Shown piece after piece: positions 1-25,828 of a stretch of 25,828 bases of DNA. The DNA comes from a virus (lineage: Duplodnaviria; Caudoviricetes). Location: positions 1-25,828 of the IMG/VR virus record IMGVR_UViG_3300025838_000116; one strand, written 5' to 3'. The position numbers were made by a program, and so were the translations under genes. Under the pieces are notes generated by a model, which worked only from the letters and a program-made list of their open reading frames with translations, was not told the origin of the DNA and searched no databases. Each line of letters opens with the position of its first letter. Within the stretch, counting starts at the first letter, position 1.

Positions 1-51
1 ATTACGCAAATTTCGACAATATTTTGTTAAAAACTTGAAAAAGGGGGTGAT

Positions 52-576
52 ATGGCAGTGCTTAAAGACTATATGTGTACAGAACACGGTGTATTTGAAT
101 CTAGGGAGGCAAAATGCCCTATAAAGTTCTGTCAAGGGGATTTATCTGTTATTTTCTTGCAACCAGTAGGCATAAAGTCCGAAAACACCAAGAAAAACGA
201 TAAAAACCTTAAACAACTGGCTTTAGAGTTTGATATGACCGATATTAAGTCTACAAAGGCTGGTGAACACCAAACTGGGTACTTAAAACGCAAAAATAAA
301 CTATCTGACAAGGCTTTTGAGAAAGCTGGAGCTGCTATGGCTCAGAATCAGAAGCGTCAAGAGGAAGAAATAATTAAGCAACGTCTGAGTGGCGTAAACT
401 GGGGTAATGGTGGTAATATCAACCTCAAATCCGTCATGGGTGGGCAGTTTAAACCCGTTGCTGACGAAGTTGTTAGCGTTTTACCCAAAAGTGTAGGACA
501 ATTTGTACCACCCAGACCTGGTGCAGGGAGTCAGGTTGACCATGAGGGACTTAAGATTAATTCAAGTTCGGAGTAA
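52..576 (+). CDS. Hypothetical protein with N-terminal zinc-ribbon-like motif
   Basis: 174 aa; CTEH...CPIKFC near the N-terminus; GGGGGTG Shine-Dalgarno upstream; stop lies 2 nt before the portal start. Confidence 0.75.
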   Translation: MAVLKDYMCTEHGVFESREAKCPIKFCQGDLSVIFLQPVGIKSENTKKNDKNLKQLALEFDMTDIKSTKAGEHQTGYLKRKNKLSDKAFEKAGAAMAQNQKRQEEEIIKQRLSGVNWGNGGNINLKSVMGGQFKPVADEVVSVLPKSVGQFVPPRPGAGSQVDHEGLKINSSSE

Positions 577-578
577 CC

Positions 579-2204
579 ATGAAAATACCAAAAGGGATGC
601 TAGATAGAGATGAGTTCTTTAATGACATCATCTATAAATGCGAAGTCTCCCTTGCCTCTCGTAAAGTAGATTACGCTTCTTTACGTAACTGGTATCTCTT
701 TGGTAACGGACCTGATGAAGCTCCTGCACTCTACAACAAAATATTTCCGCACCTAGACCAAGTTACTTCTTTCTTGTACTCTGCTGAGACAACAAGATTT
801 AGTATTAACCTGGGTGCGTCTGTTCCAGAAGGTGAGCACACCAAGATTCCAGTCCTCACAAAAGCTCTTAACAACGAGTGGCTAAATAGCAACGCTGACC
901 AAGTATTTTCTACGGCTACCACTTGGGCACTTGTTTACGGCACAACTTACGTCAAGCTCATCATAAACAACGGTATCCATCCGTACATGGTTGAGCCTGG
1001 TACGGTGGGTGTCCTGCGTGAAGACATCACGTACACGGATAGACAAGAAGCAATCATCCACAAGTATTACATCACCAAGTCTGAGTTGTATGCTCGTCTG
1101 TACAAGCATCCCAACAGAGACAAGATACTACAAAAAATAAATTCTATGCCTCACGAGAGGACCGAGATAGCCAACGGTTTAGAGCGTATTATTATTTCCC
1201 AGTCCAACCCAACTATCTACGGTAACGTAAACCTAGACCTTGCTGGTGGTAACCGCTACAAGGCAGAGGTTGCAGAAGACACGGTTGAGATGACTGAGTT
1301 GTGGATATGGTGTGACGACATTGCGGATTACAGAGTGGTCACAAAGGCAGACCCAGACGTAATTATTTATGAGCGTCCAGGTGAAGAAATGTTTATCAAG
1401 GGTGAACTCCCGTTCATCCAGATATGTCCTAATCCACTGTACGACTACTACTGGGGTGGTAGTGAAGTACAACGATTAATCTACTTGCAGCAGTTGCGTA
1501 ACAGGCGCATGACCGAAATCTTGGACCTGTTATCAAAGCAAGTTTCACCTCCAACCGCCCTAATAGGATTTACGGGAATCTTGGACGAAAAGAATTTCGC
1601 CTTGAACCGAGCTGGAGGTCTTTTATCTACTGATATGCCCAACGCCAAAGTAGAGAAGTTAGCACCCACTATGCCACCAGACCTCTTCACAGAACTGCGT
1701 GAGATAGATGCAATGTTTGAGGAAGCATCAGGGGTGGGTAACGTACTACAAGGTAAAGGTGAGGCAGGTGTCAGGTCAGCAGGTCATGCCTCTCAGTTAG
1801 CCCGTCTGGGTTCGTCACGAGTAAAAAAACGGGCACTAATTATTGAGGATTCGTTAGAGAAGTTAGCAACCTTGTACTTAAAGGCTATGCAAATTTATGA
1901 TGATACGCACTTCAAAGACACGCACGGTATACCTTTCATTGCCGAACAGTTCACCAAAGAATTTACGGTTAAAGTGGACGGACACTCTAACTCACCCATC
2001 TTTACGGAAGACACAAGGACGCTTGCGTTTAACCTTCTTAAGGCTGGGGTTATTGACAAAAAATCATTACTTGATTTAATAGAGCCACCAATGAAAGAAG
2101 AGTTGATAGAACGGTTGAAGAAAATGGAGGAAAAACAAGCCTCACAACCGCCTAAACCTCCTGGTAAAGAACAAAGTAAACCTGAACTTAAGAAGGTCGG
2201 ATGA
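579..2204 (+). CDS. Portal protein (podovirus/P22-like)
   Basis: 541 aa, helical; size and position at the head of the scaffold-capsid block; segments such as YNKIFPHLDQVTSFLY, ELPFIQIC..P..DYYWG and 'EIDAMFEEASGV..VLQG' resemble podoviral portals. Confidence 0.85.
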   Translation: MKIPKGMLDRDEFFNDIIYKCEVSLASRKVDYASLRNWYLFGNGPDEAPALYNKIFPHLDQVTSFLYSAETTRFSINLGASVPEGEHTKIPVLTKALNNEWLNSNADQVFSTATTWALVYGTTYVKLIINNGIHPYMVEPGTVGVLREDITYTDRQEAIIHKYYITKSELYARLYKHPNRDKILQKINSMPHERTEIANGLERIIISQSNPTIYGNVNLDLAGGNRYKAEVAEDTVEMTELWIWCDDIADYRVVTKADPDVIIYERPGEEMFIKGELPFIQICPNPLYDYYWGGSEVQRLIYLQQLRNRRMTEILDLLSKQVSPPTALIGFTGILDEKNFALNRAGGLLSTDMPNAKVEKLAPTMPPDLFTELREIDAMFEEASGVGNVLQGKGEAGVRSAGHASQLARLGSSRVKKRALIIEDSLEKLATLYLKAMQIYDDTHFKDTHGIPFIAEQFTKEFTVKVDGHSNSPIFTEDTRTLAFNLLKAGVIDKKSLLDLIEPPMKEELIERLKKMEEKQASQPPKPPGKEQSKPELKKVG

Positions 2205-2374
2205 TGGCAACACAAAACGTAGGTGGAGCAAGAGTTAGCCCCAAGGCAGACCAGCCACGGGTGAGCACGGACACATTGCGTAAACAAACATCAGGACCAG
2301 GCTTGACACAAAGAACAACGGGTGTTAAAAACTCATCTGGCGGTAGAACGCAACGCAACTACGCCAGAACTTAA
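2204..2374 (+). CDS. Small basic hypothetical protein (56 aa), absent from the ORF track
   Basis: ATG overlaps the portal stop (ATGATG, 2201-2206); MATQNVGGARVSPKADQPRVSTDTLRKQTSGPGLTQRTTGVKNSSGGRTQRNYART; AAGG upstream. Confidence 0.75.
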   Translation: MATQNVGGARVSPKADQPRVSTDTLRKQTSGPGLTQRTTGVKNSSGGRTQRNYART

Positions 2375-2389
2375 TTAAGGAATGACATC

Positions 2390-2434
2390 ATGATGCACAG
2401 ATATGGTAAAAGAGGTCGCAAGACCAGACGGTAA
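2390..2434 (+). CDS. Protamine-like micropeptide MMHRYGKRGRKTRR (14 aa)
   Basis: TAAGGA SD at 2376-2381, 8 nt before the ATG; 7 of 14 residues K/R, no acidic residues. Confidence 0.6.
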   Translation: MMHRYGKRGRKTRR

Positions 2435-2446
2435 TTCTTGAAAGAG

Positions 2447-2581
2447 AATAGGGTATGGTTTCTCCCCTTAATGAGAAATTGTTTGTTTAAGGAGCTTCCC
2501 ATGAAACGTGGTTCACGCAAACACAAGCGTAAGTAATTATGCCGACATTGGCAGTATGTCGTAAAATACTGCCACCCTATT
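2447..2581 (+). ncRNA. Candidate structured RNA: closing helix plus two H-type pseudoknots flanking a mini-ORF
   Basis: AATAGGG(2447-2453)/CCCTATT(2575-2581). PK-A: GGTTTCTC(2457-64)/GAGAAATT(2473-80) with CCTTAA(2466-71)/TTAAGG(2487-92). PK-B: CGACA(2543-47)/TGTCG(2557-61) with TGGCAGTA(2549-56)/TACTGCCA(2567-74). Confidence 0.6.
2501..2536 (+). CDS. Protamine-like micropeptide MKRGSRKHKRK (11 aa)
   Basis: Strong TAAGGAG SD at 2488-2494, 6 nt before the ATG; 7 of 11 residues K/R. Confidence 0.65.
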   Translation: MKRGSRKHKRK

Positions 2582-2609
2582 GACAAATGGTTTGTAAGTG
2601 GTTACAAAC
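2580..2609 (+). promoter_or_regulatory. Possible sigma70 promoter with overlapping palindromic operator
   Basis: TTGACA (2580-85), 17-nt spacer, TACAAA (2603-08, imperfect -10); inverted repeat GTTTGTAA-gtgg-TTACAAAC at 2590-2609. Confidence 0.4.
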
Positions 2610-2625
2610 TAGGCAAGGAGAAAAT

Positions 2626-3150
2626 ATGAGTGTCCCGTCAGATAAGTTAATGGAGTTAATGAAAGGCAGTCGTTCTGCTGGAACGCCTATGCCTGGTGCA
2701 CAGGATGCGCCCCCTCCAGGTGCTAATATGTCTGATGCTGAAGTACCTCCTATGGGTTCTCCAATGTCAACTCCTGAACCTAAGATGGGTTCTAAGGAGG
2801 CTGCAAAAATTAATTTAGGTATGGCTCAAGATTTACTAGAGCAATCTTTACCTGCATTAGGTTCTGATTCTGAAGAGGGCAAAGCAGCGCTCGCAGCTAT
2901 CGGTGCAATCAACAAGATTCTTGGTGCACGTAAGAACAAAACAAACGAATTACAACAGTCAGAAATTCTTCAGATGTTGCAAACACTACCGCAAGCTGGT
3001 GGTGGCACTCCAGAAGGAAAAGCTATGGCTGGTTCACCTATACCTGGTATGTCACCTCCTGGTGGTATGCCTCCTCCACCTCCAGCACCTGGCGGTGGTA
3101 TGCCTCCCCCTCCTGGTGGTATGCCAGGGCTTCCCCCACCCCCAATGTAA
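2626..3150 (+). CDS. Proline/glycine-rich head-module protein (174 aa)
   Basis: Start reassigned to ATG 2626 because of the AAGGAG SD; helical core flanked by Pro/Gly/Met-rich tails with PPGGMPPP repeats. Confidence 0.8.
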   Translation: MSVPSDKLMELMKGSRSAGTPMPGAQDAPPPGANMSDAEVPPMGSPMSTPEPKMGSKEAAKINLGMAQDLLEQSLPALGSDSEEGKAALAAIGAINKILGARKNKTNELQQSEILQMLQTLPQAGGGTPEGKAMAGSPIPGMSPPGGMPPPPPAPGGGMPPPPGGMPGLPPPPM

Positions 3151-3159
3151 GGAAAAATC

Positions 3160-3342
3160 ATGGATTTATTTAAACCAAGAGGTAATTCTCAACCACGTAG
3201 ACCTACAGACAACAACCAAAAGAATGGCGTTGTGATTAACACTCCACGTTATTCCCAGTTTGGCGGTTTGACTGGCGCAACTAAAGCTGCTTTTGGCGGT
3301 ATGAGAGTTGAAAAGCCAGGTGACGGTAAAAAAATTATTTAA
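3160..3342 (+). CDS. Small basic hypothetical protein (60 aa)
   Basis: TAAGGA SD; fills the gap between neighbouring genes. Confidence 0.75.
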   Translation: MDLFKPRGNSQPRRPTDNNQKNGVVINTPRYSQFGGLTGATKAAFGGMRVEKPGDGKKII

Positions 3343-3363
3343 CAACGGTAAGAGGGTAACAAA

Positions 3364-3891
3364 ATGTCTTTAGAAAATCTTTCACTTGAAGCACGAGATG
3401 AGTTAGCTAGTCTGGCTCAAACGCTTGCTGAAAATCCAGACACTCGCAAAGACTTTTTGCGGATGACTAAAAAAATTAAGCCTGGAATGCCTATTCCTGA
3501 GCTGGACATTGAGGAATACACCAACAGAGCAATCACTGCGTCTGATGCAAGAGTACAAGCCTTAGAGTCTAAACTCAGAGAAAGAGATGCTCAGTCTGAA
3601 TTAGAAAAACGCAGGAACAATCTGATTACTAATAAAAATATTAGAAAAGAAGATATTCCAGAAATTGAAAAACTCATGCTTGAAAAGCAGATTCCAAGTC
3701 ACGACACTGCTGCCGAGTATTTTGAGTATATGAGACAGGCTGCAAAGCCTACTCCTACTGGGTACAACCCTTCCGCAGTTCGCCAGTTTGACCTTGGCAA
3801 ATTCTGGAAAGACCCAAGAGGGGCAGCGCAGCAAGAGGCGGTGAAGGCTTTCGCAGACCTGCGTAAACCACAACGTCCAATCGGTTTGTAA
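3364..3891 (+). CDS. Probable capsid scaffolding protein
   Basis: 175 aa, charged and coiled-coil-like, immediately upstream of the major capsid gene; GAGGG SD. Confidence 0.65.
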   Translation: MSLENLSLEARDELASLAQTLAENPDTRKDFLRMTKKIKPGMPIPELDIEEYTNRAITASDARVQALESKLRERDAQSELEKRRNNLITNKNIRKEDIPEIEKLMLEKQIPSHDTAAEYFEYMRQAAKPTPTGYNPSAVRQFDLGKFWKDPRGAAQQEAVKAFADLRKPQRPIGL

Positions 3892-3912
3892 AAGAGGGTA
3901 GTAAATTTGTCA

Positions 3913-3926
3913 GGGCAGAGATGCCC
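3913..3926 (+). promoter_or_regulatory. GNRA-capped hairpin in the capsid leader
   Basis: GGGCA-GAGA-TGCCC, about 5 nt upstream of the TAAGGAG SD of the capsid gene. Confidence 0.4.
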
Positions 3927-3943
3927 ATCTTTAAGGAGCTAAT

Positions 3944-4966
3944 ATGGCTATAGGTGGTGGAATTCTGCCCCAGACAGGTAGTTCACAATTTACGGAACTT
4001 ACGTATGTAACCCGTAGAGCGTTTATTCCCAAACTGGTTGTGCAGTTATACAACAGTACGCCTTTGATGGCAGCGTTGATTGCAAACAGTCAACAAGCAT
4101 CAGGTGGTGTATCTTCAGTAACCGTGCCCGTCCAAGGCGCACAGTTTGTTAACGCACAGTGGTCTGACTACTCTGGCTCTTTTGCCCAGCCGTCAGTACA
4201 ACAAGGTGCTTACAACGCTGAGTTTGACCTCAAGTTGATGATTTCTCCCGTGCCGTTCCTCGGTATGGAAGGCGTTGCTCAACAAGACGCTGCAATTATT
4301 CCATTGATTGAAGCACGTATGAATGACGCAACCAACGTGATGATGGATGCAATGGCAACAGCCTTGTATAACAACACCACAAACAACCAACAATTTATCG
4401 GACTCCCCGCAGCGGTGGATGACGGTACAGGTGGTGCAACATACCAGACTACTTACGGTAACATCAACCGTAGCACCTACACATGGTGGCAGTCTAAGGT
4501 TTACAACGCAGGTAACGTAAACCCAACAAGACAAAACATTCTTCAGTACATTTCTGGAACAGTTAAAAGGGGTGCAGAAATGCCTTCTTTTGGTGTTTGC
4601 GGATTTGGTACATGGACACTCTTAGCTCAAGACTTTGTTGGTCAAGAGCAATACGTTATCACTCCTGGCTCAGGCTTTGATAGTGACAACAACGGTCCTC
4701 AAGCAGCGTTCAGAGCGTTGATGGTTGCGGGCGTTCCAATTTATCCAGACCCATATTGTCCAGAAGGCACTGTGTACTTCCTGAACACCAACTACTTGAG
4801 CTTGTACATTCACGAGCAAGGTTCATTTGTGTTCACAGGATTTGAGTCCACATTACCTAACTGGCAAATTGGTTACGTAGGTGCGGTTCTTATGATTGCT
4901 GAGTTGGTGTCTGTAAAGCCCAAGGCAATGTCAAAAGTTACCAACTACAACTACCTCTCACTGTAA
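3944..4966 (+). CDS. Major capsid protein (HK97 fold)
   Basis: 340 aa; position after the scaffold; strong SD; motifs LVVQLYNSTPL, FIGLPAAVD, YGNINRSTYTWWQ and GVPIYPDPYCPEGTVYFLNTNYL are typical of podoviral coat proteins. Confidence 0.88.
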   Translation: MAIGGGILPQTGSSQFTELTYVTRRAFIPKLVVQLYNSTPLMAALIANSQQASGGVSSVTVPVQGAQFVNAQWSDYSGSFAQPSVQQGAYNAEFDLKLMISPVPFLGMEGVAQQDAAIIPLIEARMNDATNVMMDAMATALYNNTTNNQQFIGLPAAVDDGTGGATYQTTYGNINRSTYTWWQSKVYNAGNVNPTRQNILQYISGTVKRGAEMPSFGVCGFGTWTLLAQDFVGQEQYVITPGSGFDSDNNGPQAAFRALMVAGVPIYPDPYCPEGTVYFLNTNYLSLYIHEQGSFVFTGFESTLPNWQIGYVGAVLMIAELVSVKPKAMSKVTNYNYLSL

Positions 4967-4979
4967 GGAGTAATGACAA

Positions 4980-5327
4980 ATGGCATTAGCACTCAATAAA
5001 ATTATCCTTGCAAATGCAACGGCAAACACGCCTGGTGCGTATTTTACGTTTGCAAACATTTCTGCAACCACTACAGGTAACGTTATACCAGCAGGTGTGT
5101 ACTTAGTACCTCCTACTGCTAACGTGACCATCAACATGACCTCTGCAACCAACTTAACAACAGGAAACATTTCTGCTGTTGGACCTTTTATTGGAAACAA
5201 TACAGGTGGTGTGGTTGTCTCTGACGGTGTTAACGTATTTATTAACTCTTCTGGTTACAACACTACTGTTCAAGTTTTGACAGTTGAAGGTGGTCAGAAC
5301 GTTAGTGGTACATATAACAACGTTTAA
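4980..5327 (+). CDS. Probable capsid decoration/virion protein
   Basis: 115 aa, beta-rich N/T/V/G composition, TAAGGAG SD, directly after the capsid gene. Confidence 0.6.
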   Translation: MALALNKIILANATANTPGAYFTFANISATTTGNVIPAGVYLVPPTANVTINMTSATNLTTGNISAVGPFIGNNTGGVVVSDGVNVFINSSGYNTTVQVLTVEGGQNVSGTYNNV

Positions 5328-5336
5328 GGAGGACAC

Positions 5337-5798
5337 ATGGCTAATCCCGATTCAGTCAGTCAGTATTACCTGGATTCATTTGGGAATGGTCGTATTGGCT
5401 ATGCTCCTCAAGCAAACTTAGCTACAACAGGGTCTGGTGTTATCACCATTCCTTTGTTGTCAGGTGGTTTGACTGTAGGTGCATCTGCTAACTCTTCTGG
5501 CTCTGTTATTCTTCGCAGAATTACTGTGAACAATCCACAGGGCAGTGTATCTTCTGCTAACGTATCTATTACAACATCCAGTGATGGCAACATCTCTAAT
5601 GCAGTAGTAGCCAACGTAGTTTTGTCTAACTTGACCACTTCTGGTAAGTATCAAGATTTAACAATTGCAGGTGCATACGGAGCAAATACGGCAGTTTCAG
5701 GGGCAACAACACAAGCACTATACGTAAACATTAACACAGCTAGTGGTAACTCTAACTTGGTTAACATCGTAATTTATGGTGATGTTGTTAGTTTCTAA
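5337..5798 (+). CDS. Probable virion structural/decoration protein
   Basis: 153 aa, beta-rich; AAGGAGG SD. Confidence 0.6.
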   Translation: MANPDSVSQYYLDSFGNGRIGYAPQANLATTGSGVITIPLLSGGLTVGASANSSGSVILRRITVNNPQGSVSSANVSITTSSDGNISNAVVANVVLSNLTTSGKYQDLTIAGAYGANTAVSGATTQALYVNINTASGNSNLVNIVIYGDVVSF

Positions 5799-6139
5799 TG
5801 GATAAGGTATTTGTAACCAATCGTGGCAACATCGAATTAACCATAGGTTATGACGGTGTTGTCTATGAGTTTGTAAAAAACGTATCTGTAGAGATTCCTC
5901 TTGCTGGAGCTGTGCAGTTATTTGGTTACACGCTTAAAGACAGAGAACACATTTTGGTTCGACATGGTTGGATTCAAACCCACGCAGAACTAGAAGAAAG
6001 TTTAAAAAAGCTAGACCAGTTTGAGATAACAACTGAGAAGCCTATAAAAGACAGCTCGTTACCCTCGGCTGTAGGCGTAGTACCCTTGCGTCTTGAGAAA
6101 GGCGTGGGGGGAAAATCCTTTCAAAAGCGGGTAGCTTAA
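5798..6139 (+). CDS. Hypothetical protein
   Basis: 113 aa; TAATG translational coupling to the upstream gene. Confidence 0.75.
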   Translation: MDKVFVTNRGNIELTIGYDGVVYEFVKNVSVEIPLAGAVQLFGYTLKDREHILVRHGWIQTHAELEESLKKLDQFEITTEKPIKDSSLPSAVGVVPLRLEKGVGGKSFQKRVA

Positions 6140-6152
6140 CTATGGATGTTTC

Positions 6153-7025
6153 ATGCCGACGCTCAACAACTATCTCACACAAGTTGAATATCTGCTGCAT
6201 GATGCCAACAATAATTTTTGGACTCAAGCTCAGTTAACAGGATACATTAACGAGTCTCGTTCACAATTAGTCAGGGATACGGGGTGTTTGCGTACAGTTC
6301 AAAACACATCTACTCCCATAGCGTCTTCTAATCCCTACCTAAGCACAAACACAAATACAACACCTGCTACGCCTTGGGTGGCAAGTACATCCGTTACCGC
6401 AGGTCAGTATGTGTTCAGCAACATTTACATTTATCAGTATCAAACAAGCGGTATATCTGGCACTGCTGCACCAGCGTATCCAACAGGTACAAACATTTTT
6501 CCCCCTACCACCACATTTGCGGATGGTACGGCAACTTTGTTATATGTTCAAAATGCAGAGATTATTCCTTTTCAAGCGTTACCTAACGGAATTAATACGG
6601 TTGACATTCTCAACATTAATCTTTACTGGGGTAATAGTCGCATCCCTATGCGTTACTTGCCGTGGTCTGATTTCACTTCCCAGCTCCGTTATTGGCAGAA
6701 TTACATTGGCAGACCAATTTGTTTTTCCGTCTACGGTCAACAACAAATATACATTGCCCCAGTCCCAGACCAGTCTTACTACATTGAATTAGACACGGTT
6801 ATATTGCCACAACCTTTGTCTATAGGTACGCCTGATGTGCAAGATACTATTCTTGACCCCTGGAGTACCGCAGTGCAGTATTACGCAGCCTACAAAGCTA
6901 AGTTTTACGAGCAATCTTACGGTGAAGCCGAGATATACCAGCAACAATACAATAAAAAAGTATTGAACATTCTTAATTCTACTTACACAAGAAGAATCCC
7001 CAACCCCTACAGTAGTGGAGGTTAA
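6153..7025 (+). CDS. Head-tail adaptor (P22 gp4 / T7 tubular protein A-like) with inserted domain
   Basis: N-terminal 'TLNNYLTQVEYLLHD...WTQAQLTGYINES', central 'GRPICFSVY..IYIAPVPDQSY' and C-terminal 'AVQYYAAYKAK' adaptor pattern; position in the gene order. Confidence 0.7.
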   Translation: MPTLNNYLTQVEYLLHDANNNFWTQAQLTGYINESRSQLVRDTGCLRTVQNTSTPIASSNPYLSTNTNTTPATPWVASTSVTAGQYVFSNIYIYQYQTSGISGTAAPAYPTGTNIFPPTTTFADGTATLLYVQNAEIIPFQALPNGINTVDILNINLYWGNSRIPMRYLPWSDFTSQLRYWQNYIGRPICFSVYGQQQIYIAPVPDQSYYIELDTVILPQPLSIGTPDVQDTILDPWSTAVQYYAAYKAKFYEQSYGEAEIYQQQYNKKVLNILNSTYTRRIPNPYSSGG

Positions 7026-7027
7026 GA

Positions 7028-9265
7028 ATGGCATCAGCAGAGCAAAAGAAAAGCTATGCGGTAATTAAAAACTTTAAAGGTGTAGATACCAAGGCTAACC
7101 GCACAGCTATTGATAAGGATGAATTTTATTGGCTAGAAAATGCAATGCCAATAGGACCAGGCAACCTTAAAATTGTCTCTGGACCTGATAATGTTAAAAA
7201 TATTGGAGGAAATAACGTTGTTTTTTCCAACACTGTTGTCTCTCTAACCAACGCAAACATCAATGGTCAGTACGTTGTAGCGTCCGAGTTTAACGGAGGC
7301 ATGGAAGCGTACAACCTAAGCACCAGTAGTTTAGTCACTGTTGCTACTGCGGGTACGTTATCTAGCTCTAACGTCACCACAGCTCAGTATCAAAATACAG
7401 ACTTGTTTATAGGTGACCCCAACAAAGGTTTGTTTGACTGGAACGGTACAAGTCTAATTTCTGTGGGTTCTGTGAGCTTAATTGGCATTACAAACCCAGG
7501 TCAAAACTACACGGCAGCACCAACCGTAACTATATCTGCACCTAACAACGCCAATGGTGTGCAAGCAACGGCTGTAGCAACGATTACAACAGGTGCAGGA
7601 GGCGTACAAAGCATAGTTGTAGGTAATGTAGGCTCTGGCTACACGGCAGTTCCTACGGTCACTATAGGTGCGCCTCAAGTCACGGGTGGAAACACGGCTG
7701 TTGCCTATGCCACCATACAAAGCGGTAATGTGGTTGCAGTCACTGTTACCGAGCCTGGTTCTGGTTACTTAACTGCTCCTGCGGTCACAATCACAGGTGG
7801 TAATGGAGCTGGCGCAAACGCCACTGCAACGTTATCTAGCGGTATTGTTAATAGCATTACGCTTACAAATGCAGGTAGTGGGTATGCCAATGCCACTGTT
7901 ACTTTCTCTGGTGGTGGTGGGTCTAACGCTGCTGCAATTGCGGAAGTAACTACATTTGCAACAGGTACAGTGTCTATTTACGTAGTAAACGGGGGTACTG
8001 GGTACGGTGCTTACGGTAATTTGGCGGTAACCATTTCTGGTGGAGGCGGTACAGGGGCAAATGCGGTGGCTGTAATTAGCGGAAATACAGTGGCAGAAGT
8101 AATTATGACCAACAGAGGAACTGGGTACACCTCTGCTCCGTCTGTTGCGGTTGTTGGTGGAACAGGTAGCGGTGCAGTCATACAAGCAGTAGTAAGTACA
8201 AACCCTATAGTAGATGTAGCAACGTTTTCAGGTCGTGTTTGGGTAGCGCAGGGTCGTACAGTTTATGCTTCTAGCTCTGTTTCTCCTACAGACTTTACTT
8301 CTGTGTCTGCTGTAGCACTGACACTTACAGATTCAACACTAGATAGCAACATTACTGCCTTGTTGTCTGCCAATAATTTCTTGTACATCTTTGGTGAAGA
8401 CAGTATCAACGTATTTAGTAATTTACAGGTAACAAATACGGGTGCAACTGTATTTACTAATACTAACGTATCTGCTTCTATAGGTTCTAAACGGTTGTAC
8501 GCTATATTCCCGTACTTCCGTAGCGTGCTCTTTATGAACGACTACGGTATTTATGCGCTTGTAGGTTCTACAACCACCAAAATATCAGACCCTTTAGACG
8601 GTATTTTTCCGTATATTGACTTTACAAGACCTGTAACGGGTGGACAGGTGTTGATTAATAACATTTTGTGTGCCGTATTCAATTTCTACGTCAATAGCAC
8701 TTTTCCAATAGGTCCAAGCGGTTCTAGGTACATCCAGTGCATATTTTTTGAGAAAAAATGGTTTGTTACAAGCCAAGGGAATGCGCTTTCCTATATAACA
8801 TCTGCGCCTCTGGCAGGTAAAATTAACCTTTATGGTATAGATAATTCCAACAATTTATATCAGTTGTATTCAAATACAACCAATAGTGTTAGCAGTTACA
8901 TACAGACTGCTTTACAGGATATGGGTGACCCTATACGTACTAAACAGGCGTTGAAGTTTGCGGTTGAAGCTACTTTGACGCAAGCAGGTACGTTTAATGT
9001 GAGTGTGGATTCTGAGACAGGAAGTAGTCCTGTGGTTACTCTGGCAGACGCTGGGGTATCTTGGATAAATAACAATAATCAGGTAATATCGTGGGTAAAT
9101 AATAGCAGTGCAGTTGTGCAGTGGTTGCTATCTATCGGATATTACTTGTACAAATCGGATGCCAAGCAGTACGGAAAGTATTTGGGACTCACCATGACTT
9201 CCAACAATGCTGGTTTTGTGGTAAATACGTTTGAATTTGAACATGAACTAAGAGTGAGGTTCTAA
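7028..9265 (+). CDS. Tail nozzle / DNA-stabilisation protein (P22 gp10 / T7 tubular B-like) with inserted Gly/Thr beta repeats
   Basis: 745 aa; N-terminal FKGVDT..WLENAMP; propeller-like 'VATFSGRVWVA' and 'NFLYIFGEDSI'; internal GSGYTAxPTVTI repeats. Confidence 0.7.
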   Translation: MASAEQKKSYAVIKNFKGVDTKANRTAIDKDEFYWLENAMPIGPGNLKIVSGPDNVKNIGGNNVVFSNTVVSLTNANINGQYVVASEFNGGMEAYNLSTSSLVTVATAGTLSSSNVTTAQYQNTDLFIGDPNKGLFDWNGTSLISVGSVSLIGITNPGQNYTAAPTVTISAPNNANGVQATAVATITTGAGGVQSIVVGNVGSGYTAVPTVTIGAPQVTGGNTAVAYATIQSGNVVAVTVTEPGSGYLTAPAVTITGGNGAGANATATLSSGIVNSITLTNAGSGYANATVTFSGGGGSNAAAIAEVTTFATGTVSIYVVNGGTGYGAYGNLAVTISGGGGTGANAVAVISGNTVAEVIMTNRGTGYTSAPSVAVVGGTGSGAVIQAVVSTNPIVDVATFSGRVWVAQGRTVYASSSVSPTDFTSVSAVALTLTDSTLDSNITALLSANNFLYIFGEDSINVFSNLQVTNTGATVFTNTNVSASIGSKRLYAIFPYFRSVLFMNDYGIYALVGSTTTKISDPLDGIFPYIDFTRPVTGGQVLINNILCAVFNFYVNSTFPIGPSGSRYIQCIFFEKKWFVTSQGNALSYITSAPLAGKINLYGIDNSNNLYQLYSNTTNSVSSYIQTALQDMGDPIRTKQALKFAVEATLTQAGTFNVSVDSETGSSPVVTLADAGVSWINNNNQVISWVNNSSAVVQWLLSIGYYLYKSDAKQYGKYLGLTMTSNNAGFVVNTFEFEHELRVRF

Positions 9266-9266
9266 A

Positions 9267-10205
9267 ATGGCTGGTGTACCCTATGTCTTTGCTTCGGCAA
9301 CAACGTCTATTCCTTTGTCGCAATTGGATGCGGACTTTAATACGCCCGTAACTATTGGAAACACATCTGTTGGTCTGGGTAATACGGTTACTTCTTTTGG
9401 TAACGTAACACTTGTTAATCCAACCCTTACATCAGCAAACTTAAGTATTTCTGGTGGTACTGCTAACGGTGTGGTTTACATTAATAGCAGTAACGTAGCG
9501 GTGGCAAGTCCAACTGTACTGTCTTTTACTGGTACAAATTTAGGCGTTGGAACTTCTACTCCAACATCTCCTAGTGGATTTGCACAAAATGTAACTTTAT
9601 ATAACGCCACAAATGCGGCTTATGTTGTAAATGCAAATAACGCTTATCGTTGTGAATTTGCTGTTTCATCTGGTGGCGGTTGGCTTTCTACTTATGATTC
9701 AATACCTTTAAGATTTGCAACAAGCAATACAGAAGTTGCTCGTTTTACAACTACAGGCAACCTTTCGTTCACAACATCCAACGCAGGAATAGTATTTAAC
9801 AACAGTAGTGCTCTTGCAAATAGTACGCTTAATGACTATGAGACAGGGACTTGGACACCAACTTTAACCCCCGGAGGCGGAACATTAACTGCATATACTT
9901 CTGCCGGTACTTACACAAAAGTTGGAAGAAATGTATTTATAAATGGTTATGTTTCAATTACAACGGCTGGTACTGCTTCAGGAGCAATGATTGTCGGAGC
10001 ATTACCTTTTACTACAGCTTCTGTGGTAAATGGTAGATCATATGAAGGAGTTGTAAGAGAAGATAATGTAACGGGAACTTCTTATGCTAGTTTTGTCTCC
10101 GGAAGCTCAACTGTTTTACAAATAATATCTTTTACGGGAACTACCCCGCCGTGGACAAATAACTATGTATATACATTTTCTGCAACATATCCTGCATCAT
10201 TCTAA
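9267..10205 (+). CDS. Tail fibre/spike protein
   Basis: 312 aa; N-terminal IPLSQLDADF anchor; 'LGVGTSTP', 'LRFATSNTEVARF' and 'LNDYETGTWTPTL' fibre motifs. Confidence 0.75.
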   Translation: MAGVPYVFASATTSIPLSQLDADFNTPVTIGNTSVGLGNTVTSFGNVTLVNPTLTSANLSISGGTANGVVYINSSNVAVASPTVLSFTGTNLGVGTSTPTSPSGFAQNVTLYNATNAAYVVNANNAYRCEFAVSSGGGWLSTYDSIPLRFATSNTEVARFTTTGNLSFTTSNAGIVFNNSSALANSTLNDYETGTWTPTLTPGGGTLTAYTSAGTYTKVGRNVFINGYVSITTAGTASGAMIVGALPFTTASVVNGRSYEGVVREDNVTGTSYASFVSGSSTVLQIISFTGTTPPWTNNYVYTFSATYPASF

Positions 10206-10214
10206 GGAGTCACA

Positions 10215-10475
10215 ATGACACTCGCATCATCCACAATCATCGACCGCACAGAAGTGCTAGAAAACGGCACTATTCAAGTACGTCAAGCAGAAGTAATAAC
10301 CAAAGACGGTGTAGAGATTACACGCACTTATCACAGATGGGTACGTCACCCAGGGGACACAGACTCACAAACAGACCCTGCGCCTATTCCTGCTATTGCA
10401 TCTGCTGTGTGGACACCAGAAGTAATATCTGCATATCAAGCACAATTGGTATTACAAACCAAAATAGGTGAGTAA
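10215..10475 (+). CDS. Small tail-fibre-associated protein
   Basis: 86 aa; TAAGGAG SD; 'IQVR...DGVEITRTYHR...AVWTPEVISAY' type usually follows DYEEGTWTP-type fibres. Confidence 0.65.
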   Translation: MTLASSTIIDRTEVLENGTIQVRQAEVITKDGVEITRTYHRWVRHPGDTDSQTDPAPIPAIASAVWTPEVISAYQAQLVLQTKIGE

Positions 10476-10810
10476 TGTCAGTATCAGCACCATTCTCTCC
10501 TTGCGGTAACACAGTAGTTATATCTGCAACTACTACTGCTACTACGCCTGTTCAAGTAGCGTCTAGTACGCTTGGTGGTAATCAGTACAGGGTTATCAAT
10601 AGCGGTGCTGTTGTAGTTATTCTTGGCTATGGTCAGACCTCTGCACAGGCTACCTCTGGTGCTGTAGTTCCTACGTCTACACAAAACAATTGTTTGCCAT
10701 TACTACCAGGGACAGACGAAATAATTACGTTTGTACCTAATGCTTACTTTTCTGCAAATGCAACCAGTAGTACAGCAACTATTTATATAACGCCAGGTGA
10801 CGGGGATTGA
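10475..10810 (+). CDS. Small beta-rich virion protein (paralog of 20501-20851)
   Basis: 111 aa; TAATG coupling; ends IYITPGDG. Confidence 0.7.
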   Translation: MSVSAPFSPCGNTVVISATTTATTPVQVASSTLGGNQYRVINSGAVVVILGYGQTSAQATSGAVVPTSTQNNCLPLLPGTDEIITFVPNAYFSANATSSTATIYITPGDGD

Positions 10811-10820
10811 TACTAAAGTA

Positions 10821-11276
10821 TTACAACCATGATTTATAATTCTTATGTTCATTGTGAAGTTGATTGTGGTGATGCACACAAAGCCAAGTCACGACCAATC
10901 TCATATCATCTGCATAAGATGAATGATGGGCTAAAGATTTCTCATCTCCGCAAACAAAACAATGTTGGCGAACAAGTTTACCTGTTCTCATTGCGTATGC
11001 AACTGCACTTCTTGCCCGTTGTTTGTCTTTTGGCGCAATATATCGTTGAGCAGCTAGTTTGCCTTTTTCAGATTTTTTGTAACGTTTTTTTGATTCTGGG
11101 TACTGTTTTTCTTTTTGCCTTGTTGCCATACCCGCAGGGGTTTTTCTATGTTTTTTTATATAAGCCGTTCGACAAACTCGGCAAGTATGTAATCGACCGT
11201 CAGCCATTTGTTTATGCGGTGGGAATTCGGATAATAACTTTATTTCATTGCATTTTCGACAAGGTTTCAAGTCCAT
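10821..11276 (-). CDS. Free-standing HNH homing endonuclease-like protein
   Basis: 151 aa, basic; N-terminal CRKC...CRVC; C-terminal CFVCG..AHH..Y..VTWLCVHHHNQLH; AAGGTG SD; antisense within the tail operon. Confidence 0.8.
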   Translation of the reverse strand: MDLKPCRKCNEIKLLSEFPPHKQMADGRLHTCRVCRTAYIKKHRKTPAGMATRQKEKQYPESKKRYKKSEKGKLAAQRYIAPKDKQRARSAVAYAMRTGKLVRQHCFVCGDEKSLAHHSSYADDMRLVVTWLCVHHHNQLHNEHKNYKSWL

Positions 11277-11313
11277 ACAACACCTTTAATGAGAAGATGG
11301 AGACTAGTATACC

Positions 11314-12309
11314 ATGTTAAAAACTGTAGCTGTAATCACTGGAACTGTAACCAACGGAACTGTAACGCAAGTACAAGGTAATGGTACTGTCAACGGTATT
11401 ACGCTTACAGGTAACGTAACAACGTCTGGTAACCTCACACTAGGCGGTACTCTCTCTGGTGTTACAAATGCACAATTACAAAATAGTGCTGTTACTATTG
11501 GTAATACAACAATATCTCTAGGTAGCACTGCAACAACTATAGGTAACTTGACACTTGGTAATGTCACTATTACAGGCGGAACAATTAGTGATAACACGGT
11601 CACAGCCAATTCTTTTGTTGGCACAGGAAATATATTATCAAGTTCAAATATTGGCGTATTTTCTTATGGCAATTTATCTTATTCAGACACAGGTGTTGTT
11701 GCGTCTTATGCTTCAAGTGTTAACAGTTACGTACAGATAGTTGCACAAAATCTCAGCAACGCTAATCAAGCGTCTACTGATTTTACGATTGTTAACGATA
11801 CTGGAACTGCTTACGGTGATTTTGGAATTACATCTAGCACTTATTCTGGAACAGGAAGGTTTTACAACTCGAATGTTGTTTACGCTTATTCTGGTAACGT
11901 AGATTTAGTTATTGGTACTATTACTAATAATGCTGTTCACTTTGTAGGAAATAACGCAACAACAGATGCGATGACGTTAAATGGTAACAACACCATTACT
12001 ATTAACGCATTAGGTGCAACATTCCCAAATAGCTATTTGTCTAATTCAACAGCTACTTTAGGAAACGCAACAATAACATTAGGCTCAACAACGTCTAGTG
12101 TTGGCAACTTAACTCTTTCTAACGTAACAATTACAAGCGGTAACGTAACAATTAACGCTGGTACACAAAACGTTCAGACCATCAATCACACTGCCACAAC
12201 TAACGCCAATGCCACAATGTCAACGGCTAGTATCCCGCTTGTACCGCAAGGATATATGCTGTTTGACTTGAATGGCACTGTCGTGAAAGTGCCTTATTAC
12301 GCTCAATAA
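11314..12309 (+). CDS. Second tail fibre-like protein
   Basis: 331 aa rich in T/N/G/S; 'GTVNGITLTGNVTTSGNLTLGG' shaft motif; C-terminal 'PQGYMLFDLNGTVVKVPYY'. Confidence 0.75.
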   Translation: MLKTVAVITGTVTNGTVTQVQGNGTVNGITLTGNVTTSGNLTLGGTLSGVTNAQLQNSAVTIGNTTISLGSTATTIGNLTLGNVTITGGTISDNTVTANSFVGTGNILSSSNIGVFSYGNLSYSDTGVVASYASSVNSYVQIVAQNLSNANQASTDFTIVNDTGTAYGDFGITSSTYSGTGRFYNSNVVYAYSGNVDLVIGTITNNAVHFVGNNATTDAMTLNGNNTITINALGATFPNSYLSNSTATLGNATITLGSTTSSVGNLTLSNVTITSGNVTINAGTQNVQTINHTATTNANATMSTASIPLVPQGYMLFDLNGTVVKVPYYAQ

Positions 12310-12312
12310 AAC

Positions 12313-12537
12313 ATGGAACTACAACAACTATTTGATATTGTCGTCACGATTGCAGGATTTCTTGCAGGATGGGTGCTGAATAACATAACCAAGGCTATAG
12401 AACGTCTAGACTCAGACATTCGTGATATGCCAAAAGACTATGTGACTAAAGATGACTATCACAGAGATATAGGCGAAATTAAAAGTATTTGTAAGCAGAT
12501 ATTTGACAAGCTAGATAACAAGGCAGATAAAAATTAA
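12313..12537 (+). CDS. Small membrane protein (N-terminal TM helix plus coiled coil), holin/antiholin-like
   Basis: 74 aa; hydrophobic IVVTIAGFLAGWVL, then 'YVTKDDY...IFDKLDNKADK'. Confidence 0.7.
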   Translation: MELQQLFDIVVTIAGFLAGWVLNNITKAIERLDSDIRDMPKDYVTKDDYHRDIGEIKSICKQIFDKLDNKADKN

Positions 12538-12874
12538 CCAAAATGATTTATCTTACGTAGAGTTTGGTGACCTAGAAGGTCTTGCCAGGCTTACGTTCGA
12601 GAATTATTTACAGCATGAACTGTTCTTTAGCACGTTAAATACAAAAGGTGTAGAGACACCGTTCTATCCTATAGAAGATTTAAACCCAGCTAACATTGAT
12701 GATTGGTTGCTTATACACAACCAGATGCACGAGTCTTTAGCGCAGATTCTTAATTTAGAAAACCCTTTTCAATTGCTAGATGCTGATTTCAACAAAGAAG
12801 ATGACTTCTATGATTGGATAGGTGTTCACCAAGATATACACCAGCAGATAGCACAAGCATTAGGAGTGTTCTGA
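12533..12874 (+). CDS. Hypothetical 113-aa acidic protein with repeated DWxxxHxxxH motif; non-canonical (ATT?) start
   Basis: Stop-free frame from 12515 to TGA 12872-74 that fills the gap and couples (TGATG) to the next gene; (M)NQNDLSYVEFGDLEGLARLTFENYLQH...DDWLLIHNQMH...YDWIGVHQDIHQQIAQALGVF. Confidence 0.75.
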   Translation: MNQNDLSYVEFGDLEGLARLTFENYLQHELFFSTLNTKGVETPFYPIEDLNPANIDDWLLIHNQMHESLAQILNLENPFQLLDADFNKEDDFYDWIGVHQDIHQQIAQALGVF

Positions 12875-15648
12875 TGGCTTTAGATACTGGTAATTACGCA
12901 ATAATTACAACAGGCAGGGGAGATACACAAACTGTTTCATATCCTCCTGATACAACTTATGGATATTTAAATTCCACCATTGATGCTATACCTGGATTAA
13001 GGGACGTTATTAATGCTGGTGGAAAAAGCATGTATACACAGTTGCAAAATGCAATGTCTAACCCAATTCAGTATTCTGAATTAGGTTTGTTAGGAGCTTT
13101 GGCAAACGGTGACCAATCTCAAATCTCATCCAATGCACAATTTTTAACAAATCAAGGAAAAGATGTAACGTCAATACAAACTGACTTAAATGTTCTTAAT
13201 CAACAAATTGCTGCGGGGGAAAGCAATGGATTTGCTGGGCTTGTTGGTGGCGTTGCTGGTAACATTTTAAGTACCGTACTTTCTAGCCCTACTGCTATGG
13301 CTGGTATTGTTGCAACAGTATTATTGCCTGAAATGGCTGGAGAAATTGCTCCTTATATTGCTAGTTCATTAAATTTGAATATGGCAGTAACTTCTGAGGC
13401 GTTAATTGCAAAAGGAGTTGCTACTGCGTTATTGTCAGCGGGTGTACAAATGGGAGAGGGTGTACCGCAAGACCAAGCAATTAAAAATGCAGCAATTAAT
13501 TCTTTAATAACAACTGGCTCAAATGAAGTTGCTCTTAAACTTAATGAAATTCAAAATACGGTATCTCCTGCGGTAATTAATGCTTTAACGTCAGCGGGTG
13601 GCGGTGCTGTTCTTACATTGGCAAATGGAGGCACAAGTCAACAAGCTGTGCAAAATGCAATAGCAGGTGCTGCTGCTTCAACGGCTGGTACTGTTTCTCA
13701 AAATGCAGGATTAAATCCAACAACATCTAATGTTATTGCGGGCGCAACTGGAGGAGCGTTAACGGCTGGTGCTGGACCTGCGGGAGCTGTTACAGGTGCT
13801 TTGGGAGGATACATGCAACCTGTATTGCCTCCTGGAACAATACCTGTAACGTTGCAAGATGGCTCAACAGGTTACATAACCAATCAAGGTGTTGTTTATA
13901 ACAAAGACGGAACAATTAACCAAGAAGCCAGTGTTAACAAAACAATAACAAATGCTCCAGGAACTCAAGTTGCAGCTCTTGCTGGTGGTTATACACTTTC
14001 AAATGTCAACACGCCTGAACAACTTGCCACAGCTGGTATTACATTGCCACAAGGTTATTCTTTAGGTTCAAATAACGACCCAAATTCTGTCCTTGTAAAT
14101 TTAACTGGAGGTCAAACTGCTTGGGTAACACAAACAGACCCAAATGCACCATCTTTGCCCCCTGCTGCGGCTGTATTACCACCACCTATTAATCCTGGTA
14201 TTGGTATTAATTTAGCAGATTTAGATGCTAATTCGTTACAGGGTTTAACTGCTTACATAAACGCAGGCAGTGGAGGCGGTGGTGCTCAGGGAACATCTGC
14301 TGATTTTAATTTTATTGGAACTGTAAACGGCACACCAATATTTAGCAGTAATGGTCAACAGTTTGCTTTAATTACAGTAAACGGCTCACCATCTTTGCAA
14401 GACCAAAATGGCACTACTTACTTTTTAAGCCCAGAAGTAGATAAGCAATTAACTCAACTTCAAACGTTGACGAACCAATCGGTAACATCAAATAATGATA
14501 TGTTGCCGTCAATTGATTCAAAATCTATATCTGACCCTACCAAAACTGATACCAGTGCAACTACAACTGATACTAGTAAAACAACATCTGAAACTACGGG
14601 TACTGAATCAGGAGGCGGACAAACTACTGGTGGGACAACAACAAGCAATGCTGGACCAGCAGGTACAACAACTACCACAGAAACTCCAAGCGGAACTGAT
14701 GCTTACGGTGTTGTTACACCAGGAGGTAAAGACCTTGGTTTAAATAAAAGTATTGTTGATTTAATAAATCAATTTTTACCAACTCCAATAAATGATGGCG
14801 GTCCTCCATTAGACCCTACAAGCATTACATATACTGCTCCAACACCACAAACAACAAGTGGAGGAACTACAGGAACAACAGGTGGTACTACTGGTACAAC
14901 TGGTACAACAGCAGTCACTGGGGTTACTGGTGGAGAAACTGGTGGAGGTACACAAGGTGGTACTACTGGTGGTGCAACTGGTGGCACTACAGGAGGAGGA
15001 ACGCCAACAACCACAACAACTACTACACCTAGTGGCTCACCCACTGGTACACCGACTGTTACAGCAGGTGGAAGTGGAGGCGGAGGAACAACAGGCGGAG
15101 CAACTGGAGGTACAACAAGTGGAGCTGGAGGCACTACTACAGTAACACTTGGGAGTGGAGGCGGTAACGCAGGAACTGGAACTTCTGTTGGAGGTACTGG
15201 AACTACAGGCACTGGAACAATACTTGGCACAACAGGCTCTGGAGGCGGTGGCACTGGAGGTGGTGGTGGCACTGGAGTAGGAACAGGTGGAGGCGAAGGT
15301 GGTTCTGGCGGAGGCACAGGTGGCGGTACTGGCGGAGGAACAGGCGGTGGAGGAGGTGTTGGAGGTGGCACACCACCACCCGTATCAAGCGTTGACCCTA
15401 ACCTCTACATTTACGGTAATGTGCCTAAGAATTTAGGTACAACGCTAGGTGTGTTGCCTATACGTGCTCCTCAACCCATAACAGGTCAGACACAAGGCTT
15501 GGGGGGTGGCGCAGCAGGTGGAGTCTCAGTAGAATCAGACCAGCCACAAAAGGCAGTCTGGAACGTACAGTCTCTCAAACTTCAGCCAGGGGCGCAGGAA
15601 GAAGAAACTAAAGATTACGGTAACTTGTCCACAGTATTAGGAATTTAA
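12874..15648 (+). CDS. Large Gly/Thr/Ala-rich virion protein, probable ejection protein (924 aa)
   Basis: Start reassigned to ATG 12874 (AGGAG SD at 12862-66); hydrophobic Ala/Gly helices, then a long Thr/Gly low-complexity tract; position after the tail genes. Confidence 0.65.
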   Translation: MALDTGNYAIITTGRGDTQTVSYPPDTTYGYLNSTIDAIPGLRDVINAGGKSMYTQLQNAMSNPIQYSELGLLGALANGDQSQISSNAQFLTNQGKDVTSIQTDLNVLNQQIAAGESNGFAGLVGGVAGNILSTVLSSPTAMAGIVATVLLPEMAGEIAPYIASSLNLNMAVTSEALIAKGVATALLSAGVQMGEGVPQDQAIKNAAINSLITTGSNEVALKLNEIQNTVSPAVINALTSAGGGAVLTLANGGTSQQAVQNAIAGAAASTAGTVSQNAGLNPTTSNVIAGATGGALTAGAGPAGAVTGALGGYMQPVLPPGTIPVTLQDGSTGYITNQGVVYNKDGTINQEASVNKTITNAPGTQVAALAGGYTLSNVNTPEQLATAGITLPQGYSLGSNNDPNSVLVNLTGGQTAWVTQTDPNAPSLPPAAAVLPPPINPGIGINLADLDANSLQGLTAYINAGSGGGGAQGTSADFNFIGTVNGTPIFSSNGQQFALITVNGSPSLQDQNGTTYFLSPEVDKQLTQLQTLTNQSVTSNNDMLPSIDSKSISDPTKTDTSATTTDTSKTTSETTGTESGGGQTTGGTTTSNAGPAGTTTTTETPSGTDAYGVVTPGGKDLGLNKSIVDLINQFLPTPINDGGPPLDPTSITYTAPTPQTTSGGTTGTTGGTTGTTGTTAVTGVTGGETGGGTQGGTTGGATGGTTGGGTPTTTTTTTPSGSPTGTPTVTAGGSGGGGTTGGATGGTTSGAGGTTTVTLGSGGGNAGTGTSVGGTGTTGTGTILGTTGSGGGGTGGGGGTGVGTGGGEGGSGGGTGGGTGGGTGGGGGVGGGTPPPVSSVDPNLYIYGNVPKNLGTTLGVLPIRAPQPITGQTQGLGGGAAGGVSVESDQPQKAVWNVQSLKLQPGAQEEETKDYGNLSTVLGI
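14540..15380 (+). repeat. Low-complexity Thr/Gly coding repeats (GGTT, GGTG, TGTT)
   Basis: Degenerate GGN/ACN codon runs; these generate the antisense poly-Pro/Val shadow ORF. Confidence 0.85.
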
Positions 15649-15649
15649 T

Positions 15650-16711
15650 ATGGTAAACGCAGTCAGAAACTTAACAAGAATGGGCGCAGATGTGCGTCAG
15701 ATTGCCAAGCTATTACAAGCAAAAGCTCCTTTTGGGCACAAACTTGCCTACATCAATGATGAGGAAGCTAAACTTCTAAAGAAGAGGGGTGGCTCTGGAC
15801 GCATCACTAAAGAAGGTATTCCGTCTTATGAAGATGGAACAGAGGGAGAGCCGTATTTGACTGGTGGTGCAGGTCCAGGTCCTGCAACAGAAACTGCTCC
15901 CGCACCTTCACAACCAATTACAAGCGATTTCTCTGGTGGTGGTAACGAGCCATATTCCACTGCTGGTGCTGGACCGTCTGTGTCTAGTCAGCCAGATTTA
16001 AGCCCTCTGCAACCACAAACAATTACCCCTCAACCTAGCATACCCAATATAGATGTGGGACTGGCTAATCAAGGGGCACAGTCATTTGCTGATACTGAAG
16101 TTAATCCAACAGACGCAAGACTGGCTGCGGGTACGCAAGTAAGTCCTTTGGAAAGTGCACCGCCAACACCAAAAGCACCTCCTCCTCCTCCTGAAGCACC
16201 AATGTCTGACAGAACAAAAGCAGCGTTAGGCATAGGTGGATTACAAGCTATTTTAGGCGCACAACAGATTAAGAAAGCACAAGCTGGAGCTAACGCACCT
16301 TCTGCTGCACTGGCTGCCCTTGGAGCACCTCAACAACAACTTGGCGCACAAGAAATGGCTCAAGCTCAAAGAGGTGAGTTGACTGCGGGTAACCAGGCAG
16401 CAATACAAGCTGCCAGAGCACAGTTAGGGCAAGGTATTGCCAACAGGGGTGGTGTTGGTGTGGCACAAGCGGTTAATCAAATAACGTCATTGACCAACCA
16501 GGCGTTGCAACAACAATACTCACAAGGCTCTAAAGACTTAGCTGCGGGTAATCAATACGCTGCTTCTGCAATACAACTAGGCGTACAACAAGACCAATAT
16601 ATACAGAGTATGACTGCCAATTATGTTGCTAATTTAGCTAGAACTGTGGCTAGTTTGTACGGTGCAACTCCGCAAACAAATGAAACTAAACCTAACGTAC
16701 CCGCACCATAA
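15650..16711 (+). CDS. Probable internal virion/ejection protein
   Basis: 353 aa; N-terminal 'HKLAYINDEEAKLLKKRGGSG', Pro-rich linker, Gln/Ala-rich helical C-terminus resembling pilot proteins. Confidence 0.6.
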   Translation: MVNAVRNLTRMGADVRQIAKLLQAKAPFGHKLAYINDEEAKLLKKRGGSGRITKEGIPSYEDGTEGEPYLTGGAGPGPATETAPAPSQPITSDFSGGGNEPYSTAGAGPSVSSQPDLSPLQPQTITPQPSIPNIDVGLANQGAQSFADTEVNPTDARLAAGTQVSPLESAPPTPKAPPPPPEAPMSDRTKAALGIGGLQAILGAQQIKKAQAGANAPSAALAALGAPQQQLGAQEMAQAQRGELTAGNQAAIQAARAQLGQGIANRGGVGVAQAVNQITSLTNQALQQQYSQGSKDLAAGNQYAASAIQLGVQQDQYIQSMTANYVANLARTVASLYGATPQTNETKPNVPAP

Positions 16712-16722
16712 GGAGAAAAATA

Positions 16723-18102
16723 ATGGGAACACTAACAAAATCTTTGGGTACAGATGTAAATTCTCCTGTGTCTGCTGTAGCTCCATCTTCTAAGTTCTTT
16801 CAAGAAGAACTGATGCCTTCTATGCAGCAAATGCAAACAGCTTTAGGTGTAGAAGAAAAGTTTAAAAAAGAAAAAAGTGTGCAAGAAGCGCAACAACAAG
16901 CAGACATTTTGGGAAAAGATGTAATGCTGGCAGAAGAAGAAAACAAAAAACTTAGAGAAGACCCTACCAGGGCTAAATACCAAGCTGCTATAAGCCAAAA
17001 AGAAAGTGCAGCTTATATACCAGACCAAGAAAACCCTGAACGTTTAGCAACCATTTTGGCGTTGACAAACCTTATGGGAGTAGCCATAGGTCGTGGTGGA
17101 AAAGCAAATGCACAGACTGCTTTGGCTGCACAAAACGGAATGTTAGAAGGTTACCAAAAAGGTCGTGCAGACATTATCAAGCAACAAAAAGACATATTTG
17201 ATGAGACTCAAAAGAAACTAGATAAAACCATAGATGATTTGCACAGGGGTATGCAAGACGCTGCTATTTTGTACGCTAAAGATAAAGAAGCTGGTCATCA
17301 AAAAGCTATGTTAACTATGGCTGCAAACCAAGCTAGTTTTATGAAAGATTTTTATGACAAAAATGGCATGGGTCAAACTTATGAAATGTCAAAACAAATC
17401 TATGAGATGAAAAATAAGAAATATGAGGAAATGAAAAAAGAAGAAGCTAAAAATACCATCACTCCTTATCAACAAAAAAAGTTAAATCTAGAAGAAAGAG
17501 CGCTTAAGATTAAAGAAGAAAAGGCAACTGGTGGAGGCGTAGGTGCTTTACCTAAAGATGCTAAAACCAAAGACGAATATAGAGCTAGATACGAAGTAAT
17601 TAAAAATATTGAAGATTTAGAGTCGTTATTAAAAGACCCTAAATACTCAAAATTTATTACGCCTTTGACCAAGTTTACACCAGATATAATTGCTAACTTG
17701 CAACAAAACTTCCCAGAGTTGCAATCTAAATTAGCAAGAATTCAAGCTCAAGAGTTTTTGATTGGTGGTAAAGCCTTGACCGCTGGTGAACAAAAAATAT
17801 TAGAACCTATTTACGGATGGAGAGGTTTAACTGCGGATTCTTTGAGACAGCGTTTGAATGAAACCAAACGTTCAATTCAAACAACTCAGGCTTTAAATGA
17901 AGAAATCTATCCTGGTTTTAAAGACTTACGACCAAAATTAAATGCTGCTTATGAAAGCATCGGAAAAATCCCAACAATTCCTCAAAGAAACATAGACCAA
18001 GTTACCTACGAAAAAAATCAAATTATTAAAATGGGAGATAAGTCTTACCGTGTTATTGATGATTCTGACCCAACTGACCCTGAACTTGAGGAAGTCAAAT
18101 GA
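16723..18102 (+). CDS. Probable internal virion/ejection protein
   Basis: 459 aa, helical, K/E/Q-rich; TAAGGAG SD; position. Confidence 0.6.
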   Translation: MGTLTKSLGTDVNSPVSAVAPSSKFFQEELMPSMQQMQTALGVEEKFKKEKSVQEAQQQADILGKDVMLAEEENKKLREDPTRAKYQAAISQKESAAYIPDQENPERLATILALTNLMGVAIGRGGKANAQTALAAQNGMLEGYQKGRADIIKQQKDIFDETQKKLDKTIDDLHRGMQDAAILYAKDKEAGHQKAMLTMAANQASFMKDFYDKNGMGQTYEMSKQIYEMKNKKYEEMKKEEAKNTITPYQQKKLNLEERALKIKEEKATGGGVGALPKDAKTKDEYRARYEVIKNIEDLESLLKDPKYSKFITPLTKFTPDIIANLQQNFPELQSKLARIQAQEFLIGGKALTAGEQKILEPIYGWRGLTADSLRQRLNETKRSIQTTQALNEEIYPGFKDLRPKLNAAYESIGKIPTIPQRNIDQVTYEKNQIIKMGDKSYRVIDDSDPTDPELEEVK

Positions 18103-19592
18103 AATTATCAGAATTAACCAGCGGGGAAGAACAAACTACGGCTGAAACCCCCAAACGACTAAAACTATCAGACATTAAGAAAACTTCTCCAGAAGAATCT
18201 AGTTTAGGGGGTGGATTAAAAGCTGCAGGTAAGTCGGCAGTTGAGGCTGTACCTGGTGCGCTTGGTGGATGGGCTGGAGCAGAATTAGGGGCAGGTCTTG
18301 GATTAATGACAGGTCCTGCTGCGCCTGTCGCCTCTCCTTTGTTAGCTATTGGAGGTGGACTTGCGGGATATATGCAAGGCGAAAAAGCTGCTGAAGGTCT
18401 TGGTAAATTAATTCCTGAAAGCGTAAAAAAAGCAACAGGTTTTGCGCCAGAAACAAGAGTAAAAGAACAAGCAGAATATCCTATTTCATCTATATTAGGT
18501 ACAACAATTCCAGATATTACAGCAATTGTTCGTGGTGGTTATAAAGCATCAAAGCCTGGTGTTAAAGCGTTGACTTCTCCTGAAGCGGTTGGTCAAGTTA
18601 GTGATTTTCAACAGCTGGGTGAAAGAGTTGAAAAAGCATTAACAGGACCTAAAAAAGCCGTTATTGAAGCTAGAAAGAAAGAAGCTACACAACTATATAA
18701 CCAAGCAAAAGACACGGCTAGAAAAGTTCAAACTGCTGGTCAACCTTTTGCGGAATCTCCACAAGGAATAGCTTTAGCAAGAGACTTAGAAAATTCAAAA
18801 TACTTTACAGACTCTCAAGGAAATAAATTTTTAAAAAGTCAAAAAGAAATAGATGCCATTGATGACGTTCTTTCTGTTTTAAAGCCTAAAGTATCAGGAG
18901 GTCAAGTTTCTCCTCTTGGAGCTGGTGTGGTTTCTCAAAGAGTTACAAAAAAAACTCCAACGGTTCAAACACAAAAAGACATAGATGCTTTTATTGATGA
19001 ACTTCGGTCTATTCGTGATGCCAACAAGCCTGGTCAACCTGTTACCAATTACGCTGGACTTACTAGGGAATACAGAAAAAATCTTATAGATAAGATTGAA
19101 CGTCATTTATATGATTGGGATAAAGATTACGAAAAAGCAGACCAGGCATATAAAGCAGCATCTCAGAAGTTAGCTCCATTTGAAACAGATTTAATGAGAA
19201 GAATTCTTAGAGAAGAAAAATACACTCCAGGAGAAATTGCCAGAGATACAGAAGCGTTTGCAAAAGAGTTTTTCAGTAGTTCAGACAAAGTAAAAGAACT
19301 AAAGTTTGCCACTGGTGACCCAAAATTTGTTTCTGATTTGGGTAAAGATTTTGCAGCAACAAAGTTAGACGGAATGACTCCTGCTAGAGTAAAAGAATTT
19401 GCATTTGCTCCTGAAAATCAAGGATGGATGACGGAAGCGGGAATAAAAGACGTTGTTCAAAAATACGCCCAAGAAGCGACAAAAGTTGAGTCAAGAAAAA
19501 ATATGTTGAAATATTTTGGTATTGGAGCAGCTGGTTCTGCTATTGGTTTTCCATTAGCAAGAAGTATTCTTGGTGGATTTCAAAATTTATAG
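18099..19592 (+). CDS. Probable internal virion/DNA transfer protein
   Basis: 497 aa; ATGA overlap; glycine-zipper-like segment GALGGWAGAELGAGLG...GGGLAG and hydrophobic C-terminus. Confidence 0.6.
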   Translation: MKLSELTSGEEQTTAETPKRLKLSDIKKTSPEESSLGGGLKAAGKSAVEAVPGALGGWAGAELGAGLGLMTGPAAPVASPLLAIGGGLAGYMQGEKAAEGLGKLIPESVKKATGFAPETRVKEQAEYPISSILGTTIPDITAIVRGGYKASKPGVKALTSPEAVGQVSDFQQLGERVEKALTGPKKAVIEARKKEATQLYNQAKDTARKVQTAGQPFAESPQGIALARDLENSKYFTDSQGNKFLKSQKEIDAIDDVLSVLKPKVSGGQVSPLGAGVVSQRVTKKTPTVQTQKDIDAFIDELRSIRDANKPGQPVTNYAGLTREYRKNLIDKIERHLYDWDKDYEKADQAYKAASQKLAPFETDLMRRILREEKYTPGEIARDTEAFAKEFFSSSDKVKELKFATGDPKFVSDLGKDFAATKLDGMTPARVKEFAFAPENQGWMTEAGIKDVVQKYAQEATKVESRKNMLKYFGIGAAGSAIGFPLARSILGGFQNL

Positions 19593-19601
19593 GAGTTAAT
19601 C

Positions 19602-19763
19602 ATGCCACTCAGAAAAGGAAAATCTCGTGAAGTCATTTCAGAAAACATTAGCAAGCTCACAAAAGAGGGTGGTCGCCCCCGCAAACAAATTATTGCTATC
19701 GCTTTGTCAACGGCTCGTAAGCCCAAAAAATCAGCTAAACGAAAAAGCAAAAGAAGCCGTTAA
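19602..19763 (+). CDS. Small very basic protein (53 aa), absent from the ORF track
   Basis: AGGAG SD; MPLRKGKSREVISENISKLTKEGGRPRKQIIAIALSTARKPKKSAKRKSKRSR; the KQxIAIALS motif recalls DUF6496-like phage proteins (from memory). Confidence 0.85.
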   Translation: MPLRKGKSREVISENISKLTKEGGRPRKQIIAIALSTARKPKKSAKRKSKRSR

Positions 19764-19778
19764 GCTAGGTTTTAAATT

Positions 19779-20003
19779 ATGAGCAAAAAAAGTAAAGACA
19801 AAGGTATAAACCCAGAGCTTGAGAAAGCCATCTCTGAGTTGCTCAGGGCTACCATGATTGACCCTACCGCATCACTGACAGACAAGACAAAGATACTGGA
19901 CCGTGCGCTCAAGCTAGAGGCTTTGAAAGCAAAGCTATCGGATGACGAGTACGGCTCAGGGTTTTTTAACCACGATGACGAGGAAGAAGATAAGGATATA
20001 TGA
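19779..20003 (+). CDS. Hypothetical protein
   Basis: 74 aa, helical, acidic C-terminus. Confidence 0.7.
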   Translation: MSKKSKDKGINPELEKAISELLRATMIDPTASLTDKTKILDRALKLEALKAKLSDDEYGSGFFNHDDEEEDKDI

Positions 20004-20032
20004 TAATATGATTACCTTTAACGGGAGAAATC

Positions 20033-20257
20033 ATGGATTCAGTAACTTTAATACGTCTAGCCTTAGAGGTCATCTCAGACCGATTGATAACGATATTGGC
20101 GTTGTCGATGAGTTGCGGTCTGGCTTGCTACACAATGTGGGCAGGGGATTGGACAAGAGTCGCAACTTTGAGTATATTTGTGTTATTCAGTTACTTGATA
20201 GTAACCAACAAGGAGAGAAATAATGCCAAGCAGCAACAGAAAGAATCAGTGGATTAA
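20033..20257 (+). CDS. Small membrane protein with two TM helices
   Basis: 74 aa; GGGAG SD; LITILALSMSCGLACYTMW and VATLSIFVLFSYLIV. Confidence 0.75.
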   Translation: MDSVTLIRLALEVISDRLITILALSMSCGLACYTMWAGDWTRVATLSIFVLFSYLIVTNKERNNAKQQQKESVD

Positions 20258-20501
20258 CAAAGACGGTTATGAGAATCAGCACATGGCTAATTCTCAAGTT
20301 CAAAGACCACACGAGGTTAACCAACAAATAGCCAAGTCAATTCGTCCACAGTTGCCCAGAGATGGTTCTGTTGACATGGCTAGATGGACTCCTGGCACTC
20401 TGCCAAAAGGAGGTTTTCGTTCTGTAATTGATTTCTCTGGCACACCCAGTTATGACACTAAAAAAAGCCCAACTGAAGGTTCAGGCAAGAAGGTGTACTA
20501 A
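20223..20501 (+). CDS. Hypothetical basic protein
   Basis: 92 aa; AAGGAG SD; TAATG coupling to the next gene. Confidence 0.7.
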   Translation: MPSSNRKNQWINKDGYENQHMANSQVQRPHEVNQQIAKSIRPQLPRDGSVDMARWTPGTLPKGGFRSVIDFSGTPSYDTKKSPTEGSGKKVY

Positions 20502-20851
20502 TGGCTAATAATATTCCTTTTCAGCCCATGGGTCCGACCGTAAAGGTTTCGGTCACAGGCGCTGCCAACACACAATCTAACGTATTTACCATCACGGCTA
20601 CCAGTCCTTGCCAACAGTATTATTTGGCAAACTCTGATACCAGTGCTGCGGTATATGTACAGATAAATGCGTCTAATTCTTTCAATGTTTCTTTGCCAGA
20701 CACAGGACCTTCTAACGTTATTTCGTTGCCTCCTTACTCTTACAAAGTTGTAACTTGGCTACAGGTTGGTCCTACTGCTAACGTTTATGCGAAAGTAATT
20801 GGAGACGCAGCTAACGCATCTGTTTACGTTTGTCCTGGCGAGGGGTTCTAA
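20501..20851 (+). CDS. Small beta-rich protein (paralog of 10475-10810)
   Basis: 116 aa; PFQPMGPTV...QYYLAN...VYVCPGEG. Confidence 0.75.
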   Translation: MANNIPFQPMGPTVKVSVTGAANTQSNVFTITATSPCQQYYLANSDTSAAVYVQINASNSFNVSLPDTGPSNVISLPPYSYKVVTWLQVGPTANVYAKVIGDAANASVYVCPGEGF

Positions 20852-21252
20852 TGTTCCCACTAGAAGCTGTACTCGGACTGGCAACATCTTTGATTGACAG
20901 AATCTTTCCTGACCCTGCTCAGAAAGCCTCTGCTCAGTTGGAGTTGCTAAAGCTACAGCAGTCTGGTGAGCTTGCACAGATTACAGGTCAGCTTGACATC
21001 AACAAGATTGAAGCTGCAAACGTTAATTTGTTTGTATCAGGCTGGAGACCAGCTATCGGTTGGGTATGTGCTCTAGCACTGGCATATCAGTATTTGGTTA
21101 GACCCCTAGCAGGTACTATTGCTACGATGGCTGGACATACTTTGCCACCTTTGCCAGGCTTGGATGACAACCTCTGGCAATTGATGATGGGTATGCTTGG
21201 CATGGGTGGACTTAGAACATTTGAAAAGGTGCAAGGAGTAGCAGCTAAATGA
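20851..21252 (+). CDS. Holin (3TM / GTA-holin-like)
   Basis: Start at ATG 20851 (TAATG); signature 'NKIEAA..LFVSGWRPAIGWVC' and 'GMLGMGGLRTFEK'; directly upstream of the endolysin. Confidence 0.85.
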   Translation: MFPLEAVLGLATSLIDRIFPDPAQKASAQLELLKLQQSGELAQITGQLDINKIEAANVNLFVSGWRPAIGWVCALALAYQYLVRPLAGTIATMAGHTLPPLPGLDDNLWQLMMGMLGMGGLRTFEKVQGVAAK

Positions 21253-21668
21253 TAAATAGCAGGGACATCAATGAGTTACTACCAGAAGTTAAATCAAGGG
21301 TTGAACACTTTATTGCTCTGTGTCAAGACAACAACATTGACCTGCTTATTACATCTACATATCGTGACATTGAAAGCCAGGATGCTTTGTATGCCCAGGG
21401 AAGGACAACCAAAGGTCACGTTGTCACCAATGCAAAAGGCGGTGAGTCTTATCATAATTACCGCTGCGCTATTGATGTTGTGCCTATTGTAGGAGGTAAG
21501 CCAGACTGGGATACAAGTCATCCCGTGTGGGAATCTGTGGCTATGCTAGGTAAACAGGCAGGACTAGAGTGGGCGGGAGATTGGAAAACATTTAAAGAGA
21601 TGGCACACTTTCAGTTTACGCAAGGACTAACTATTGCACAACTTAAAGAAGGGGTGAGCTTTGCCTAA
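21249..21668 (+). CDS. Endolysin, peptidase M15 family (L-Ala-D-Glu peptidase-like)
   Basis: TYR..QDALYAQGRT..VTNAKGGESYHNYRCAIDV...GLEWAGDWKTFKEMAHFQ, giving the SxH..D and ExxH zinc motifs. Confidence 0.92.
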   Translation: MINSRDINELLPEVKSRVEHFIALCQDNNIDLLITSTYRDIESQDALYAQGRTTKGHVVTNAKGGESYHNYRCAIDVVPIVGGKPDWDTSHPVWESVAMLGKQAGLEWAGDWKTFKEMAHFQFTQGLTIAQLKEGVSFA

Positions 21669-21903
21669 ATCAACTAATCTATCGGAAGGAAGAGGGGAGA
21701 AATTACCTGCATCAAAAGGGGCAGGACTAACAGCCAAGGGACGGGCAAAATATAACAGAGCAACAGGGAGCAAGTTAAAAGCACCCCAGAAATCAGGTTC
21801 AAGACATAATTCATTTTGTGCAAGAATGAAGGGTGTGGTTAGAAAAGCTAAAGGTCCAGCAACAAGGGCTAGGGCATCACTTAAAAGGTGGAACTGTAGA
21901 TGA
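21661..21903 (+). CDS. Basic hypothetical phage protein (DUF6321-like, from memory)
   Basis: TTG start after GGGGTG; GAGLTAKGRAKYNRATGSKLKAP...SFCARMKG...SLKRWNC. Confidence 0.8.
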   Translation: MPKSTNLSEGRGEKLPASKGAGLTAKGRAKYNRATGSKLKAPQKSGSRHNSFCARMKGVVRKAKGPATRARASLKRWNCR

Positions 21904-22043
21904 AAACTCCCAAAGCTAAACGTGGTTTGTACTACAACATTAACCAAAGACGTAAAAAGGGATTACTTGCTAAACGTCCTGGTCAAGCAGGTTACCCAAC
22001 TGCGATGGCATTTAAAAGAGCTGCACGGACTGCCAAGAGATAA
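21900..22043 (+). CDS. Small very basic protein (47 aa), absent from the ORF track
   Basis: ATGA overlap; AGGTGGA upstream; MKTPKAKRGLYYNINQRRKKGLLAKRPGQAGYPTAMAFKRAARTAKR. Confidence 0.8.
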   Translation: MKTPKAKRGLYYNINQRRKKGLLAKRPGQAGYPTAMAFKRAARTAKR

Positions 22044-22081
22044 TCTCAAAACGGATTTAGCGTCCCCGCCACCAGAAAAAA

Positions 22082-22801
22082 TCAGTTTTCCCCAATATAG
22101 TCAGCTACTGCGGTCATGATATTAGGTATATCTCCAACTGTGCAAGCCAGTACGTCAAAGTAATAGATAGTCTTGTGACCCCTATTTTGCATTCTTGCTT
22201 GATATTGCATTAACTCCTTAATAGTGCCAATACTGGTGGTTCTCATAACAAACTCACCAAAATTGTCAAACAAGAAAAAATAGGTATATTGCTCATCTAC
22301 CATCTGTTCCAACATTCGTTCGTATTCAACGTGTTGCACTGGATTTCTAAAGTCCATCTCAAAGAACAGTGGTGGCTTGACATGCCAATCCCAGCCGTTG
22401 AACACATCCCAGTCCATGCCGTCAACATCTACTTTTATCAAGCCTATGTGTGTGCGATGAAATTCATTCACAATCAAAGATAAACTTCGTGCCTGAGTTA
22501 CTTTCTCATTTACTAAAACAACGTCACAAGCATAACGCTCCCTGACCAACTGGGCATTCTCTTTTAGCGTCAAATAAGTGCCGTTATCAGCTTCTATGCA
22601 CACAAAATTTAATTTGTGGTTAGCACCTGCCATAGATGCCATAAGCGCACCTACATTTGCACCTACGTCTATAACGCCCCCTTCCAGATACTTAGCCAAG
22701 TGTGGCAAGAATTTGTCGTATAAAGGATACATTATTTGATATTTTTCTAGAGTATGGTTGTGACCCATCTCTATTTGTAAATCATTGATTTTGTATTTCA
22801 T
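22082..22801 (-). CDS. FkbM-family SAM-dependent methyltransferase
   Basis: VIDVGANVG motif I, FVCIEAD, IGLIKVDVDGMD, PLFFEMD. Confidence 0.85.
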   Translation of the reverse strand: MKYKINDLQIEMGHNHTLEKYQIMYPLYDKFLPHLAKYLEGGVIDVGANVGALMASMAGANHKLNFVCIEADNGTYLTLKENAQLVRERYACDVVLVNEKVTQARSLSLIVNEFHRTHIGLIKVDVDGMDWDVFNGWDWHVKPPLFFEMDFRNPVQHVEYERMLEQMVDEQYTYFFLFDNFGEFVMRTTSIGTIKELMQYQARMQNRGHKTIYYFDVLACTVGDIPNIMTAVADYIGEN

Positions 22802-23004
22802 TCTTGTCCCCTTGTTCTGATTTTGAATGCCATAGCTTTTATATGCTCATCAGTAACGATGTTGTCGTAAACATAATCACACATCTTTGCACACTCCTCA
22901 CGTTCTTTAGCTGCTACTAGCTTGGCAAATTTAATTATTGAATCATCAGAAGCAAGATACAAATCTGCTTTTTCAGCTAATAAAAATATTTCTTCTTTAG
23001 TCAT
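22798..23004 (-). CDS. Hypothetical phage protein
   Basis: 68 aa; 'FAKLVAAKEREECAKMC...IRTRG' pattern common in small phage proteins; ATGA overlaps at both ends. Confidence 0.8.
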   Translation of the reverse strand: MTKEEIFLLAEKADLYLASDDSIIKFAKLVAAKEREECAKMCDYVYDNIVTDEHIKAMAFKIRTRGQE

Positions 23005-23750
23005 GGTGCTGGTAGTAAACCACCCTCGAATAAGTAATTACCAAAGTGACCCAGTTGTACCCAAGGTGCTGCCCAGACTTTTAAACCTGCTTCTCTTGCT
23101 TTGTGGCAAAAGTAATAATCCTCAGACAACAATCTCTCCGTGCCTGGCTCTATGGCACAAGCAAAATACTCTGTGATGCGGTCAGACGCTATACCACCAT
23201 GCAGGAATGTAATATCGTTGTTGTAAGTAGGAACGTGTTGTTTAAGTGTCTCAAAAGTCTCACGCTTAATTAACATAAAACCTGTGCCACCGTTGAATAT
23301 CTCAACTGGTTGGTTGGCAGGTACTGTAACAGTACCAGAATAGTCTTTTAAATTGATTACAAGGCTTGCAGTGCGGTGTTTAAGACCTTCGACAGGTACA
23401 CCATCCTTAACGGCTTTATCGACCTCTGTCCAGTTTATTTCCTTCTTAGGATAGATACCGCAGATGATGTCTTTGTCTGCCTCCAACATAGGAATAATGT
23501 CAGGAGAGTTGAACTTGATGTCTGCGTCAATAAACATCAGGTGAGTACATTCTTTTCTAGCCATAAAGTTATGTGCTAGTGCGTTCCTACCACGCTGAAT
23601 AAGTGACTCGTTAAACATAGCACTGTATGCCATATCGTAACCAGCATTGTTAAGAGTTGGACCAAGTGTCAACAAACTCTGTGCGTAGAACCCTGTACAA
23701 ACTCCACCGTACATAGGTGTAGCCACAAATATGTTACCTTTTTTATTCAT
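23001..23750 (-). CDS. GT-A fold (GT2-like) glycosyltransferase
   Basis: IFVATPMYGG, ESLIQRGRN, HLMFIDADI (DxD), GTGFMLIKR, LSEDYYFC, LGHFG; start at 23750 (AAGGA SD) or 23756. Confidence 0.78.
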   Translation of the reverse strand: MNKKGNIFVATPMYGGVCTGFYAQSLLTLGPTLNNAGYDMAYSAMFNESLIQRGRNALAHNFMARKECTHLMFIDADIKFNSPDIIPMLEADKDIICGIYPKKEINWTEVDKAVKDGVPVEGLKHRTASLVINLKDYSGTVTVPANQPVEIFNGGTGFMLIKRETFETLKQHVPTYNNDITFLHGGIASDRITEYFACAIEPGTERLLSEDYYFCHKAREAGLKVWAAPWVQLGHFGNYLFEGGLLPAP

Positions 23751-23760
23751 AATCATCCTT

Positions 23761-23824
23761 TAAAGTTAAGAAATTGACAGACTGTGGAATTACAGGTGGT
23801 CTGTCAGCACCTGTCCTAACTTCA
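23761..23824 (-). promoter_or_regulatory. H-type pseudoknot enclosed by a closing helix, in the glycosyltransferase leader
   Basis: Minus strand: UGAAGUUAGG-ACAGGUG-C-UGACAGAC-CACCUGU-AAUUCCACA-GUCUGUCA-AUUU-CUUAACUUUA, followed directly by the AAGGA SD. Confidence 0.65.
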
Positions 23825-23873
23825 GACTTTGCGTCTGTAGCAAGCTCCCACTGCTGTTTTTTTAATACTTTTT

Positions 23874-23934
23874 GGTGTCCCTTTTTTGGGTGTACTCCCA
23901 AATTTTGGGGGGGGACACCTTCTGGGGGACACCT
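23874..23934. repeat. Cluster of GGGACACC repeats
   Basis: GGGGGACACCT at 23910-20 and 23924-34; inverted GGTGTCCC at 23874-81; variant GGGTGTAC at 23888-95. Confidence 0.7.
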
Positions 23935-23941
23935 AAAAATA

Positions 23942-24017
23942 TGGTGGGACGTGCGGGGGTCGAACCCACGACAAACGGATTAAAAGTCCGCTGCTCTACC
24001 AACTGAGCTAACGTCCC
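23942..24017 (-). tRNA. tRNA-Lys (anticodon UUU), CCA encoded
   Basis: GGGACGTTAGCTCAGTTGGTAGAGCAGCGGACTTTTAATCCGTTTGTCGTGGGTTCGACCCCCGCACGTCCCACCA, a 76-nt cloverleaf. Confidence 0.97.
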
Positions 24018-24110
24018 TTATCCGTGAGCTATCTTAGGCGTTGTGATAAAGCTCATACCATCTTCAAACCCCTGTTGATAAGCCATGTCATAGATTTCTT
24101 GCAAACTCAT
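24018..24110 (-). CDS. Small hypothetical protein (about 30 aa, start uncertain)
   Basis: MSLQEIYDMAYQQGFEDGMSFITTPKIAHG; fills the gap; the stop abuts the tRNA 5' end. Confidence 0.5.
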   Translation of the reverse strand: MSLQEIYDMAYQQGFEDGMSFITTPKIAHG

Positions 24111-24121
24111 GTTTTTCAGCT

Positions 24122-24451
24122 CTATGATATGTCCTCTATCCGCAGAGTGTACTTGCCCGTCTTTGCGCTCTTCCTCCAGCCGTGCACGACTACTTTGATG
24201 TTCGCTTTCCTGACCCATGATAATGTCTCACTTTCTTGAATTTTTTTGATACGAGATGACACGCCAGATGCGGTCACTTGGACTGCCATTATCTCCTCAC
24301 CTCTCAGGCAAAGTAAATCACACCACCCCCACAAGTCCTTGCGTACCCTCGCAAAAGGATTCCAGTGCTCAACTATCTCCACCAGCCACCCTTCCTCTCT
24401 TAAGTGCGCTAACGAACGTTGTGTAGGTGATGTTTTTTTAGTTACCATCAA
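24122..24451 (-). CDS. PD-(D/E)xK nuclease, Holliday-junction-resolvase-like
   Basis: 'LREEGWLVEIVE...KDLWGWCDLLCLR..EIMAVQVT', an Hjc-like pattern. Confidence 0.7.
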   Translation of the reverse strand: MMVTKKTSPTQRSLAHLREEGWLVEIVEHWNPFARVRKDLWGWCDLLCLRGEEIMAVQVTASGVSSRIKKIQESETLSWVRKANIKVVVHGWRKSAKTGKYTLRIEDIS

Positions 24452-24765
24452 AAAGGAATGTCTGGGTCAGAGTCGTGACTAAATTTTCTAGGTTTAGCGT
24501 AACCAGGTGTAACCTCTTTCGGCTGCTGGTCCTCTAGCTTCTTTTTCTTCAGCCAATTGTCCTCACGAACAGAGAACATGGTTGTCCCCATCTTGGTTTG
24601 CTTTTGCCAGAGACCAAAATTAAGGCGTTCACCTGCTTTGTAGTCCATGTCAAGCACCACGTGACCCGTGAAATCTGGTCCTTGTGGGTGTTTCTTGTCT
24701 TCAGGTGCGACAAAGAAAAGTGTCCCGTAGCCTGGTTTGTCGGGGTAGTTTGGATTAGATGCCAT
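24448..24765 (-). CDS. Probable single-stranded DNA-binding protein (105 aa)
   Basis: Start reassigned to ATG 24765 (AGGAG SD); 'GTLF..KKHPQGPDFTG' and acidic C-terminal DSDPDIPF tail characteristic of SSBs. Confidence 0.7.
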   Translation of the reverse strand: MASNPNYPDKPGYGTLFFVAPEDKKHPQGPDFTGHVVLDMDYKAGERLNFGLWQKQTKMGTTMFSVREDNWLKKKKLEDQQPKEVTPGYAKPRKFSHDSDPDIPF

Positions 24766-24949
24766 GTGTTTTTTCTCCTGATAAATATTTGTACGAGGCG
24801 AACTCTGAGCCGTTGTTTTTAACCATTGTTGTAATGATTGGGTGTCCTTCTTTTCTAAGGACTTCGATATGGGCTGCAAGCCTGAAGCTCCCATAATGTG
24901 CGAGTGCGTCTTGGGGTGTGATGGATAATCCATTTTGTAAGTGTCTCAA
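24755..24949 (-). CDS. Winged helix-turn-helix domain (HTH_39-like), probably expressed as a -1 frameshift extension of RecT
   Basis: 'TQKGNILRHLQNGLSITPQDALAHYGSFRLAAHIEVLRKEGHPI'; the first helix begins upstream of the only conventional start (TTG 24949). Confidence 0.75.
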   Translation of the reverse strand: MRHLQNGLSITPQDALAHYGSFRLAAHIEVLRKEGHPIITTMVKNNGSEFASYKYLSGEKTHGI

Positions 24950-25014
24950 GATGTTACCTTTCTGAGTGCCTATACGTCCTGAGACACTACTGCTTTTGGG
25001 AGTGGGTTACCTCC
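24941..25014 (-). promoter_or_regulatory. -1 programmed ribosomal frameshift signal
   Basis: GGAGGT (25014-09), 8 nt, in-frame C_CCA_AAA (25000-24994), 6 nt, 11-bp stem GTGTCTCAGGA/TCTTGAGACAC. Confidence 0.7.
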
Positions 25015-25791
25015 AGCTTCTCCGATAGCAGCCTTCAGCTTAAGTTTTTCAACCGTCTGAAAACCCTCAACTACCAGCTCATTTGCCATCTTCAGTGAAT
25101 CTACTTTCTTAGACTTTTCAGATTCGACAATCTTGTTGGATGACATGATTCTGCTGACCATGTTGCCGTAAGCACTAATCCAGTCTTCAACAGTGTGGTA
25201 GCTAGAGTGTGGCTCGTCTAGGTTGGGGACGTAGAGCTTAAACGCTCCATCTTCCACAACGTCAATTGGCTGAGTGTCCTCAACTCGCTCCGCAACACCC
25301 ATGTCAATCGTTTTACTTGGTTTAAAGTCTTGAATCTCCTCTGGCGTATAAACCCCAACAACACAGCCTGGATAGACCGAACGTATACCCTCGCTGACGC
25401 ACCTTGCTCTGAGCATAGCCCTGGGGTAATTCCTCCAGTTGTCTTTGTTCGCAATGCCGATGCTCTTTGCCTGTGCCAACGACCAACTGACTTCAAGAGA
25501 CCCGCCTGACGGGTGAGAGAATATGCCTGTGACAACCGCATCTGTGTATTCCTTCCAATTAACGCTACCTCCTGCCTGCTGAAATCTAGCTAACATGGCA
25601 TCTGCCTTGAGAGCTGGTCGACCTTGAATGACATGGTAATCCCGCATAGCAACTGCTGGGTGTAAATTCTCAGCTTGGCATAGCAACATGATTGCCATCG
25701 CCTCTTGAGGATTCTTGAAACCGAACATCTTGCTAGACGCTGCAACCTCTGCCATTTGTGTAATGTCTTGTAGTGGTACTAAATTATTCAT
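24970..25791 (-). CDS. RecT/Redbeta-like single-strand annealing protein
   Basis: 273 aa; 'YHVIQGRPALKADAM', 'AQAKSIGI..KDNWRNYPRAMLRARCVSEGIRSVYP..GVYTPEE'; GAGGT SD. Confidence 0.82.
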   Translation of the reverse strand: MNNLVPLQDITQMAEVAASSKMFGFKNPQEAMAIMLLCQAENLHPAVAMRDYHVIQGRPALKADAMLARFQQAGGSVNWKEYTDAVVTGIFSHPSGGSLEVSWSLAQAKSIGIANKDNWRNYPRAMLRARCVSEGIRSVYPGCVVGVYTPEEIQDFKPSKTIDMGVAERVEDTQPIDVVEDGAFKLYVPNLDEPHSSYHTVEDWISAYGNMVSRIMSSNKIVESEKSKKVDSLKMANELVVEGFQTVEKLKLKAAIGEAGGNPLPKAVVSQDV

Positions 25792-25828
25792 GGTTAACCT
25801 CTCTTTGTTTCATCATTGCGTCTGCCCA
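25784..25828 (-). CDS. 3' end of a small phage protein (truncated by the window edge)
   Basis: ...WADAMMKQREVNHE*; overlaps the RecT start. Confidence 0.55.
   Translation of the reverse strand, partial: WADAMMKQREVNHE

Follow-up and report, generated by a model that had tools for sequence, protein, structure and literature searches.

The interval between the portal and head genes of this phage raises the question of whether a very short reading frame lying between two predicted pseudoknots is a conserved unit and, if so, what its RNA and its product might do. The window, that is, the whole stretch of DNA analysed here, is a 25.8-kb phage contig, with the structured region placed after its portal gene and ahead of the genes for head assembly. 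A sequence-only reading had described this region as a mini-ORF caged between two H-type pseudoknots and a closing helix, and had proposed it as a new class of structured RNA. All of the pairings that it named are present in the DNA where it had placed them, and both homologue comparison and Rfam searches bear out its central claim of a conserved pseudoknot/mini-ORF/pseudoknot unit outside the Rfam families. As judged from aligned relatives, the conserved unit is, in order, a predicted pseudoknot (PK-A), a Shine-Dalgarno (SD) sequence, a Lys/Arg ORF of 11-15 aa, a GNRA hairpin, a second predicted pseudoknot (PK-B) and a TTGACA promoter-like site. The features of the interval are as follows.

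579-2204, + strand: portal protein gene (PHROG portal matches; Pfam SU10_portal PF23899)
2201-2374, + strand: ORF1, 57 aa with a basic C-terminus (homologues translated)
2303-2331, + strand: P1, putative promoter TTGACA-17-TAAAAA inside ORF1 (pattern in 104/142 loci)
2390-2434, + strand: micro-ORF2, 14 aa, MMHRYGKRGRKTRR; optional in the family, preceded here by an SD-like AAGGA (2377-2381)
2434-2449, + strand: GAAA-loop hairpin directly after the ORF2 stop codon (predicted fold)
2450-2480, + strand: PK-A in its conserved register (covariation; anchored in 134/148 loci)
2466-2471/2487-2492, + strand: alternative pairing of the PK-A loop with the SD, CCUUAA/UUAAGG, 6 bp (weak excess over swapped partners)
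2490-2494, + strand: SD AGGAG of micro-ORF3 (sequence; GGAG anchored in 102/102 segments)
2501-2536, + strand: micro-ORF3, 11 aa, MKRGSRKHKRK (sequence, translation)
2527-2542, + strand: hairpin with the micro-ORF3 stop codon in its GUAA (GNRA) loop (predicted fold)
2543-2574, + strand: PK-B, H-type pseudoknot with S1 2543-2547/2557-2561, L1 U, S2 2549-2556/2567-2574 and L3 UAAAA
2580-2608, + strand: P2, putative promoter TTGACA-17-TACAAA before putative scaffold and capsid genes (TTGAC in 137/142 loci)
2626-3150, + strand: next conserved ORF, 174 aa, no family match; other head genes follow, and then the major capsid gene at 3944

Relatives of the locus and the encoded peptides

Portal-based scans yielded 244 loci (from best-80 lists, not random samples), including 203 in which both flanking genes are present and 142 that are distinct; to the latter six loci were added for a tree of 148 distinct loci. 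The cassette, with a micro-gene between two predicted pseudoknots, was found in more than 100 relatives of this uncultured phage. Only two relatives, both uncultured, were among the GenBank matches, and the micro-ORF peptides are unannotated in both; blastn of the region against GenBank phages gave no match, and no RNA data set was among the sequencing runs listed for the region. A pattern scan with the PK-A core gave 120 viral and 120 metagenome stretches among the matches listed, and about 460 stretches matching one strict pattern are estimated in IMG/VR. Three GTDB contigs, two titled beta proteobacterium and one Legionella, hold relatives and may be misbinned phage pieces. We rejected a riboswitch of the host chromosome, as the PK-A core pattern was absent from 400 sampled bacterial genomes of the order that holds two MAG matches.

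The gap between the portal and head genes contains ORF1 as well as micro-ORF2 and micro-ORF3, and both micro-ORFs have an SD-like motif. ORF1 had no Pfam or PHROG family match (its best Atlas lead scored only 0.76), and it is missing from the distant clade L426-L430. Micro-ORF2, the two GNRA hairpins and the two promoter-like sites had been overlooked in the first reading. Altogether, 169 distinct micro-ORFs, starting with AUG or GUG and present in one to three copies per phage, encode 99 distinct peptides with 62% Lys+Arg. The script found a basic ORF after the PK-A core in 109/120 viral and 118/120 metagenome stretches among those listed, and in the remaining stretches there is a longer basic ORF or the sequence ends early. 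Among 43 distinct versions of ORF3, pairwise comparison of the last eight codons gave 1586 synonymous differences, 861 Lys/Arg swaps and 1757 other differences. These codon differences, together with the conserved SD, support the view that micro-ORF3 is probably translated.

Some lineages depart from the common micro-ORF layout. In L326, L351, L359, L361 and their relatives, ORF3 is longer (about 24 aa) and is followed by a short PK-B that starts at the stop codon. Among L092, L135, L136, L142, L144, L179 and L203, a micro-ORF ends in Cys-Lys, Cys-Arg or Cys, and two loci have three copies. The commonest micro-ORF codon is AAA, and a tRNA-Lys(UUU) gene lies at 23942-24017 on the minus strand of the window; tRNA-Lys was present in 21/80 loci around the neighbouring gene.

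Two predicted pseudoknots around the micro-gene

The 135-nt region folds better than its shuffles (z -4.2), and so does its minus strand (z -3.8). In a strict H-type scan with our own script both pseudoknots scored 33. When each region was shuffled 2000 times, the strength of PK-B was reached in 2 shuffles, and that of PK-A in the form first proposed, with the loop paired to the SD, in 12. The same scan found 14 pseudoknots scoring at least 30 when both strands of the window are counted, and a pseudoknot seen in a single sequence therefore proves little. The script chooses the best pairing, and the swap and shuffle controls leave some relatedness between sequences. A minus-strand reading was set aside: that strand folds almost as well, but its pseudoknot would have to span an 8-bp stem with 1 nt, and the placement of the ORFs, the SD and the GNRA loops on the plus strand also disfavours it.

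Searches for known RNA families agree with the proposed novelty. The only gathering-level Rfam match in the window is tRNA-Lys, outside the region; a local Rfam search of the region gave only one chance match (Yfr10, E 5.8), and nothing was found in five related loci. ARAGORN likewise found no tmRNA in the window and only the tRNA-Lys, in line with the earlier observation that a tRNA-like domain is absent.

PK-B is well supported: it was confirmed by covariation and is carried by 131 of the 148 distinct related loci; both PK-A and PK-B were called by the script in 131/148. It occurs in 59 distinct versions, with 23 S1 and 48 S2 helices, an L1 of 1-3 nt and an L2 of 0-2 nt. Scores of at least 24 were reached in 92/94 segments versus 14% of shuffles, and the mean length of S1 is 4.4 bp with native partners versus 2.9 bp with swapped ones. 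In a MAFFT alignment of 27 sequences both sides change in 8/9 pairs. The covariation in this alignment is 0.69, compared with 0.23 for shuffles and a maximum of 0.21 when slid, with a bias in favour of the structure, as the 27 sequences derive from the 42/88 with similar loop lengths and were cut around the called fold. About 30 changes of S1 state are needed on the portal tree. Comparison of the loci thus describes PK-B as a predicted element whose shape is kept and whose sequence is free.

Two further ideas were weighed. PK-B is similar to tmRNA pk1 at the local level, as had been pointed out, but the CGA/UCG likeness is not conserved, given the 23 versions of S1; because the PK-B helices vary so widely, the resemblance is one variant among many. 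The second idea is that the pseudoknots stimulate recoding, by stop-codon readthrough or frameshifting, so that the micro-ORFs would be fused with one another or with the following gene. In its favour, PK-B starts 6 nt after the micro-ORF3 stop codon in the window, where ORF2 and ORF3 also share an open frame. Across loci, however, the distance from stop to PK-B ranges from less than 10 to more than 60 nt, the ORF2-ORF3 frame is spread over three phases, and it is open in only 16/126 loci. We therefore give this explanation almost no credence, the variable spacing and the unconserved frame ruling it out. A tymovirus-type tRNA-like end, in which an invariant unpaired 3' CCA follows the pseudoknot, was also discarded: a CCA stands at the end of PK-B S2 in 102/131 loci, mostly paired within the stem.

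PK-A is borne out by the homologues in a register different from the one first proposed. Its hairpin is conserved, but the conserved second stem pairs the loop CCCU (2465-2468) with the upstream AGGG (2450-2453) and not with the SD. The resulting layout (S1 AGGG/CCCU, L1 UAU, S2 2457-2464/2473-2480, L3 UAAU) has the same topology as PK-B, and since the loop covaries with the upstream AGGG, the SD is left free. In a MAFFT alignment of 55 sequences 97% of the cells of the upstream stem are paired. The outer pair is AU in 39, CG in 6, GC in 2, UA in 1 and UG in 1, and is unpaired in 6 (n=55); window-type rows are one column out of register in this alignment, which lowers the S2 count. Across 189 distinct cores, a set that includes pattern-selected loci and for which the register was picked for best pairing, the outer pair is Watson-Crick in 88% versus 62% paired in shuffles, with a mutual information of 0.72 bits. 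The PK-A core is near-invariant in sequence and is conserved down to about 44% portal identity. Most relatives have tandem U-G or pyrimidine mismatches in S2, which the window does not have. PK-A ends 9 nt before the SD in the window, and the distance is similarly short in relatives.

The SD-blocking fold had been presented as the defining one. It is indeed 6 bp long here, but only 40% of lineages can form at least 4 bp of it, versus 93% for the upstream pairing, and 60% are limited to 3 bp or fewer. Both pairings draw on the same bases of the loop and are mutually exclusive, so PK-A might be a two-state translational switch, in which free peptide or a host polycation (spermidine) moves the loop from the NGGG to the SD and stops peptide synthesis when packageable DNA is scarce or polyamines are plentiful. 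This possibility, the main rival to our preferred reading and a corrected form of the autoregulation suggested by the first reading, appears doubtful to us, although several observations speak for it. When each of 31 clusters is represented by a single sequence, the loop:SD stem averages 3.69 bp versus 3.29 bp with swapped partners, and reaches 6 bp or more in 15% versus 5%; the sequences that form it differ between lineages. In the window the SD form makes the stronger duplex (-6.2 kcal/mol versus -4.6 for the upstream stem), the core is conserved to the depth given above with S2 mismatches in most relatives, and the T4 gene 32 operator offers a precedent (PMC3014915). Against the switch, the swap test on duplex energies was not significant (35/300), the fourth SD pair is formed in 33% of cases versus 39% by chance, and the mutual information for the SD pairing is 0.16 bits versus 0.72 for the upstream pair. 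Moreover, conservation of both loop and SD for other reasons makes part of the CC/GG pairing between them automatic, and S2 of the window has no internal mismatches. The SD-closed fold would thus be an optional, second state at most, as far as the comparison of lineages indicates.

The closing helix, AAUAGGG (2447-2453) with CCCUAUU (2575-2581), had been thought to turn the region into a closed cage. It averages 3.46 bp in native loci and 3.43 bp with swapped partners, and reaches 6 bp or more in only 7/93 loci; because this end-to-end helix does not covary, the closed cage is not supported. Its 5' strand is split between the GAAA hairpin, which takes the AAU formerly assigned to the helix, and PK-A, and its 3' end overlaps the TTGACA. 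The helix is present in the single-sequence MFE fold of the window, with a duplex energy of -7.4 kcal/mol, and on this folding model may compete in this lineage. In the window the energies favour loop:SD pairing plus the closing helix, against the conserved-register reading, and the SD-paired and closed forms are energetically competitive in this phage.

The small hairpins recur more widely. One of -2 kcal/mol or better follows ORF2 in 79/89 distinct segments, with a GNRA loop in 29/89, and a GNRA hairpin lies near the micro-ORF3 stop in 50/78 distinct segments. In some relatives (L083:6061-6100, L095, L109, L180) a small hairpin with a loop ending in GA, often UGA, lies between the stop and PK-B. 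The same GA-ending loop recurs after the last micro-ORF in L426-L430, as the loop of the terminator-like hairpin there; it is absent from the window, and it may be a protein-binding site.

Ends of the putative transcript

The micro-gene region is flanked by two promoter-like sites. The Leu codon at P1 is TTG in 69/73 sequences versus 25% in portal genes. The pattern TTGACA-17-TA(A/C)AAA occurs twice in the window, with 0.5 expected, and two were reached in 7/100 shuffles. A consensus promoter scan gave chance-level sites only and missed both P1 and P2, neither of which has the usual last T of the -10 box. P2 is independent of the RNA folds, because it is also found in relatives without pseudoknots. 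An inverted repeat, GTTTGTAA...TTACAAAC at 2589-2610, overlaps P2; it is kept in many but not all relatives and is a possible operator.

The pattern match L373 has a portal only 44% identical to that of the window, and its relatives were found by protein similarity. This distant clade keeps the PK-A core and the peptide and is without ORF1 and ORF2. A TTGAC-type site lies just upstream of PK-A in 3/4 members, and PK-B is replaced by a hairpin after the ORF, which is terminator-like in L429 and L430 (2/4). The promoter-like site before PK-A and the terminator-like hairpin that follows the ORF in two of the four make a discrete mini-mRNA plausible; by these ends the unit would be about 130 nt long in the distant relatives. 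A second basic micro-ORF of about 13-18 aa was observed in L426-L430 after the terminator-like hairpin, touching the start of the putative scaffold gene.

Alternatively, PK-B could act on transcription, as a non-canonical terminator or pause element shielding P2, and contribute nothing to RNA stability or peptide output. PK-B ends 1-9 nt before TTGAC in most loci, the L428 hairpin (described as terminator-like but not flagged as a terminator) abuts TTGAC likewise, and the terminator-like hairpins of L429 and L430 fill the PK-B slot. Most loci, however, have no U-tract after PK-B, PK-A is left unexplained, and the pairing of the PK-B loop that forms S1 is strictly kept, which an ordinary terminator hairpin would not need. 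We consider this explanation quite improbable.

Another view is that the RNA itself is the active product, being packaged, aiding head assembly, or binding and diverting host ribosomes or nucleases, with the peptide as a cofactor. A discrete unit of this size that adjoins the portal gene would fit it, as would the resemblance to the order of the mRNA-like domain of tmRNA, in which pk1, the tag ORF, H5 and pk2 follow one another and the stop codon lies in a hairpin loop. The likeness is one of layout only: pseudoknots on either side of a short ORF whose stop codon sits in a hairpin loop. The tag frame of tmRNA is entered without an SD and AUG of its own. We rejected tmRNA as an identity for the cassette: Rfam and ARAGORN show no tRNA-like domain, the ORF has its own SD and AUG, and the peptide is basic. 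The same absence of a tRNA-like domain and the ORF's own start signals argue against an RNA product in general, as do the lack of end-to-end pairing, the unconstrained sequence of PK-B and the separate gain and loss of the parts (PK-B only in L147-L150, neither pseudoknot in the L158 clade, no PK-B in L428-L430). On balance an RNA product is improbable.

Fourteen of the 148 loci were scored with neither pseudoknot; among these, a fold like PK-B is present in L147-L150, and both pseudoknots can be recognised by eye in L304. The clade of L158 and L245-L302, as well as L142, has a single basic ORF and no pseudoknot. Because L142 and the L158 clade keep the basic ORF alone, the pseudoknots are not essential for the peptide.

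Possible function and known counterparts

The reading we prefer, to which we assign a probability of about one half, is that the two predicted pseudoknots likely make the Lys/Arg micro-gene between them a short message that is stable and highly productive, encoding a probable DNA-neutralising peptide of head assembly. The two predicted folds, the SD and the ORF in fixed order are its established part, by comparison of related loci. Transcription would start from P1 or, in the distant relatives, from just before PK-A, and a short transcript or processed fragment would carry the micro-gene. In its conserved register PK-A would tie up the anti-SD-like CCCU with the upstream NGGG and leave the SD open. 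In addition, PK-A may protect the 5' end or, as is thought for the tisB and timP pseudoknots, recruit 30S/S1. PK-B would mark and protect the 3' boundary, right before the capsid-gene promoter, filling the slot of the distant relatives' terminator-like hairpin. The SD-paired fold would be a competing state that damps translation where it is long, this lineage included. The product could act in head assembly or DNA packaging as a polycation supplied in bulk. Further points weigh against this preferred reading: the invariance of the PK-A core exceeds what a passive stabiliser needs, and the absence of a U-tract after PK-B means that 3'-end formation is not accounted for.

A more elaborate version, which we regard as unlikely, would make the cassette a phage-specific, self-regulating mini-mRNA of about 130-250 nt, with PK-A sensing free polycation, either its own product or polyamines of the host, and flipping between SD-open and SD-closed states and the 3' pseudoknot setting the RNA end. 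If so, the phage would make an 11-15 aa polyamine substitute only as DNA packaging needs it.

Among known systems, the leader of T4/T2 gene 32 is similar in having a phage H-type pseudoknot upstream of the SD and a nucleic-acid-binding product, and gene 32 mRNA is described as very stable with a leader pseudoknot (PMC3014915). It differs in that its pseudoknot lies 67 nt upstream and is accompanied by an unstructured A+U tract, and in that its product is a folded protein (PMC3014915). In contrast, PK-A ends much closer to the SD and can pair with it, the 11-aa product is encoded ahead of a second pseudoknot. If PK-A does switch, it would add a case to gene 32, perhaps the only viral pseudoknot in translational autoregulation according to a 2010 review (PMC3014915).

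The cassette also has counterparts for its leader and for its product in other systems. The peptides of tisB and timP are hydrophobic membrane toxins under antisense control. Their small-peptide mRNAs likewise have a pseudoknot in the leader, which is needed for translation, with recognition by S1/30S shown for tisB and proposed for timP (PMC11228461). The products considered here differ from them in being Lys/Arg polycations in a phage head operon. The J protein of phiX174 is longer than the micro-ORF peptides, and we know of no pseudoknots flanking its gene. As a basic protein acting in DNA packaging inside the capsid, Microviridae J resembles the micro-ORF peptides in being a small basic product encoded among head genes (PMC11945456). 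J, however, belongs to ssDNA phages, whereas this is a tailed dsDNA phage with one to three paralogous micro-ORFs, and the likeness drawn is one of kind. The preQ1 and SAM-II riboswitches contain an H-type pseudoknot able to cover the SD. We rejected both, as the region gave no match to an Rfam covariance model; in the conserved fold the SD appears to stay free, with a weak excess of SD pairing across lineages, and the gene that follows here encodes a peptide and not a biosynthetic or transport function. Repeats of the type III antitoxin kind were rejected as well, given no Rfam match and the different sequences of PK-A and PK-B. By analogy, the cassette would work most like the gene 32 and tisB/timP leaders, with a product like phiX174 J, and it is a member of none of these families.

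We found no account of this element among the papers that the literature searches listed. As far as checked it is a new RNA family assembled from known kinds of parts, although the candidate sets of PMC10690425 (which reports 10,006 viral candidate RNAs) and PMC5737381 may already hold its motifs. The two pseudoknot families show strong covariation, are absent from Rfam 15, occur in a widespread group of uncultured phages and are attached to micro-genes missed by annotation. The neutralisation of packaged DNA in tailed phages beyond host cations is poorly known, and a role in it could be tested with an RNA of roughly 60 nt and the 11-residue peptide.

A further H-type pseudoknot lies at the other end of the window.

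23814-23775 within 23820-23765, - strand: third H-type pseudoknot with 7-bp and 8-bp stems and a GUUAG/CUAAC-type closing helix

It stands 3' of the tRNA-Lys gene and just before the SD of the ORF at 23756-23001, and had no credible Rfam match. It was present in 20/80 related loci (13 distinct), where both stems and the flanking helix vary in step, and it sometimes precedes other genes. Such a third family of pseudoknots, placed ahead of other SDs in the same phages, is consistent with leader pseudoknots being in general use. Between the tRNA and this pseudoknot, at 23865-23930, GGTGTCCC repeats and the complementary GGGACACC give rise to a high-scoring structure.

Follow-up and report, generated by a model that had tools for sequence, protein, structure and literature searches.

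A predicted programmed −1 frameshift that would add a winged-helix domain to a phage RecT-like annealase

In a partial phage genome, the gene for a RecT-like single-strand annealase is followed, in the −1 frame, by an open frame for a helix-turn-helix (HTH) domain. The locus raises the question of how that domain is made: as a C-terminal extension of the annealase through programmed ribosomal frameshifting, as a small gene of its own, or not at all, the split being an artifact. From a comparison of this junction with its relatives, we put the probability at roughly 0.88 that a programmed −1 frameshift yields a 345-amino-acid (aa) annealase with a C-terminal winged helix beside the 273-aa form. 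The frameshift signal itself is, on the same comparison, very likely programmed and used.

The junction and its surroundings

The window, by which we mean the whole 25,828-nucleotide (nt) stretch of DNA that was analyzed, carries portal, capsid, tail, and lysis genes on its plus strand and an early module on its minus strand, and it ends 37 nt upstream of recT. The features that the argument needs are the following, numbered as in the window.

24970-25791, minus strand: recT, a RecT/Red-beta-type single-strand annealase, 273 aa, the 0-frame product
25009-25014, minus strand: SD-like GGAGGT, 8 nt 5' of the heptamer, predicted 5' stimulator
24994-25000, minus strand: slippery heptamer C_CCA_AAA, RecT codons L264-P265-K266 (CTC CCA AAA), predicted −1 shift site
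24755-25000, minus strand: HTH_39 extension in the −1 frame, a short linker plus winged-helix domain
24941-24987, minus strand: 11-bp hairpin (24987-24977 with 24951-24941, one G-U), 6 nt 3' of the heptamer, predicted 3' stimulator
24947-24949, minus strand: TTG, the sole ATG/GTG/TTG start of the HTH frame, extension residue 18
24448-24765, minus strand: SSB-like gene, likely a phage single-stranded DNA-binding protein, 105 aa, C-terminus DPDIPF
23942-24017, minus strand: tRNA-Lys(UUU), about 1 kb downstream of the shift site
about 23873-23935: GGTGTCCC repeat, three copies (two direct, one inverted), directly after the tRNA

Read on the minus strand, the order is GGAGGT, 8 nt, heptamer, 6 nt, and 11-bp stem. 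The −1 frame is preceded by a TAA (25009-25007), is open from 25006, and ends at a second TAA (24757-24755). All of the elements that the original prediction had named (SD, heptamer, spacings, stem, and a −1 frame bounded by TAA codons) were found at their minus-strand coordinates, and recomputation from the sequence returned the same product sizes, 273 aa for RecT and a predicted 345 aa for the fusion.

The ATG of the SSB-like gene overlaps the final codons of the HTH frame in the window. Its product matches PHROG 18154 SSB weakly (E 0.089), and the Pfam search found no match for it. An acidic-Phe tail is an SSB hallmark. A glycosyltransferase-like gene (PHROG 1574 and 34859) and an FkbM-type methyltransferase gene, at 23001-23756 and 22082-22801, share the minus-strand direction of transcription. 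The tRNA-Lys(UUU) was considered as a partner of the frameshift and rejected as not specific to it, because it is present in 13 HTH loci yet also in 8 loci that have no heptamer. A scan for promoters and terminators gave results at chance level only.

Contigs from four of four freshwater DNA runs had no indels over 24400-25828, so the split between RecT and HTH does not come from faulty assembly. One contig from run X1 and one from run X4 bridge the stretches 24589-24755 and 25260-25777; they possibly belong to other organisms at 85% likeness. The phages with the RecT frameshift signal form a freshwater group.

Conservation of the phase, the heptamer, and the flanking signals

We assembled 420 loci, including the window, from RecT queries, an HTH profile, and 11 annotated phage regions. 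A RecT match was present in 410; 27 were dropped as incomplete or with less than 150 nt downstream, and the 383 kept represent 250 distinct junctions. Many contigs were fetched repeatedly and many junctions are near-copies or related, so the counts below are not independent events. Eighty loci were found via the HTH, which enriches the set for the domain and not for phase or heptamer. HTH_39 followed RecT in 243 records (141 distinct junctions), in the −1 frame every time, and a slippery heptamer phased as X_XXY_YYZ in the RecT frame was present in 141 of the 141, the invariance of phase and heptamer that the original prediction had named among its checks. The heptamer is C_CCA_AAR in 140 (C_CCA_AAG in 123, C_CCA_AAA in 17) and A_AAA_AAA in one, L352. 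In this last junction, GGGAGG lies upstream, the −1 frame with the HTH opens directly before the heptamer, and a different slippery motif thus occupies the same position.

This regularity bears on the possibility that the split reflects an error of sequencing or the decay of an in-frame fusion, a reading for which we found nothing in favor. The phase agrees in 243 of 243 locus records, which come from many assemblies; the four runs are free of indels; and of the close relatives found with the C-terminal region (44), none exceeds 278 aa. These results leave that explanation next to no probability, and we regard it as refuted by conservation. Nor did we find a convincing natural in-frame RecT-HTH fusion among 7,999 scored candidates. 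P0121 was set aside as a single contig whose linker resembles an upstream indel and P0122 as unrelated to RecT. An HTH pattern search of genome contigs gave 21 matches, none of which was confirmed. L384, also a single contig, joins the HTH and the SSB-like gene in frame, which resembles an indel in one assembly.

The nucleotide form of the heptamer is more conserved than its amino acids would ask. The codon ahead of Pro takes 13 forms in the 140 C_CCA_AAR junctions, every one ending in C; of the 103 Pro-Lys dicodons at other places in RecT, just 4 have the same nucleotide form; and in-frame C_CCA_AAN elsewhere in RecT was counted 8 times among 56,550 codons, a rate of about 0.007 for a stretch of 50 codons. 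None of the 78 distinct junctions without an extension has C_CCA_AAN in the last 50 codons. We also placed the junctions on a RecT tree (81 dereplicated rows, quick method, last 25 residues trimmed, unrooted). The HTH-less L025, L032, and L035 group with the HTH-bearing L046 and L292 (support 97), and this group is nested in a 37-row HTH clade (support 96). The three HTH-less genes retain the Gly-x-Asp-Pro residues, and the heptamer is gone. We speak of loss because HTH-less rows nest inside the HTH clade of what is an unrooted tree; at least three lineages would have lost the extension, which is therefore dispensable. Judged across these junctions, the heptamer is conserved beyond the needs of the protein and is lost together with the second open reading frame.

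The 0-frame RecT stop lies 3 to 25 codons past the shift. In the overlap of 108 junctions, 60 of 126 changes are synonymous in the −1 frame, 35 of 128 in the 0 frame, and 13 of 118 in the +1 frame. By this substitution pattern, the −1 frame is the more constrained one and is under coding selection. In L085 and L100, the junction and HTH are nearly identical to those of the window, the RecT is about 60% identical, and the genes lie elsewhere on the tree, so that the frameshift cassette apparently passes from one recT allele to another. L161 (public record MW202825.1, 3367-3555) has the same heptamer and SD, and the annotation reduces its HTH to a 37-aa fragment that starts at an internal Met; gene callers in general truncate or miss the extension or annotate the HTH as a separate gene.

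An SD-like sequence precedes the heptamer by 5 to 14 nt in the 140 C_CCA_AAR junctions. Its pairing with the anti-SD reaches −4 kcal/mol or lower in 140 of 140 and −6 kcal/mol or lower in 131 of 140, whereas random RecT windows reach these thresholds in 27% and 12% of cases. The upstream SD that was predicted for the window is in this respect a property of all of the C_CCA_AAR cases. Most lineages spell the sequence with Gly codons and others with Glu codons (MEEV, VEAD, IEDD), a difference that favors selection at the RNA level. Its conservation also follows in part from a conserved Gly. L025, which has neither HTH nor heptamer, keeps GGAGT. Stimulators of this kind work 6 to 17 nt upstream (PMC4066793, in extract).

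The same junctions speak to a fusion made by RNA polymerase slippage instead of by the ribosome. Transcriptional slippage needs long homopolymer runs. L352, with its run of seven A, fits that requirement and is alone in doing so; the window has no run longer than A4, and 123 of the 140 junctions have none longer than A3. The combination of X_XXY_YYZ phasing with an SD-like sequence 5 to 14 nt upstream is, moreover, readable by the ribosome only, and we consider polymerase slippage extremely unlikely. For a ribosome, C_CCA_AAG ranks first among the heptamers measured in E. coli, and motifs of the form Y_YYA_AAR shift with unusual ease (extracts of PMC4066793). Efficiency in the phage's own host would depend on that host's set of tRNA-Lys.

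Downstream of the heptamer, the signal is less uniform. The 59 nt that follow it in the window fold at −18.3 kcal/mol (z = −3.17, with 2 of 200 shuffles equally stable); longer folding windows are weaker (z −1.2 to −2.7). Over 13 close relatives, 99.3% of the hairpin's cells are paired; one pair has changed from U-A to C-G in a compensatory way, and one cell is broken. Of 500 shuffles, 38 reached this conservation score. For 43 diverse HTH junctions, in contrast, the predicted consensus structure contains 0 pairs. The 60 nt after the heptamer in 45 junctions have a mean z of −1.39, compared to −0.62 to +0.34 in flanking windows, yet z falls below −1.5 in just 42% of them; a GUCCC/GGGAC helix is merely 71% paired. 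Among 19 junctions of a second clade, described below, the consensus is limited to three pairs, and the heptamer itself is involved. As these predicted foldings indicate, the 3' element is lineage-specific, with the hairpin conserved only in the window's subclade. The 3' stem of the original prediction holds for that subclade and not for the family as a whole. The pseudoknot offered as its alternative fared worse: it can be drawn on the window sequence and is disfavored, since pair 16-33 of stem 1 is broken in 12 of the 13 close relatives and there is no covariation. Most known 3' stimulators start 6 to 9 nt downstream (PMC5009743, in extract).

The extensions and their possible start codons

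The extension comprises 79 residues after P-K and replaces a 7-residue 0-frame tail. It matches HTH_39 (PF14090) in Pfam with 32.1 bits at a cut-off of 21.3, and its top Atlas match (0.96) is also HTH_39. The predicted model (pLDDT 81.3) has helices at residues 13-22, 29-36, and 41-50 and a two-strand wing at 55-72, and its fold matches are mainly winged helices (best Z 8.1, rmsd 3.6, 70 residues aligned; Foldseek E above 0.02). Sequence searches of the PDB returned nothing significant for the HTH. Nineteen columns are invariant in 21 sequences.

Could the domain instead be translated as a separate small gene, from the TTG at 24949 or by reinitiation past the RecT stop, with the heptamer a by-product of a conserved Pro-Lys? 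A TTG does stand at this position in 77 of the 140 junctions, an ATG overlaps the RecT stop (ATGA) in 19, gene callers annotate the HTH in this way, and AAAGGT lies 6 nt upstream of the window's TTG. At the TTG codon, however, 61 of the 140 junctions have no start (CTG, CTC, CTA, or TTA in 44 and Ile in 17; GTG is found in 2), and 17 have no ATG, GTG, or TTG anywhere between the heptamer and RLAAH, that is, before the recognition helix. A start at residue 18 would remove half of the helix at 13-22, the −1 frame ahead of the TTG is under coding constraint, and the rarity of the heptamer's nucleotide form at other Pro-Lys dicodons speaks against a by-product. We therefore consider a separate gene very unlikely. 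The window's TTG most likely encodes a leucine within helix 1. The original prediction placed the first HTH helix upstream of the TTG, which in the model falls within that helix, and had the TTG buried in the stem, where the 3' arm of the hairpin (24951-24941) does cover it.

A start codon at least 25 codons ahead of RLAAH is present in 20 of the 140 junctions (19 ATGA overlaps and one distant GTG). An independent ATG and ribosome-binding site with variable phase, which was to count against frameshifting, is accordingly not the pattern of the family: the phase is invariant, and 120 of 140 have no early start. In L072, L276, and 17 more junctions, the ATG that overlaps the RecT TGA lies 25 codons before RLAAH, 3 codons before the TTG position, and the heptamer is kept in this subclade. 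These 19 junctions may also reinitiate, giving a nearly whole free HTH beside the fusion. Of six stand-alone HTH_39 genes examined from other phages, five have an ATG a few codons from an S/T-Q motif and the sixth has a longer N-terminus; in the recT-linked HTH, the S/T-Q motif lies upstream of any start. In Rhizobium phage RHEph01, gp19 (L165:1075-1746) carries HTH_39 in frame at the C-terminus of a 223-aa protein that is not RecT, upstream of a primase/helicase gene.

If frameshifting produces RecT-HTH, the product might be a transcriptional autoregulator that binds an operator of the early operon and so reports annealase translation. The fold matches are mostly to winged-helix regulators, and the stand-alone HTH_39 genes of other phages lie near repressors or replication genes, both of which would fit such a role. 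The matches are generic at the Z and E values given above, however, the extension of the second clade is not an HTH, and the only repeat near the window's operon, GGTGTCCC in three copies, recurs in only 2 of the 64 HTH loci with enough sequence (the window and L011), so that it was rejected as the HTH target. We consider autoregulation unlikely. A search of the HTH loci for a candidate DNA site of the HTH found no conserved one.

The second clade consists of RecT genes without the HTH (52 records, 30 distinct junctions, among them L177:1330-1509 and L190:2001-2177 and 28 further ones). They have C_CCA_AAC (24) or C_CCA_AAG (6), a strong SD-like sequence, and a −1 frame that is open for 59 to 60 codons. 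The encoded 59- to 60-aa extension is basic, contains an S/T-V-x-G-F-x-x-I-G motif, is unrelated to the HTH, and overlaps the start of the SSB-like gene by about 28 codons. Fourteen codons separate the RecT stop from the next gene; over this stretch, 19 distinct sequences have 4, 1, and 11 variable columns at −1 codon positions 1, 2, and 3. Read in the −1 frame, the variants are 12 synonymous and 8 nonsynonymous with no stop; in the other frames, the corresponding counts are 2/18 and 1/20, and stops are present. Within the overlap with the SSB-like gene, a T that would create a −1 stop is found at 0 of 130 positions, versus 229 of 619 further on. On these substitution patterns, the second extension, too, is under coding selection. 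It has no Pfam family match, only weak PHROG matches (E 0.04 to 0.06), and no usable Atlas match, and the search with a representative returned two unrelated long proteins. L309, on a contig in a beta-proteobacterial bin, has the heptamer and a 51-codon −1 extension that stops just short of the next gene and contains SVYGLQHIGGLIL, which resembles the motif of the second clade and which may be similar to the N-termini of helicase loaders.

A further reading accepts the frameshift as real and makes it mainly regulatory or subtractive: some ribosomes would be sent to or across the start of the SSB-like gene, or a share of the subunits would lose the acidic tail of RecT, and the added domain would be secondary. 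The SSB-like gene starts no more than about 40 nt from the HTH stop in nearly all junctions, and the second-clade extension runs over that start. A net acidic 0-frame tail is present in 95% of 108 HTH junctions and 30 of 30 second-clade junctions, while the extensions average +5. Against this, the HTH has its invariant columns and a confident fold, the SSB-like gene has its own GGAG, and the exchange of tails is not general: two junctions have a one-residue tail after P-K, the window's tail has a single Asp, and the one-residue tails contradict an acidic-tail swap as a general rule. We think a mainly regulatory or subtractive purpose improbable.

Predicted products, possible roles, and known systems

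The RecT protein matches the Pfam RecT family with 24.0 bits at a cut-off of 24 and PHROG 561 (RecT-like) at E 1.1e-25; sequence searches of the PDB gave no significant match. Its AlphaFold model (pLDDT 69.9, pTM 0.38) has as top Foldseek match lambda Red-beta (7UJL; probability 0.99, E 0.058, TM 0.52 by target) and consists of an annealing domain (about 1-153), a disordered linker (145-182), a C-terminal domain (184-258), and a disordered tail (264-273). The last helix ends at 258 and P265-K266 lie in the tail, so the fusion is predicted to keep all folded parts of RecT. An exonuclease gene lies upstream of recT in 95 of the 97 HTH loci with at least 900 nt upstream; the exonuclease query protein matched YqaJ at E 2.4e-4, just under the cut-off.

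In the mechanism that we propose, tRNA-Pro would slip from CCA to CCC and tRNA-Lys from AAR to AAA in tandem, assisted by SD pairing and, in the window's subclade, by the hairpin. Some ribosomes would thus move one base back and continue as ...L-P-K-S-S-S-V-S-G-R-I-G-T-Q... to a 345-aa protein made beside the 273-aa protein, both forms keeping the annealing domain and the C-terminal domain. The longer form may not be rare, because the family uses the heptamer that is most slippery in E. coli. The two forms would then co-assemble, and the minority subunits would equip the ring or filament of annealase with a few basic grips on double-stranded DNA, holding it at a replication or recombination junction, with the frameshift setting the ratio as in lambda G/GT. 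We give about even odds that the purpose is such a mixed oligomer, tethered to duplex DNA by its minority subunits.

A broader view, which we offer only tentatively, is that the end of recT would be a recoding socket. One signal would plug unrelated modules (a winged helix or a basic 59- to 60-aa peptide) onto a fixed fraction of subunits, which would tether the mixed filament to double-stranded DNA or the replication machinery and start recombination-dependent replication at chosen places. If this were true, the annealase would be tuned by recoding, and the arrangement would supply a design rule for targeted recombineering proteins. More generally, the annealase oligomer is possibly a mixed assembly, which bears on the role of annealase C-termini and on how substrates are found; the use of one signal for two unrelated extensions offers a natural basis for comparison; and mining RecT genes for recombineering would clone the short form only.

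That no frameshifted annealase had been described was part of the original prediction, and we found none in a full-text literature search screened by titles and abstract openings, with subscription papers mostly outside its reach. The words "frameshift", "HTH", and "helix-turn-helix" are absent from an annealase review (PMC11611040), as is "frameshift" from PMC9772228. A recoding review lists, where it treats phages, G/GT, capsid and tail extensions, A2 cro, MS2, and T4 gene 60, with no annealases, and the known phage frameshifts in that section are almost entirely on virion or assembly proteins (PMC5009743). Five prophage frameshift clusters in the supplements of PMC4066793 could bear on novelty (main text in extract).

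Annealases with an in-frame C-terminal HTH, for which domain shuffling among phages has been proposed, resemble RecT-HTH in having an extra C-terminal DNA-binding domain (PMC8093625, in extract). Red-beta and RecT (PMC11611040, in extract; 7UJL) share with the protein described here the predicted annealing fold, a linker, a small helical C-terminal domain, and an exonuclease neighbor. Red-beta's C-terminal domain binds exonuclease and SSB (same extract); the domain here was not matched to that one.

The signal closely resembles those of IS3 elements and dnaX, which also have an X_XXY_YYZ heptamer ending in a Lys codon and an SD-like sequence 6 to 17 nt upstream, and to whose hairpin 6 nt downstream the predicted stimulator of the window's subclade would correspond; IS3 elements likewise make a longer fusion, whereas dnaX yields a shorter product (PMC4066793, in extract). 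IS elements mostly use A_AAA_AAR, and the RecT-HTH family uses C_CCA_AAG, the strongest in E. coli (same extract). The dnaX/IS3 architecture claimed for the window therefore applies as to heptamer and SD-like sequence; unlike IS3 and dnaX, the RecT-HTH family has no family-wide 3' structure.

In its outcome, the system recalls the Ig-like frameshift extensions of T3, A2, A118, and PSA, interchangeable C-terminal modules on a minority of polymer subunits in which close relatives differ in the module added (T3 versus T7); those sit on virion proteins and this one on an intracellular annealase (PMC5009743, in extract). Among the closest parallels is lambda G/GT, a phage gene pair in which a −1 shift near the end of the upstream frame yields mostly a short product and, as the minority, one extended at the C-terminus; the arrangement is conserved over diverged phages (same extract). 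Unlike G/GT, the target here is a DNA recombination protein, and what is added is a winged helix or an unrelated 59- to 60-aa module. The recoding mechanism is a known one; a recombination protein, the annealase, is a new class of target for it, with at least two interchangeable extensions.
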